A DNA stretch of 64,000 nt, from the IMG/VR virus record IMGVR_UViG_3300042549_004104, positions 64,001 to 128,000 of that record; one strand, written 5' to 3'. The notes below the pieces were generated by a model. The model saw nothing but the letters and a program-made list of their open reading frames with translations, did not search any database and had not been told where the DNA came from. Position numbers and translations under genes: made by a program. Positions within the stretch are counted from its first letter, which is position 1. Every line of letters begins with the position of its first letter. Source of the DNA: a virus. Taxonomy: Duplodnaviria > Heunggongvirae > Uroviricota > Caudoviricetes. Of the stretch, positions 1 through 64,000 are shown piece after piece.

Positions 1-779
1 GTAACTGTTCCACCTACAGTTAACGTTGTTCCGCTAATACTTGAAGCCGAGCTACCGCCTGTATTTGTAGCAAATGTACCTGTAATAGTAGTAGCTGAAA
101 CTGTTTGACTTACACTAACAGTATACGTACCTACGCCGCCTGTAGCACTACTAAATGCAGTGATAGTAGTATTAGCACTAACGCCTGTTCCAGTGATTAC
201 CATACCTATCTCAAAAACACCTGTTATCACACCAACGTTAACAGTCAATGTTGTTCCGGTTATGGTAGCAGTTGTATTAGTTGCTATTCGTGGAGTACTG
301 TATGCTAATCTAAAATAATGTGTTACGTCACTGTAATCATTATGAATTTTACTATAAGTATCAATCATTGTAGTGCCAGTAATAGCAGTAGATGATACTG
401 CTTGACTTACGCTTACTACATATGTACCTGCACCGCCAGTACCAGTACCAAGTGCTACGATAGTAGTACCAACAGCTACACCAGTACCTGTTACTTTCAT
501 ACCTACAGCAAACGTACCAGTAACTGATCCAGCCACTGTTAACACAGTTGCGGCAATGCTTGAAGTTGATCCACTTGCAGTAGCGTTTGTTCCTACTTTA
601 GCATATTTAGCTGAAGGATAAGTACCGTACTTGATACTAGTAGCTGTGTCACATCCTGCACTTAAATTTGTTGGAACACCACTACCGTTGAAAGTAGCAG
701 TACCCTGAATTATTTTATCAATATCTGCTTGCATATTTTCTACTGTACACGTGCTATTCATTCTATATCTTACTAACAT
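1..779 (-). CDS. Partial structural/fibre protein with tandem Gly/Thr-rich beta modules (3' end outside window)
   Basis: Not in the ORF track. Hand translation from ATG at 779 (TAATG overlap with the upstream stop) gives [24 protein letters not shown]..., open to base 1. It has about 3 copies of [19 protein letters not shown]...TTI.A.GTGTGG.GTY.VSVSQ.VS.T.ITG. Confidence 0.8.
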
Positions 780-1084
780 TAATTATCTCCTTGTGGTTCA
801 GCTTCTGGATCAGCTTCTACTTCTAGCAAGGGTTCTTGATAACCAAGATCAGCTAGTCGAATAAATTGTTCAGACGTTACATCTTCAAAACTATGTAGAA
901 TATATGCTCCGTTGTTGGGTAACTGTATAACAGAAGTTGCTGAATTTAGTTGTTTAGCTTTGGCAACAAATTCATTTGTAATGTATTCTTGAGGAGACTC
1001 TCCTTCAGGAATAGTGTCTATGAATTGATATACATAACCAGAATATTGTGAAAATATTTGTTTATAGTGATTGGTTTGTGACAT
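779..1084 (-). CDS. Hypothetical protein (101 aa, acidic C-terminus)
   Basis: ORF track; in operon context with a late promoter box directly upstream; no recognisable motif. Confidence 0.7.
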
Positions 1085-1089
1085 TATGA

Positions 1090-1097
1090 TATTTATC
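1090..1097 (-). promoter_or_regulatory. T4-type late promoter box GATAAATA (predicted leaderless transcript)
   Basis: Matches the TATAAATA-like gp55 consensus; only 5 nt separate it from the ATG at 1084. Confidence 0.6.
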
Positions 1098-1119
1098 TCT
1101 TTCTTTGTTTTGGGTATAG

Positions 1120-2781
1120 TTATACTAACGTTACTACATACTCTAAGTCTACTCTTAAATCGCTTGCACCCGCTCCCGCAGTAACATTTATAGTTAAGTA
1201 ATCGTTTGTAGTCAAACTAATACTTGCCGCAGTTGTTGTCATTTTATTTGTGTTAGAACTTATATTGTATGTTCCAACAACTGAGCCGTTTTTCAATAAC
1301 TGAAAAGTAAATGTACTAGAAGATGTAGTGCTCAAACTAGCATATACATTGCTGATAGTCAAACTACTAGGAGGATATAATCGTGCTGTACCGGTTGTTG
1401 GTACAGTAATAGTACCGCTTTGAGTCATAGAAATGTATTTTTTAACAGTATTAGTTTTTGTTTTCCAAGCAGTACCGTCCCAAATATACAATGCTTCTGT
1501 ATCTTCTGCGAATGAAATATCACCTGTTCTGTTGTTTACTAAAGGTAGATATGAAGCATCTTCTACAATTGCAATAGTAGGAACAACAACAACGTCATTA
1601 CCAGCTACTAGAGTAGCAGTACCTGCTACTTCACGAATCTTATTCTTAAAGCTAGGTGTATTTTCAACATATGTTGCTAAGTCTTGGGGTACAAATTTAT
1701 CAACACTTGCATCATACACAACGCACATTTGATTAACTAAACTTGGAATAGGACGAATCTCAATTGGTGTTTTATGTCCTTCGTTAGTGTGTTGAAAATA
1801 TATAACATAGTTTCCATTGATATTTGTCTCAACAGCTAAATCTTTAATAGTTATTGTTCCGCGCATTGATGAATGGAAACCGCATTGGTAATACAACGTA
1901 TCAGGGGCACCATTTGGTACTGTGAATACTAATGTAGTTTGTCCAGCACTACCGTTGTTTCTACTTCCTGTAACACCAGTTGTATATTCACCGACATATG
2001 AATTTGCAACGAATCCAGTACCGTTGTCAGTAGTAAGATAGAATGGATGACCTTCTATAGAAGAATGTAAATTGAATGTGTATGTGCTACCTCGATACAT
2101 AGGTCCTAAGTTTTTATTGTCTCCGTTTGCGGCGCTTTGATGATGGTGTATATTAGCAGCCATATTTTCACCAAACGTATATGCTCCTGCATTAGCAAAA
2201 CTAACAGCATAATTAGCTGAAGGTGTATTTAATGTTGGTATTGTTAAATTAGCGGGTACTGTAACAGTAGTGCGCTTAACAACAGTACTTACTCCACCAT
2301 TTATGTCAGGATGTGTTACACTAACATTACCATTATCTACAGCCCAATCTACTAAATTTTGAGTTCCTGCTCCATCGATCCACTTAAATTTTCCACTGTG
2401 CGTTTGAGTCATGTTACCATATATAGTCGCACCAGCAAAATTATGTACTGTGTAAACACCTTGCTTATACATTGGTACACTTATTTGTGGGCTGTTAGTG
2501 ATTGACGTTCTTGCATAAGGTAATGTACTGGTTTCCCAAGTCCAGAACCAAGTAATATCATCGCCTGCATCAGGTGCCGCTACTTGTATAGTCAATACTT
2601 CAGGTGCGATTGTTAGGTTGAAGGGGAAAATCTTATCTGAAGAAAAAACCGTATTACCTAAATATACATTTGCGTTAGCGTCAAGATATAAGTCTTTATA
2701 TGAATTAGTAGCACTACCTAATGTAGTATTTGCTACCGGTGTTAATATTGCCGCATTTTTTAGTTGATAATAATTTGACAC
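1120..2781 (-). CDS. Virion structural/fibre-associated protein with cupredoxin-like domain
   Basis: GTG start. Contains MYRGSTYTF..GHPFYL...TLVFTVPNGAPDTLYYQCGFHSSMRGTITI (His...Cys-x2-His-x2-Met) and a C-terminal beta-sandwich typical of phage fibre ends. Confidence 0.7.
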   Translation of the reverse strand: MSNYYQLKNAAILTPVANTTLGSATNSYKDLYLDANANVYLGNTVFSSDKIFPFNLTIAPEVLTIQVAAPDAGDDITWFWTWETSTLPYARTSITNSPQISVPMYKQGVYTVHNFAGATIYGNMTQTHSGKFKWIDGAGTQNLVDWAVDNGNVSVTHPDINGGVSTVVKRTTVTVPANLTIPTLNTPSANYAVSFANAGAYTFGENMAANIHHHQSAANGDNKNLGPMYRGSTYTFNLHSSIEGHPFYLTTDNGTGFVANSYVGEYTTGVTGSRNNGSAGQTTLVFTVPNGAPDTLYYQCGFHSSMRGTITIKDLAVETNINGNYVIYFQHTNEGHKTPIEIRPIPSLVNQMCVVYDASVDKFVPQDLATYVENTPSFKNKIREVAGTATLVAGNDVVVVPTIAIVEDASYLPLVNNRTGDISFAEDTEALYIWDGTAWKTKTNTVKKYISMTQSGTITVPTTGTARLYPPSSLTISNVYASLSTTSSSTFTFQLLKNGSVVGTYNISSNTNKMTTTAASISLTTNDYLTINVTAGAGASDLRVDLEYVVTLV

Positions 2782-2800
2782 AATTTTGTTTCCTTATCTA

Positions 2801-5554
2801 TTATACATTTGTTAATATCCAACCTTGTGTGCTGTTATAGTATACCAGTGTAAATGCGGCTCTGTCAGTAGTTACTGTCATATTGCTATTAGCACCTTGA
2901 ATTTTACTACCATTTTTATCAACAGTAATTGCATGTGTACTTGCATTACCTGTACCATCAATAATCATGACTTCATCACCTAATGTACCTGAAGCAGGTA
3001 ACGTGATTGTTAAGTTAGATGAACTAGTGTCAACAATATATCTATAACCAGCTACTGCTGTTGTATTTGCACTTATTGCTGAATATGTCCAACTTGCTCC
3101 GGCACTAGTGCTAGTAGCTACAGCTACTGCTAACTCTCGTATTTGTATTGCTACACTACTTGCCGGTGCAGTTATAAATGTTAATGTTGAATCACTGATT
3201 GTATAATCAGTTGTTGGTGTTTGAAGAACACCGTCTAATGTTACTAAGACACTACTTACAGTAGACCCAGATGTTACCGTATAGTTAACTGTACTATTAT
3301 CGCCGGTAGCTACCCTAGTTGTAAAACTACCACTACCTATAGGTAATCCATCAATTGTAGTAACTTCAATGTTTGATCCATTTGCAGGAGAACTACCAAA
3401 GGTAAGATTTGCTCCACTTAGTGAATAACTGCCTCGGCTAACAAATGCACCGTTGTAATTAACAAATACACTATTAATACTACTAGGAGGAACACTTAAA
3501 GTAAAGGTGTCTTGTACCCCATTACCGGTGAAGTTGTCCACTGCTATAGTAGTTGATACATTTCCACCTGATTGTGCTTCCCAACTTAAATTACCTGTAC
3601 CATCAGTTGTTAGCACATAATCTGCTGATCCTCCCGGGATATGAAAATTACCAACATTACCTATTGTTACGTTACTTGTATTACTAAAATTAATTATTCC
3701 GGTACTAGTGAGTCCAGTCAATGTACCCACACTTGTAATATTTGGTTGTGCGTTAGTAGAAACAGTATTAGCTACACCTGAATATTCTGAGTATGCCCCA
3801 TCAACAATAAACTGTCCACCAATTGGGTTAGTCAGTACCATTGAGTTTCCGGTAATACTAATATTACCGCCACCTAATTGAATTGTATTTCCACTTAAAT
3901 ACAAGTCTCTAAATCTATAATCACTGTTACCTAAATCATATGTAACATTTGATGTTGGTATTATATTACCTGCAATACTCAAACCTGTTAATGTTCCTAG
4001 GCTTGTGATATTAGGTTGTGCTGCCGTTGTAACAGTATTTGCATTAGTTGCAGTTGGTACATAACCAGTTACATTAGCACCTGTGACATTTGTTAATGTA
4101 GCTCCGTTACCTATAAAATAATTAGCAGATACATTACTTGTATATGTTGGTAGATATGCGGCTACGTTTGTATTACTATATGTTCCGCTAATGCCGGTCA
4201 ACTGACTACCATTACCAATAAAGTAATTAGCAGTAACTAGATTACCTAAATTAGCATTACCAGAACTGATGTTGCCGGTGACTGCTAGACTAGTTAATGT
4301 ACCTACACTAGTGATATTTGGTTGTGCGTTTGTTGTTACTGTACCTGCTGTATTTGCATTTGTTGCGTTTGGTACATAACCGGTTACGTTAGCGCCGGCA
4401 ACACTTGTTAATGTTGAACCGTTACCAATAAAATATCCAGCACGAATATTACCAAAACTATTAAACGTGACAACTTCATTACTGATATTTACGTTACTAC
4501 CAAAACCAAATTCACTATTTGAGTTATCCCATCCCATGAACGCATCGACAGTTTCGGTAGTATAGTAATGTAATAAAGTGCCTCTGTCTTTGCCGTCATT
4601 ACTTGATAGTGGCGCTCCATTTGCGCCACCGCCCATTTCAATAATAGGATCTTTTACATATAAATTTGTTACATTTGTATATTCTGTATTTCCACTAACA
4701 GTTAAATTTCCTGTTACAGTCGCATCACCTGATACAACTAATCCTGTTAATGAACCAAGTGAAGTAATATTAGGTTGTGCATTAGTTGTGACTGTGCCGG
4801 CAGTTGTCGCACTTGTTGCTGTGTTTGCTAAGTTTGCATTAGGTACATAACCAGTGACATTAGCTCCGGTAACACTAGTTAGTGTTGCACCATTACCAAT
4901 AAAATAATTAGCAGAAACATTACCCGTGTATGTCGGTAAGTATGCGGCTACATTTGTATTACTATAACTTGCAGGTAATCCGGTTAATTGACTACCGTTA
5001 CCTATAAAATATGTTGCAGTGACATTACCTGCACCACTAGTTCCTACTGTTAAATTGCCGTAAATACCTGCATCGCCAGCTACGTTACCATACCTAGTAG
5101 TAATAGTGATAGTGCCTGTACTATCTTGTATATTTGCTGTTTTAATACCAGTGCCGGTTGCAGTTATTAATCCGGAAACAGTTAAACTACTTAATGTGCC
5201 TACACTTGTAATGTTGGGCTGAGCGGCTGTTGTTACGGTATCAGCAATAGTTGCTGAGTTAGCAATATTTGCATTTGGTACATAACCAGTAACATTACTA
5301 CCAGTTAAACTTGTTAATGTAGAGCCATTGCCAATAAAATAGTTTGCAGAGACATTACCTGTATAAGTTGGAAGATATGATTGTACATTAGCGTTTGAAT
5401 AGGTGCCGCCCAAACTCCAAGCTGTGCCATTTGCGTATAATAAATTATTTGTTTTTACGTTACCTGCACTTACATTAGCAGAGGCATCTATACTATTAAC
5501 AGTGTAATTACCTGTTACGTCAATTCCTGATGCTTTTACAAACGTTAGTGCCAT
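2801..5554 (-). CDS. Fibre-like structural protein (AQPNITS repeats; C-terminal T4 gp9/gp10-like domain)
   Basis: Repeats AQPNITSVGTLTSL and ANYFIGNGS; two FTGNG..DTFTL beta modules; C-terminus YIVDTSSSNLTITLPASGTLGDEVMIIDG...VYYNSTQGW. Confidence 0.7.
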   Translation of the reverse strand: MALTFVKASGIDVTGNYTVNSIDASANVSAGNVKTNNLLYANGTAWSLGGTYSNANVQSYLPTYTGNVSANYFIGNGSTLTSLTGSNVTGYVPNANIANSATIADTVTTAAQPNITSVGTLSSLTVSGLITATGTGIKTANIQDSTGTITITTRYGNVAGDAGIYGNLTVGTSGAGNVTATYFIGNGSQLTGLPASYSNTNVAAYLPTYTGNVSANYFIGNGATLTSVTGANVTGYVPNANLANTATSATTAGTVTTNAQPNITSLGSLTGLVVSGDATVTGNLTVSGNTEYTNVTNLYVKDPIIEMGGGANGAPLSSNDGKDRGTLLHYYTTETVDAFMGWDNSNSEFGFGSNVNISNEVVTFNSFGNIRAGYFIGNGSTLTSVAGANVTGYVPNATNANTAGTVTTNAQPNITSVGTLTSLAVTGNISSGNANLGNLVTANYFIGNGSQLTGISGTYSNTNVAAYLPTYTSNVSANYFIGNGATLTNVTGANVTGYVPTATNANTVTTAAQPNITSLGTLTGLSIAGNIIPTSNVTYDLGNSDYRFRDLYLSGNTIQLGGGNISITGNSMVLTNPIGGQFIVDGAYSEYSGVANTVSTNAQPNITSVGTLTGLTSTGIINFSNTSNVTIGNVGNFHIPGGSADYVLTTDGTGNLSWEAQSGGNVSTTIAVDNFTGNGVQDTFTLSVPPSSINSVFVNYNGAFVSRGSYSLSGANLTFGSSPANGSNIEVTTIDGLPIGSGSFTTRVATGDNSTVNYTVTSGSTVSSVLVTLDGVLQTPTTDYTISDSTLTFITAPASSVAIQIRELAVAVATSTSAGASWTYSAISANTTAVAGYRYIVDTSSSNLTITLPASGTLGDEVMIIDGTGNASTHAITVDKNGSKIQGANSNMTVTTDRAAFTLVYYNSTQGWILTNV

Positions 5555-5571
5555 TTTATTATCCTATATTT

Positions 5572-5579
5572 TATTTAGC
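5572..5579 (-). promoter_or_regulatory. Late promoter box GCTAAATA
   Basis: Intergenic; followed by AGGA Shine-Dalgarno and the ATG at 5554. Confidence 0.5.
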
Positions 5580-5585
5580 ATATTA

Positions 5586-8500
5586 TTATTTACCAATAAA
5601 CGCACTTGTAGGTGCCGTGAAGTTACTTGTATAACGTGCGTATCCTTTTGTGATTCTTAGGTCGTCTATGTATCCGCTCATGAATTGTGTTAATGAGCCC
5701 GAATCCGAACCGATTATCAATGCGTTTGTTGGGTAATTTATTGAGTCAGTAAAGTTAACGCCATTTTGTGTACCATTAATATACATCTTAGTGACACCAC
5801 TACCTCTAACTAATGCAACGTGATACCACTGCCCTAGTGTCAGTGCATTACTAGTTATTCTTCCGGAACCACTATAATACTGTAGTGTACCGGAGGTCAG
5901 CCATAATATACCAGTATTAAAATCAATTATTCTACCTCCAGTACTGTTAAAATATACCCATGCTTCCCAAGTAAAGTCACCAGTACCAAACGCAAACGCT
6001 ACACTGCTAGGTACCTTCAAATAATCTCCGGTGCCATCAAAATAGATACTACTGTTATTATACTTTTTAACACTAGTGCTTAATTGTGTGTTACCTACAG
6101 TTTCTAATACATTACTACCATGTAAATCAATTATACCACCGTTATTGAAGTTTAGTAACAAAGTTGTGTTTGGTATTGCTGTTACTGATGTTGTTGGTGG
6201 GATGAAATTACTGGTGTATAATGCAAAGCCTTTAGTTATACGAAGATCGGATAGATAACCGGTTAAGATGTTATCAGCAGTTGAGATAATTAACGTTCCA
6301 CCCGAAGCTATGTTTGTGCTATGTGTAAATGTTCCCGAAGCAACTCCATTAATATACCAAGCTGTACCGCTAGCGGAAGTTGATGTTCTTACTAAGGTGA
6401 TGTTAGTCCAACTGTTAAGAGGTATTGATGTTGAACAAGTACTACCAGCAATAGTTGTGTTATTATTGATTGTAAGTACACCTACTGCTGATAAATCCAT
6501 ACTAAAATCAGTTGAATCAGTCCCGCGTACAAACAACCTAGTCATTCCCGGTGCCGCTGTGCGATAAATCCAAAATTCAATAGTATAGGCATTTGTGCCA
6601 AAACCTACAGTTGATCCGGATACTGTTAAATAGTCACCAGTACCATCAAAGTATGCACTACCACCCTGTAAATTTGAAGTATAACTTGTTGTACTCTGTG
6701 CGGTGTATCCAAATGGGTTGAATATTCTTGGTACAACATTACCATTAGCTGTTAATGTAAATCTATTAGTTGAGTTATCAATCATTGTAGTTGATTGACA
6801 GGTCAACAATGATACTTGACTTGCAGTTGCACCTTGGCTTGTTGTTGTCAATGGTGTTGTACTTGGTGTAAATGCCGATGTGTATAGTGCAGTGCCCTTG
6901 ACCACTCGTAAATTAGAAATATATTGACTATTGGGGTTTAATATAATTGTTCCCGATGATGCATAGTTGGTTGCAATAGCACCGGATGCTGCCAATGCAC
7001 CATTCTTGAAAATATAACCAGTACCGCTACTTCTAGTAAATGCCCAGTGTTCCCATACTCCTGCAACAGGTAAAACACTAGATGATGTTAAATCACTTCC
7101 GACATTGTATCTAGCAATTTGTACGCCATTACTAACAAAGTATATGCTGAATTCCCCGTTACTATTTGAACGGAAAATGTTACCCGGCACGGTTGTACTC
7201 AATGTTGTGCCTATTAAATAACTCCAAAATTCTACGGTAAAATCACCGGTACCAAATGCTAAGGAAGATGATGTTATAGTGAGATAAGAACTAGTATCAA
7301 AGTAATTACTATAACTGATCGGTACTGCTTCAGGTATACTACCAAATGGTGAATAGGCTTGAACTGATACATCACCGTTTCTAGTTAATGTAAAATTGTT
7401 TATTGAATTGTCAATCAATCTGTTACTTTGACATGTTAATAAACTTGTGTTTGCAATTGCTGTTAGTGGAGTTGTACTTGGTGTAAATGTAGAAGTATAT
7501 AACGCAGTACCTTTAACTATTCTAAGGTTAGAAACGTAGCCTAGAATACTACTATTGAAGTGTTGTCCTATAATTAATCCAGAATCTGAAGAAGGAGTTC
7601 CTGAAACTGCTGTGGATGTAGTACCTACTCCATTCACGTATATTCTAATACCGTTACTATCTTTTACAAAAGCTATATGACTCCATTGATTTAAAGATAT
7701 CGTTTCAGTAGAGTCAACAGTAACGGAGCCTCCATTAAAATATTTAAACCTAACAGTTCCGTTTGTATTTGGACCAAAACTCCAATAATTAGTACTAGAT
7801 CCGGCTGCCATATTTCCAATTAAACACGGATTAGTATTTGTCAACCAGGTAGAAAGATTTGTTGGATATACCCATGCATCTATGGTAAAATCTGTCGTCC
7901 ACCATTGATTTTGTGTTGATGTTGTCGGTACAGACAAATAATCCCCAGTGCCATCAAAATAATTACTCCAACCAGTAACACTATAAGGACTAAATGATCC
8001 TTGACTTGTATTACCAAATCGTGTGATAATGTTATTGAAATTACTGTTATCTATAATAGCTTGATTAGTTGCGCCACCGTTATATTGTAGTGTTAATAAC
8101 TGTGTATTTGCTACTGCTGTTAGTGGACTTGTGGGTGGGGTGAACGCTGAGGTATATACTGCTGTACCTTTAACTATACGTAAATCTGAAATATATCCTA
8201 ACAAGGGCGCAATCGCATGAACAGTATCACCGATAACTAATCCAGCAGTTCTGTCTAAATTCACACTATACGATGCGGAGTATCCTTGTACCCCATTAAC
8301 AAACATTTTTAAAACCCCTGAAGTTCTTACTGCTGCCACATGACTCCATGAATTTAAGGTAACAGCCACAGATGAGGCGTAAGAGGTGCCGTCATATAAA
8401 TAAGGGAAATTACTAGCGTCTATACCTAAGAACCAAGGTGTTGCGGTTGCGCCACTTCTTGCATCTAATAAACCATCATTTTCAGCAGAGGTTTTATAAA

Positions 8501-10289
8501 CCCACATTTCAATTGTAAATTCCCCTGTACCAAAAGAAAGACCCGGAGTAAGAGATGATATAGTTAACGTATCCCCAGTACCATCAAAATATGTACTACC
8601 ATAAGTGCTGTAACTACTGTTTGTAGTGAATGGTGTTGCTGGACTGATTGATGTATCACCAGCTTTAGTAATTGTGAAATTGTTAGTTGAGTTATCAATT
8701 AACCTATTACTTTGACATGTTAATAAACTTGTATTTGCTATTGCAGTTAGTGGTGTTGTGCTTGGTGTGAATGTTGAGGTATAGACTGCGGTACCTTTAA
8801 CTACTCGTAGGTTAGAAATATATCCAGTTAATACATTAGCTGGCGCTTGAAAGTCATTACTTGCTATAAACCATGTACCACTAGTGGTTGAATAGTTGGT
8901 TGAATCTGTTGTTGTGGCTCTACTGACGCCATCAACATACATAGTGATTGCACTGGAACCATTTCTAACAATAGCACAATGATGCCATGTATTATCACAA
9001 ACTACCACAGAAGTTCCTATATCAGTAGATCCATATCTTAATGCGCCGGCTGTTGTGGTACCATTATATCCACCGGTTGTAATATGTAATGAAGTGATTG
9101 CCGCACGACCGGACAAAATAAATTTGTCATTATTCAATGGAGCATTGATCCAAAATTCTATAGTAAATGATCCTGTACCAAATGCAAAAGCACTGTTGTT
9201 TGGGAAAGTAAGGTAATCCCCGGTACCATCAAAATAATTACTGTAATATCCCGGTGTATATGGATTAAACAATACAGGTTTTGTATCACCTCGGATAGTC
9301 AATCCAAAACTATTTGTACTTGCATCACTAATAAACGGCATAACAGTTGTTTCTCCACTCAATAGTAAGGTAACGTATTTAAAATATAGATCATTTATTT
9401 CCACAATCCATGTAATTGTTCGTTGATTAGTACGATTTGTTGTTGCGGCTGTGGCTGTTAATAAAGTTGTAGTAGTGCCAGCTATAGTTGGGGTACCACT
9501 GATTGTCGCAGTACTTAACGTCAGTCCAGTAGGTAGACTATTTGCAGTATATGTAATGCTTTTTCCGGCTGCGCTGGTTGCACTTAATGTATTAGAGTAT
9601 GCGGTTCCATCTAAATTGATACTTGTATTGCTACTTGGATTACTCCATGTAACATTGTCGGTATTGATGGTTAGGGTAAACGTTCTAGTAACATCTTGTA
9701 ACTCAGCATCAGTTGCAGTTACACCAAATGTATATGTTGTACTTGCACTATCAACTGGTGCAGTACCTGTAATTACACCATTTGCGTATAATGTTGCTCC
9801 ACTAGGCAAACTTCCACTAGCTAAACTATATGTTATTGCGCTATCACTTGTTGCAATAACTTGAGTGCTTATTGAATTGGTTTCATATATATTACCAATA
9901 CTACCGGCTGCAGTTGTATATGTTGGGACGCTAGAATAAACAAGTCCGGGCACTAATATAGCGGCACCACCTGTACTGTTATAAACAATTAAACTATAAC
10001 TTCCACCGGCAAGTGCAGGGCTTGTAAAACTTATTTGTGTTGGATTAACTAATGTTACTGGACTTATTGTAGAACCACTTACTGTTGCGGCTACTCCACT
10101 GGCAAATCCAGTACCATTAACTAACACAGTTTGACCTCCGGCAGGGTCTAAAGCAGTATCATCAGTACCAGTTATACTCCAACCAGTTATAGTTGGTTGT
10201 GGATATAGATTTTGTACAAAGCTGGTTTGTAAATTAACAGTACCTTGATTATCGCCTGCTCTTTTACCACGAAAGCCACTGTTAAACAT
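5586..10289 (-). CDS. Adhesin/receptor-binding protein: IPT/TIG + putative Ig domains + six LamG (ConA-like) domains
   Basis: N-terminal PAGGQTVLVNGTGF (TIG) and YSLASGSLPSGATL..GVITGT (He_PIG-like). Six YFDGTGDYL/YFDTSSYL...FT(I/V)E.W...W.H.A.VR...GYISNLR..KG.A.YT units. Confidence 0.85.
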   Translation of the reverse strand: MFNSGFRGKRAGDNQGTVNLQTSFVQNLYPQPTITGWSITGTDDTALDPAGGQTVLVNGTGFASGVAATVSGSTISPVTLVNPTQISFTSPALAGGSYSLIVYNSTGGAAILVPGLVYSSVPTYTTAAGSIGNIYETNSISTQVIATSDSAITYSLASGSLPSGATLYANGVITGTAPVDSASTTYTFGVTATDAELQDVTRTFTLTINTDNVTWSNPSSNTSINLDGTAYSNTLSATSAAGKSITYTANSLPTGLTLSTATISGTPTIAGTTTTLLTATAATTNRTNQRTITWIVEINDLYFKYVTLLLSGETTVMPFISDASTNSFGLTIRGDTKPVLFNPYTPGYYSNYFDGTGDYLTFPNNSAFAFGTGSFTIEFWINAPLNNDKFILSGRAAITSLHITTGGYNGTTTAGALRYGSTDIGTSVVVCDNTWHHCAIVRNGSSAITMYVDGVSRATTTDSTNYSTTSGTWFIASNDFQAPANVLTGYISNLRVVKGTAVYTSTFTPSTTPLTAIANTSLLTCQSNRLIDNSTNNFTITKAGDTSISPATPFTTNSSYSTYGSTYFDGTGDTLTISSLTPGLSFGTGEFTIEMWVYKTSAENDGLLDARSGATATPWFLGIDASNFPYLYDGTSYASSVAVTLNSWSHVAAVRTSGVLKMFVNGVQGYSASYSVNLDRTAGLVIGDTVHAIAPLLGYISDLRIVKGTAVYTSAFTPPTSPLTAVANTQLLTLQYNGGATNQAIIDNSNFNNIITRFGNTSQGSFSPYSVTGWSNYFDGTGDYLSVPTTSTQNQWWTTDFTIDAWVYPTNLSTWLTNTNPCLIGNMAAGSSTNYWSFGPNTNGTVRFKYFNGGSVTVDSTETISLNQWSHIAFVKDSNGIRIYVNGVGTTSTAVSGTPSSDSGLIIGQHFNSSILGYVSNLRIVKGTALYTSTFTPSTTPLTAIANTSLLTCQSNRLIDNSINNFTLTRNGDVSVQAYSPFGSIPEAVPISYSNYFDTSSYLTITSSSLAFGTGDFTVEFWSYLIGTTLSTTVPGNIFRSNSNGEFSIYFVSNGVQIARYNVGSDLTSSSVLPVAGVWEHWAFTRSSGTGYIFKNGALAASGAIATNYASSGTIILNPNSQYISNLRVVKGTALYTSAFTPSTTPLTTTSQGATASQVSLLTCQSTTMIDNSTNRFTLTANGNVVPRIFNPFGYTAQSTTSYTSNLQGGSAYFDGTGDYLTVSGSTVGFGTNAYTIEFWIYRTAAPGMTRLFVRGTDSTDFSMDLSAVGVLTINNNTTIAGSTCSTSIPLNSWTNITLVRTSTSASGTAWYINGVASGTFTHSTNIASGGTLIISTADNILTGYLSDLRITKGFALYTSNFIPPTTSVTAIPNTTLLLNFNNGGIIDLHGSNVLETVGNTQLSTSVKKYNNSSIYFDGTGDYLKVPSSVAFAFGTGDFTWEAWVYFNSTGGRIIDFNTGILWLTSGTLQYYSGSGRITSNALTLGQWYHVALVRGSGVTKMYINGTQNGVNFTDSINYPTNALIIGSDSGSLTQFMSGYIDDLRITKGYARYTSNFTAPTSAFIGK

Positions 10290-10648
10290 TAGCTAATTTC
10301 CTCCCATGTAGCTATTGCTTCAAGTCTTGAATTAGCGTTTGCAGTCAATCTGATACTATCACCTTCTAATAAGTAAAGACTTAATGTTTTATCAATTGGT
10401 GTATATGCAGTATTGATTGAAATTGCAATATTGTTAATTAATCTATATGCGGTAGAACTACGATATAAATCCACTGTTACTGTTGCGCTATTGCTAGCAT
10501 CAACATTTGATATAGTTATTGCATTTACTTTGTAAATTTTTCCACTAGCGACACTGTTTGTTATTATTGCTGTTGCAGATGTTGTTACAGCTTGTACTGC
10601 TGTGTTTCCATATATGTTTGCTACTTGTACTATATTTGGGTTTGCCAT
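10289..10648 (-). CDS. Small virion structural protein (119 aa)
   Basis: ORF track; beta-rich with a LYLLEGDSIRLTA motif common in phage fibre-associated proteins; TAATG-coupled to the downstream gene. Confidence 0.7.
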   Translation of the reverse strand: MANPNIVQVANIYGNTAVQAVTTSATAIITNSVASGKIYKVNAITISNVDASNSATVTVDLYRSSTAYRLINNIAISINTAYTPIDKTLSLYLLEGDSIRLTANANSRLEAIATWEEIS

Positions 10649-10657
10649 AATTGTTCC

Positions 10658-11290
10658 TTAAAATCCAAAAACCAACGCCATGGCGATAGCTTTTCCTGTT
10701 GACGCTACTGGTGCGCCGTTTGATGTGATATTTGTTGCGTTTAATGTATTAGTTGATTTATTGAATGTTAGATTAGCACTTCCACCAGGTGATCCACTGT
10801 CATTAAATATAATTTGAGTGTTACTACCAGACAATACACCGGCCGTAAATGTAGTAACATCAATCTGTGCACCATTTATTGGTGTTCCTAATAAGGTTAA
10901 TGTGTCTCCGGATACATCATATGATGAGCGTGTTTGTATTACACCATCAATATTAACGATAACTGCATTGTCACCCTGGGGTGTTGTTGAAAGAGTATAT
11001 GTGTTTCCTGTGCCGTTTGCGGTAAAAATATCGGCTACCACATTAACATTAGCGTTACCTCCGCTACCTGTCTGCGCTTCCCAACTTAAATTACCTGTAC
11101 CATCAGTTGTTAGTACATAATTGGCGGAACCGCCTGTAATAGTTATATTACCAACGGCTCCTAAATTTGCTGAATCTGTGGCAACAATATTTCCTGTAAA
11201 TGTGCTTGCAACTACACTGCTATTACTAGCATGTAATAGTATATTGCCGGTCGAAAGACCGTTCTTTACGTTAAAATATTTAATTGTCAC
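10658..11290 (-). CDS. Short fibre-family paralog (210 aa)
   Basis: GTG start; N-terminal KYFNVKNGLSTG motif; shares GGSANYVLTTDGTGNLSW and GSNTQIIFND modules with neighbours; ends GKAIAMALVFG. Confidence 0.75.
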   Translation of the reverse strand: MTIKYFNVKNGLSTGNILLHASNSSVVASTFTGNIVATDSANLGAVGNITITGGSANYVLTTDGTGNLSWEAQTGSGGNANVNVVADIFTANGTGNTYTLSTTPQGDNAVIVNIDGVIQTRSSYDVSGDTLTLLGTPINGAQIDVTTFTAGVLSGSNTQIIFNDSGSPGGSANLTFNKSTNTLNATNITSNGAPVASTGKAIAMALVFGF

Positions 11291-11310
11291 AGTTCCATAT
11301 TCCCTGTTTT

Positions 11311-11334
11311 AGTTAGAGGATTTCTCCTCTAACT
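11311..11334 (-). promoter_or_regulatory. Perfect 10-bp stem-loop with GAAA tetraloop in a 5' leader
   Basis: Minus strand AGTTAGAGGA-GAAA-TCCTCTAACT; no U-tract; directly downstream of the box at 11337-11344. Confidence 0.65.
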
Positions 11335-11336
11335 GT

Positions 11337-11344
11337 TATTTATG
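11337..11344 (-). promoter_or_regulatory. Late promoter box CATAAATA
   Basis: Intergenic, matches consensus. Confidence 0.55.
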
Positions 11345-11353
11345 ATTAATCAT

Positions 11354-14300
11354 TTACGTGTTAATGTAAGTAGTAACTATATTTACCTTTGCATTAGCAC
11401 TTGCTGATGTAGCATATAATGTTACGTTGCCTGATACCCCGTTAACATTACTAGATAATTCAATAATGTCAGCAGATATATTAGAACAAACACTTCCGTA
11501 AATTGTTATATAAGCAGTTGACCCATTATGTACCAATAGTGTTTCTACCGATTGATAACCGTCATCGCCGCTTGCAGAGATTATGTACTTAGCTGTTCTA
11601 TACGTAGTTGGAACAAATTGGTCAATAACTGTACTAGTAGTTACACTGACATTACTACGATCACTTGTAATTCCAGTTGTCAAACTGACTACATCAATAG
11701 TAGCTGTTCCTGAAACATCCAAACTTGTAAGTGTACCAACGCTTGTGATATTTGGCTGAGCATTTGTGTATACTGTACCAGCAATTAATGCATTACCGAC
11801 TTGACCTGATACGTTAGCACCGGCTACACTATTTGCAATGTTTGCATAATGACTTTGTACTGCACTTGCAACATTACCTGAAACATTAGCACCGGTTACT
11901 GAGTTAGCTATATTTGCATAATGACTTTGTACCGCAAATGATACGTTACCTGATACGTTACTACCGGTAATGAATGTAATACCTGCGCCATTTGCTGTAA
12001 TATTTGTTACACTTAAAGTATTTGTACCTTTATTAAATGTAAAGTTATTGCTACCGGCAAATGCATCATCATCATTAAACTGAACTGTAGTGTTTGCACC
12101 AGATGCATTTGCTACAAGGTCGTATGGTGCTCCGTTAGAATAGTAAATACCGTCAGTTAACAAATTACCTGTGGTAGCATTACCGGTTACAACCAAACTA
12201 GTTAAATTACCCAATGAAGTTATATTTGGCTGAGCATTTGTGTATACTGTACCTGCGACTAGTGCGTTACCAACTTGACCACTGACGTTAGCACCTGTAA
12301 TTGAAGTTAATAAACTACCATTGCCACTGAAGTAATTAGCAATTACATAGTTAGCACCTGATATATTACCTGTACCTGCGCCACTTGTTGCAATACTTCC
12401 AACTGTCAATGTACCAGTAACGTTTGCATTACCTGCAGTTACGTTACCAGTAATATCCAAACTAGTTAGTGTACCAACACTTGTAATGTTAGGTTGTGCG
12501 TTAGTGTATACTGTTCCAGCAATTAATGCATTACCAACTTGACCTGATACGTTAGCGCCTGCTACTGAGTTAGCTATATCAGCATAATATGCATGTACTG
12601 CATCTGCAACATTACCTGAAACATTAGCACCGGCTACTGAGTTAGCTACGTCAGCATAATATGCATGTACTGCATCTGCAACATTACCTGTCACATTAGC
12701 GCCAGTGATACTTGTTAATGTTGCACCATTACCAATGAAATAATTAGCAGATATATTTCCAGTAACACTTAAGCTACTTAATGTACCAACACTTGTAATG
12801 TTAGGCTGAGCATTTGTTGTGACAGTGCCTGCAGTGTTAGCAAAGTTTGCATTGCCTACGTTACCTATATTAGAACTGTTTAAATTTGTTAATAAACTAC
12901 CATCACCACTGAAGTAATTAGCAACAACTAAATTACCTAAGCTAGCATTTACCGCAGTAATATTTCCAGTAGATGTAAAAGCACCGGTTTGAAACGGAGC
13001 ATATGTACCATTAGCAAAATCAATAACTGTAGTTGGTTCTGCAACTACTTTGTCATATAGTTTATATGTTCCATCACTTGCATCTCTTGCCAATCCAGTG
13101 TGGTAACCATTTCCGTCATCATAGCTAGCAACGAATCCCAAATCATACAAATTAGCTACATTGTTTGCACCTATGAAAATTAACGGGTCACCGACTACCA
13201 AGTCAGTAACATTTTGATAATTCAAGTTACCAGTAGCATTAATATTACCTGTAATATTTAAGTTACCAGTAACTGTTAATCCCAACAATGTGCCTGTACT
13301 AGTAATATTTGGCTGAGCATTAGTATAAACTGTTCCAGCAATTAATGCGTTACCAACTTGACCATTTACATTTGATCCAGTTAATCCTGTTAATAAACTA
13401 CCATTGCCACTGAAGTAATTAGCAATTACATAGTTAGCACCTGATATGTTACCAGTTCCTGCGCCACTTGTTGCGATACTGCCGGCAGTTAATGTACCGG
13501 TTACATTTGCATTACCTGTAGTTACATTACCAGTAATATCCAAACTACTTAATGTGCCAACACTAGTAATATTTGGTTGAGCATTTGTGTATACTGTGCC
13601 AGCAATTAATGCATTACCAACTTGTCCACTTACATTGGCACCAGCCACTGAGTTTGCAATATTAGCATAATGTGATTGTACTGCACTAGAAACGTTACCA
13701 TTTACGTTAGCACCAGTGATGTACGTAAATCCAGCACCATTACCTGCAAAGTTTGTAGCGGTTAATGTATTTGTTCCTTTATCAAAGGTGAATGCAGTTG
13801 ATGCGCCAAATGATCCACCGTCGTTGAATTGAACTTGTGTGTTACTACCAGCAATACCAGTTGATCCAGCACTTGCAAATGTTAATACACCTGAACCATT
13901 AGTTTGAAGAACATATCCAGCGGCACCGCCGGTGATATGAACATTACCAACGTCTCCTAAACTTACATTACTTGCAGTTGTAAAATTGATTGTACCACCA
14001 CTTGTCAAGTTTGAGAGTGTACCTAAACTTGTAATGTTTGGTTGTGCAGCCGTTGTTACCGTACTTGCTGTATTCGCTGTGGTCGCTAGTGGAACATAAC
14101 CTGTTACGTTAGCACCAGTGATATCTGTTAGTGTACTACCATTACCAGTAAAATAATTAGCAGATAGATTACCTGATATTGACAAGCTACTTAATGTACC
14201 TAGACTTGTAATATTGGGTTGTGCCGCAGTCGTTACAGTACCTGCAGTCGTTGCTGAACCAGCTGTGTTTGCAGCCGTTGCATTTGGTACATAACCAGTT

Positions 14301-14497
14301 ACGTTGGCCCCGGTAATACTAGTTAATAAACTACCATTACCACTAAAATAGTTCGCAGTTACTAAATTACCTAAATTAGCAGAAGTACCGCTTACTAAAG
14401 TAATATTACCTACGTTACTAACATTGCCGGATGCCGCATCAATTACTACGTTACCTGTTTGTATACCTTGTTTTACATTAAAATACAGTGTTGTCAT
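11354..14497 (-). CDS. Fibre-family structural protein (1047 aa)
   Basis: N-terminal YFNVKQGIQTG; AQPNITS and 24-aa ANSVAGANVSG repeats; C-terminal domain IDQF..TYRTAKYIISA...YQSVETLLVHNG. Confidence 0.75.
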   Translation of the reverse strand: MTTLYFNVKQGIQTGNVVIDAASGNVSNVGNITLVSGTSANLGNLVTANYFSGNGSLLTSITGANVTGYVPNATAANTAGSATTAGTVTTAAQPNITSLGTLSSLSISGNLSANYFTGNGSTLTDITGANVTGYVPLATTANTASTVTTAAQPNITSLGTLSNLTSGGTINFTTASNVSLGDVGNVHITGGAAGYVLQTNGSGVLTFASAGSTGIAGSNTQVQFNDGGSFGASTAFTFDKGTNTLTATNFAGNGAGFTYITGANVNGNVSSAVQSHYANIANSVAGANVSGQVGNALIAGTVYTNAQPNITSVGTLSSLDITGNVTTGNANVTGTLTAGSIATSGAGTGNISGANYVIANYFSGNGSLLTGLTGSNVNGQVGNALIAGTVYTNAQPNITSTGTLLGLTVTGNLNITGNINATGNLNYQNVTDLVVGDPLIFIGANNVANLYDLGFVASYDDGNGYHTGLARDASDGTYKLYDKVVAEPTTVIDFANGTYAPFQTGAFTSTGNITAVNASLGNLVVANYFSGDGSLLTNLNSSNIGNVGNANFANTAGTVTTNAQPNITSVGTLSSLSVTGNISANYFIGNGATLTSITGANVTGNVADAVHAYYADVANSVAGANVSGNVADAVHAYYADIANSVAGANVSGQVGNALIAGTVYTNAQPNITSVGTLTSLDITGNVTAGNANVTGTLTVGSIATSGAGTGNISGANYVIANYFSGNGSLLTSITGANVSGQVGNALVAGTVYTNAQPNITSLGNLTSLVVTGNATTGNLLTDGIYYSNGAPYDLVANASGANTTVQFNDDDAFAGSNNFTFNKGTNTLSVTNITANGAGITFITGSNVSGNVSFAVQSHYANIANSVTGANVSGNVASAVQSHYANIANSVAGANVSGQVGNALIAGTVYTNAQPNITSVGTLTSLDVSGTATIDVVSLTTGITSDRSNVSVTTSTVIDQFVPTTYRTAKYIISASGDDGYQSVETLLVHNGSTAYITIYGSVCSNISADIIELSSNVNGVSGNVTLYATSASANAKVNIVTTYINT

Positions 14498-14520
14498 TTT
14501 ATTTCCTTTTTATTTCTGCG

Positions 14521-17500
14521 TTAATCCGCTACATAAGTTCCTACGAAATTTACTGTCGTATTAGCAGAAATAGTATTTGCTAATAATCTAACATTTCCAG
14601 AATTAATATTACTAAACAATGTAACAATATCAGTGCCTATCGTTGATAGACTTCCATAAATTGTCACATAACTATCAATTCCGTCATGTATCAATAAAAC
14701 CTCAACAGCTTGATACCCATCATCGCTGTTTACCCTCATAGTGTATTTAGCTGACCTATATTTATTTACCGAAAAGCTATCTACTACTGTGTTTGTAGTA
14801 ACAGAAACTGGAGTTCTATTACTGTATAAATCATTAACTTTTAAGTTTGTTATTGTTGCTGTATTAGAAACTACCAAATTGCCTACGGTAGAGATGTTTC
14901 CGGCTATTAAATTACCTTGAACATTAGTATTTCCTAAGGTACTACCTATGGTAACGTTAGAATTTAGACCAAGATTAATGTTGTCTATACCAGACGAGAA
15001 AACTCCCGCATTTGATCCAGAAACTGTTATCAAACCAGCATCAAAACTTATAGAAGTTGTATCAATATTAGTAACATTTAATGTGTTAGATGATTTATTG
15101 AATGTAAAGTTTGCGACATTTCCAATATTTCCGTTATCATTAAATAACACCGTTGTGTTACTACCGATTGATATAGATCCATAAGATACAATTTCTACAA
15201 TTTCTCCACTTAGTGGTGGACTAGAAAATGTAACATTTGATCCACTTAAGCTATATGCGGCATCTTGTTGTGTTATACCATCAATGTTAACTAACAATGA
15301 TGCTTCGCTTGCCGGGATAGTGGTCAATCCAAATATTGTCTGAACACCATTACCAGTAAAACTGTTTTTAGTAATATTAACAAATCCAGGACCTGTACTG
15401 CCACCGGCTGCTTGCCAGCTTAGATCACCTGATCCATTTGTGGTTAATACATATCCTGCAATGCCTCCTGTAATTGCAATGTTACTTACTGGTCCTAAAT
15501 CTGACGATCCATTAACCGTTAGACTAGTTAAAGTACCTAAACTTGTGATATTTGGTTGTGCGTTTGTGTACACCGTGCCTGCAATTAATGCGTTAGATAC
15601 CTGACCACTTACATTGCCACCGGATACTGAGTTTGCGATATTAGCCCAATTACTTGTTATAGCATAACTGACATTACCTGATACATTACTACCTGATACT
15701 GAGTTTGCTACATCTGCATAATATGCATGTACCGCATCTGCAACGTTACCACTAACATTACTGCCGGACACTGAGTTTGCTACGTCTGCATAATATGCAT
15801 GTACCGCATCTGTGACATTACCTGATACATTACTACCTGATACTGAGTTTGCTACGTCTGCATAATATGCATGTACCGCATCTGCAACGTTACCACTAAC
15901 ATTACTGCCGGATACTGAATTTGCAATATTAGCCCAATTACTTGTTATGGCATAACTGACATTACCAGTTACATTACTACCTGATACTGAATTTGCTATG
16001 TCTGCATAATATGCATGTATTGCGTCTGTGACATTACCTGATACGTTTGCACCTGATACTGAATTTGCAACGTTAGCCCAATTACTTGTGATAGCCCATG
16101 TTACATTACCAATAATATTAGCGCCAGTTATATTTGTTAATGTCGCCCCATTACCGATAAAATAATTTGCACTAACATTACCCGTGTACGTCGGTAGATA
16201 TGCGGCTACATTTACATTTGAATAGCTTTCTGGCAAACCGGTTAGTTGACTTCCGTTACCAATAAAATAATTAGCAGTTATATTTGCTGTAGTAGTGACA
16301 GCACCTGTTAATGAAACTAAATTACCTGTATATGTTGGAAGATATGCGGCTACATTTGTATTGCTATATGATCCAATAATATTGGCAGCATTAATGTTTG
16401 ATAATAAGCTACCATCACCTATGAAATAATTTGCACGAATGTTACCCAAACTATTATAAGTGACCACTTCATTTGTTACAGAAACATTACTACCAAATGT
16501 AAACTCACCATTACTATTATCCCATCCCATGAACGCATTGACAGGTTCAGTGGTATAATAATGCAATAATGTTCCTCGGTCTTTACCATCGTCGGTCGTT
16601 AATGGTGCACCATTTGCACCACCGCCCATTTCAATTATTGGATCTTTTACATATAAATTAGTGACGTTTATATATTCAGTTGTTCCGCTTACAGTTAAAT
16701 TTCCTGTAATAATTGCATTTCCCGAAACATCTAAACTTGTAAGTGTACCGATACTAGTAATATTTGGTTGTGCATTTGTGTACACAGTGCCTGCAATTAA
16801 TGCGTTAGCTACTTGACCGGTTACATTTGCGCCGGCTACACTATTTGCGGTGTCAGCATAATATGCATGTATTGCGTCTGTGACATTACCACTAACATTA
16901 CTGCCGGCCACCGAATTTGCAATATTAGCATAATTACTAGTGATTGCGTAATTGACATTACCCGATACATTTGCACCGGATACTGAGTTTGCTACGTCTG
17001 CATAATATGCGTGTACTGCATCTGCAACATTGCCCGATACATTTGCACCGGATACTGAGTTTGCTACGTCTGCATAATATGCATGTATTGCGTCTGTGAC
17101 ATTACCCGATACATTACTACCTGACACTGCGTTGGCAGTATTTGCGTAATTACTTGTTATGGCATAACTAACATTACCTGATACATTACTGCCGGAAACT
17201 GAGTTAGCTACATCAGCATAATATGCGTGTACTGCATCTGCAACATTGCCCGATACATTACTACCGGATACTGAGTTTGCTACATTAGCCCAATTACTTG
17301 TTATGGCGTAATTAACATTACCTGATACATTTGCACCGGATACTGAGTTTGCTACATTAGCCCAATTACTTGTTATGGCGTAATTAACATTACCTGATAC
17401 ATTTGCACCGGATACTGAGTTTGCAATATTAGCATAGTGTGATTGTACTGCACTTGATACATTACCTGATACGTTTGATCCTGTTATAAATGTTAATGTT

Positions 17501-20500
17501 GCTCCATTACCAATGAAATAATTAGCAGAAACATTACCGGTATAAGTTGGAAGATAATTAGCTACATTACTATTACTGTATGCTCCAACTAAGTTAGATG
17601 CATTAATGTTTGTCAATAAGCTGCCATCACCTATGAAATAATTTGCACGAATATTACCAAGATTATTAAAGGTTACTACTTCATTAGTTACTGATACATT
17701 GCTACCAAATGCAAATTCTCCGTTACTATTATCCCATCCCATGAATGCGTCAATTGGGCTAGTAGTATAGTAATGTAATAAACTACCTCTATCTTTACCG
17801 TCGTTTGTAGTCAATGGCGCGCCATTTGCACCGCCGCCCATTTCAATTATTGGATCCTGAACAACAAGAGAATCAACGTTGATATAATTAACATTACCTG
17901 ATACTGTTAAATTACCTGCAATTGTTGTGTTTCCAGATACAACTAAACTTGTTAAATTGCCTAAACTGGTTATATTTGGTTGTGCATTTATATATACGGT
18001 ACCGGCTATCAATGCATTACCTACTTGGCCACTTACATTAGCACCGGCTACTGAGTTTGCTATATTTGCCCAATTGCTTGTTATAGCCCATGATACATTG
18101 CCACTGACATTACTGCCATCTACTGAGTTTGCTATGTTTGCATAATGACTTTGTATTGCATTATTTACATTACCGTTAACGTTACTACCAGTAATAAATG
18201 TTATTCCTGAACCATTTGCAATTATACTAGTAACGGATAACGTATTAGTTGTTTTATCAAATGTAAAGTTTGCACTTCCTGCAAAATTATTACTATCATT
18301 AAATTGAACTTGAGTGTTTAACCCACCAGCAGATGTTGCAAAATTATATGGAACACCATTAGCATATAATAGATTATCTGATTTTACATTACCTGCTGTA
18401 ACGTTTGCTGTTGCAACAAGATTTGTTGCAGTTAATGTGTTAGTAGTAGTATTAAATGTAAAGTTATTAGTTCCGGCTAAAGAGTTACCATTAATGAATA
18501 AAACTTGTTCATCAGATTGAGTAATTGACAACGCACCGAATGTTGTAACTTCAATATTGGCTCCTGACACTGGAGGGGAAGTAAAGACAACATTACTTCC
18601 TACAATATCATATACGTACCCTTGTTGTATTAATCCATTTAAATTAACTTCAACTGCATCTTCACCGTTTGGTACTGTTGTAAGTGCAAAAGAAGTTTGA
18701 ACTCCGTTAGCTACAAAATTATCTTTTCTTATTGAAACAAATCCTGGACCGCTATTGCTTGTGGCTTCCCAAGATAATTCCCCGTATCCATCTGTAGTTA
18801 ATACATATCCTGCAGAACCACCGGTAATAATAACATTACTAATGTTTCCTAAATTACTAACTCCATTTACTAGTAAACCAGTAAGTGTTCCTAAACTTGT
18901 AATGTTAGGTTGTACGGCAGTTGTCAGTGTACCGCTGAAATAATTTGCTTGTGCTAAGTTACCTAAATTAGCATTGTTTGTTAGAATGTTACCTGCAAGT
19001 GTTAATATGTTTGTAGATTTATCAAAAGTAAGATTTGCACTTGCACCAAAACTATTACTATCATTAAATTGAAGTTGAGTATTACTTCCACCGGGAAGTT
19101 GTAAGTCCCATGCTTGACCATTTGCGTACATTAAATTATCAGTAAGAACATTACCTGCTGATAAATTAGCTGTTACATCTACGTAATTTGCAGTTACTAA
19201 ATTACCTAAACTTGCATTAGATGTTACTATATTTCCAGTTAACGTTAATATTGATGTTGTTTTATCAAAAGTAAAATTAGTATTACCGCCTAAAACTCCA
19301 CCGTCGTTAAACTGAACATCTCTATTACTACCTCCTGCTGCCGCAGTGTCAATACCCCAACTTAAATTACCAGTACCATCTGTTTTTAAAACATATCCAG
19401 AACTACCTCCTAGTATATGCAAATTACTTATATCACCTAAACTTACATTAGCAGTTGTGTTAAAATTAACTATCCCGGTAACATTGCTTACTGTCAAACC
19501 AACTAAATTACCTACACTTTCAATATAGGGTTGATGTGTTGTAGTAATAATTCCAGTGAAATAATTAGCTGTTACTAAATTTCCACCTGATATATTACCT
19601 GAACTTATATTACCTGAATTTATATTACCGGTAACTGATAAGTTAGATAAAGTACCTAAACTTATAATATTTGGTTGACTTGCTGTAGTTAATGTTCCAG
19701 TGAAATAATTAGCAGTTACTAAATTTCCACCTGATATATTACCTGAATTTATATTACCGGTAACTGATAAGTTAGATAAAGTACCTAAACTTGTAATATT
19801 TGGTTGACTTGCTGTAGTTAATGTTCCAGTGAAATAATTAGCAGTTACTAAATTTCCAGCTTGTATGTATCCTGAGCCACCCAATGTTAAACTATTACCG
19901 GTTGCGCTATCAATATCAGGAGTTACGAATTGTGCGTTAGCTTTTACACGTAATACATCACTATTGATTTCAATAGTAACATTATCTACATTGACAGAAA
20001 AAACTGTACCAGTAAGACTTAAGCCATTACCTGCTTCATAAGTTCCAGCTCCTGAAAATTGTTGCCATTCAATTGAGTCTGTACCAATTGTAGTAACATT
20101 ATCTGTTTGTACCCATCCTGTATTTTGATAAACATTACCGTCAGTAACAAATGTAAAATCACCACCTTCAATTTCAGCAGGTGTATTAAAATCAGTTGCA
20201 CGTGTTAATACTGTTCCACCGGTTGCCCAAGTATATATACCATTCCATGTTAAATTTGCTTCATTCTTGACAAGAATTCTATCAAGATTTTGCAAAGAAT
20301 ATGTATCTATGGTAGTTATTGAACCACCTGTTATAACTAAATTTGCCCCAACTCCAGATGCACCGTTATTATATGCAACTGTTCCGCCTGACAGAGTAGC
20401 AATATTTGCAGTAGTAGCTACCTTACAACTATCATGTACATTTAATCCTTGCGCTACATCGTCTACATATTTTTTAGTTGCCGCATCATTATCAAATTGC

Positions 20501-21021
20501 GGAGTAGACAGATTTGTAATTCTGGTATCATTAACATCTATTGTACCATTTCCAGTTGTCGTTAAACTTATTGAACTATTACCTGAGCCGGCGTATAAAT
20601 TTAAATCTCCGGCTAAAGAATAATAATTACTTGAATTTATATAATTTGCATATACGTTGGCTGAATTTGAATTTGTAGTGACTGATAAATTAGTAACAGC
20701 AAGAGTATTACTCGCTATATCAAAAGTAAAATTAGAACTAGAACCAAACGAACTATTATTATTAAATTGAACCTGCGTATTAGATCCGGCTACTCCCGTA
20801 GAACTTGGGTTAACAAATATCAAATTTCCTGAACCATCGGTCTGTAATACGTAACCTGAACTACCGCCGGTTATAGTAATGTTACCAACATTACCTAAAT
20901 TACTTTTATTAGCTACTACTAAACTATTCGCACTAACGTTAGCAACATTGTCAATAACGGCAATTGGGGTATCACTACCTACTGAGAACCCGTCTATCGA
21001 ATTAAACTTTTTAATTGCCAT
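14521..21021 (-). CDS. Long fibre-family structural protein (2166 aa)
   Basis: N-terminal KKFNSIDGFSVG; DAATKKYVD and DRILVKNE..NGIY..LTRATD fibre modules; tandem 24-aa repeats; C-terminal domain paralogous to that of 11354..14497. Confidence 0.8.
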   Translation of the reverse strand: MAIKKFNSIDGFSVGSDTPIAVIDNVANVSANSLVVANKSNLGNVGNITITGGSSGYVLQTDGSGNLIFVNPSSTGVAGSNTQVQFNNNSSFGSSSNFTFDIASNTLAVTNLSVTTNSNSANVYANYINSSNYYSLAGDLNLYAGSGNSSISLTTTGNGTIDVNDTRITNLSTPQFDNDAATKKYVDDVAQGLNVHDSCKVATTANIATLSGGTVAYNNGASGVGANLVITGGSITTIDTYSLQNLDRILVKNEANLTWNGIYTWATGGTVLTRATDFNTPAEIEGGDFTFVTDGNVYQNTGWVQTDNVTTIGTDSIEWQQFSGAGTYEAGNGLSLTGTVFSVNVDNVTIEINSDVLRVKANAQFVTPDIDSATGNSLTLGGSGYIQAGNLVTANYFTGTLTTASQPNITSLGTLSNLSVTGNINSGNISGGNLVTANYFTGTLTTASQPNIISLGTLSNLSVTGNINSGNISSGNISGGNLVTANYFTGIITTTHQPYIESVGNLVGLTVSNVTGIVNFNTTANVSLGDISNLHILGGSSGYVLKTDGTGNLSWGIDTAAAGGSNRDVQFNDGGVLGGNTNFTFDKTTSILTLTGNIVTSNASLGNLVTANYVDVTANLSAGNVLTDNLMYANGQAWDLQLPGGSNTQLQFNDSNSFGASANLTFDKSTNILTLAGNILTNNANLGNLAQANYFSGTLTTAVQPNITSLGTLTGLLVNGVSNLGNISNVIITGGSAGYVLTTDGYGELSWEATSNSGPGFVSIRKDNFVANGVQTSFALTTVPNGEDAVEVNLNGLIQQGYVYDIVGSNVVFTSPPVSGANIEVTTFGALSITQSDEQVLFINGNSLAGTNNFTFNTTTNTLTATNLVATANVTAGNVKSDNLLYANGVPYNFATSAGGLNTQVQFNDSNNFAGSANFTFDKTTNTLSVTSIIANGSGITFITGSNVNGNVNNAIQSHYANIANSVDGSNVSGNVSWAITSNWANIANSVAGANVSGQVGNALIAGTVYINAQPNITSLGNLTSLVVSGNTTIAGNLTVSGNVNYINVDSLVVQDPIIEMGGGANGAPLTTNDGKDRGSLLHYYTTSPIDAFMGWDNSNGEFAFGSNVSVTNEVVTFNNLGNIRANYFIGDGSLLTNINASNLVGAYSNSNVANYLPTYTGNVSANYFIGNGATLTFITGSNVSGNVSSAVQSHYANIANSVSGANVSGNVNYAITSNWANVANSVSGANVSGNVNYAITSNWANVANSVSGSNVSGNVADAVHAYYADVANSVSGSNVSGNVSYAITSNYANTANAVSGSNVSGNVTDAIHAYYADVANSVSGANVSGNVADAVHAYYADVANSVSGANVSGNVNYAITSNYANIANSVAGSNVSGNVTDAIHAYYADTANSVAGANVTGQVANALIAGTVYTNAQPNITSIGTLTSLDVSGNAIITGNLTVSGTTEYINVTNLYVKDPIIEMGGGANGAPLTTDDGKDRGTLLHYYTTEPVNAFMGWDNSNGEFTFGSNVSVTNEVVTYNSLGNIRANYFIGDGSLLSNINAANIIGSYSNTNVAAYLPTYTGNLVSLTGAVTTTANITANYFIGNGSQLTGLPESYSNVNVAAYLPTYTGNVSANYFIGNGATLTNITGANIIGNVTWAITSNWANVANSVSGANVSGNVTDAIHAYYADIANSVSGSNVTGNVSYAITSNWANIANSVSGSNVSGNVADAVHAYYADVANSVSGSNVSGNVTDAVHAYYADVANSVSGSNVSGNVADAVHAYYADVANSVSGSNVSGNVSYAITSNWANIANSVSGGNVSGQVSNALIAGTVYTNAQPNITSLGTLTSLTVNGSSDLGPVSNIAITGGIAGYVLTTNGSGDLSWQAAGGSTGPGFVNITKNSFTGNGVQTIFGLTTIPASEASLLVNIDGITQQDAAYSLSGSNVTFSSPPLSGEIVEIVSYGSISIGSNTTVLFNDNGNIGNVANFTFNKSSNTLNVTNIDTTSISFDAGLITVSGSNAGVFSSGIDNINLGLNSNVTIGSTLGNTNVQGNLIAGNISTVGNLVVSNTATITNLKVNDLYSNRTPVSVTTNTVVDSFSVNKYRSAKYTMRVNSDDGYQAVEVLLIHDGIDSYVTIYGSLSTIGTDIVTLFSNINSGNVRLLANTISANTTVNFVGTYVAD
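15610..16110 (-). repeat. Tandem 72-bp (24-aa) coding repeat array, about 7 units
   Basis: Units NSVSG(S/A)NVSGNV-[ADAVHAYYADVA | SYAITSNWANIA]; boundaries approximate. Confidence 0.85.
16820..17480 (-). repeat. Tandem 72-bp (24-aa) coding repeat array, about 9 units
   Basis: tacattagcccaattacttg recurs at 17281 and 17353 (72-bp period); three unit types alternate; boundaries approximate. Confidence 0.85.
19551..19858 (-). repeat. Near-perfect 129-144 bp tandem duplication
   Basis: ttccagtgaaataattagc at about 19551, 19695 and 19824; encodes repeated GNLVTANYFTGTLTTASQPNITSLGTLSNLSVTGNINSGNISG. Confidence 0.8.
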
Positions 21022-21042
21022 AATAAGTCATTTGGCCTTTAA

Positions 21043-23292
21043 TTATAGTGTTCTATATTGTACTGTCCAAGTAGTATCTGCACTACTTGCTGGAGTAACT
21101 TGTAAGTATAAATTTCCTAAAGATAAACTACATGAAAGTGTACCTGTTGCACCGCCTAATAATACAGTACCATATACTGCATAATCAACATTTGTTCCAT
21201 CTTGCAATGCAGTAACAGTTGCAATACTATATTTGTTTGTCGATGGATAATTATCTTGTTCACCTGTTACATCAAATATTACACCTCTAACATCTGTTAT
21301 ATCAATTGTTGCAATTGTAGATAATGAAGTCGTGCTAGTTACAACTTTGGCTGCTCTAATAGAAGAATCACCAATTATAACATTTCCAACAGTTGCATTA
21401 CCTTGTATAAATGCATTACCTGTAACGTTAGCATAACCTTTAATGTTAGCACCTGTTGTTGTAGCTACAATAACATTAGCTACACCACCAACTGAGGTAG
21501 TTACATTACCACTACTAAAAACAGTTACGTTACTTGTTCCATTACTGATACGATATGTATCAATAGTGCTAAAAGTTAATGTACCGTTACCGTATGTTGT
21601 TAGAACTTGTCCAACGCTACCGTCTGCGGTTGGGTATGTTAAACCACTAGCCTTAAGTGTACTTGTTATATTTGCATTTGCTGATGTAACAGTATTTGTT
21701 ACATTTAAGTTTCCTAACGTGCCTACGTTAGTAATCAAATATTGATTTCCAGTAATAATAGTACCTGACAAATTACCAAGTATTGTATCAACTTTAATAT
21801 TAGCATATGCCCCAGCTACAACCACTTCGCCAGAAAAACTATCAACTTGGCTTATTGCCTCAAACTGATTATTTCCAGTATCCCAGATAAATGCTTGATT
21901 AACAGCAGAAGATCCATTTGCATAATAATTGTGTAGTATAAGACCTCTGTCTTTACCATCGTATGCACTTGCATTACCACCATTTGCAGTTCCACCTAAA
22001 CTAATTAATGGATCTTTAACATCTAAGTTAGTAACGTTGATGTATGTTGTATTACCTGCAACAGTTAAATTACCACTAATAGTGGCATCACCTTGCATTA
22101 TTGCTTCGCCACGAACAGTTAATGATCCGGCAGATATATTATTACCAGCATATAACGCATCAATGTTTAGTACGTTTGCTGTTGCAGTAATGCCACCGCT
22201 TCCAATAAATAGACCTGTTGTAAAAATATTAGCCCATTTTAATGATGAATTACCTAGTGTTAATGTATTATCATTACTTGGTAATAATGATGAATACACT
22301 CTTCCGATTACATTAAGATTACCGGCATTTACTGTATTGTCTATATTAGCATTACCAGTTACTGTTAGGTTTGCTAAAGTACCAACGCTTGTAATATTTG
22401 GCTGTGATGTAGTTGTAAGTACACCACCTAAAAATATAGCGTCCACTGAACCATCACTTGTCAAATTACCAACTGACACATTTCCTGAAACATCTAAAGT
22501 AGACAGTGTTCCTAAACTTGTAATATTGGGTTGTGCCGCTGTTGTTAATGTACCCGATACATAAGTAGCACCGGTTATATTACCTGCACTTATATTCCCG
22601 GTTACATCTAAACTACTTAATGTGCCTACTGATGTGATATTGGGTTGAGCATTGGTTGTTACTGTACCTGCCGTTGTAGCTGATGTTGCTGTGTTAGCAG
22701 TATTTGCGGCATTTGCATTTGATACATATCCAGTTACGTTAGCACCGGTAATACTAGTTAATAAACTTCCATCACCACTAAAATAGTTTGCAGTTGCTAA
22801 GTTACCTAACCCGGCGTTTCCAGTTAAAATATTACCAGTAATTGTTACTAAACCGTTTGCCTTAATGTATGTAAATCCAGAAAATGAATTTGCAAAACCG
22901 CCATCATTTATAACTACGCCGGTCGATGTTCCTGGAATTGTAATATTACCACTAATGTTACCTATAACATTACCAACAAAGTTCGCTGCCTGTACATTAC
23001 CAATAACAACTAATGCACTGTTTGCATTTTGCCAAATTAAGTTTGCACTAGCACCAAATTCACCACCTTCGTAATATTGAATTTGACCATTTGCACTACC
23101 AGCTGGTTGTTGAAAGTCCCACGGTGTACCATCAAGATGTAACAAGCTATCTGTCTTAACAGCGGTGTTTGCTTGAACGTTCCCAGTTAGTGTAGCGTTA
23201 CCAGTAGTGATATCACCATTAGCTAATATAACTGTGGTTGGGACTTCACCTACTGAAAAACCACCTACTGAGTTAAATGTTCTAATTGCCAT
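21043..23292 (-). CDS. Fibre-family structural protein (749 aa)
   Basis: N-terminal RTFNSVGGFSVG; AQPNITS repeats; diverged KDPLISLGG..DGKDRGLILH module; C-terminal beta domain. Confidence 0.75.
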   Translation of the reverse strand: MAIRTFNSVGGFSVGEVPTTVILANGDITTGNATLTGNVQANTAVKTDSLLHLDGTPWDFQQPAGSANGQIQYYEGGEFGASANLIWQNANSALVVIGNVQAANFVGNVIGNISGNITIPGTSTGVVINDGGFANSFSGFTYIKANGLVTITGNILTGNAGLGNLATANYFSGDGSLLTSITGANVTGYVSNANAANTANTATSATTAGTVTTNAQPNITSVGTLSSLDVTGNISAGNITGATYVSGTLTTAAQPNITSLGTLSTLDVSGNVSVGNLTSDGSVDAIFLGGVLTTTSQPNITSVGTLANLTVTGNANIDNTVNAGNLNVIGRVYSSLLPSNDNTLTLGNSSLKWANIFTTGLFIGSGGITATANVLNIDALYAGNNISAGSLTVRGEAIMQGDATISGNLTVAGNTTYINVTNLDVKDPLISLGGTANGGNASAYDGKDRGLILHNYYANGSSAVNQAFIWDTGNNQFEAISQVDSFSGEVVVAGAYANIKVDTILGNLSGTIITGNQYLITNVGTLGNLNVTNTVTSANANITSTLKASGLTYPTADGSVGQVLTTYGNGTLTFSTIDTYRISNGTSNVTVFSSGNVTTSVGGVANVIVATTTGANIKGYANVTGNAFIQGNATVGNVIIGDSSIRAAKVVTSTTSLSTIATIDITDVRGVIFDVTGEQDNYPSTNKYSIATVTALQDGTNVDYAVYGTVLLGGATGTLSCSLSLGNLYLQVTPASSADTTWTVQYRTL

Positions 23293-23303
23293 TTTATTTT
23301 TCC

Positions 23304-23999
23304 TTATTCTTTATAACTTGTTATCATAATTTTGTAATCTACTAAATTTGATGTTACCGGGGTCACAACTAAAGTGACACTACTTGTTCCTGCATCATAT
23401 AGTATTTTAAAATCTCCAACGCCGGGTCCTATTTCAGGGACATCGATAGATCCATATTCGTAATATCCCACTTCAGTACCCAATATAGTACCAAACAATT
23501 TACTTGTTTGTCTGTTCATCCCAATAGCATCAGTTGCGATTACAGTGTAATCAACTGAACAAATTGTATTAGCAGGGATGCTGTGTAGCACTTGTTCTGG
23601 TGCTGAACTTACGGTTGTCGCAAACATTACGCTTGTAGTAGAAAACTCATTTACACCTGTTCCAACTGTGATAGTATCTGTGATTAAATCACCTTGTACT
23701 GTAAGAATATTATTTTCATAATTATAGGTGAGAGTTTGACTTGCTCCTGCAAATCCATCTTCGTTGAAAATGACATATGTATCTAATCCAGGAACAACAA
23801 AGTTACCTACAATGTTGCCTTGAAATGAACCAATAAACAAATTTGAAGTTATAGTTCCAGATACAACCTGATCACCCTCAATAATTACATTGCCTATCAC
23901 TGCTTCTGGTACAGTTAAATTTCCGTTGCTATCTAAAATAGGTATAGGAGGTATACCTATCGTATAACCGCCTTTTGAATTGAATGGATCTGCTGCCAT
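23304..23999 (-). CDS. Short fibre-family paralog directly downstream of the capsid gene
   Basis: The track starts at TTG 24011, but ATG at 23999 (MAADPFNSKGGYTIG) aligns with the paralog N-termini and follows GGGA. Confidence 0.7.
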   Translation of the reverse strand: MAADPFNSKGGYTIGIPPIPILDSNGNLTVPEAVIGNVIIEGDQVVSGTITSNLFIGSFQGNIVGNFVVPGLDTYVIFNEDGFAGASQTLTYNYENNILTVQGDLITDTITVGTGVNEFSTTSVMFATTVSSAPEQVLHSIPANTICSVDYTVIATDAIGMNRQTSKLFGTILGTEVGYYEYGSIDVPEIGPGVGDFKILYDAGTSSVTLVVTPVTSNLVDYKIMITSYKE

Positions 24000-24027
24000 G
24001 TATGGTCCCAAATATTATCTTATCTCT

Positions 24028-24035
24028 TATTTATC
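24028..24035 (-). promoter_or_regulatory. Late promoter box GATAAATA heading the fibre cluster
   Basis: Lies just downstream of the gp23 terminator. Confidence 0.6.
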
Positions 24036-24067
24036 ATTTTTCGACAATATGAGATTTCGTGTCCAAC

Positions 24068-24091
24068 AAAAAAGGCTCCGAAGAGCCTTTT
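24068..24091 (-). terminator. Rho-independent terminator with C(UUCG)G tetraloop after the major capsid gene
   Basis: Minus strand AAAAGGCTC-TTCG-GAGCC-TTTTTT; the typical T4-like terminator. Confidence 0.9.
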
Positions 24092-24131
24092 AAGTAACTT
24101 CCCATCCCGAGGGTAAAAAGTTTGATTCCGA

Positions 24132-25334
24132 TTATTGGAATGTTAAATTGCTGACCGCAATTTCACCTAAGTAGTCAGCGGCATTACCGAAACTACTTGC
24201 TGTGTTTGTCAACTCAATGTAACCATAACGTGTCATAAATGATACGACTGGTTCGAAAGTTGATGGATCTAGAACAACACCACTTGACATCAATGGGATG
24301 TATGGGCAGTAGAATGCGGCTGCATCTGTTTCACTAGAACCTTTGTATCCGACTAATACGGCTGCATCATCTGCGGCGTATGTGTTAACGAATACACGCA
24401 TAGCACCATTCAATGTACCAACAAACTTAGTGTTTGTAGGTGCTTCAAATGTACCTTCTGTTGTACGTGCGAATGCACTTGTTGTTGCAGACTGTAGAAC
24501 TGTCAATGCAGCTGGTGAAACAACTGCCCAGTTACCTGCACCACGACGTGTGCGTTGAGCAATCAAGTTAGCAACACGATTGATAAGAACTGCCAATGCG
24601 GCATGTTCGTCACCAACGAATGTAGCTGTACCAGATACAGTAGCTTGGTTGAATGTGAATTCAGTTGTAGCTAATGTGCTTAATGACAATAGAATTTCTT
24701 GGTCAATTTCAGCAGTAATTTCTTGTGCTAAAGCTGCCATGATTTCTGCTTCTACATCAATACCATGTTGAGACTGTGCATCTTGTGCTGCCTCAAATGT
24801 CCAACGTGCTTGCAATTTACGTGACTTAGCTTCAACAGCTTGACGTAGAATTTGAACGGAGATCTGACGACCACCATTGCCTTCTAAACTTGCTGTGTCT
24901 GCGCCAGTGTAGCTAGTAACTGTTGGGTTAGAAGCACCACCTGGTGTACGTGAATATGCTTGAGCAATTTTGAATGGACTCAATGCTTCTTCACCAGCTG
25001 TTACACTTGTGCCTGCCGCGCTGTTGTCTGTTAAAGACTGAGCATAACGAACACGTAGAGTGTGAATTTGACCAACTGGTCCTGTCATTGGCTGAACACC
25101 AACCAACTCGTTAGCGATAACTGTTGGCATGACACGACGGATAACTGGTAGAATCACACGGTTTAATGTAGCGATGTTACCTGCTGTTGTTGTACCAGCT
25201 GAAGATTCAGATAGTAATTGTTTGCGAGTATTTTCAAGAATAACTTGCATTGTTGAGCGGCGAGTACCTTTAAGACCTTCAAGTAGGGCTTCTTTGGTCT
25301 CGTCCCAACGGCTTTCTAATAGAACTTGTGACAT
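24132..25334 (-). CDS. gp23: Major capsid protein (T4 gp23 family)
   Basis: Motifs LPVIRRVMP..IANELVGVQPMTGP.G, VEAKSRKLQARWTFEAAQD...HGIDVE.E, FYCPYIPL...DPSTFEPVVSFMTRYG. Confidence 0.97.
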   Translation of the reverse strand: MSQVLLESRWDETKEALLEGLKGTRRSTMQVILENTRKQLLSESSAGTTTAGNIATLNRVILPVIRRVMPTVIANELVGVQPMTGPVGQIHTLRVRYAQSLTDNSAAGTSVTAGEEALSPFKIAQAYSRTPGGASNPTVTSYTGADTASLEGNGGRQISVQILRQAVEAKSRKLQARWTFEAAQDAQSQHGIDVEAEIMAALAQEITAEIDQEILLSLSTLATTEFTFNQATVSGTATFVGDEHAALAVLINRVANLIAQRTRRGAGNWAVVSPAALTVLQSATTSAFARTTEGTFEAPTNTKFVGTLNGAMRVFVNTYAADDAAVLVGYKGSSETDAAAFYCPYIPLMSSGVVLDPSTFEPVVSFMTRYGYIELTNTASSFGNAADYLGEIAVSNLTFQ

Positions 25335-25364
25335 TTTTATATTCTCCTAATATGTCTTTTTTAA

Positions 25365-26462
25365 TTAAAGCCCTGCCAAACGTCTTATGTCGATTACGTT
25401 ATCACGTGGCTCAACTTCAACTTGTTTAATGGCAGCTTTATCTCCAGTAACTTCTTTACCTTCTGAAAGAACGGGTTTTTTATTCTCTTTCTTTTCATTG
25501 ATATTGTTAAGTACTGCTGGTAGATACTTATCGAAAGCGACCTGTAGACGAGGTGTTTGGACGCTTTCTAGTAAATCACGCATTATTGATGCTTTTTCCT
25601 CATTAAGAGTTCCAAGCAATTCTTCCATTGTCTTTTGACGGACATTAGATTCTTTAATAATACGAACTTCACGTTCTTTTGATTCAATCAACTTCTTAGC
25701 GTTGCTGATTGTTTTAATAGACTCAGCTAATTGTTCATCTTTTGAATTTAGTTGAGTTATCAACTTGCGAGTTTCAGCCTTATCATTTAGATAAGTACCA
25801 GAATATTCACTTGCAAAAGATTCAAAGATACGGCGACCAAAATCGTTTTCACGTGCGATCTTAATATCTTCTTTTAATTGGCTTATTTCACCCTTTAGAT
25901 GTTTAGTAACGGTTTGATTCATTCTTGAAGCAGATTCAACAACAAAACGTTGTTTTAGTGCTTCTAGTTGTTTCTTACCTTCTGCAACTAACTTGACCTT
26001 TGCTTCAACTACAGCTTGTTTGTCTTGTGCGAATTCTTTAATTTCACGTGAAAGAGCATGAACAATAAATTGTTCTAACTTTTCTTGACTTTCTAATTGT
26101 AATTTGCGTTCATTACGTAGTTCTTTAATTTCTTCACTTAGTTTTTCAACCATGAAGTTATTGAACTTGGCTGCATTTTCATGTAGCTTACGTTTTGCAT
26201 TTACGCGGTCTTCGTTCATTGCTTGTCTTTCAAGATTAAATTCTTCAATCTCTGTTGACAAACTTTCTGTTACCATTTTATCAAGGGCTTCAACCATTAT
26301 GTCTTTGTCATGTTCATAACGTTGTGCAAATTCCTCTCGGAGTTCTGCACGTACTTGTTCTTTGGCTTCATTTAATTTAGATTCCCATGCCTCGTTTATA
26401 GCTTGGCTAGTTTCTTCATTAATAATTCCAGATTCAAGTAATGGTTTGATAGCATCTAACAT
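25365..26462 (-). CDS. gp22: Prohead core scaffold protein (gp22-like)
   Basis: Glu/Lys-rich coiled coil between the protease and capsid genes, matching T4 synteny 21-22-23. Confidence 0.8.
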   Translation of the reverse strand: MLDAIKPLLESGIINEETSQAINEAWESKLNEAKEQVRAELREEFAQRYEHDKDIMVEALDKMVTESLSTEIEEFNLERQAMNEDRVNAKRKLHENAAKFNNFMVEKLSEEIKELRNERKLQLESQEKLEQFIVHALSREIKEFAQDKQAVVEAKVKLVAEGKKQLEALKQRFVVESASRMNQTVTKHLKGEISQLKEDIKIARENDFGRRIFESFASEYSGTYLNDKAETRKLITQLNSKDEQLAESIKTISNAKKLIESKEREVRIIKESNVRQKTMEELLGTLNEEKASIMRDLLESVQTPRLQVAFDKYLPAVLNNINEKKENKKPVLSEGKEVTGDKAAIKQVEVEPRDNVIDIRRLAGL

Positions 26463-26474
26463 GCTGTATTCCCC

Positions 26475-27110
26475 TTATTTAATTTTGAGGTCCTTGATGA
26501 GGCGTGTTACTTCCTCACGTAGGTATCTCTGAACTTTACTGTCGTTCTGTGCATCTTTTGCAATATCCAACATTCTATGTCCATGCTTCATATTCATCAT
26601 GCCTTCATAGATTGCTTTAGGGTATGCATTAGGTGCACTTGGCTGTGCGACAATATCCACAGTGACTATTTCAAAGTCACTAACCTTTCCATTAACATCG
26701 TCAACGTTACCGCTGCCTCTGCTTGAAACTCCTAATTTCACTCCACTTTCCAACATAGTAGATACTAACTGTCCCATTGGAGTAGGTAAAATTTTTAATT
26801 TGCCAAATCCATTTGCACCATCCATCCACATACTACTAATCATATGTGATACACGGTCTAAATTGATTTTTAAATCATCCGGGTGATCTACCTCACCTAA
26901 TACAGAATAACCTTCTGATATTTGTTTGTTTAAAGTTTCTACGGCGTTTTCAATTTCAGATACGGGGTAAACTCGCTCATTTGCGTTTTTTACCCCACCC
27001 TGAATGAAGATGCCTTTCATATAAAGGCTCTTCAAACTACCTTCACCAGAGCTTTCTACAACCATGCTAGCACGGTCGAAAGTTAGGTGTTCTTTAAGAT
27101 ACAAAGCCAT
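26475..27110 (-). CDS. gp21: Prohead core protease (gp21, peptidase U9/S77-type)
   Basis: GIFIQGGVKNANERVYP, LGEVDHP, GVSSRGSG, VDIVAQPSAPNAY. Confidence 0.95.
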   Translation of the reverse strand: MALYLKEHLTFDRASMVVESSGEGSLKSLYMKGIFIQGGVKNANERVYPVSEIENAVETLNKQISEGYSVLGEVDHPDDLKINLDRVSHMISSMWMDGANGFGKLKILPTPMGQLVSTMLESGVKLGVSSRGSGNVDDVNGKVSDFEIVTVDIVAQPSAPNAYPKAIYEGMMNMKHGHRMLDIAKDAQNDSKVQRYLREEVTRLIKDLKIK

Positions 27111-27125
27111 TATCTTAGGTATTCT

Positions 27126-27956
27126 TTACTTAACAATTTTCTTAGTGATCTTGCGTGACTCACTAGTGATTGATTTTGCATTGCTACCATTATCACCATG
27201 TGTTGGTTTTGGTGCAGCTTCACCTTTTTCAGAGAAGTTGTTTTTACCTGGAGCATTTTTAAATTGTCCTGCGCCTTTTAGGTCTTTAGTAGCTGGGTTC
27301 AATACACCACCTTGTGTACCACCTTTGCCGCCGTCACCTGTTGTGAAGTTAACAGCTTTTGCACCGTTAGCAGATACTTTAGAACCGCCGCTTACGATAG
27401 ACTTAGCATTTTGGCCATTGTCACCGTGTACTGGATTTTTAACTGCGATTAGATTTGTAGATTCTTCAAGAGTATCTTCTTCTTCAGATTCTTCGGATTC
27501 TTCTAAGTCATCTTCTTCTTTGGCTTCCATCATCTCATCGCCCATGTCGTCACCGTTCATGTCGTCATATTCTTCACTGCCTTCTTTGCCCATGAGTTCT
27601 TCGAATTCAGCCATCAACTCGTCTAGTTTATCTTCTAAATCAACTACGCGGTCTTCTAAATCACCTTCTTCTTCGCCGCCCATTTCATCACTGTCTAGGT
27701 CGACTTCCATATCACCTTCGCCGTCATCCATTTCAATGTCAGCAAATTCATCTTCTTCTTCGGTCATGCCTTGTTCTTCAGCAGAGATTTCATCTAGTAA
27801 ACCTTCAACTGGGCTGTCTGTCATTTCTTCGTCCATCATTGATTCATAGATTTCGCGGCTTTTCTCAACTACGATATCGTGAAATAATGCACGGGCTTGA
27901 TCCTCGTTCTCATTGATAATTAAGTCAATCAGTTTTTCAAATTTTTTGTTATCCAT
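27126..27956 (-). CDS. Acidic prohead core protein (gp67/gp68-like position)
   Basis: Very acidic low-complexity centre; upstream of gp21; AGGAG SD and TATAAATA promoter. Confidence 0.65.
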   Translation of the reverse strand: MDNKKFEKLIDLIINENEDQARALFHDIVVEKSREIYESMMDEEMTDSPVEGLLDEISAEEQGMTEEEDEFADIEMDDGEGDMEVDLDSDEMGGEEEGDLEDRVVDLEDKLDELMAEFEELMGKEGSEEYDDMNGDDMGDEMMEAKEEDDLEESEESEEEDTLEESTNLIAVKNPVHGDNGQNAKSIVSGGSKVSANGAKAVNFTTGDGGKGGTQGGVLNPATKDLKGAGQFKNAPGKNNFSEKGEAAPKPTHGDNGSNAKSITSESRKITKKIVK

Positions 27957-27993
27957 TATGTGGTTCTCCTGAGTTAAATGGCTTGTGTAGAAT

Positions 27994-28001
27994 TATTTAT
28001 A
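27994..28001 (-). promoter_or_regulatory. Late promoter, exact T4 consensus TATAAATA, heading the core-protease-scaffold-capsid operon
   Basis: Plus strand tatttata in the intergenic gap. Confidence 0.75.
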
Positions 28002-28070
28002 GAGTATGTGCCAAAACAGCACAATAAGATAGTATTTTTTGCGTTTTTAGCAAAGATATACCAAAATTGA

Positions 28071-28295
28071 TTATAAACCAGGTGTTTCTGGTGCTATAGG
28101 AGTATATTGTTTACGAACTTTTTTAAGATTTTTTGCTTTTTCAAAATTACGCACATCAAGCATCTTACGTAATTTACGTACCTGTCTTAATGTTAATTTT
28201 GTTTTTCTAGTTTCACCCCATTTCCATTTACTCTGGTCCTGGCCAGGATCTTGGTAACCTTGAATCGGGGCGTCATACATTTCAAAAAGTTTCAT
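28071..28295 (-). CDS. Small basic head-module protein (74 aa)
   Basis: ORF track; TRKTKLTLRQVRKLRKM; has its own late box. Confidence 0.75.
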   Translation of the reverse strand: MKLFEMYDAPIQGYQDPGQDQSKWKWGETRKTKLTLRQVRKLRKMLDVRNFEKAKNLKKVRKQYTPIAPETPGL

Positions 28296-28300
28296 ATAAC

Positions 28301-28308
28301 TATTTATT
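28301..28308 (-). promoter_or_regulatory. Late promoter box AATAAATA (predicted leaderless)
   Basis: 5 nt from the ATG at 28295; no SD. Confidence 0.55.
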
Positions 28309-28891
28309 ATTTTTTATATTTATGTCCAATATTGGACTTAGTATCTACAATACGTTGTAGGAATTGGTCGCTATAAGTCTCGTCTTTAAGAAAAACTGCA
28401 ACAAAATCATCCCAACCTCCACCTTGTTGAACATACGATTCTAAAAGGATATTATTGATATTGTTTCTTTTACCCCAGGTAATTAATGCTTTACCTGCAT
28501 CTGGATAAAATCTCCAGCAATCAACTGGGTATTTATGTACTGCCCCTACAGTAGGAGCACATAAGTAAAACAATCCTTTTGGTTTTAATATTCTCATAAT
28601 TTCTAAATATGATAACCAAAACAATTCACTGTGTTCAAAACAACTACTTGATACAATTATATCTACAGAATTATTTTCTAACGGAAAAGAATATGCATCT
28701 GTTAATACAATATCTACACCGTTTGCTTTTTGAAAATCCAATCCCACATATTCTGCTTCAACAGGACATGCTTCTTTTAAGCTACCGTTAACATTCTGTG
28801 ACCCAATTTCAACCACTTTAACTCTATCAGAGAATGAATTATAATATGTAGTAAAGAACTCTTTACCACTTTGCATTGCGGTAGTATGCAT
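28307..28891 (-). CDS. Class I SAM-dependent methyltransferase (Methyltransf_11-like)
   Basis: VVEIGS..VNGS, YVGLD, DIIVSSSCFEH, RILKPKG, YPVDCWRF. Confidence 0.85.
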   Translation of the reverse strand: MHTTAMQSGKEFFTTYYNSFSDRVKVVEIGSQNVNGSLKEACPVEAEYVGLDFQKANGVDIVLTDAYSFPLENNSVDIIVSSSCFEHSELFWLSYLEIMRILKPKGLFYLCAPTVGAVHKYPVDCWRFYPDAGKALITWGKRNNINNILLESYVQQGGGWDDFVAVFLKDETYSDQFLQRIVDTKSNIGHKYKK

Positions 28892-30676
28892 TTACATTGG
28901 GGGAGGCGGTGCTGAAGCGCCCGGTGGTGTACCTTGAGGCGGTGCAACGGCTGCACCTAACTCAGCTGGTTCTTGATTCATTCCGGCATTTTCATCTGAC
29001 ATATTATCTATAGCTTCACTATCAGTTTCCATGTCACCCTGACTAATACCAATACTACGTAAGTCACCACCTTGTGCTTCACTATCTTCTGGTTCTTCAC
29101 GTTCTTCAAACCATAAACGACTGTTTTCTTCAATTTCTTCTTCAGTTAAGCCTAAGAAACGTTGCATTGCAAATCGCTTGCTAATATATGGAAATTGTTC
29201 CATTGCTTGAAATACTGTTACACGTGCGGTGTCTAGTTCACTTTGACGATAGGCTGCAAAGTTTTGCGGTGCGTTGAATTTAATATCAAATAGACTTGAG
29301 TCAATATTAAATCCTCTCCAACGCATGAACAACTTAAATTCATCATTTAGCTTTTGACTAATATACTTTTGTAAACGTTCACAATATTGATTGAAACGAA
29401 ACTCTTGAATCATAGCAGTACCAACACGACCGTCACTCATTGGTGTTGGACTATCTTCTGGACCTGTTGGTAAATAGCTACTCGGAACACGCAATCCACG
29501 TGCTAGTCTGTTATTAAAATAACGCAAGTCATCAATCTCACCCAAGTTCTGTCCACCTTGTAGCATAGTGACATCACTACCACGTCCATCTGCTGTAACA
29601 GGAAAGAAGTAATCTTCGTTAATACTTAATGGATTGTATGTAGCATCTAACACTGATTGTCCACCTTGACTACTTGGAATACGTCTTTGGTGAATCTCAT
29701 TCTTAACTCTGTCAATAAATGCCATAGCCATATGACTTGGCATGTTACCAACGTCAATTTTAAAAACTCTGCGTTCTGGAGCACGACTGATACGATAGAT
29801 AAGAATCGCATCTTCTAATAATTCTTTTTGTTTGTATACTTTAAAAACGTTTTCTAAGATACTTTGTCCAAAAGGCCAATAACGGTCTAAACCTTCTGTC
29901 AAACTTAAATGTACAACATGTTTCGCATCAATTGCGGCTTCATTTAATCCTAAATTAAAACGACTACCTGTTGTCCCTGCATTTGTACTTGGTGCTGTAT
30001 ATCCGGCGCCAGCAAAACCGCCGCCTGTACCACCAAAGCCAGTAGCAGTGTTCATTCCAAAGTCTGTAGTTGTTTTTTCAGCAATACTTAAATTTTGTAA
30101 GTTAGGATTAATGTCTTTGATAACATATTGTTCCGGTAATTTACCTTCACTTTCGTTAACAATAACTTTGCTAACTTTGGTCATGTCAACCCAATATAGT
30201 TTGAAGTTTTCAGGGTCACGTACAAAAACTTGATCCCCATACTTGATAGTATTACGGAAGATTTTAAATGTTCTACTGTCTAATTCATTCAACTTACACC
30301 ACTGTTGTAATTGCTTTTTAATCAATTCAACTTCATGGGGTGTTGGTTCGTCACGAAATTCAATTTCAAATGGTGTGTTATTTTGGTCATTTTTCTGTGT
30401 ACTGAACTCAGCAATAATATCTAAACATGCATTAATTTCAGCATCTACATCCATCATTTCATATTGATTATAACGTTCAATACGATTTGGATGACCAGTG
30501 TAAACTTCTGGTAAACGACTTTGATAGTTCTTGTAACCAAATTCGTTATTATTATATCCACCGGTCGGTTGTGTGTTTAAACCGGCTTGTCCGTTCCATG
30601 CACCGGTATTATTATTATACCCGGAGATAGGACTTAATTGACCAGTAAGATTGGAAAAACGCTTTTTATATGACAT
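28892..30676 (-). CDS. gp20: Portal vertex protein (T4 gp20 family)
   Basis: LLEDAILIYRISRAPERRVFKIDVGNMP, EDYFFP...GRGSDVTMLQGGQNLGEIDDLRYF..RL.RGLRVPSSYL. Confidence 0.96.
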   Translation of the reverse strand: MSYKKRFSNLTGQLSPISGYNNNTGAWNGQAGLNTQPTGGYNNNEFGYKNYQSRLPEVYTGHPNRIERYNQYEMMDVDAEINACLDIIAEFSTQKNDQNNTPFEIEFRDEPTPHEVELIKKQLQQWCKLNELDSRTFKIFRNTIKYGDQVFVRDPENFKLYWVDMTKVSKVIVNESEGKLPEQYVIKDINPNLQNLSIAEKTTTDFGMNTATGFGGTGGGFAGAGYTAPSTNAGTTGSRFNLGLNEAAIDAKHVVHLSLTEGLDRYWPFGQSILENVFKVYKQKELLEDAILIYRISRAPERRVFKIDVGNMPSHMAMAFIDRVKNEIHQRRIPSSQGGQSVLDATYNPLSINEDYFFPVTADGRGSDVTMLQGGQNLGEIDDLRYFNNRLARGLRVPSSYLPTGPEDSPTPMSDGRVGTAMIQEFRFNQYCERLQKYISQKLNDEFKLFMRWRGFNIDSSLFDIKFNAPQNFAAYRQSELDTARVTVFQAMEQFPYISKRFAMQRFLGLTEEEIEENSRLWFEEREEPEDSEAQGGDLRSIGISQGDMETDSEAIDNMSDENAGMNQEPAELGAAVAPPQGTPPGASAPPPPM

Positions 30677-30683
30677 AGTTAGA

Positions 30684-30691
30684 TATTTATC
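30684..30691 (-). promoter_or_regulatory. Late promoter box GATAAATA for the portal gene (near-leaderless)
   Basis: 7 nt from the ATG at 30676; no SD. Confidence 0.6.
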
Positions 30692-30693
30692 AC

Positions 30694-33219
30694 TTACGCA
30701 CGGCTGTATGTCAATATTTCAGCTTGAATACTATTGTTATTACGTTGCTCACTTATTAAGGAATCCAATTTATTGCTAAACATATTAAACGCATCTGTTA
30801 ATTTAGATCCAGTATCACTCGTTATACCACCGGGTACTGTCTGAGTCATTAGTTCTTGCTTGTATTGTTCCAAACTAGTTTTCTGAACATCTTTCATTAC
30901 ATTGATTAAATCTTTTTCAAATTTTACATTTTCATTTTTCCCATGAAGCATAACCGGATAACCGGCATCTTTTTCACTAAACAATCCACCATGTTTACCG
31001 ACTTCACCAGAAAAATTTTCATTAGTCAAATTATTTGATTTAATTTTATTTTTGCTACTAAATGTATTAAATGCATCCGACAATTTAGACCATATATCAG
31101 TAGTTGTACCACTTGGCGATATTTGATCCATTAATTCGTCTTTGTATTTTTTTAAACTAGTTTTTTGAACATCTTTCATAAAAGTTGTTAGCTCTTTTTC
31201 AGGCCACACACTTTCATTTTTACCATGAAGCATAACTGGATATCCAGTATCTTTACCACTAAACAATCCACCTTGTCTAGCAACTTCAACGTGAAAGTGT
31301 CCACCTGTCCAACCACCTGATCTTTCTTTATACTCATTTTTAACGTAACTAGCACCTGTCATTCTTAATAGTTTAGCAATACGGTCACTTTCCTCACTAG
31401 TTGGATCGTATCCTAAACTAAAATCAAGTGCCTTTCCTACAAGATGTTTACTTTTTGAATTCTTGTCTCTACGGTCTTGGTGATATCGATCATTTAATGC
31501 AGTAAAGATAGCGTCAGGATACTCATCTTGAATTTTTTCTGCCATTGCCAAAAGAGCCGGGCTAGCTTCACCTCCGCCTGTTCTTTCAGCACGTTTGCCA
31601 CCAAAGTTTAATTTACTTAACACATCCTCTGAATTTCGACCTGCCATCGACGGAGCCAATGACTCTCCGGCTGCTTTACTTACATTTTGCTCTGGTTGGG
31701 ATAATCCAGATTTATCTGGTCTACTTGAAGAAGCGGATTCTTCAAAAAATTTACTTAAATTAGTAGGAGAAAGTCCTGGTATTATACCTTTACTTGACAT
31801 AAAATCAATAAAGTTTGCCATCATTTTAGCAAGAGCAGTTACGACAGTGTTTAATAAACCAAATACTGATACCAATCCCTTAGCTGCTTCTGCTAATAAT
31901 GCATCATACATTAAATTTTTTGCTCTATTTTGTTGTTCACTTTTTAAATTTGTTTCTGTTTGGTCTTCTTGCTTAACCATTGTCTCTATTATTGCTTTCA
32001 TTCTTTTGTCAAATTCTTTTTGATCTGTATTCGTTAATGCAAGTGCGGCATTAACCATTTCAGCATTAAAACCCATTTGTTTAAGTTGTCCTTCTGATAA
32101 TCTAAATGTAGTTGATAATGGCCCAAGACTAGCCATAGTATTTTTTGCAGTAGTAACAAGTCCTTCTTGAAAGAATGCCATTCCTTCTTTTTGAGCCCGC
32201 ATTGCTAATTCATATTCTTTATTACCACGTTGGTAACTGGCTGCGCCTGCTTCAGTTGTGATACTACCAAAATTTACAATTCTATCTTTTAATCCTGCGG
32301 CAGCTTCTGCTCCAAACGCTGCCTGATAAGCTACCATATATTGTTGAAGATTAGCTGCCTCATCTTTGTTCATTGTAGACAAATGTAGACTATATCGTGC
32401 ATCTGCCATTTGTGCATCTCTGAGTTTTTGTTGCTCGTCACGAGTCATTCCAGTAAGTTCTTGTAACCCTCTCATCTCAACAAGATATTTTTGACTTTCT
32501 TTTGTTAACTGTTCTGTTGTTTTTCCTTGAGCTTTACCCAATCTAGTTTGCATACTGATATAGTCTGCAACACCTTCACGTATAGTTTCGCTAGTATATC
32601 CAATACGGGTAAGCGATAATTCTAGTTGATTACCTTCACCTACAAAATTACTAACAACATCTAATAAAGCATTTTTTCCAGATGTTACACTGCCGCCAAA
32701 TTTTACTAAATCTTGTGAGATTGGTTTTAAAAAACTTGTTAATTTTTCATACTCAGAACTTATCAAACCAATACTACTTAAGTCAGCCTGTAAACCTTTT
32801 ATACCATCTTGAGTTATACTACCTAATTCACTTAAATCACGGAAACCTTTTAATAAATTATCATTTTGTTTAAGCGCACTATCTACAAAATCCCCGAATA
32901 CTTTTATTACTCCGCCTACTACAAATCCTAACTTACCAAAAGTTCCGGCAAAGTCACCTATAGCACCAGTGGCACTTGTAACTGAATCTCCAAATTTACC
33001 AAATCCATCGGTACCGCTGATAAGTGCTTTAGTAAAGTCTATACCACTTTTACCTAATTGCTCACCAAATTTCTTTAATCTATCTCCTGCTTCTTTGGCA
33101 GCTTTAGCTAATGCTAATTCTTCTTTTTGCGCTTCGGTTAGAGGTGCAACGGACGAGTTTATTAACTCAAAGAACTTGTTCATGTTCTCTATTTGTTCAG
33201 GGGTAAAAGAATCAGCCAT
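30694..33219 (-). CDS. Tape-measure/baseplate hub-like protein with peptidase M15-type domain
   Basis: Long helical Ala/Gly/Leu-rich N-terminal region; SKHLVGKALDF...GGHFHVE zinc motif; divergent from gp26/gp51. Confidence 0.65.
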   Translation of the reverse strand: MADSFTPEQIENMNKFFELINSSVAPLTEAQKEELALAKAAKEAGDRLKKFGEQLGKSGIDFTKALISGTDGFGKFGDSVTSATGAIGDFAGTFGKLGFVVGGVIKVFGDFVDSALKQNDNLLKGFRDLSELGSITQDGIKGLQADLSSIGLISSEYEKLTSFLKPISQDLVKFGGSVTSGKNALLDVVSNFVGEGNQLELSLTRIGYTSETIREGVADYISMQTRLGKAQGKTTEQLTKESQKYLVEMRGLQELTGMTRDEQQKLRDAQMADARYSLHLSTMNKDEAANLQQYMVAYQAAFGAEAAAGLKDRIVNFGSITTEAGAASYQRGNKEYELAMRAQKEGMAFFQEGLVTTAKNTMASLGPLSTTFRLSEGQLKQMGFNAEMVNAALALTNTDQKEFDKRMKAIIETMVKQEDQTETNLKSEQQNRAKNLMYDALLAEAAKGLVSVFGLLNTVVTALAKMMANFIDFMSSKGIIPGLSPTNLSKFFEESASSSRPDKSGLSQPEQNVSKAAGESLAPSMAGRNSEDVLSKLNFGGKRAERTGGGEASPALLAMAEKIQDEYPDAIFTALNDRYHQDRRDKNSKSKHLVGKALDFSLGYDPTSEESDRIAKLLRMTGASYVKNEYKERSGGWTGGHFHVEVARQGGLFSGKDTGYPVMLHGKNESVWPEKELTTFMKDVQKTSLKKYKDELMDQISPSGTTTDIWSKLSDAFNTFSSKNKIKSNNLTNENFSGEVGKHGGLFSEKDAGYPVMLHGKNENVKFEKDLINVMKDVQKTSLEQYKQELMTQTVPGGITSDTGSKLTDAFNMFSNKLDSLISEQRNNNSIQAEILTYSRA

Positions 33220-33229
33220 AGTTTAGGGA

Positions 33230-33255
33230 AATAAATAATTTACAATGTATTTAGT
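33230..33255. promoter_or_regulatory. Overlapping oppositely oriented late promoters: AATAAATA (+, 33230-33237) and ACTAAATA (-, 33248-33255)
   Basis: Both boxes lie in the 57-bp gap between the divergent tape-measure-like and gp26 genes. Confidence 0.55.
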
Positions 33256-33276
33256 CATTCAATTTTAGGAGTTTTA

Positions 33277-34101
33277 ATGTCAACTAATCCACTACAACAA
33301 TATTTCCGTCGTCCAGCTTTATATCTTAAATTACCTAGTCAAGGGGAAGGTTATCCTGAAAATAGCATAGAATTCCCTGAAAACGGTGAGTTAGCTATAT
33401 TTCCAATGACTGCAATTGATGAGATTACCGCACGTACACCGGACGCATTATTTAACGGGGTAGCAGTAATAGAAATCATCAAAAGTTGTGTACCATCAAT
33501 AAAAGATCCATGGCAAATCTTACAAATTGATCTAGACCCTATTTTGTTAGCAATCAAAATGGCTACTAATGGATCTACTATGGAATTTGATACTGTATGT
33601 CCATCATGCGAAGAACCTAATAAGTACGATATTAATTTAACACAATTATTAAATGAATATAAACCAGGGGAGTATAATACCCCACTAAAACTAGACCAAC
33701 TTTCATTGAAATTTTGTCCATTAAATTATAAACAAATTAATGAAACCAGTGTCATCCAATTTGAAATTCAACGTGCTTTACGCATTATACAAGACATGCC
33801 GGACGGTGATGAGAGAAATGCTAAATCAACTGAAGTTTTAAGAAAAATGAACCAAGTTACAATGGATATCATTGTTGAAACAATAGAATATATTTCTTCA
33901 CCGAATGGTATAGTATTGGATAAGAATTTTATTAAAGAATTTTTAGAAAATGTTGATGTAAAAACATTTGAAAAGATTAAAGATATCTCATTAGAATTAA
34001 AGAAATCAACAGATACAAAACCATTAAAATTCAAATGCATCAATTGTAGCCATGAATACGAACAACCTTTCAATGTGAACGTATCCGATTTTTTCGGATG
34101 A
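33277..34101 (+). CDS. gp26: Baseplate hub subunit (gp26-like)
   Basis: NPLQQYFRRP..YLKLPSQG, FPMTAIDEI, two CxxC pairs (CPSC, CINC), ends NVSDFFG. Confidence 0.85.
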   Translation: MSTNPLQQYFRRPALYLKLPSQGEGYPENSIEFPENGELAIFPMTAIDEITARTPDALFNGVAVIEIIKSCVPSIKDPWQILQIDLDPILLAIKMATNGSTMEFDTVCPSCEEPNKYDINLTQLLNEYKPGEYNTPLKLDQLSLKFCPLNYKQINETSVIQFEIQRALRIIQDMPDGDERNAKSTEVLRKMNQVTMDIIVETIEYISSPNGIVLDKNFIKEFLENVDVKTFEKIKDISLELKKSTDTKPLKFKCINCSHEYEQPFNVNVSDFFG

Positions 34102-34325
34102 AACTTCTTATACTTAACTCCGAAGCAGTTAAGAAGTGGTTGGATAATTTAGAGGAGGAAGTAAAAGATATTAAAGCAGGATGTTTAAAAATGTCTTGGT
34201 TTATGAGGGGCGGAGTTAGTTATGTTGATATACTTAACATGAGTACCGATGAAAGAAAAACCATTAATAAAATTATTGAAGAAAATCTAGAAACTACAAA
34301 AACTAGTAGAATGCCATTCTTCTAA
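34098..34325 (+). CDS. gp51: Baseplate hub assembly protein (gp51-like)
   Basis: Small protein ATGA-coupled to gp26; SWFMRGGVSY.DILNMS..ER. Confidence 0.65.
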   Translation: MKLLILNSEAVKKWLDNLEEEVKDIKAGCLKMSWFMRGGVSYVDILNMSTDERKTINKIIEENLETTKTSRMPFF

Positions 34326-34351
34326 TCCGTTATTATTCATTTGCATACAAT

Positions 34352-34371
34352 TAGGGTTATTACCTTATTTT
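34352..34371 (+). terminator. Possible weak terminator after gp51
   Basis: TAGGGT-TATT-ACCTTA followed by TTTT. Confidence 0.35.
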
Positions 34372-34379
34372 CATTTAAT

Positions 34380-34422
34380 AGATGAACTTCGTTCATCTCA
34401 GAACTCGCTATTGCTCGTTCTG
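34380..34422. other. Two abutting hairpins (C-GAA-G triloop and tandem G.A mismatches on the minus strand)
   Basis: agatgaac-ttc-gttcatct (34380-34398) and cagaactcgc-tatt-gctcgttctg (34399-34422). Confidence 0.6.
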
Positions 34423-34477
34423 GATTGTATTGTTTTTATTCTTATCTAGATTTTTAATTTTGTTTATTAAGGAATAT

Positions 34478-34840
34478 ATTGCCGCTTAGAAGCCATGGTA
34501 GTGCAAATTTGCACTACCAATGGTTAAGGTCATTTGCCATGCCCGTCATCCTTAGCTATCTATTCCCCAGTTAATCACCGTTTTTATGATATTAACTGTC
34601 ACCGGTTGTCCTGTAAATTGTTATGGGACTGTAGTGAGACTATCAAGTTTATTTCAACTGACGCCTCGACAACGCATGTTACATACCCGCAAGATAGAAT
34701 TAGATATGTACTCATTGTAGGTTCCCTAGAAAGATTGCCTACTCGGTGTTCCTATGTTATTGCTAACATACATACTCCAGAATCTAACGGCACAGCACAA
34801 TCTGTACAATCTCAAGGAGGACTGACAACTCAGCCAACGA
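34478..34840 (-). ncRNA. Candidate large structured non-coding RNA (~360 nt), family unrecognised
   Basis: At least 8 local stems and 3-4 long-range pairings; the wobble positions read as G-U on the minus strand; GCAA tetraloop; GC-richer than its flanks; largest intergenic gap in the window. Confidence 0.65.
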
Positions 34841-34849
34841 ATTTTTATA

Positions 34850-35407
34850 TTATGTTGTTTCTAAAGTTATTATTTTTGGTTTTGACGTGGTGTCTGTTGA
34901 TAAACCTGAGTATAATTTTACTAAGTCTTTGTTTTGTTTGAAGAAGGTTTCGAACTCTGTTAGATACCAATCACCATACTTCTTACTTCCATAAAATATG
35001 TAATTATCCATAATCCATGTAAATTTAGGTTGTACAGCAACATAACGACCCTTACGATTAAACTTCATAAAAAGAATATTTAAATCATTTGAATCTTCTA
35101 CATCTAACAGTTGTCCAATCCACGAATCAAGTTGTTTGCATTCACCTGTAAGTATTAGGTGAAAAGGAAAGTCCGCATAGAACTTACACTCTGCATTCAT
35201 TTTGCTGAAACTCTGTCCCGGAACAATATCGCCCTTAAAAGAACGAATCTGTCCCTCATGTAAGAATTGAGTTCTGGCTTGATTCTTGCCACCCACATAT
35301 GCACCGGATCCAGGAGCACGAATGAAACTTTCACCGTACAATTCTGATAGAAATTTTGCAATTTCCCGTTCAAAACCTGAACCTTTATTCTTTTGTGGAC
35401 TTGACAT
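34850..35407 (-). CDS. Holliday junction resolvase, Hjc-like PD-(D/E)xK nuclease
   Basis: KNKGSGFEREIAK.L...F.RAPGSGA...GDI......ECK.Y; directly downstream of gp46. Confidence 0.8.
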   Translation of the reverse strand: MSSPQKNKGSGFEREIAKFLSELYGESFIRAPGSGAYVGGKNQARTQFLHEGQIRSFKGDIVPGQSFSKMNAECKFYADFPFHLILTGECKQLDSWIGQLLDVEDSNDLNILFMKFNRKGRYVAVQPKFTWIMDNYIFYGSKKYGDWYLTEFETFFKQNKDLVKLYSGLSTDTTSKPKIITLETT

Positions 35408-35412
35408 ACTGT

Positions 35413-35420
35413 TACTTATC
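35413..35420 (-). promoter_or_regulatory. Late promoter variant GATAAGTA (predicted leaderless)
   Basis: 5 nt from the ATG at 35407; no SD. Confidence 0.5.
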
Positions 35421-35439
35421 TGTAATTTACCATTGTGAA

Positions 35440-37512
35440 TTATTCTATATCAACTGCTGTATTGTATGTAGTAAAACCATTTTCTTTTACCACTTTTAAT
35501 ACGCTAGGAACACGACCGGCTAATTCTTCTCTATGACTAACAAGCCAAATAGATTTCTGTCGCTTACGTGACATATCTTTAAGAATAGCAATAGCATTCT
35601 CAACACCCATTGTGTCTAATCCTGAATCAATTAATTCATCAATAAATAACGTATTAATAGGTGAATATAAGTTCTCCCATACATCACGGAAAGCAAAACT
35701 TAATCCAAGAATCAATCTATTACGTTCACCACGACTTAAATTGTCAAAGTCAAGTTCGCGGCCCAACTCTGTAATTTCAACTTCTAAATCATTTTTAAAA
35801 ATAACTTGATGAGGTAACCCAATCTTATCTAAGTAATGTGTCAATCTACCGTTCAAGTAACTTAAGTTCTGGTCAATAATCTTCTTACGAACAAAACTAT
35901 CTTTACTAGTCAAAATATCTAACAAGAACTTCTGATGTTCCATAGTCTTAGTTAGTTTGTTAATTGCTTCAAAGTCAATTGCTTGCAATGCGTTTGATTC
36001 CATTTCTGTCACTTGTTCTGCATACGGATCAGATTCAGCAGCCTTTGTTTCAATCTGTTGTAACAGCCCAGACACTTTACTACGATGTTCAATTGCTTGT
36101 GTTTCAGTGTCATAATGTGTAACTGGCATCGGACCTAATGTAACTACTGTTAACTCTTTGAGTTGTTCAGCATAGGGGTCAGACTCTTTTTCTTTTTCAA
36201 GTATCTTTGTACGAATGTTTTCTGCATCACTGCCATGACGAATTGCCTCAGCTTCTGTTTTGTAATGCGTTTTGGGCTTATCACCTAACTCAATAACTTT
36301 ATCAGTTTGTTCTTTTAATTGTCGTTCTAACATATTTGCATGAACTGTAGATTCAATTAATAATTGTTCTTTATCAGCCAACACAGTAGCATGTTGTTCA
36401 TCATGGAAATCTTGTCCACACGCATAACATGTATGATTTTGTAATGTAGCAACCTCTGTAGTCAGTTTAGTTATTAATTTTTTCTCTTTGTCTAAATCTT
36501 TTGTTAACCTAGTAATTTCTTTGTCTCGGTCAATAAGTTCTTTTGATTTTATATTATATTCGGCTAAAGCACGATGTGCTAAAATTTCTTGAACAATATC
36601 AATGTGGCTCAACTTAAGAACACTATCTTCTAAGTCATACAAATCTTTATCTTGTTTTTGTTTCCAAGCAGTTTGTCTAGCCGATAAAGCAGTGTATGTA
36701 TCTTGTTGTTTTTTCTTTTCGTTCCAAATAACTAATTCTTTGTGCGCTAGTAATTCTTTTCCAATGTCAATTTTTATAAGGTCTTCATATTGAGATGCTA
36801 GATAAGCCAAATCACTTTCATGTTTCTTTTGCCAAAGACCTTGTCTACGCTTAAAACTTTCAATTTGTTCTTTGACTCGTTTATTGGCTTCTTCAATGGC
36901 TTTGACTTTAAATTCTTCTGCTTGTATATCGTCTTTTGTATTTTTAAGTAGAGTTTTGATAACCTCTGCTTTTTCTGATAACAAAGTAATACCCAACAAC
37001 TGCTCAATAATTTCACGTTGTTCATTGTTCTTTAATGCTAAAAACGGTTCTGAATATGTATTCAATGCTACGATATGGCGGAACATGCTACTGGACATGC
37101 ACAATACTTTTTCAATTTGTGCTTGTGTTTCTTTGTTCTCACCCTGTGCATCATCTGTGCCTTTTTGTAAATCACTGTTTACATAAAATCTTAATAAGTT
37201 TGGCTTACGACCACGCTCAATCTTATAATCAATACCACCTACACTAAATTCAAGTGTAACTAACATGCCTTTGGCATTTGTACGATTAACTAAATTATCT
37301 TTTCTGATTGAGTTAATAGGTACACCAAATAATGCATAACTTAAGCCTTGAATAAGACTCGTTTTACCTGTACCATTACGAGCACCATCACCACCTAAGT
37401 CTAAGTTCTCACCCAGAATAAGTGTTAAGTCTTGTCGATTAAAGTCAACTGCTTGCGTTACTTGTCCGATACTCAAAAAATTACGTAGGGTAATATTCTT
37501 CAATAAAATCAT
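35440..37512 (-). CDS. gp46: Recombination ATPase subunit (gp46, Rad50/SbcC-like)
   Basis: Walker A NGTGKT, zinc hook CYACG, signature LSRGE, Walker B LFIDE, H-loop VSH. Confidence 0.95.
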   Translation of the reverse strand: MILLKNITLRNFLSIGQVTQAVDFNRQDLTLILGENLDLGGDGARNGTGKTSLIQGLSYALFGVPINSIRKDNLVNRTNAKGMLVTLEFSVGGIDYKIERGRKPNLLRFYVNSDLQKGTDDAQGENKETQAQIEKVLCMSSSMFRHIVALNTYSEPFLALKNNEQREIIEQLLGITLLSEKAEVIKTLLKNTKDDIQAEEFKVKAIEEANKRVKEQIESFKRRQGLWQKKHESDLAYLASQYEDLIKIDIGKELLAHKELVIWNEKKKQQDTYTALSARQTAWKQKQDKDLYDLEDSVLKLSHIDIVQEILAHRALAEYNIKSKELIDRDKEITRLTKDLDKEKKLITKLTTEVATLQNHTCYACGQDFHDEQHATVLADKEQLLIESTVHANMLERQLKEQTDKVIELGDKPKTHYKTEAEAIRHGSDAENIRTKILEKEKESDPYAEQLKELTVVTLGPMPVTHYDTETQAIEHRSKVSGLLQQIETKAAESDPYAEQVTEMESNALQAIDFEAINKLTKTMEHQKFLLDILTSKDSFVRKKIIDQNLSYLNGRLTHYLDKIGLPHQVIFKNDLEVEITELGRELDFDNLSRGERNRLILGLSFAFRDVWENLYSPINTLFIDELIDSGLDTMGVENAIAILKDMSRKRQKSIWLVSHREELAGRVPSVLKVVKENGFTTYNTAVDIE

Positions 37513-38522
37513 AAGTTGTTGTAAATCTCTAGTAAAATCTTTTTGTCAAACGTATTTGACTCAATACTGTTAATTTGGTCAATGACGATTTGGTCAACAC
37601 TTTCAAACTTTAAGCCACCGTTAGCAGTTTGTTCTATTTGTTCAACCTTCATAGGTATCAATGCCATTTCACGTAGTTTATGTTCTGGAATAAGTGTTTC
37701 CCGAATAAAGTTTGCTTCTTCATAACTGATATCAATGTCAAGATGAACTCTAACATGACTGTCAGTTAATAGCAAGCCCTTAGGATTTTCTAATATGTCA
37801 CTGAGTTTGTAAACTCTGAATAATGGTTGATTTGGCCAACTATGGAATACAGGATCACTTCCCCATTCTAATATCATCATGCCTCTAGCATCATCACCTG
37901 CATCAGCATAGTTATGTGGGAAAGCATTACCGATATACCATATGTTTTTCTTTGCTTGTCGTTTATGAAAGTGACCGCTGAATGTCATTTCAAATCCATT
38001 AAAGTGGTCAGCACTAATCTCCCCGTGATCGGGCATCTCTACCATAGCATTCATAAAAAAGTTAGGTAATTCAAAATGTCCGAACATATACTTGCCCTTT
38101 AGTTTTTGAATCTTTTTATAATCATCTTGCACAAGCCATGGAGCAATAACTACATCGCCCTCATTGAACCAATCGTTAACAATTGTAATGTTAGGTAAAT
38201 GTTTAGCCCATTCAACACTGTGAATATCTCGTCTATCACGATAATATAAGTCGTGGTTACCGGGTATGAAAAATACCCGATCAAATGCGGCACTTAATTT
38301 CTCAAGTGCTTGTAATCCAAATTGTAATGTATGAATATTAATACTAGCGCGGTGATGATTATAATCACCTAAGAACAAACAAGTTTCACAACCCTCTTGT
38401 TTTGCTTTCTCAATAAACCAGTCTACGAAATTAATACAATCTTGGTTGTGTTGTAAACTGTTGCTCTTTAAACCAAAATGAATGTCTGTAAATACTGCGG
38501 CTTTTTTAAAAAGATTAATCAT
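37509..38522 (-). CDS. gp47: Recombination nuclease subunit (gp47, Mre11/SbcD-like)
   Basis: Metallophosphoesterase motifs TDIHFG, LGD, GNHD, GHF, SGHFH. Confidence 0.95.
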   Translation of the reverse strand: MINLFKKAAVFTDIHFGLKSNSLQHNQDCINFVDWFIEKAKQEGCETCLFLGDYNHHRASINIHTLQFGLQALEKLSAAFDRVFFIPGNHDLYYRDRRDIHSVEWAKHLPNITIVNDWFNEGDVVIAPWLVQDDYKKIQKLKGKYMFGHFELPNFFMNAMVEMPDHGEISADHFNGFEMTFSGHFHKRQAKKNIWYIGNAFPHNYADAGDDARGMMILEWGSDPVFHSWPNQPLFRVYKLSDILENPKGLLLTDSHVRVHLDIDISYEEANFIRETLIPEHKLREMALIPMKVEQIEQTANGGLKFESVDQIVIDQINSIESNTFDKKILLEIYNNL

Positions 38523-38528
38523 CTATCA

Positions 38529-38557
38529 ATAATAACATTTATTGTTTGGTATTTCAA
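38529..38557 (-). promoter_or_regulatory. Sigma70-like promoter for gp47 (TTGAAA-N17-TATTAT, extended -10), predicted leaderless
   Basis: -35 at 38557-38552, -10 at 38534-38529; the ATG begins at the 7th nt after the -10. Confidence 0.6.
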
Positions 38558-38561
38558 GTTA

Positions 38562-39194
38562 TTAGGTTGCCGTAGTAAGTTCAAATAACTTTTCTGCCAC
38601 ACCCTGAATTGTTTTTTGTCCCCAGTGATGTCCGTCGGGCGCCCTATCTGACATGTATGAAGCTCTATACCATTCAAAATCAGTTTTGCAAATATCACTG
38701 TTTTCTGGAAGATGTGACCATTCGTATAAAGGTATGTTATATAGTTTCCATAATAAACGATAACCTCTAACTAAATTTAAATTATGTTTTCTACTGTTGC
38801 CATCGGATATCCATTTTAAAAATTCTTCTTCTGACCATCCACCTTTGTGTGATGGAATGTCATTTGAGTAAAGTGTATATCGTTCTAAATTAGGATAAAC
38901 AATGAAAACTCCTTTAGGTTTTATATTCTGTTCTAATATATCAAGTGTGTTAATATATTGAATATCCATTCCCGCCCCAGGAACACCTAAATTTATTACT
39001 GGAGCATTTAATAATTCGGATAAGTAAAAGGATACAATTTTGTTGTTATCCATAGTACTTTCTCCGAATACTTGGCTACACCCTTGAATAATATAACTGT
39101 TAGCCCAATCAACTTGGTTAAACTCAACCGAACGATAACCCAATGAATTAACATCATATCCAGCAGTGTCTATTGAATATTTGATATCAATCAC
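38562..39194 (-). CDS. SGNH/GDSL hydrolase-like protein
   Basis: GCSQVFG (block I-like), INLGVPGAG (block II), DGHHWG (DxxH). The start codon is uncertain. Confidence 0.55.
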   Translation of the reverse strand: MIDIKYSIDTAGYDVNSLGYRSVEFNQVDWANSYIIQGCSQVFGESTMDNNKIVSFYLSELLNAPVINLGVPGAGMDIQYINTLDILEQNIKPKGVFIVYPNLERYTLYSNDIPSHKGGWSEEEFLKWISDGNSRKHNLNLVRGYRLLWKLYNIPLYEWSHLPENSDICKTDFEWYRASYMSDRAPDGHHWGQKTIQGVAEKLFELTTAT

Positions 39195-39199
39195 TAAGT

Positions 39200-40096
39200 T
39201 TATTCCTCGTATACTGTTGAACTAGATCCTTGACGAGTCCAGCTAGGATTCAACCCATTAATTTCTAAAATGTCATCACGGATATTTTGATTTCGCTTTT
39301 CCGTGTTCAATACACGACAGAAACTATTTGTAATGGCTGCTGTGTAATAAGCAAATGGGTTTGCACTTTTGGCTTCATTGAATCTTAAACCAACATATGT
39401 GAGTTGAAGAATAGCTGAGTTACGCATTTCATCATTGTATGTGTAGCCACGCCAATTAAACTTCATAGCATACTTTTCACACATCATAATATACATACGT
39501 GCTAATTTATTTGTAATATTTCCATGATCTTTACTGAATTCACCATCTTGCAGTGTACCCTTCCAATGACTTTTGCCGATACAATTAAATGAATTATTGG
39601 TATCTAACTGAAAGTGTTGGAATGGTGGAAAATTAACTTTTACATGAACCATGTCATCAATTTCCTTTGCAGTAGTAGGATCTTCTAAGTCAGCAAAAAT
39701 TTCGTCTGAATCATCTTCAAACTCAAAAATATCTTTGGCTGTTTTCTTCTTGTCAACTTTTCTAGGTTGTTTGGGCGCAACTGGAATATGATCCCAAGTC
39801 ATTACACGAAACACCAAATCAATAATTGGAATACTTAATGGATCAACACTATTTTTATCTCCTGATTCTAAACTAAGTCTAGTAGCTCTTGTTTCACGTG
39901 CTTGTTGAATAATTTCAGGCTTTAATGCATATTCTAAACTCTTTTCTATTGACTCTTGGGGCATGTCAACGATGAAATCGTATCTATGATCCTCTGGATG
40001 TAAGAATGTACAAAATGCATTTTTGCTTGTGTGAATCTCTTTTAAAATATCTTTGTTGTTAAGATAATTTACTGGTTTTTTGACTGCTATACTCAT
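39200..40096 (-). CDS. gp55: Sigma factor for late transcription (gp55 family)
   Basis: NYLNNKDIL.EI, NWRGYTYNDEM, RFNEAKSANPFAYYT....NSF.R.LN.EK; synteny 55-47-46. Confidence 0.92.
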   Translation of the reverse strand: MSIAVKKPVNYLNNKDILKEIHTSKNAFCTFLHPEDHRYDFIVDMPQESIEKSLEYALKPEIIQQARETRATRLSLESGDKNSVDPLSIPIIDLVFRVMTWDHIPVAPKQPRKVDKKKTAKDIFEFEDDSDEIFADLEDPTTAKEIDDMVHVKVNFPPFQHFQLDTNNSFNCIGKSHWKGTLQDGEFSKDHGNITNKLARMYIMMCEKYAMKFNWRGYTYNDEMRNSAILQLTYVGLRFNEAKSANPFAYYTAAITNSFCRVLNTEKRNQNIRDDILEINGLNPSWTRQGSSSTVYEE

Positions 40097-40121
40097 ATAT
40101 CTCCGTAGTTATGATGGGTCA

Positions 40122-40151
40122 ATTATAACACTTTAGTTGCAGAAATGCAAC
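40122..40151 (-). promoter_or_regulatory. Sigma70-like promoter for gp55 (TTGCAT-N17-TATAAT, extended -10) overlapped by an inverted repeat
   Basis: -35 at 40150-40145, -10 at 40127-40122; GTTGCA-GAAA-TGCAAC at 40136-40151. Confidence 0.7.
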
Positions 40152-40183
40152 AAGTATTGGTAAAAATGGGGGTTTTTTTATGC

Positions 40184-40199
40184 GATAAATATATTTAGT
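40184..40199. promoter_or_regulatory. Adjacent opposite late boxes GATAAATA (+, 40184-40191) and ACTAAATA (-, 40192-40199)
   Basis: Located at the main strand switch between gp55 and the baseplate operon. Confidence 0.55.
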
Positions 40200-40211
40200 A
40201 TAGGAATAACC

Positions 40212-40274
40212 ATGGCAAATAACCAAACAGAAATCAGACAAAAATCTACACTAACAGAAGACTCGGGGATATAA
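40212..40274 (+). CDS. Small leader ORF MANNQTEIRQKSTLTEDSGI (20 aa)
   Basis: AGGA SD with good spacing, first ATG after the late box; the stop lies 1 nt before the next ATG. Confidence 0.45.
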   Translation: MANNQTEIRQKSTLTEDSGI

Positions 40275-40275
40275 C

Positions 40276-41784
40276 ATGGCTACACTTTATCAACTTAATA
40301 GAGAAGGTAACGAACTCGGTCAACAGTTAAAAAAAACCCAAAGTAATTTGTGGGAAGCTGAAAATTATCTTGCGGATCTTAAAGCTCGACCAAATGCTAA
40401 TCCTAAAGATATAGCACTGATAGAATCAGAAGTTACAAAATTTCAAGCGCAAGAAACTGCATTACAGGCAAAAATTGATGACTGGACATTAAGATGGAGA
40501 GATGTACAAGTCAAGGCTGCTGAAAAGGCAGAGCAAGAAGAAAAGGCAGCAGCACTTGCGGCAGAACAAAAAGCGGCAGCTGAAAAAGCACGAAATCCTG
40601 GGGCTGACCTACAAAAGACCGGAGAAGGATTAACACAAGATCAAATTGATTCGGGGTTTACTCCTGTTACTCAACAACAAACCGGAGAAATAACTGAACC
40701 TATAACTGCAAGCACCGTCAATGCTCAAACAGTAACCAATGTTGATATAACAACTACCGACCCAAGTGTAAATCAAGATACTTTATTATCACCGGAACAA
40801 TCTATCGCAAAGGCTCAAGTAAAACCTGAACCTCAAGATCCACAAGTGCTTGCCGCAGATAATGTCAATAATACAAATAGTGCTATTCGTGAAGCAATCA
40901 CGAACAATCCAGTGTCTTCAGCTGGTAATAATGTAACTACTGGAAACAACACTGCTGGATCAGTAGATCAAGTTAGAAAAGAAGCTGTTGAACAAGCGCA
41001 AGATAATACAAGAGAACAAGATGACTGGAGAGTAAGATTACAATTGGCAACAGACGCTTATGATTATCTTTATAATGCTGCCAAGTTGGGTGATGTTTTA
41101 TATCCGTTACAAGTAACTAAAGGTGTCATATTTCCATACACACCTCAAATACAAATGGGTTATAAAGCAAACTATGAAGCAATAGATTTAGTACATAATA
41201 ATTATAAACAATATTTTTATAAAAACAGTAGTGTTGAGGATGTTGTAATAACTTGCGATTTTACAGCACAAGACACAAACGAAGCAGATTATTTATTAGC
41301 AGTAATGCACTTTTTCAGATCAGTAACTAAAATGTTTTTTGGAAAAGATAGTAGCCCAAGAGCAGGAACACCTCCTCCTTTGTGCTTTCTATCTGGTTTA
41401 GGACAATATCAATTTAGCGATCACCCATTGTTAATTAATAGTTTTACATATACTTTACCTAATGATGTTGATTATATACGTGCTGGAAGTACAACACAGT
41501 TTGCTGGTGTAAATTTAAGTGCATATACTCCAAAACCACAAGCATTTACTAAATCTTATTTTCCTGCACTAGATCGGTTACGTGGAAGTAAATTAAAAAA
41601 GGGAGGATATATATCACAGGACCCTGATTTTCAATATTTGTCTAATTCAAAGGCTACTTATGTACCTACTAAGATACAATTACAAATAGGAGCATATCCA
41701 ATAGTAACTAGAAAAAATACAACAAATGTATTTTCAGTGGAAAAATATGCTACTGGCGAACTATTTAAGAAAGGTTTTTGGTAA
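40276..41784 (+). CDS. Baseplate/tail-tube initiator-like protein (gp48/gp54-like position)
   Basis: Coiled-coil and low-complexity N-terminus; C-terminal domain DWRVRL...GVIFPYTPQI...HFFRSVTKMFFG...GTPPP.C.LSG.G; first gene of the baseplate operon. Confidence 0.5.
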   Translation: MATLYQLNREGNELGQQLKKTQSNLWEAENYLADLKARPNANPKDIALIESEVTKFQAQETALQAKIDDWTLRWRDVQVKAAEKAEQEEKAAALAAEQKAAAEKARNPGADLQKTGEGLTQDQIDSGFTPVTQQQTGEITEPITASTVNAQTVTNVDITTTDPSVNQDTLLSPEQSIAKAQVKPEPQDPQVLAADNVNNTNSAIREAITNNPVSSAGNNVTTGNNTAGSVDQVRKEAVEQAQDNTREQDDWRVRLQLATDAYDYLYNAAKLGDVLYPLQVTKGVIFPYTPQIQMGYKANYEAIDLVHNNYKQYFYKNSSVEDVVITCDFTAQDTNEADYLLAVMHFFRSVTKMFFGKDSSPRAGTPPPLCFLSGLGQYQFSDHPLLINSFTYTLPNDVDYIRAGSTTQFAGVNLSAYTPKPQAFTKSYFPALDRLRGSKLKKGGYISQDPDFQYLSNSKATYVPTKIQLQIGAYPIVTRKNTTNVFSVEKYATGELFKKGFW

Positions 41785-42083
41785 TGAGTTACCCACAAAC
41801 AAGTCCTTACTATTTAACAGGCATTTACGAACAACAATTTCTTGACAACATGACAAATAGACCTATACCGGTAAACACCTTAGATCAATATTGGACTATC
41901 ACTCAAACATATCATTTAAGACCTGATTTGTTAGCGTATGATTTGTATGATGATAGTAAACTATGGTGGGTATTTGCACAAAGAAATCCTAATACTTTGG
42001 CCGATCCGTTGTTTGATTTTGTAGTAGGTAAAAATATTTACATACCACAAGCTGCAACATTACAAACAGCGTTAGGATTATAA
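41784..42083 (+). CDS. gp53: Baseplate wedge protein, gp53/LysM-like
   Basis: RPDLLAYDLYDDSKLWWVFAQRN...IYIP; start reassigned to ATG 41784 (TAATG overlap). Confidence 0.75.
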   Translation: MSYPQTSPYYLTGIYEQQFLDNMTNRPIPVNTLDQYWTITQTYHLRPDLLAYDLYDDSKLWWVFAQRNPNTLADPLFDFVVGKNIYIPQAATLQTALGL

Positions 42084-42084
42084 A

Positions 42085-44937
42085 ATGGCAGTTACAAATC
42101 AAGCCGAGTTTGATGCTTCTGTTGCAAAAGCAGAAGAAGCTAAAAAACTATCTATTCAATATTATGATGCATTTAAACAAGCTGTTAAAAACGGAAATAC
42201 TCAACTTGATCTCTATGTAGGTCAAATAACAGCAATAAGAAATGATTCTACTCTTAGTAATACTGAAAAAAAGCAAAAAGAGTTAGAGATAAGAAAAGGG
42301 CCAGTTGCAGAAATAGGAAGCATAACTGTTGCTGATTCTAGGACTTATTTTTTACAGACTTCTGAAATTCCTAGTACATTGTCTGACCCAATTAAAAATA
42401 CTTATCTTAAGAATATGGCAGAGAGCATACAATCACAACAAGCTGCCATCGATAAAAATAATTCATCTATTGCAAAGTTAGAAGCAGAATTGGGTCAACC
42501 TAATCAATCTACAGAAAATAAAACGCCCACTGAAAATCCTGAAGAAACTAAACCTGCAGAAAATAAAGTACAAGATAATAATGCAACTCCTGCTGTTACA
42601 GGAACTGCTGAATCTAACGAAGGTAATCTCACCCCAATTGCACAAAATGATGAAGATGTTTATAAAGGGCGAGCAGTTGAAGTAAAAGGAGTTGGAGATA
42701 AAGGTGACAGATTAACACCTGTACGTCCATCTAATCCTTTAAGTGCTTTTAGCAGTTATACTTATAACATAAGTTTGTATGGGATAACACCGGAAGCATA
42801 TAATAACTGGAATGTTAATGGAAAATGGCTCACAAAAGATTTATCTCTTTTAATGCAAAGTGGTGGTATTAATTCAAAATTAGATGGTGCTAGAAATGAA
42901 TTTTTTGATTTAGATTTTACCATAGATGATCTTGAAATAATTACACTTACTAATGCTAAAGCTACACGATTTGCAGGAAACCAAAGTGGTTTTAAATTTA
43001 AAATTTATGAACCAACTGGAGTTTCATTTTTATCTAGACTAGTTAACGCACAAGTAAAAATACAAGAACGAACAAATATAAAAAGTGATATTAAACAACA
43101 AATACAAGCATTACAATGTCCTTTTTTATTAGTAATAAGATTTTATGGATATGACGAAAAAGGTAAATTAGTCAAAAATTTATCTGATCCTAATTCTAAT
43201 AGCTCTACTAAAACTGATAGTAATTCAAATTTTGAAAGAGCCTTCCCTATTATTTTCAGTAAACTTACTTTTAAATTAGATGGTAAGGTTACTGTATATG
43301 ATATTGAGGCAAAAATGCTAAATGAAAATATCGGGTATGGATCTGAAAAGGGAGTTATTAAAACTGGATTTGAAATCGTGTCAGACACAGTTAGTAATGC
43401 TATAAATTCTCTTCTGGATAAAGTTAATAAACAACAAAAAGATTTAACAATAGCACCAAAAGATCCTAAATCGTCAGCTCCGCAAGAAATAGCTGATGTA
43501 TATAAAGTTATGTTTGAAGACCAATCGGGTATTGCAGATGCATTGATTGTTGATCAAGATTACTATGTAAAAACGTATACTCCATCGTCTACTGGAATTA
43601 GTTACGCTAGTCAAGTTAATGAACGAACTGCTCAAATAAGTACCCAATCAGTTACAAAAGATCAAAGAATAATTAAGATTGCTGAAGGCTCATCAGTATT
43701 AACTGCAATTGAAGCTATCATAACTCAGAGTACATTCATAAAAAATTCACTAAACAAACTTGAAAAAGAAGAACTTCAAAAGAAACAACCAAATGATTCG
43801 TCAGTGCAAACTACGTCTGAACAGTTAGATTTATATTGGTACACCACAAGACCCATGGTTAAAATCATTGGATATGATAAAGCAAGAAATCAATATGCAC
43901 ACGAAATCACTTACAATGTCATAAAGTATAGAATCCCTCATGTTCAAACATTATACTTAAATAAAACTTTGAAATATCACGGCCCTCATAAAATTTATGA
44001 ATATTACTATTCAGGTAATAATACTGAGATTATAGATTTCAATGCAACTTTTAATTTAGCATATTATAACATAGGGTCTTTAGCTAGTTCTGCCCCAAAT
44101 GCTACTAATTCCAATGATTCTGTACGTAATAGTAGAGAACCAGGGCAAAATGGTGATTCTACAAACAAATTGCCAGGTACAAATGAATTAGTTAATAGTC
44201 TTAAAAGTTATTTGTATAGTCCTACAGATTTATTAAATGCAACAATAACTATTTTAGGTGATCCGGATTATCTAATGCCTGGTCAAGCCGGCGACGCGGC
44301 AAATATGTTTAAATTATTTTATGGTCCTGATTTTACAATTAATCCAAATAGTGGTGAAGTTTTCATAGAGATAGGATTTAAACAAGTAAAAGATTATGAT
44401 ACATACTGGGGAATTTTAGAGCCACAAGATAATGTGGTATTTTGGACATACCCACAAGACTCAGAGATCCAACGAAGAACAAATGGAAGAATGGTTTACA
44501 TGTTAACCCAAGTTACAAGTAGATTTTCAGGTGGTGTTTTTAAGCAAGAATTAAAATCAGTAATACCATCATTTATAGACCAACCAAAAGGTGCAGGAGG
44601 TGGTGGTGGATTACGTGCAGATGAGAATCAATCTCAAGCTGAAGTTAACAGACTATTAAGACAAAATGCAAATAAAACTAAACCAAACATTGTTTCTAAG
44701 CCTAAACTACCTAGTAAACCACCATCAACTACTTCAAGTAGTGCGGCCGGAATGAAAAACTATAAACCAAGATTTACACAAACAGTTAATGATGATAATG
44801 CACCAGTAAAAATTAGAAATTTAGACAAAGTAAATAATTTTCAATTGGAAGAATATAGAAAAAAACTTGCTGCCGTCAACAAAAAAGATTCTGCCAAACC
44901 TAGCCGCAGTGCGACTGGCCGGCTTGAAGGAAAATAA
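42085..44937 (+). CDS. Putative baseplate hub protein (gp27-like position)
   Basis: Between the gp53-like and gp5-like genes; NPLS.FSSYTYNISL, FKIYEPTG, ATITILGDPDYL, VTSRFSGGVFKQEL. Confidence 0.5.
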   Translation: MAVTNQAEFDASVAKAEEAKKLSIQYYDAFKQAVKNGNTQLDLYVGQITAIRNDSTLSNTEKKQKELEIRKGPVAEIGSITVADSRTYFLQTSEIPSTLSDPIKNTYLKNMAESIQSQQAAIDKNNSSIAKLEAELGQPNQSTENKTPTENPEETKPAENKVQDNNATPAVTGTAESNEGNLTPIAQNDEDVYKGRAVEVKGVGDKGDRLTPVRPSNPLSAFSSYTYNISLYGITPEAYNNWNVNGKWLTKDLSLLMQSGGINSKLDGARNEFFDLDFTIDDLEIITLTNAKATRFAGNQSGFKFKIYEPTGVSFLSRLVNAQVKIQERTNIKSDIKQQIQALQCPFLLVIRFYGYDEKGKLVKNLSDPNSNSSTKTDSNSNFERAFPIIFSKLTFKLDGKVTVYDIEAKMLNENIGYGSEKGVIKTGFEIVSDTVSNAINSLLDKVNKQQKDLTIAPKDPKSSAPQEIADVYKVMFEDQSGIADALIVDQDYYVKTYTPSSTGISYASQVNERTAQISTQSVTKDQRIIKIAEGSSVLTAIEAIITQSTFIKNSLNKLEKEELQKKQPNDSSVQTTSEQLDLYWYTTRPMVKIIGYDKARNQYAHEITYNVIKYRIPHVQTLYLNKTLKYHGPHKIYEYYYSGNNTEIIDFNATFNLAYYNIGSLASSAPNATNSNDSVRNSREPGQNGDSTNKLPGTNELVNSLKSYLYSPTDLLNATITILGDPDYLMPGQAGDAANMFKLFYGPDFTINPNSGEVFIEIGFKQVKDYDTYWGILEPQDNVVFWTYPQDSEIQRRTNGRMVYMLTQVTSRFSGGVFKQELKSVIPSFIDQPKGAGGGGGLRADENQSQAEVNRLLRQNANKTKPNIVSKPKLPSKPPSTTSSSAAGMKNYKPRFTQTVNDDNAPVKIRNLDKVNNFQLEEYRKKLAAVNKKDSAKPSRSATGRLEGK

Positions 44938-44943
44938 TATTAT

Positions 44944-47700
44944 ATGAGTAATGAAAATATCATTAAACAACGGGGTACATTAAGCAACTACCGCGATGAT
45001 CGTGGCAGTGCTATATTATATCCTCATCCTATAATAGGTATTGTAAAGAATAACATAGATAATTTAAGATCAGGAAAAATTCAAGTTTATTTAAAAAGGT
45101 TAAATGAATACGATGAAAATGATCCTGACAATTGGACTACTGTTCGCTATTCTAGTCCTTTCTTTGGGTATACACCTAATACAGGTAGCCCCAATAGCGA
45201 CGGCACTTTCACAGGCAACCGCAATAGTTATGGTTTTTGGGCTACCCCACCTGATATTGGAACAGAAGTTATTTGTGTTTTCATCAACGGTGATCCTAGT
45301 CTAGGATATTATGTTGGTAATATACCGCCTATATCATTGACACATATGGTTCCTGCTATAGGTAGTGCTAAAGCTGTGATTCCAAACGCAGGTGAAGCTG
45401 AAGGTTATGGTGGGGCATCAGTGTTGCCAGTGACAGAATATAATGATGTAAATAAGGGTCAAGATAATAGCTCAACACCAAACACGGAACCTAGACCAAT
45501 TCATAGTTATCAGGCAGCAATTTTAAATAAACAGGGGTTAATCAGAGACCCTGCAAGAGGCGTAATATCTAGTAGCAGTACACGTGAAAGCCCAAGTAGA
45601 GTGTTTGGTATGAGTACTCCCGGCAGACCTATCTATAAGGGAGGTTACGGAGGAGAAGGTCAACCACCAATTGAAGAAGCAATTAAAAACACATCTACGC
45701 CTGCTGAGAATTTTCAGGTAACTGGTAGATTAGGTGGGCATAGTATCGTAATGGATGACGGCGACCTACTTGGAAAAGACCAATTATTGAGATTTAGAAC
45801 AAGCACTGGTCATATGATATTAATGAGTGACACTGCACAAACATTATTCATCATTCATTCAAACGGACAAAGTTATATTGAGTTGGGCAAAGAAGGTACG
45901 ATTGACATGTACGCTACTAATAGTGTCAATATAAGAACACAAGGTGATTTGAATTTACACGCAGATAATAATATCAATATTAATGCAGCCAATCAATTAA
46001 GTATATCCGCAAAAACATTAAAAACACAAAGCATTGACTCAACTACTCAATATACAGGAACTACTTTCGAACAGTATACTAAAGGCAATCATACTCTTAA
46101 AGTTAATAGTAAAATGAGTTTTGAAAGTAAAGGTGAAAGCAGTTTAAAAAGCGGTGGTACCAATTATATAAACGGCGGGCCTAATATAATGTTGAATTCA
46201 GGTTCAGGTTCATTGAACCCAGAAGAAGTGAAACAATTACCAATAACTGCCCATTATGATACTTTGTACGATTCATCAAAGGGATATGTATCAACTCCTG
46301 ATAAATTACAAAGTATTGTAAGTCGTGCCCCTACTCATTCTCCTTGGGAAGATGCAAACAAAGGAGTAAATGTTAAAACAAATTTAGATGCAGGTGCTAA
46401 TTTACCTGCAGCACCTTCTCCTAGTCTTGAATCAGTAAATCAATCAACACAAAATGCATCAGTAACAACAACAACACCTTCTGTAACCGCAACTGTCCCG
46501 CAAGTTAGTAATGCAAGCAATAATTTAGATCAAGGATCAACTGTTGCATTAGCTAGTCAACTTGCAGTAAATGCCGGCAATGGTCCTGCAAAAGATGCTA
46601 TCGCAACTAATGCAGGTGTTGTATCGGGTGCAAATGGTAAAATGGCTAGCCTATCTCCATATGGATTAAATCCAAGTCAATTGGTTGCAACTGGTTATTT
46701 AAAACCAGGAACAGATGTTGCAATTAATAAATTAATAAATGAAGGTAAAACATTAGATGAAGCTATGCCCGATAACTGCTGGACCGGTAAAGATGGTATT
46801 ACATCAACTCAATCTTTCCTAAATAGCAAACAAGCACAATCTAATGCCGCGGTCAATTTAATTAGTCAGGGTGAGAAATCGATGATTGATGCTGGTATCA
46901 TTACAGGCAATGAAAGCCCAACACAAACAGGTGGGGTTATATTAAGTGCAGTTTCTGCCGGAGTTGCTTCAACTGTAGACTATGTAAAAACATCTGCATC
47001 TTCAGCAATCTCAGTTGATGCCCCAATTACTAGTCCTACTGTTAATAGTGTTACTAATGTTAGTGCAAGTAGTTTAAGCGGAGTAATTAGTCCATATGCT
47101 ATAAAACCGTCTAATGCTATTGCAAGTGGAAATAATGCAACAGCTATGGCAGATTCATTTAAGACAGGAAATAAATCTAAATCAAACTTTAGTTTAAAGG
47201 GATCTGTCGCCGGACTTTTCAATAAAGCAGTAAGTAAATTTAAATCGTTAAAACCAAATATTCCGCAGAAATTAACCGGTGTTATATCTGATGCAGGAGA
47301 TAAGGCATTAGATAAAACACTCGCAAGTACTTTAGGTACAGGAGGTCCGGTCAATATAAAAATTGCTTCAGCTATAAAAAATAGTTTTAATTCCGGAGCA
47401 CTATCGGCTCAAAGTACTAAATTGTTAGGGGACAAGGGCATTCCTCCTCTAGCGTTTGATGCAACATCTACTACCCCTAAGGAACAATCAGCAGAAGGTG
47501 GTAAAAAATATGATACATTAAAGGCTGAGCTAACAAAATTAGATGATGATAAATGGGTATTGCGTAAAAAATACTACGATGCAAAGAAAATATATGGTGA
47601 CAGTTCTCCTGAAGCACAAGCCGCAGAAGCTGATTATAAAAAATGTTTACAAAGAATTGAAGAAGTTCGCAAAGAGATGTTTAAGGCAAGCACATCATAA
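44944..47700 (+). CDS. gp5: Baseplate central spike, gp5/VgrG-like (OB-fold + beta-helix + C-terminal extension)
   Basis: GIVKNNID..RSGKIQVY...SYGFWATPPDIGTEVICVF.NGD...GYY.G; GHSIVMDDG; beta-helix repeats; directly upstream of gp25. Confidence 0.75.
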   Translation: MSNENIIKQRGTLSNYRDDRGSAILYPHPIIGIVKNNIDNLRSGKIQVYLKRLNEYDENDPDNWTTVRYSSPFFGYTPNTGSPNSDGTFTGNRNSYGFWATPPDIGTEVICVFINGDPSLGYYVGNIPPISLTHMVPAIGSAKAVIPNAGEAEGYGGASVLPVTEYNDVNKGQDNSSTPNTEPRPIHSYQAAILNKQGLIRDPARGVISSSSTRESPSRVFGMSTPGRPIYKGGYGGEGQPPIEEAIKNTSTPAENFQVTGRLGGHSIVMDDGDLLGKDQLLRFRTSTGHMILMSDTAQTLFIIHSNGQSYIELGKEGTIDMYATNSVNIRTQGDLNLHADNNININAANQLSISAKTLKTQSIDSTTQYTGTTFEQYTKGNHTLKVNSKMSFESKGESSLKSGGTNYINGGPNIMLNSGSGSLNPEEVKQLPITAHYDTLYDSSKGYVSTPDKLQSIVSRAPTHSPWEDANKGVNVKTNLDAGANLPAAPSPSLESVNQSTQNASVTTTTPSVTATVPQVSNASNNLDQGSTVALASQLAVNAGNGPAKDAIATNAGVVSGANGKMASLSPYGLNPSQLVATGYLKPGTDVAINKLINEGKTLDEAMPDNCWTGKDGITSTQSFLNSKQAQSNAAVNLISQGEKSMIDAGIITGNESPTQTGGVILSAVSAGVASTVDYVKTSASSAISVDAPITSPTVNSVTNVSASSLSGVISPYAIKPSNAIASGNNATAMADSFKTGNKSKSNFSLKGSVAGLFNKAVSKFKSLKPNIPQKLTGVISDAGDKALDKTLASTLGTGGPVNIKIASAIKNSFNSGALSAQSTKLLGDKGIPPLAFDATSTTPKEQSAEGGKKYDTLKAELTKLDDDKWVLRKKYYDAKKIYGDSSPEAQAAEADYKKCLQRIEEVRKEMFKASTS

Positions 47701-47703
47701 ATA
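47696..47703 (+). promoter_or_regulatory. Late promoter box CATAAATA
   Basis: Overlaps the gp5 stop; AGGA SD and gp25 ATG follow. Confidence 0.5.
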
Positions 47704-47720
47704 TGGTATAGGATATAAAA

Positions 47721-48170
47721 ATGGCTACTTTTATAGGATTTAACACTCAAAAAATAGATCAAGTTCGTAAAACATCATTTATTGATAGTGGTGATGGTGG
47801 TTCCGGATCGGTCACTAATTCAATAAGACCAACTAAAAAATTTAGAACAGTCGATAGAGATTTAGTAGTGCAAGATTTAATCAATGCATTGAACATTCCC
47901 CAGGGACAAAAGCCCGGTAAACCTGAATACGGCACTACGTTATGGAGTTTTGTGTTTGAACCTAATACAGTAGATGTTCAAATCCAAATTGAAAATGAAA
48001 TACGAAGGATAGCAGGCCAAGATCCTAGGTTAACTCTAAACAGTGTGGTTTCTTATCCACAAGACAATGGTATACTGGTTGAAGTTGAGTTTGCTATTTC
48101 TCCCTTCAATGATGTAGAGCAATTAGCTATTAGATTCGATCAAAACACGACCCAAGCATATAGTGCCTAA
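47721..48170 (+). CDS. gp25: Baseplate wedge subunit (gp25/GPW family)
   Basis: LVVQDLINALNIPQGQKPGKPEYGTTLWSFVFEP...DPRL. Confidence 0.9.
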   Translation: MATFIGFNTQKIDQVRKTSFIDSGDGGSGSVTNSIRPTKKFRTVDRDLVVQDLINALNIPQGQKPGKPEYGTTLWSFVFEPNTVDVQIQIENEIRRIAGQDPRLTLNSVVSYPQDNGILVEVEFAISPFNDVEQLAIRFDQNTTQAYSA

Positions 48171-48190
48171 ATTTAGGTGTTTTTCAAATA

Positions 48191-48198
48191 GATAAATA
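48191..48198 (+). promoter_or_regulatory. Late promoter box GATAAATA
   Basis: Intergenic, upstream of gp6. Confidence 0.6.
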
Positions 48199-48216
48199 CT
48201 ATAAAGAGATTATAGT

Positions 48217-51200
48217 ATGGCCACAAGTTCAAGACAATCAAGTATATTTGGTGTAAACGATTGGAAATCAATCTACAAAAATTATAGTCAAGCTGATTTT
48301 CAGAGCTATGACTATGATACCTTACGTAAAACTTTTGTAGATTATCTCCGAACTTATTACCCTGAAACGTTTAATGACTATATAGAATCTAGCGAATATA
48401 TTGCGTTGCTAGACGTTATGGCCTATATGGGCCAAGCATTAAGTTTCCGTAATGATTTAAATACCCGCGAAAATTTTATTGACACTGCGGAACGTAGAGA
48501 CAGTGTAATCAAACTAGCTAACCTAGTGAGCTATACTCCAAAAAGAAATATTGCAGGTCAAGGTTACGCAAAAATTGTATCAGTATCAACATCAGAACAA
48601 ATCCGTGATATTAATAATTTAAATCTAAGTAATTTAACTATACTTTGGAATGATCCATCTAATCCAAATTGGCAAGAACAATTTAATTCTATAATAAATT
48701 CCGCGTTAATTGATACTCAAAAAGTTGGAAAACCTGGAAATAGTAAATCAATTTTAAACATCAAAACGGATGAGTATAGTATATTTTTACCAAACGGGGC
48801 TACCCCTGTAATTCCATTCGGGGCAACAGTAGATGGAATATCAATGGGATTTGAGGGTGTAAGTGTAACCAGTGTTGACAGTGATGACATGTACGAAGTA
48901 CCACCGGGCAACACTAGTTTATTTAATATTCTATATAGGAATGATAAACTAGGTTACGGTAGCGCAAATACAGGATTCTTCATTTACTTTAAACAAGGAT
49001 CATTAACTTCATATACTTTTAATTTACCAGAACAAATTACAAATAATAGTGTTGATGTAAACATTGAAGGTATTAATAACACTGATACTTGGTTGTATCA
49101 AAGTGATCAAGCAGGTACCGAACTCACATTATGGACACAAGTAGAAAGTGTTTATGCAAATGCTAGTTTGCAAAAATTAACTAGCGGTAAAAAAGTATAT
49201 AGTGTAAATTCACGAACAAATGATCAAGTAACCTATGTGTTTGGTGACGGTGTGTTTAGTGAAGTTCCGGTAGGGACATTTACTGCATTATTACGTTCTA
49301 GTAATGGTTTAAATTATGTCATCGATCCGTCTGAATTTCAAAGTATAACTCTTTCTATTCCTTACATAAGTCGTAGCAATAGAACAGAAACATTGACAGC
49401 AACAATTAGTTTACAACTACCTGTTAGTACTGCTCAACAACGTGAAACATTACCTGAAATAAAAGAACGTGCTCCACAACGCTATTATACACAAAATCGT
49501 ATGGTTAATGGCGAAGATTATAATAATTTTCCATATACTCTTTATAGTTCAATTATCAAAAGCAAAGCCATTAATCGTAGTAGTGTAGGTGTATCTAGAA
49601 ATTTTGATTTGTTAGACCCAAGTGCAAAATATTCTAGTACAAATGATTTTGCAGATGATGGTGGACTATATGAAGTAACCAACGATGGTTTTACTAATTT
49701 TACAGCATCAACAACAAATGATATTACAAATTTTCTATCAGAATATTTACCTGATGTATTAGGCGGCAACCGCGTTTATCAATACTATACTCAATTTTAC
49801 ACCCGATATATAATGAGCGGAGACATTGTTTCTTGGAATCAAACTTTCAATCTTTCAGGAGAAAGTAATGGATATTTCTATAGTAATGGATTGCCTATAT
49901 CAGTTGGTGTCTATGCACAAGGAAATGTAAAATATATTTCTCAAGGCGCACTATTAGGTTTTGTAGCCCCTTCTGGATATTATTTTGGTACTGACAATAA
50001 ATTAGTTGCAGGATTAGCATCTCCGAGTGATGTTACATCTATTTGGACTAGCGTGTTAAGCGTCATAGGTGATGGATATAATAATGGCGAAGGTAATCTT
50101 AACAATGGACTGGGACCTATTAATTTATCTAATAGCATACCTGACGGGGCAGTTTTATCTGTAATTATTCCTAGTTTAACTAATGTTTTAGGTACAACTT
50201 TAACACAAGAATGTATTACAAAAATTAGATTAGGACAAAGTTTTTCATTGATTTATGATAATTCTTTGTTAGCAAATCAAGAACGCTGGTCTACTAGCAC
50301 ATTTAATAATACTGAATATTTGGTAAAATTTGAAAGTTTGGGTTCTACTAGATATTTGGTAACTTACAAATCTATAGGTTATTATTTCGCTAGTGTCAAT
50401 GATGTACGATTTACATATGACAGAGATAAAATAATATATGATCCACTAAGTGGAAAATTACTACAGGATACTGTTACTGTTTTAAAAGCTAACTCACAAC
50501 CAACTAATAACTATCCTTTATCAGGAGACATTAAATTAAATGTTTTTGGTCAACAAATTGAATCAGACGGATATATAAATGATTTTGGTGTTGAATTAAG
50601 TAATTTTGATTTAACAAGTGTTGGATCATATAAAAATCCAGATTTCTTTGTTACTATAACAGGTTACTTACCTGGAACAGGTAATTACGACAAATATTGT
50701 TTTTTTCAAACAATAATTGATGCAAATTTGTTGTCACGTGTTGAGATGATTCCTACTAGTAACATTGTATATGCTTATGCATCAGAATCAGAAATCGCAA
50801 TTGTCAAATATGAATTCCCAGTAGGACAAGTATTTTATGCAGTTGTAGAAGATAAATTTTATCAATCAGTAAGTGATACAACCAGTGCTAATATTGTTAA
50901 TTTGATATCAGCTACAGATTACAGTCAAAAGACAGGTCGTCAAGGTTTATATTTCCAATATAAACATATTTCGGGTGACACAACACGAATTGATCCGGCA
51001 ACAACAAATATTATTGATTTGTACTTATTAACACAAAGTTATTATACTGCATATCAAAATTGGTTACGTGATACAACAGATACAATCATCGAACCAGAAA
51101 GACCAACAATTAATGAATTGACACAAACTTATAGTAACATTTATGAATATAAAATGTTATCAGATGCGGTGGTTGTTAACAGTGCTAGATTTAAACCATT

Positions 51201-51561
51201 ATTTGGTGCAAAAGCAGCACCTGAATTAAGAGGCACAATTAAAGTTATTAAATCACCGTTGACAACGATAAGTGATAGTGAAATTCGTACAAATGTTCTT
51301 ACAGAATTAAACACTTATTTTAGTATTGACAACTGGACGTTTGGAGACACATTTTATTTTAGTGAATTAAGTTCATATTTGCATTCTCAATTAGGAGATA
51401 TAATAAGTTCTGTGGTTCTAGTTCCAACTAGCCCATTACTTACATTTGGTGATTTATATGAAATCAAAAGTGCCCCTTATGAAATATTCGTAAATGGCGC
51501 ACAGGCAACAGATATTGTAGTAATAACAGCACTTACCCCAAGTGAATTAAAAGCAGGTTAA
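48217..51561 (+). CDS. gp6: Baseplate wedge subunit (gp6-like)
   Basis: SYDYDTLRKTFVDYL...FNDYIESSE..ALLD..AY, ENFIDTAERRDSVIKLA..VSY.P, FGDGVF, ETL.EIK.RAPQ.YYTQNRMV.GEDY. Confidence 0.9.
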   Translation: MATSSRQSSIFGVNDWKSIYKNYSQADFQSYDYDTLRKTFVDYLRTYYPETFNDYIESSEYIALLDVMAYMGQALSFRNDLNTRENFIDTAERRDSVIKLANLVSYTPKRNIAGQGYAKIVSVSTSEQIRDINNLNLSNLTILWNDPSNPNWQEQFNSIINSALIDTQKVGKPGNSKSILNIKTDEYSIFLPNGATPVIPFGATVDGISMGFEGVSVTSVDSDDMYEVPPGNTSLFNILYRNDKLGYGSANTGFFIYFKQGSLTSYTFNLPEQITNNSVDVNIEGINNTDTWLYQSDQAGTELTLWTQVESVYANASLQKLTSGKKVYSVNSRTNDQVTYVFGDGVFSEVPVGTFTALLRSSNGLNYVIDPSEFQSITLSIPYISRSNRTETLTATISLQLPVSTAQQRETLPEIKERAPQRYYTQNRMVNGEDYNNFPYTLYSSIIKSKAINRSSVGVSRNFDLLDPSAKYSSTNDFADDGGLYEVTNDGFTNFTASTTNDITNFLSEYLPDVLGGNRVYQYYTQFYTRYIMSGDIVSWNQTFNLSGESNGYFYSNGLPISVGVYAQGNVKYISQGALLGFVAPSGYYFGTDNKLVAGLASPSDVTSIWTSVLSVIGDGYNNGEGNLNNGLGPINLSNSIPDGAVLSVIIPSLTNVLGTTLTQECITKIRLGQSFSLIYDNSLLANQERWSTSTFNNTEYLVKFESLGSTRYLVTYKSIGYYFASVNDVRFTYDRDKIIYDPLSGKLLQDTVTVLKANSQPTNNYPLSGDIKLNVFGQQIESDGYINDFGVELSNFDLTSVGSYKNPDFFVTITGYLPGTGNYDKYCFFQTIIDANLLSRVEMIPTSNIVYAYASESEIAIVKYEFPVGQVFYAVVEDKFYQSVSDTTSANIVNLISATDYSQKTGRQGLYFQYKHISGDTTRIDPATTNIIDLYLLTQSYYTAYQNWLRDTTDTIIEPERPTINELTQTYSNIYEYKMLSDAVVVNSARFKPLFGAKAAPELRGTIKVIKSPLTTISDSEIRTNVLTELNTYFSIDNWTFGDTFYFSELSSYLHSQLGDIISSVVLVPTSPLLTFGDLYEIKSAPYEIFVNGAQATDIVVITALTPSELKAG

Positions 51562-51575
51562 TATAGGTAATAATA

Positions 51576-54500
51576 ATGGTAACAAAAGTTAGAACAATTG
51601 ATTTCTTACCGGAAATTTTTAAAACAAAAACTAATAGTCAGTTTTTACAGGCTACGCTGGATCAATTAACACAACAACCAGATTTTAAAAGAATACAAGG
51701 TTATATTGGTAGTAAGTTTGGTTATGGTGTTAATACCACAGACAAATATCTAGAGGAACCAAGTAAATCCCGAACAAATTATCAATTAGAACCTAGTATA
51801 GTTTTTAAAAAAACAGACACTAGTATTGCTAAAGATATATTGACGTATCAAGGATTATTAGACAGTTTAACACTACAAGGTAGTCTGGGTGAGAACATTA
51901 GTGATTCATTACAAAATCAATTTTATTCATGGGATAGTTTTGTTGATTTAGATAAAATAATTAACTATAGCCAATATTATTGGTTACCATTTGGTCCTGA
52001 TTCTGTTATTATTACACAAGACCAATTGTATAAAAATTTAACATATACAGTAACATCGGAGCCATCTCAATATTTCTTTGATACTGAAGAATTTAACATT
52101 GACCAATCTAATCCGCAAATCACTTTGGTGCGTGGAGGTACTTATGTTTTTGCAGTGAATCAAAATTCAAAGTTTTATATACAAACTAATGTTGGAATCA
52201 ACGGAGTAGAAGTAACAAGACCTAATTTTAGTACACGTGAAGTGTATGGAGTTGCCAATAATGGTGCATCAACAGGGTTAGTAACGTTCACAGTTCCTTT
52301 AAGTAACGCACAAGATGAATGGAATTTTCCCGGAAATTTAAATATTGATCTTGTAACAACTCTCAAATATGAAGATGTTCAAGGTAAGATTTTAAATGAT
52401 ATTGGTGGTATCGGAAATTATATAAACAAAACTTTATTATTTTATGGAAATCCTGCAGGGACCTTAGGAGCCAAATATGGTTTCTATGGTAGTGAATATG
52501 ATGTTGATCCGTTTGAATATACAACTTATACAGATGTCACTAAAAATTATTATACCATAAATGTATTAGACAACGGTGTAATTAATTTAGTAGAAGCTGG
52601 ATTACTGCCTGACAATACAAAAATTACTATAAATTTTGGTACTCAATATGTGTATAGAAATTTTGTAAAAAGTAGTTTGGGAGAGATCGTATTAATACCT
52701 TACTTAACTGCTAAATTAGATACATATTATTATCAAGATAGCGAGGACTCTAATAAGTATGGTATTATAAGAATAGTTGATTCCAACACATCTTCAAATA
52801 TAGACATTAATGATATTCTTGGTAAAAAACAATATATTAGTCCTAATAATATAAAATTTACTAACGGATTAAAAGTAGAATTTGCAGGAAACATATATCC
52901 TGAACAATATGCTCAAGGTCAATATTATGTTGAGGGTGTAGGCACTAGTATTCAATTATTACCTGTAACTGATTTTACTATTGTTGAAGATTTTGGTGAG
53001 TCATCAACCGCCCCATTTGATACTTACTCATATGATAGCACAAATTATGCAGACACGTTATTCTATCCAAAAGATCCAGATTATATTACTATAGCTAGAA
53101 ATAGTATTAATAAAAATGCATGGAGTCGCAGTAATCGATGGTTCCACATAGATGTATTGAATACTACTTTACAATATGCAGAATCTACTGAAAATACCTA
53201 TAATGCATTAAACAATTCTGATACACGCGGTAAAAGACCTATTGTAGAATTTTATCCTAATTTAAAATTATATAATTTAGGATCGGTATCTAAACCAAAT
53301 ACTAGTTTTATTGATTTTAGTTCAACTGATGCATTTTCTCAAGTTGCAGGACAAACAAGTTTTTCTCCTAATGGAGAATCTATTGCAATATTTGATGGTG
53401 CTACTATTATCTTTGCGGGTGACACTGATTTAAATATTAGAAATAAAATATTTGTTGTTAGTTTTGAAAGTTTAAGCGGAGTTAGCACCCCTGTAATTAC
53501 ATTAACTCCGATAGAGAACGGAAATATTTTATATAATGACCAAACAGTAATTACTATCGGTGATAATTATCAAGGCGAAACCTTTTGGTTTGATGGAACT
53601 AATTGGATTCAAGGACAATTAAAAACACGTACAAATCAACCTCCGTTGTTTGATGTTTTTGACAAAAATAATATAAGTTACGGAGATAAAGATTTTTATC
53701 CAAGTAGTGATTTTGAGGGATGTACATTATTTGAATATACAATAGGTACAGGAACAGATGATCCAGTATTAAAATTTCCAATCAAATATAGTTCTTTAAA
53801 CAATTTAGGAGATATAAGTTTCACTGTCTCATTAAATACACAAACCTTTAATTATGTGGATGGTAGTTTATCCGTAACTTCTAATATTAATAATGGATAT
53901 GTCTTCGATTATTATGATAGAGTTAATTATAATAGGGCTATTGGATGGCAAACTGCTATTGGGGAAAGTTTTCAATACCAAGTATTCAATACAACCTATA
54001 CTAGCATTCCAATAGAACCTACATTTACATTTGATATTGCAGCCAAAGTGCAAACATCTACTCCGTGGCCTGTATTAACTGTTTACGTAGATAATGTAAG
54101 ATTAGCGCAAACAGAATTTTCTTATATTATAACTGATAATACAACTACTATTACATTAACTACTACTCCCTTTATAGGAACTACAATTGATGTACTCATA
54201 TACAGTGATCAATCAAGTAAAACTGGATATTATGAAATTCCAAGTAATTTGGATCATAATCCATTTAATTCAGAAATAACTACTATTAATTTAGGTGACA
54301 TAAGAGGACATTATAAGAGTATTTGTAATAATAGTCCGAACTTCAGTGGATTAGCATTTGGATCTAATAATTATAGAGATTTAGGTAATGTAATTCCATA
54401 TGGCATGAGAATAGTACAGAACAGTGCTCCACTTGTAGCCGCCGGCGCATTTTTAAGAAATCCTTATGTAAATTTCTTTGACGCACTTAATTTTTCAGGT

Positions 54501-57500
54501 GTTGAATATATAAAATTTAAAGCATTGATTCTACAAACAATTCAAAATAATGATTATAATTCTTTAGATACTAGTGCTTATATTTTAGATGATGTTTTAG
54601 AAAAGATAGGACAATCTAAAATTAATTCTAATCCGTTTTTCTGGAGCGACATGCTACCTAATAAAAACGCTGAAGCTATAAATTCTTATGTGTTTAAGTC
54701 TGACATTTCTACTAGCAATTTTACGCTGTCTAGAATATATGACTTTACTAAAGCTAATTATTATGGTGTTTTGGTATACTTAACCAGACGTGTTAATGGT
54801 ACAATTAGATACATTCAACTTATAAAAGATGTTGACTATATAATTTCTTCAACAGAGGAAAAAATAACTGTTACAAAAGATTTAATCAACAACGATGTTA
54901 TAACCATTAAAGAATATAATCAAACATACGGAAGTTATGTTCCAAACACACCAACTAAAATAGGATTATATCCTGCGTCATTGCCGCAAGTTGTGTATGA
55001 TACTTCATATGTAAAACCTACTTACTTTATAAAAGGGCACGATGGTTCATTTAATAAATTATATGGAAAATATGTTGATGGTTTCTTAACTGATTATAGA
55101 GATAGTGTATTATTAGAGTTTGAAACAAGAATCTATAATAATTTGAAAATAAGTTCAGATATAGCGTTAGAATACGATGATGTTGCACCGGGTTATTTTA
55201 GAGACACTGGAGTATCTTATACTGACTTTTTAAACGTATACCTAACACAATTTTTAAATTGGGTAGGAACTAATAGAATTGATTATCAAGAGCATGACGA
55301 TTATGTCAGTACTAATCCATACACCTTTAATTATGCAGGTTCTACTTTAAAAATCGATAAATCAAAAAACTCCATTGGTAATTGGAGAGGATTGTATAAT
55401 TATTTGTATGACACCGCGACCCCAAATACAACTCCGTGGGAAATATTAGGACTAATAAACAAACCTGATTGGTGGGACACATATTATGGAGAAGCTCCAT
55501 ATACTAGTGATAATACTTTTATGTGGGATGATATTAGTCGGGGTTTTGTATATAACAATGGTAATAGCTATATAAACACAAAAAGAATTAGAGATGGCTT
55601 ATTGAATATTATCCCAGTTGACAGTGACGGAAATTTAAAGAGTCCGTTTGAATTCTTAATTAATTCATACGATGTAAATAATTTTTCTAATATATGGAAA
55701 GCAGGAGATACCGGACCTGCTGAATATAGTTACTTAAAAAGTAGCTCATGGCCATTTGATTTAATGCGTTTATATGCGTTATTCAAACCTGCTAAGTTTT
55801 TTGGTCTTAGTATTGATGTTGATGAATACAAATATAATAATGAGTTTAATCAATACTTATATCAAGATAGATTTAGAGATTCGTTAAGTAATCTTTCAAT
55901 ATACGGCAATGGAACTTCAAAAAATAGCTATATCAATTGGTTAGTAGATTATCTATCTCAATATGGAATAGACGGTCATGCAGATATTCTTACCTTACTT
56001 AAAAATCTAGATGTCCGTTTAAGTTATCGATTAGCTGGATTTACAGATAAGGATTTAATAAAATTTTTCGTAGAAAAGGGAACACCAAACAGTAGTAATA
56101 ATTCTTTGATGATTCCGGACGACAGTTATAGCATTATTTTATATGACAACCCACCAAATGATACTATTCGTTATAGTTCTATAATTATACAAAAAGTAAG
56201 TAATGGATATAGAGTTTTAGGTAATAATCAAAACAGAACATATTTTGTTTCGTTAAGCCCTATACAAGATGGATTATTTCAGACAATATCAGTTAATGAT
56301 GTTACTGTCAGAGTGCCTAAAAATTATAGAGATAGAAAAGTATTGACTCCTTATGGAAGTTTATTTACAAACCAAGAAGATTTGTTTACTTTTATGAGAG
56401 GGTATGGTAAATACCTAGAATCTCAGGGCATGACATTTGATGATATAGAAAACGGAATTGAATTGTCTTGGGATCAAATGCTTGCTGAGACATTGTATTG
56501 GGTAGAAACTGGTTGGGATGTCGGTAGTATTATTAACGTTAATCCCGCATCACGTATTATTAATGTAGATAAAGATAATAATGTCGTACAGCCTTTAACT
56601 TTGACAAAAGAAAACTTTATTTTAAACCAAAACAGCACTCCAATATTATTGTCGGATATGAATATTTTTAGACAAGGTACTACATTCAATGTTAAGGCAT
56701 TAAATGAAGGTGATAGTATGAGTTTCTTTAATTCTAACCTTAGCACAATTGAACATGTGGTGGTGTTTAACAATGAAACTGTCTTTAATGATGTAATATA
56801 TAATTTAATAACTGGATTAAGACAACAACGAATTTATGTAAAAGGTTCTAAATCAGCTGGCTGGGAAGGTTATGTAAATGCAGCAGGATTTATTTTAAAT
56901 CAAGACAACATTGAAGAATGGGTAGAAAATAAAAAATATACTAAAGGAACTATTGTTAAATTTAAAAATGAGTATTACAGTGCAAAAGAAATTATTACAC
57001 TACCAAAAATAAAATTTGATTATAATGATTGGAATAAAACGTCATATGACATGATTCAAAAAGGATTGTTACCAAATCCAAGTACTCGTTCCGCTGAAGC
57101 AACAAAATTCTATGATACAGTAAATCCTAATTTAGCAAACGACGGAGACCTATTAAGTTTCAGTTTAATTGGGTATAGACCAAGACAATATTTTGCAAGT
57201 GCTAATTTTGATGATGCTACTCAAGTTAACTTGTACAAAAACATGATTGGTGTGAAAGGTACAGTTGACAGCGTAACAAAACTTCAAGGTATAAATGTAC
57301 AACAAAATACTTTGAATTATGACATACATGAAAATTGGGCTATAAAATCTAGTGAATTTGGTGGTTTATTAAATCAAAACTTCATTGAATTTACTTTGAA
57401 CGAAGCTGAATTGACAGGTGATCCTAGTATAGTAAGTGTTATTAACAACATCGGGGTTGATGGGGCACAACAACAAATACCATTAAACAAAATTAAAAAT

Positions 57501-60500
57501 TATGGTCGTCCATTAAGCAACACTGATATTTTACCAATATTACCAAGTAATACTGAAGAAAAATTACCAAGCGCCGGATATGTTAATATTGACGATGTAT
57601 TGCAATATGGATATACAGTAAATAATTTACTTGATGCTGAAATTTACAACTTGTATAAAAATGATTATCTCTGGGTAGCAGATAAAGATAATACATGGCA
57701 AGTATACACCCCGTCAAGTTATGGTGCCATTGTAATTAGTATTCTTAATAATTTAAATGGTACTGTCACAGTTATTTTTGATAAACCACATAGTTTATTG
57801 TTAAATCAAGTGTTTGGTATATTAAATTTTGATAGTAGAATTGATGGATACCATTTAATTGAACAAGTTGTCAGTTTAACTAGTTTAGTTATCAGATTGA
57901 CGTTAGACCCGGGCATAATATCTTTAACAGGTAATGGTTTATCTTTCTTATTACAGAGTCAACGTGTTGCCACTGCAAGAGACATTTCGGGATTGCCTTT
58001 ATTAAATGCTGAATATGATACTAATCGTGTTTGGGTAGATCAAAATCAAAATGGTGATTGGACAGTATATGAAAAAACAAATAATTATACTGGCTCAGGT
58101 TTACCTACAGTAGGTTTAAGTGTTGACAATTTTGGAAGTAGTGTAGCATACATTGAAAACGTCGGGTATTTTGTCGGTGATCCTACTAATGGATCAGTGT
58201 ATCATTATGCAAAATCACCCGCTGGAGTTTTCTATCTAAGAAACACAATAACATATCCTGGTAGTGATTTTGGAACTAGTATAATTACTAGTCAGGATCT
58301 AATAATTATTTCTTCACCGGACGTAACACTTAGCCAAATTTATATATATAAAATACCACCTTCTGGTGAAATTAATAGTATTATTTTACAAGAAGTTATT
58401 TCAATAGGTGGAGCCCGTGTTGGTGATAGTATGGCTATATCCGGTGATGGTAACTGGTTATATTTAGGTGCAAAAACAGTAAATATTGTTTTATTATTCC
58501 AACGTATTGGTGTTTTGACATATCAAGCTGCTGGATTAAGTCTTGCAGAAGCTACAGTACTTAATTCAAATAGTTTTGTTTGTGACGGAGACGTTAGAAC
58601 ATTATTAAGTGAAGGACAATTAGTTAATTTCTTAGTATCATATACTTCACAAAGTATGTCATTAGCTCAACCAACTGTAGAGTTAGATACATTTTTTGTA
58701 GTTGAAGGAGATCAACGAAGTAAACTAGCAAATGGTGATAAGATTTCGTTTTATAATACCGGTGCAGTCGGTACGTATTTGTATACAATTGCTACCGAAA
58801 GCTATGATTCAATAGATGATACTACAACATTTTATACTCTTGAAGAATTTGAAGTAGGTGTAATTATACCTCCGGGAACAAATGTTTATAAAGTTAATTT
58901 TAATGATAATTTAACTTTTACAGTTGTTACTGGAACATATGATAATATAACTGATACTACAACATTCTACACATTAGAAAAAATAGAGTATACAGCTTCT
59001 TCTGGATCAAATATCTATATTGGAAATGTTAATTTTGCATTATCAACTTTCTTAGATTCTATATTGGCTAACGTAAATGCAGAATACGGTGGAAGTATAT
59101 CTACAAACTATGATGGTTCAAGATTGTTCATTGGGTCACCAAAAGAAGATTACAGTGAAAGTGTTTTGGATACAGGTGTAGTATATGTTTATGACAGATT
59201 AATTCAAAATTACGAGATACAATATAATCAAACAGATGCGGTTTTACTTATCAGAACTGCATTCAATTTAAACCCACAAACAAGAATTTTACGTAATGGG
59301 GTGTTTTTACCTCCTAATCAATATGTAATTATTTTAAATGCAGTAATTATAGGAGTTATTGGGGTTAAAGCAGGAGATATAATTACGGTTAGTAGTGCAG
59401 ACTTTGTGAATACATTTAGATTGTCTAATATGGATGATCCTAGTGATTTACGTCCTGGAGAACTATTTGGATTTGCATTAGATTGCAACAAATACGGTAG
59501 TGAATTGTTAATTGGATGTCCATATGATGTAAGCAATGATAACACTAAAGAAGGTTCTGTTGTAAGATTTACTGATGAAGGTAAACGATATGGAATTATA
59601 ACCGGTGTTCTAGCTTGTAATATAATACAATCAACATATATTTTATTAAATGGTTATGAAGTTGCATTACGTAACGATACTCCATTATTAGTATCTATTA
59701 CAGGTGGTGTTTCTACTACGGTAACTATTAGCACTACTATGGCAGCTACTTTACCAAGTAATGGAATAATTACGGTACAAAATTCAAGCACCGGAGATTT
59801 TGAATTATTATTTTATAATTCAGTAAACGTATCAACCGGTGTGTTAACTTGTGCTACTGCCGCAGTAAATTCGTACACAGCTAATCAAGCCAACGTAATC
59901 TTACCATTAGGTAATGCAAGCAACGTAGCGGCTAAAATTAATCAAACATTTATCACAAACATATTTGCTTATTCTACCCTAGATGGTAGACTTATAATTA
60001 GACTACGTGACCAATCATTGGGTCAATTAAATAATAAACTAACTATAAGTGTGTTTAATGGTAATTATTTGTATCAAATGGGATTCTTCTTCCCTAAATC
60101 ACAAGTTATTCAAGATCCGCACCCACAAACATCTACGCAATTTGGTTATGCAATTAAACATAATGAAGAAAGTAGTTTTGTTGTTGGCGCTCCTGTAAAC
60201 AGCAGATATGTTGCAACAAAATTTGATTATTCAAATGATAGTAATAATCACAATGATACAGTATTTGATAATAATCTAACAGTGTTTGAAGATAATTATA
60301 CAAATGCAGGTAGTGTTTATATGTATGATTACATAGAGGCTTATGATGAAAGTTTGAATAATATTGGCAATTATATCTATGCACAATCATGTAATGACAC
60401 CACGCTTGAATATGGAGTGCAGCCACAATATGGAAAAGCGTTGTCGTTTAATAACAATGCAGTAATGATCGGTGCACCTAATTTACAAACAACAATAAGT

Positions 60501-63500
60501 CCTGGTGGCAAAGCAATGCTTTGGAAAAATGATTCTGGTGTAAAAAATTGGCATGTTTATCGTGAAGGTGATGACATTGTTGATGTAAGCAAATTACAAA
60601 AAGTACAGCTTTATGATAATACTAATGATAATAATTTAATTTCATTAGACTATATTGATCCTTTACAAGGAAAATTATTAGGTGCGGTGCGTGAAAATAT
60701 TGATTTCATATCAACAACTGACCCTGCGGGCTATAATGCTCCTGGAGTCAACAAAGGAACCAAAGTTTGGACAAAGTCTTTTGTAGGTAAAATCTGGTTT
60801 GACACGACAACTACTAAGTTTTTAAATTATCATCAAGACGATGTAATTTATAATAGCAAATATTTTGGTATGGTATTTCCAGGAAGCGATATTACAGTTT
60901 ATAGTTGGATAGAAAGTAATGTAATACCTGCTTTATATGAAGGTCCCGGAACACCATACGACTTTGCAAAATACTCAACCATATTAGAAACAGATAGTAA
61001 TAATAATTTAATTACTAGATATTTTTATTGGGTTCGTAATACCAACATTATTAATACTGCTCAATATAAAACACTGTCAGATACGATTATTGAAAGATAT
61101 ATTGCTGATCCAATAAGTTCAGGTATAGCATATATGACACCGTTACGTCCTAATACATTTGGATTATACAATTCACAAGAATATATAAATGACACTTCAA
61201 CCAACATGCATGTTGGATTTAGTAGTGGTGGTAATGACACAAAAGGGCATGTTGAATTCCAACTAATACGTAGTAATTATGACACTGATTTCTTACCAGG
61301 ATTCCCGGAACCTGTAAAAGGTTACATTTTACCAACTGGATTATATGATAGATTTATTGATAGTCTAGCTGGAGTAGATGAATCAGGTTTAATAGTGCCC
61401 GATCCAACTTTACCTAAATTATTACAACTTGGAATCAACGTGAGACCAAGACAGGGATTTTTTATCAATAGATTAGAAGCATTACGTAATTACCTTGAAT
61501 ACGCAAATCAAGTCATCGCACAATATCCTATAAATGAGTTTGGTAATATAACTTTCTTATATGAGCAAGGTGATTATTTTGATGTAGCAAATTATTGGGA
61601 AAACATATATTGGTGGGAAACGGGTTATAGTAATAGTACACGCACAGTATTAGATGTAGCATCATATACAGATTTATCAACATTGTCTGTTACTGAAGGA
61701 ACTATCGTAGGGGTAGTAAGCAATGCACAGGGTAACCGTGAAGTATACATTTATACAGACTCAACTTGGAATAGAATTGGTTTACAAAATGGAACAATAC
61801 GATTCCTATCAACATTGTGGAATTACACAACTAACATGATAGGGTTTGGTGACAGTTTCTTTGACAACTCTAGTTATGATTCATATCCTTCAACTGAAAC
61901 TCGTTACATTATTCGTGCATTAAACGAACAAATTTATATTGGACCGTTGTTAACACATAGAAATAAAAGTTTAATTTTAATTTTTGAATATATTCAAAGT
62001 GAAAATATTGAATCACAAAATTATTTACCATGGTTAAATAAAACAAGTTTTGCAGATGTAAGCTACAGTGTTAGAACACTTACTACTAATCAAAAATTTC
62101 AACGTGACAATCAAAGTTTATTAGAAGGTTATATAAATGAGGTCAAACCATATCATGTGGTTATGAAAGAGTTTTATTTAAAATACGACAAAACTGATTT
62201 ATATAATACTGATATAACTGATTATGACTTGCCAAGTTTGTATAATACTAGTGTAAGTAATTTTGTAAGCCCTCAATTAGTTTACAAAGAATTCCCAAAT
62301 AAACCTGCGTATGAATTTAACACCACTAGTTCTGTTTGGGAACTTCCAAATTATGCCCAATGGTTTAATAACTATGGATTAGTAATAGGAACACTTGATA
62401 ATGTTGTCATGGGAGTATTAATTTCATACATAAGTTCAATATCAACAGAAATTTATGTAGACACCGTTGATGGGTTTCCGGTAGCCGGCGTAATAAAAAT
62501 TGATGATGAAATTATGGCATACACATCAGTGAATCGTGTTAATAAACTGTTATTAGGAATTAGTAGAGGTATAAACAATACAACACCAGTAGAACATTTT
62601 ACAAAATCAACTGTTTATATGGATGTTCCGGGTATAAATGTTTTAAATAGTGGTCGTGATTATGATGACATACCAACTGTTACAGCAGTGGTAGATACTA
62701 CTAAATATCCTGCACCAAGAAAAGCTGCATCGTTAGTAAGTATAATGTCAGGTAACAAAGTAGTGGGTGTAAAAGTAACGGATCCGGGAGACGGCTATGT
62801 AGTTACCCCAAACATTGTTTTTGAAGATGCATATTATGTTACTACGACTTTGGACAGAATTAATTTCTTAAATCATACTATACAATTTTTAGATATAACT
62901 TTTTCAACCGGAGAACTTGTTTATTTAGAAGGTGTTAGCTCAAATGGTTATACTATCGTACCTGATGGATTTTACTATATTGGAGTTATTCAAATCGAGA
63001 CTACATTCTCTATAACTCCAAATGGTATTATTGTAAGTCTACACACCAATTATCAAGACTCCATTGACGGACAAAATCATATTATATTTGTAAATGAAAA
63101 TACAGTTCCTGCTGATTATGAACAAAAAATGTCCATAAGAGCAAGAGCTATCCCCTCAATGGTAAATAACAAAATTAGAAGTTTGAAGCCTACATTATGT
63201 TTTGATAGAACTAGTTACGAGTCTAGAATAAAAGAATGGGTTCCCGGGGCATATTATTCAAGTCCTTATATTAGTATTGGAAATGATGCAAGTAATCCAG
63301 ATAAACTTTATATAGGCACACCTTATGATGAAATGTCAGGAACAGTAAGTCCTGCAGGTGGATCTGGAGCAACATTTACAATCTATAACATATTAATGGG
63401 TGGTAACTATGAAGCTGACATTGAATTTGGTGGAACAGGTTATGATGTTAACGATTTAATTACTATTTTAGGAACAGATTTAGGAGGCACAACACCTGCT

Positions 63501-64000
63501 AATGATTGTGTGATAAAAGTTATTGATATTGATTTAGGAGTTATCACAGAAATTGAAATAGATACTTCATCAGGTACTCCTTTAGATGTGCGTTTGGCAA
63601 GTTTACAAGGTGCGGTATTACCAATAGTAAGTGTTACTAGTGATGACGGAAACGCAGTTGCTACTGTAAATTATGGATATAGTGCATTACATCCGGGCCA
63701 AGTTAATGGATCATTAATGTATTTTTACCGAGTTCATTCTGCTTATCCTTATGATGATAGCAGTTCAGGTGGTGCAATTATTGATGTATATTGGCCTAAA
63801 TTTAATCCTAGTGATATTAATAATTTATATTATATTCAAGTGGTAGACCCCGGCTCTATATATACGACCGGAGATACTATTTCTATTCCTGGAGATCCGT
63901 ACTTGGGCGGTGTTACTGGTATTAACGATTGTAAGATTTACATTCAAGCAAACTTAGACGGATCAATATTTTCAACTAATGTAACTGGATTTAGTAACGG
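51576..64000 (+). CDS. Giant baseplate-associated protein (gp7-like position), >4,140 aa, 3' end outside window
   Basis: ATG at 51576 after AGGT (MVTKVRTIDFLPEIFKTKTNSQFLQATLDQL...). Spot translations at 52.1, 52.7, 58.1, 60 and 62 kb are in the same frame, and the track lists no closed plus-strand ORF here, which implies no stop. Contains FG-GAP-like repeats and EVKPYH (gp7-like motif). Confidence 0.85.
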   Translation, partial: MVTKVRTIDFLPEIFKTKTNSQFLQATLDQLTQQPDFKRIQGYIGSKFGYGVNTTDKYLEEPSKSRTNYQLEPSIVFKKTDTSIAKDILTYQGLLDSLTLQGSLGENISDSLQNQFYSWDSFVDLDKIINYSQYYWLPFGPDSVIITQDQLYKNLTYTVTSEPSQYFFDTEEFNIDQSNPQITLVRGGTYVFAVNQNSKFYIQTNVGINGVEVTRPNFSTREVYGVANNGASTGLVTFTVPLSNAQDEWNFPGNLNIDLVTTLKYEDVQGKILNDIGGIGNYINKTLLFYGNPAGTLGAKYGFYGSEYDVDPFEYTTYTDVTKNYYTINVLDNGVINLVEAGLLPDNTKITINFGTQYVYRNFVKSSLGEIVLIPYLTAKLDTYYYQDSEDSNKYGIIRIVDSNTSSNIDINDILGKKQYISPNNIKFTNGLKVEFAGNIYPEQYAQGQYYVEGVGTSIQLLPVTDFTIVEDFGESSTAPFDTYSYDSTNYADTLFYPKDPDYITIARNSINKNAWSRSNRWFHIDVLNTTLQYAESTENTYNALNNSDTRGKRPIVEFYPNLKLYNLGSVSKPNTSFIDFSSTDAFSQVAGQTSFSPNGESIAIFDGATIIFAGDTDLNIRNKIFVVSFESLSGVSTPVITLTPIENGNILYNDQTVITIGDNYQGETFWFDGTNWIQGQLKTRTNQPPLFDVFDKNNISYGDKDFYPSSDFEGCTLFEYTIGTGTDDPVLKFPIKYSSLNNLGDISFTVSLNTQTFNYVDGSLSVTSNINNGYVFDYYDRVNYNRAIGWQTAIGESFQYQVFNTTYTSIPIEPTFTFDIAAKVQTSTPWPVLTVYVDNVRLAQTEFSYIITDNTTTITLTTTPFIGTTIDVLIYSDQSSKTGYYEIPSNLDHNPFNSEITTINLGDIRGHYKSICNNSPNFSGLAFGSNNYRDLGNVIPYGMRIVQNSAPLVAAGAFLRNPYVNFFDALNFSGVEYIKFKALILQTIQNNDYNSLDTSAYILDDVLEKIGQSKINSNPFFWSDMLPNKNAEAINSYVFKSDISTSNFTLSRIYDFTKANYYGVLVYLTRRVNGTIRYIQLIKDVDYIISSTEEKITVTKDLINNDVITIKEYNQTYGSYVPNTPTKIGLYPASLPQVVYDTSYVKPTYFIKGHDGSFNKLYGKYVDGFLTDYRDSVLLEFETRIYNNLKISSDIALEYDDVAPGYFRDTGVSYTDFLNVYLTQFLNWVGTNRIDYQEHDDYVSTNPYTFNYAGSTLKIDKSKNSIGNWRGLYNYLYDTATPNTTPWEILGLINKPDWWDTYYGEAPYTSDNTFMWDDISRGFVYNNGNSYINTKRIRDGLLNIIPVDSDGNLKSPFEFLINSYDVNNFSNIWKAGDTGPAEYSYLKSSSWPFDLMRLYALFKPAKFFGLSIDVDEYKYNNEFNQYLYQDRFRDSLSNLSIYGNGTSKNSYINWLVDYLSQYGIDGHADILTLLKNLDVRLSYRLAGFTDKDLIKFFVEKGTPNSSNNSLMIPDDSYSIILYDNPPNDTIRYSSIIIQKVSNGYRVLGNNQNRTYFVSLSPIQDGLFQTISVNDVTVRVPKNYRDRKVLTPYGSLFTNQEDLFTFMRGYGKYLESQGMTFDDIENGIELSWDQMLAETLYWVETGWDVGSIINVNPASRIINVDKDNNVVQPLTLTKENFILNQNSTPILLSDMNIFRQGTTFNVKALNEGDSMSFFNSNLSTIEHVVVFNNETVFNDVIYNLITGLRQQRIYVKGSKSAGWEGYVNAAGFILNQDNIEEWVENKKYTKGTIVKFKNEYYSAKEIITLPKIKFDYNDWNKTSYDMIQKGLLPNPSTRSAEATKFYDTVNPNLANDGDLLSFSLIGYRPRQYFASANFDDATQVNLYKNMIGVKGTVDSVTKLQGINVQQNTLNYDIHENWAIKSSEFGGLLNQNFIEFTLNEAELTGDPSIVSVINNIGVDGAQQQIPLNKIKNYGRPLSNTDILPILPSNTEEKLPSAGYVNIDDVLQYGYTVNNLLDAEIYNLYKNDYLWVADKDNTWQVYTPSSYGAIVISILNNLNGTVTVIFDKPHSLLLNQVFGILNFDSRIDGYHLIEQVVSLTSLVIRLTLDPGIISLTGNGLSFLLQSQRVATARDISGLPLLNAEYDTNRVWVDQNQNGDWTVYEKTNNYTGSGLPTVGLSVDNFGSSVAYIENVGYFVGDPTNGSVYHYAKSPAGVFYLRNTITYPGSDFGTSIITSQDLIIISSPDVTLSQIYIYKIPPSGEINSIILQEVISIGGARVGDSMAISGDGNWLYLGAKTVNIVLLFQRIGVLTYQAAGLSLAEATVLNSNSFVCDGDVRTLLSEGQLVNFLVSYTSQSMSLAQPTVELDTFFVVEGDQRSKLANGDKISFYNTGAVGTYLYTIATESYDSIDDTTTFYTLEEFEVGVIIPPGTNVYKVNFNDNLTFTVVTGTYDNITDTTTFYTLEKIEYTASSGSNIYIGNVNFALSTFLDSILANVNAEYGGSISTNYDGSRLFIGSPKEDYSESVLDTGVVYVYDRLIQNYEIQYNQTDAVLLIRTAFNLNPQTRILRNGVFLPPNQYVIILNAVIIGVIGVKAGDIITVSSADFVNTFRLSNMDDPSDLRPGELFGFALDCNKYGSELLIGCPYDVSNDNTKEGSVVRFTDEGKRYGIITGVLACNIIQSTYILLNGYEVALRNDTPLLVSITGGVSTTVTISTTMAATLPSNGIITVQNSSTGDFELLFYNSVNVSTGVLTCATAAVNSYTANQANVILPLGNASNVAAKINQTFITNIFAYSTLDGRLIIRLRDQSLGQLNNKLTISVFNGNYLYQMGFFFPKSQVIQDPHPQTSTQFGYAIKHNEESSFVVGAPVNSRYVATKFDYSNDSNNHNDTVFDNNLTVFEDNYTNAGSVYMYDYIEAYDESLNNIGNYIYAQSCNDTTLEYGVQPQYGKALSFNNNAVMIGAPNLQTTISPGGKAMLWKNDSGVKNWHVYREGDDIVDVSKLQKVQLYDNTNDNNLISLDYIDPLQGKLLGAVRENIDFISTTDPAGYNAPGVNKGTKVWTKSFVGKIWFDTTTTKFLNYHQDDVIYNSKYFGMVFPGSDITVYSWIESNVIPALYEGPGTPYDFAKYSTILETDSNNNLITRYFYWVRNTNIINTAQYKTLSDTIIERYIADPISSGIAYMTPLRPNTFGLYNSQEYINDTSTNMHVGFSSGGNDTKGHVEFQLIRSNYDTDFLPGFPEPVKGYILPTGLYDRFIDSLAGVDESGLIVPDPTLPKLLQLGINVRPRQGFFINRLEALRNYLEYANQVIAQYPINEFGNITFLYEQGDYFDVANYWENIYWWETGYSNSTRTVLDVASYTDLSTLSVTEGTIVGVVSNAQGNREVYIYTDSTWNRIGLQNGTIRFLSTLWNYTTNMIGFGDSFFDNSSYDSYPSTETRYIIRALNEQIYIGPLLTHRNKSLILIFEYIQSENIESQNYLPWLNKTSFADVSYSVRTLTTNQKFQRDNQSLLEGYINEVKPYHVVMKEFYLKYDKTDLYNTDITDYDLPSLYNTSVSNFVSPQLVYKEFPNKPAYEFNTTSSVWELPNYAQWFNNYGLVIGTLDNVVMGVLISYISSISTEIYVDTVDGFPVAGVIKIDDEIMAYTSVNRVNKLLLGISRGINNTTPVEHFTKSTVYMDVPGINVLNSGRDYDDIPTVTAVVDTTKYPAPRKAASLVSIMSGNKVVGVKVTDPGDGYVVTPNIVFEDAYYVTTTLDRINFLNHTIQFLDITFSTGELVYLEGVSSNGYTIVPDGFYYIGVIQIETTFSITPNGIIVSLHTNYQDSIDGQNHIIFVNENTVPADYEQKMSIRARAIPSMVNNKIRSLKPTLCFDRTSYESRIKEWVPGAYYSSPYISIGNDASNPDKLYIGTPYDEMSGTVSPAGGSGATFTIYNILMGGNYEADIEFGGTGYDVNDLITILGTDLGGTTPANDCVIKVIDIDLGVITEIEIDTSSGTPLDVRLASLQGAVLPIVSVTSDDGNAVATVNYGYSALHPGQVNGSLMYFYRVHSAYPYDDSSSGGAIIDVYWPKFNPSDINNLYYIQVVDPGSIYTTGDTISIPGDPYLGGVTGINDCKIYIQANLDGSIFSTNVTGFSN

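Follow-up and report, generated by a model that had tools for sequence, protein, structure and literature searches.

A conserved, uncatalogued structured RNA of uncultured giant phages is a candidate R-loop replication primer

Directly behind its resolvase gene, a T4-like phage of 360 kb carries a structured non-coding RNA element of ~350 nt (34478..34835, minus strand; 332-364 nt in relatives), recognised from its homologs and their covariation and present in a single copy in the whole genome examined. The element is a conserved, uncatalogued and ornate RNA class of uncultured giant phages. Because its terminal repeats change together and are followed by hairpins resembling those of plasmid origins, the RNA likely pairs onto its own DNA to start genome copying, and we lean towards the reading that it is a cis-acting R-loop primer RNA marking the phage replication origin.

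Genomic context

The window analysed here, a stretch of 64,000 nucleotides, corresponds to bases 64001-128000 of a virus record that is 359,563 bp long and has a completeness rating of 100%. On one side of the element is a minus-strand operon, encoding in this order a late sigma factor, SbcD-like (gp47) and SbcC-like (gp46) proteins and a RusA-like resolvase; on the other is a convergent baseplate-hub gene on the plus strand, which ends in a TTTTTTC run that overlaps the next ORF, of 75 aa (gene and ORF within 33277-34325, junction near 34090-34101). The resolvase gene (34850..35407, minus strand; RusA-like/PDDEXK, phrog_244, PF24608) is the last of the operon. Before the first gene, an extended -10 sequence (TGnTATAAT; 40122..40130, minus strand) can be read as a candidate early host-type promoter and may drive transcription of the RNA element from 5.3 kb upstream. 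A promoter scan returned 33 sites against 33 expected, and this one, with a -35 that matches at only 3/6 positions, was not among them. The late motif TAAATA precedes structural genes and not the RNA element, which, together with the extended -10 at the operon start, fits early use.

Co-transcription of the RNA with the resolvase had been proposed in an earlier reading made from the sequence alone (hereafter the sequence-only reading) and is hinted at by RNA-library contigs of relatives, which bridge the two in three studies (X3, X5 and X19). Those data come from 8 of 21 listed runs, one of them probably DNA, and consist of contigs only, which show no strand, ends or level. Contigs of relatives cover parts of the element in X2, X3, X11, X5, X13 and X19 and not in X9; the sole 99%+ contig in X2 spans 34210-34463, outside the RNA element.

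The genome encodes PolB, a DnaB-like helicase, a primase, a gp32-like SSB, a 5'-3' exonuclease, UvsX/UvsY-like proteins and a superfamily-2 helicase; the scan took in 172 proteins from outside the window. Neither an RNase HI gene nor a PriA gene was found in it, and a reverse transcriptase (PF00078) was not found in this genome rated 100% complete, in a search whose controls matched in 3/14. The search with the C-terminal part of T4 RNase H had no positive control. The 34 tRNAs lie at 0-4.6 kb and 351-359 kb, and the RNA element at 98.5 kb. In locus L335, a 475-aa protein annotated as RNA-binding (phrog_850; DUF2828/DUF7788; L335:7180-8604, minus strand) adjoins the tRNA cluster. A permuted two-piece beta-type tmRNA (146402-146878 of the genome; L324:18881-19355) with the tag ANDSQFALAA matches the betaproteobacterial model, which suggests that the host of the phage is betaproteobacterial.

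Occurrence of the element

Homologs were searched for with an nhmmer profile, that is, a sequence profile and not a covariance model. The element stands directly downstream of the resolvase in 80/80 loci, with 68-84% identity, among the best 80 of 323 resolvase relatives in IMG/VR, and pattern scans located it in a further 108 of 117 viral loci. A motif from its middle domain led to 118 metagenome loci, 88 of which carry the element, and the resolvase is present in all 41 metagenome loci having enough upstream DNA. The 262 full-length loci reduce to 167 distinct element sequences. None of 120 pattern matches in prokaryotic genomes carries the element (22 of 64 parts of the collection scanned), and the GenBank phage collection holds no copy of it. 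In Rfam, the window had no match at gathering scores; relevant matches were also lacking for the element region at E 10 and for eight divergent relatives at E 1. No published description was found in literature coverage lying mostly outside subscription journals. The DNA-virus motifs listed in the accessible part of Fremin 2023 (PMC10690425) are at most 151 nt long; three motifs looked for are absent from the supplements of that paper other than files 1, 2, 4 and mmc1-3, and fragments may stand there.

Near the resolvase of the cultured jumbo phages PA5oct, SCTP-2 and Phosso, neither the profile of the element nor that of the sibling family described below had a match. Gene-poor gaps reach from the baseplate-hub genes to the resolvase in Sinorhizobium phage Phosso (L573:1486-2501), where an annotated RNase HI gene borders the gap, and in Pseudomonas phage PA5oct (L571:980-2300); GA-mismatch hairpins can be seen by eye on both strands of both. 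Two gaps in cultured jumbo phages fold with z of -1.45 and -1.77. The four ncRNAs reported for PA5oct in the available part of the source (PMC7318152) are all located elsewhere than the resolvase gap.

Fold of the RNA

Folding energy had been offered by the sequence-only reading as a check on the RNA. The single sequence does fold better than shuffles, only modestly so, and the plus strand does equally well (z -2.38 minus, -2.17 plus); the case for an RNA therefore rests on its relatives. Alignment A1 contains 61 homologs that are 54-80% identical to the window; the non-redundant rows numbered 65, of which 4 with long insertions were set aside. A 99-pair model, drawn partly from the very sequences scored, leaves 90.7% of the cells of these homologs paired, with two-sided changes at 69 pairs; 0/500 shuffles reach it, and slid controls give 33-45%. 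RNAalifold on 48 of the 61 homologs independently recovered most nested helices, with compensatory changes at 47/69 pairs. The model cells include 336 G-U against 94 A-C combinations, which favours the minus strand and bears out what had been argued from the wobbles. As many as 478 of 523 indels are not a multiple of 3, thus giving no coding signal, and a plus-strand ORF of 135 aa was rejected as a gene since it is not conserved. Judged from these comparisons, the element is a non-coding minus-strand RNA fold.

All features below are on the minus strand, and independent pairs for the helices were taken on a tree built from flanking proteins. The first hairpin, P1 (34820..34835), varies in sequence and keeps its pairing, with two-sided changes at 5/6 pairs. 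The P2/P3 arm (34775..34819), defined by alignment and covariation, consists of CUCC (34819-16) paired with GGAG (34778-75), a 2-bp stem (34811-10/34787-86) and a hairpin (34807-34790); its U.U and tandem G.A positions are invariant, and the pair 34810/34787 changes together in 6/6 independent pairs. A CCUCCUU sequence is an anti-Shine-Dalgarno look-alike that pairs with GGAG with compensatory changes. P4 (34753..34770; alignment and RNAalifold), a poorly aligning hairpin and site of long insertions, has a GNRA-type loop in 47/61 by a loose pattern. Insertions of up to ~45 nt extend it in L005, L011, L033, L045 and L098.

The core domain (34600..34748), found by covariation and RNAalifold, is closed by P5 (34748-44/34604-00), the long-range CACCG/CGGUG pairing that had already been predicted. 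Inside it are P6 (34742-17), P7 (34715-34676), P8 (34673-68/34610-05) and the variable hairpin P9 (34667-36), which aligns poorly (64.6% of cells paired). P7a and P8 each change together in 4/4 tree-independent pairs. Two near-invariant, unpaired YUACAG segments (34634-29 and 34616-11), without a partner in the model, flank one strand of pseudoknot 2.

Pseudoknot 1 (34556..34697) joins the P7 loop CUAUC (34697-93) to GAUAG (34560-56), as the sequence-only reading had proposed, with two-sided changes at 5/5 pairs, 97.4% of cells paired and 8/8 tree-independent pairs in agreement (p 0.008). Pseudoknot 2 (34564..34628) joins UCCC (34628-25) to GGGA (34567-64), with two-sided changes at 3/4 pairs and agreement in 3/3 independent pairs, too few for significance. 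Hairpin P11 (34568..34598) has two-sided changes at 9/11 pairs. Helix P12 (34544-39/34496-91) is tentative: its changes are one-sided only, and RNAalifold prefers another pairing. The terminal hairpin P13 (34497..34518; alignment and RNAalifold) had been put at ~13 bp; the hairpin stands, and its length comes down to 8 near-invariant pairs. The invariant ACUAC (34635-31) could pair with the GUAGU strand (34517-13) of this hairpin as an alternative fold, which might explain the invariance of P13; there is no covariation there.

Taken as a whole, the undescribed, large, pseudoknotted minus-strand phage RNA that the sequence-only reading placed behind the resolvase is upheld by the covariation, the lack of an Rfam match and the lack of a coding signal; the relatives gathered conserve it in 80/80 (best 80 of 323), and none of the known Rfam families matched. 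All 16 sequence stretches quoted were found where they had been placed, and the relatives' covariation supports the local stems, P9 and P4 aligning poorly. Two further long-range pairings, GCCG-UUAGA/UCUAA-CGGC and GUC-UCCUU/AAGGA-GAC, have to be given up: together they show two-sided change at 1/17 pairs and score 74.4% against 73.9% when shuffled, and each has 0/6 independent pairs. Newly added were CUCC/GGAG, AUG/CAU, GUUGUC/GACAAC and the pseudoknot UCCC/GGGA.

Mimicry of 16S rRNA, suggested by short likenesses, was also considered and rejected: at E 100 the profile has no match in E. coli 16S or 23S, and the 7-9-mers shared with E. coli 16S/23S are scattered and not colinear.

Repeats that covary by identity

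Two copies of a short sequence, 57 nt apart and delimited by identity covariation, flank the last hairpin of the RNA. Site 1 (K-C-AU-GGCAA; 34534..34542, minus strand), the upstream copy, overlaps the 5' strand of the tentative P12; site 2 (K-C-GGCAA; 34479..34485, minus strand), the downstream copy, forms the last conserved bases. At positions 34542 and 34485 the covariation is one of identity and not of complementarity (G/G or U/U): where both are G or U they are identical in 134/134, without any G/U mix. There are 15 changes on the tree, and 9/9 independent pairs agree (p 0.004), as do 6/6 on the flanking-protein tree. The K positions can be scored in 151 of the 167 distinct sequences, of which 140 are identical and 11 differ. 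Where the core of site 2 departs from GGCA (GGUA, AGCA, UGCA), site 1 follows over 4 nt in 16 of 18 sequences, which come from few lineages. Sixteen sequences have UGCAA at site 1 versus GGCAA and match only if the U bulges, and in locus L567 the repeats are decoupled.

The complement of the 7-mer repeat is absent from the RNA strand in 61/61 members of the element family, and the template strand carries it by definition. Given that no complement is present within the RNA, site 1 likely pairs with site 2 of the template DNA strand. With such a partner, two coordinated changes suffice for identity covariation. Three would be required if a guide RNA were involved, and a protein would have to acquire a new specificity on every occasion. 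We consider RNA-template pairing probable. The predicted pairing of site 1 with the template is only 5-9 nt long, with a bulge in the window sequence. The identity-covarying repeat of the element is new here.

Spacer and hairpins downstream of the RNA

The RNA is followed by an A+T-rich spacer (34423..34477; 84% A+T over 34426-34475), by its composition a candidate unwinding element, and by two hairpins that carry tandem GA mismatches and loops of GNA type and were delimited with the help of relatives. Hairpin A (34399..34422, minus strand) has a stem with a tandem GA/GA mismatch under a GC-loop-GC top, and hairpin B (34380..34398, minus strand) an 8-bp stem with a C-GAA-G triloop. On the RNA-sense strand, hairpin A is found in 57/64 relatives (0/64 on the other strand), hairpin B in 56/64 (1/64), and one or both in 63/64 (1/64). 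An independent metagenome set gave the same picture, with the hairpins on the RNA-sense strand in 77 of 81 and on the other strand in 2. The phage's own genome has one hairpin motif at 3 places and the other at 4, and the two stand side by side only behind the RNA element. Where the baseplate genes are inverted or an insertion comes next (L018, L070), the hairpins have kept their place behind the RNA. Insertions of ~550 nt stand between the hairpins and the baseplate gene in L070 and L074.

Sheared GA mismatches and GNA loops are marks of DNA-type hairpins. Standard energy models gave no strand or DNA preference for hairpins A and B, and no paper on the DNA-type character of such hairpins was found in the literature. 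A blastn search of the downstream region against plasmids returned chance matches only.

Sibling RNAs in the same slot

A scan for hairpin B yielded 117 loci, 60 of which carry the element RNA 59-97 nt upstream on the same strand; most of the other 57 are preceded by unalignable structured RNAs. Among these 57, 50 are distinct and have enough DNA; they form clusters of 35, 9 and 2, with four left as singles. In these siblings, 7-mers anchored on either side of the last hairpin, without regard to identity, are identical in 43 of the 44 scorable loci and occur in 7 spellings (shuffled mean 20, maximum 27); by eye, the single miss is mis-anchored. The two copies of the repeat agree over 7 nt, one position taking any of the four bases, and the complement is absent from the RNA strand in 44/44 (300-560 nt available). 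At least three further unalignable RNA types with their own repeat spellings precede hairpin B (L415, L421, L424; L396, L363; L336; L403; L447). At L434, 300 nt upstream of hairpin B contain no RNA-like region, and GA-type hairpins lie on the opposite strand.

The larger sibling RNA, which forms the largest cluster, is matched in its 5' third by the Rfam motif RF01718 (Polynucleobacter-1), with 80-98 bits in 3 of 7 loci tested (L337:1356-1496, L355:1358-1504 and L397:2096-2236). As far as the available part of its description goes (PMC2864571), this motif is a candidate from 2010 with 141 positions and a possible cis-regulator of unknown function. Apparently Polynucleobacter-1 covers no more than the 5' third of a phage RNA of ~400 nt with repeat-hairpin-repeat and hairpin B at its end, a reading that would give this orphan motif a context. 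The siblings share with the element the slot, the repeat-hairpin-repeat end and, by eye, a short UACMGG...CCG / CGUUGU motif; unlike them, the element does not match RF01718. Homology of element and siblings is not shown, because neither family's profile picks up the other (best E 0.086 and 5.6).

Comparison with known RNAs and origins

The sequence-only reading saw no core of tRNA, tmRNA, RNase P or group I/II introns in the element, and the searches concur, with no Rfam match and nothing from ARAGORN in the window. A tmRNA is further rejected for want of a conserved frame and by the separate tmRNA at 146.4 kb. RNase P RNA has paired 5' and 3' ends (P1) and a P4 with a bulged U; in the element the ends are unpaired and P5 is without a bulge. 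Introns of groups I and II are rejected also because the flanking genes are whole and convergent, and an RT-associated template RNA (retron, DRT) because PF00078 is absent from the genome.

No covariance model of ROOL, which we take to be RF03087, or of GOLLD matches the window or the eight divergent relatives. Like those RNAs, the element is large, pseudoknotted and phage-encoded (bioRxiv 10.1101/2024.12.08.627333, accessible part); unlike them, it is about half the size, lies outside a tRNA island and has a fixed link to a downstream hairpin cassette.

The ColE1/pMB1 origin (NC_001371), with its RNA II primer and persistent hybrid, is built like the element in that a long folded transcript contains a short tract twice in the RNA sense and is followed, on the same strand, by a GA-GC-GNA-GC-GA hairpin. 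Its G6 tracts are at 928 and 1175, and the top of hairpin A occurs once, at 1332, on the RNA II strand (RNA I is on minus); this hairpin is presumably n' pas. In the ColE1 model, the upstream G tract pairs with the template C tract. The two systems differ in that the G6 tracts of ColE1 are 247 nt apart, whereas the repeats of the element are of mixed sequence and 57 nt apart; the element also has two pseudoknots, no counterpart of RNA I or Rop that we could find, and the phage's own replisome. No sequence homology to RNA II/RNA I (RF00106) was detected, either as an Rfam match or with the family profile, which finds nothing in ColE1 at E 100. What is shared is the repeated RNA-sense tract and, in architecture only, a pas-type hairpin on the putative displaced strand. 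The roles of the ColE1 primer and of the n' pas (ssiA) site, and the essential G-rich stretch of ColE1-type primers, are covered in the available parts of PMC3167613 and PMC6317783, respectively.

The origins oriF and oriG of T4 offer a second parallel, in a phage of the same kind: a transcript followed by an A+T-rich element forms R-loops, and R-loop priming is established there. According to the accessible part of the source (PMC3016281), they work through early or middle transcripts and, unlike the element, measure ~100 bp, with a MotA promoter, an unwinding element independent of sequence and no structured RNA described. On these comparisons, the element belongs to no tested family and most likely works like RNA II of ColE1 without being related to it.

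A possible role in replication

In the primer reading favoured here, transcription from the operon promoter would run through the element, and site 1 of the RNA would pair with the template DNA at site 2, locking an R-loop. The persistent R-loop would then expose the A+T-rich spacer and the two hairpins, the RNA-sense strand on which these lie being the strand that such an RNA-template hybrid displaces. Host RNase H or the phage 5'-3' exonuclease would process the RNA to a 3'-OH primer, which the phage PolB would extend, and the hairpins would act as a helicase/primase loading signal for PriA of the host or a loader of the phage. Because the genome has no RNase HI or PriA, this reading has to call on host enzymes. 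Among the three functions suggested in the sequence-only reading, replication primer fits best, and packaging/scaffold is less likely since the operon is of early type and no TAAATA lies upstream. The two pseudoknots and the many invariant unpaired bases seem to exceed what a primer needs. Skew at four-fold sites shows no strand switch at the element slot, the best-fitting breakpoints being elsewhere, and the cumulative skew minimum lies 5 kb away, at a switch in gene direction. No mapped origin for this group of 200-500-kb phages was found in the literature.

We would go further only with much reserve: it is improbable, though conceivable, that the element represents, as its founding member, a superfamily of self-targeting ribozymes acting at origins. 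These ornate RNAs would be interchangeable, would each invade the template they come from via a co-evolving repeat, make their own 3'-OH primer or nick DNA by an RNA active site, and start jumbo-phage replication without an initiator protein.

Alternative explanations

Instead of an origin, the RNA-template hybrid and the hairpins might constitute a barrier to transcription, or a terminator, where the early operon meets the convergent late baseplate gene. This would agree with the slot between convergent genes, where a scan found no intrinsic terminator-like site 3' of the RNA element, and with the missing skew signal, and it predicts the same covariation as an origin does. It leaves unexplained why the hairpin top should resemble the primosome-site region of ColE1 and why the cassette persists beside changed or inverted neighbours, and we think it unlikely.

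Just as unlikely, in our estimate, is a free ornate RNA of the ROOL/GOLLD kind, a scaffold or cage in which sites 1 and 2 engage in homo base pairs or share one protein or guide RNA as a binding partner and the 3' tail consists of the hairpins. The element is indeed phage-borne, ornate and pseudoknotted, its loop-linker pairings could be intermolecular (bioRxiv 2024.12.08.627333, accessible part), and one G.G/U.U contact on its own might represent non-canonical pairing. Homo pairs can hardly account, though, for identity over 7 nt with all four bases at one position, and a bound protein would have to switch specificity at each of 15 changes; moreover, the element is far from the tRNA clusters, shorter than ROOL and GOLLD, and without an Rfam match.

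Identical repeats flanking a hairpin are a signature of primer translocation and template jumping. The repeats could accordingly serve translocation of a primer or polymerase, the 3' end at site 1, which may be made by a nuclease or by the RNA itself, realigning to the template at site 2 and skipping the terminal hairpin; the core, with its many invariant non-paired bases, might then be a ribozyme. We rate this slightly lower still, given that the complete genome has no reverse transcriptase, that Rfam recognises no known ribozyme core, and that no hairpin-skipping joint occurs in the 8 RNA runs (contigs only).

A DNA-only element, a slipped-strand or cruciform structure on which the resolvase and the SbcCD-like nuclease (gp46/47) encoded next to it would act, would suit P13, a perfect palindrome in the window, and is very improbable given the G-U excess over A-C, the GNRA loops on one strand, the covarying pseudoknots and a P13 loop that is not palindromic in most relatives.

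Implications

Even if the origin reading fails, the element represents an uncatalogued class of ornate RNA and a good target for structure determination. Covariation by identity, which standard covariation screens discard, may be a general genomic signature of RNA pairing to its own DNA. If the primer reading is true, these phages would have a single-copy candidate origin of ~460 bp with a base-level prediction on sites 1 and 2, and RNA-directed origin formation, familiar from ColE1, T4 and mitochondria, would come to include a large RNA folded in three dimensions.
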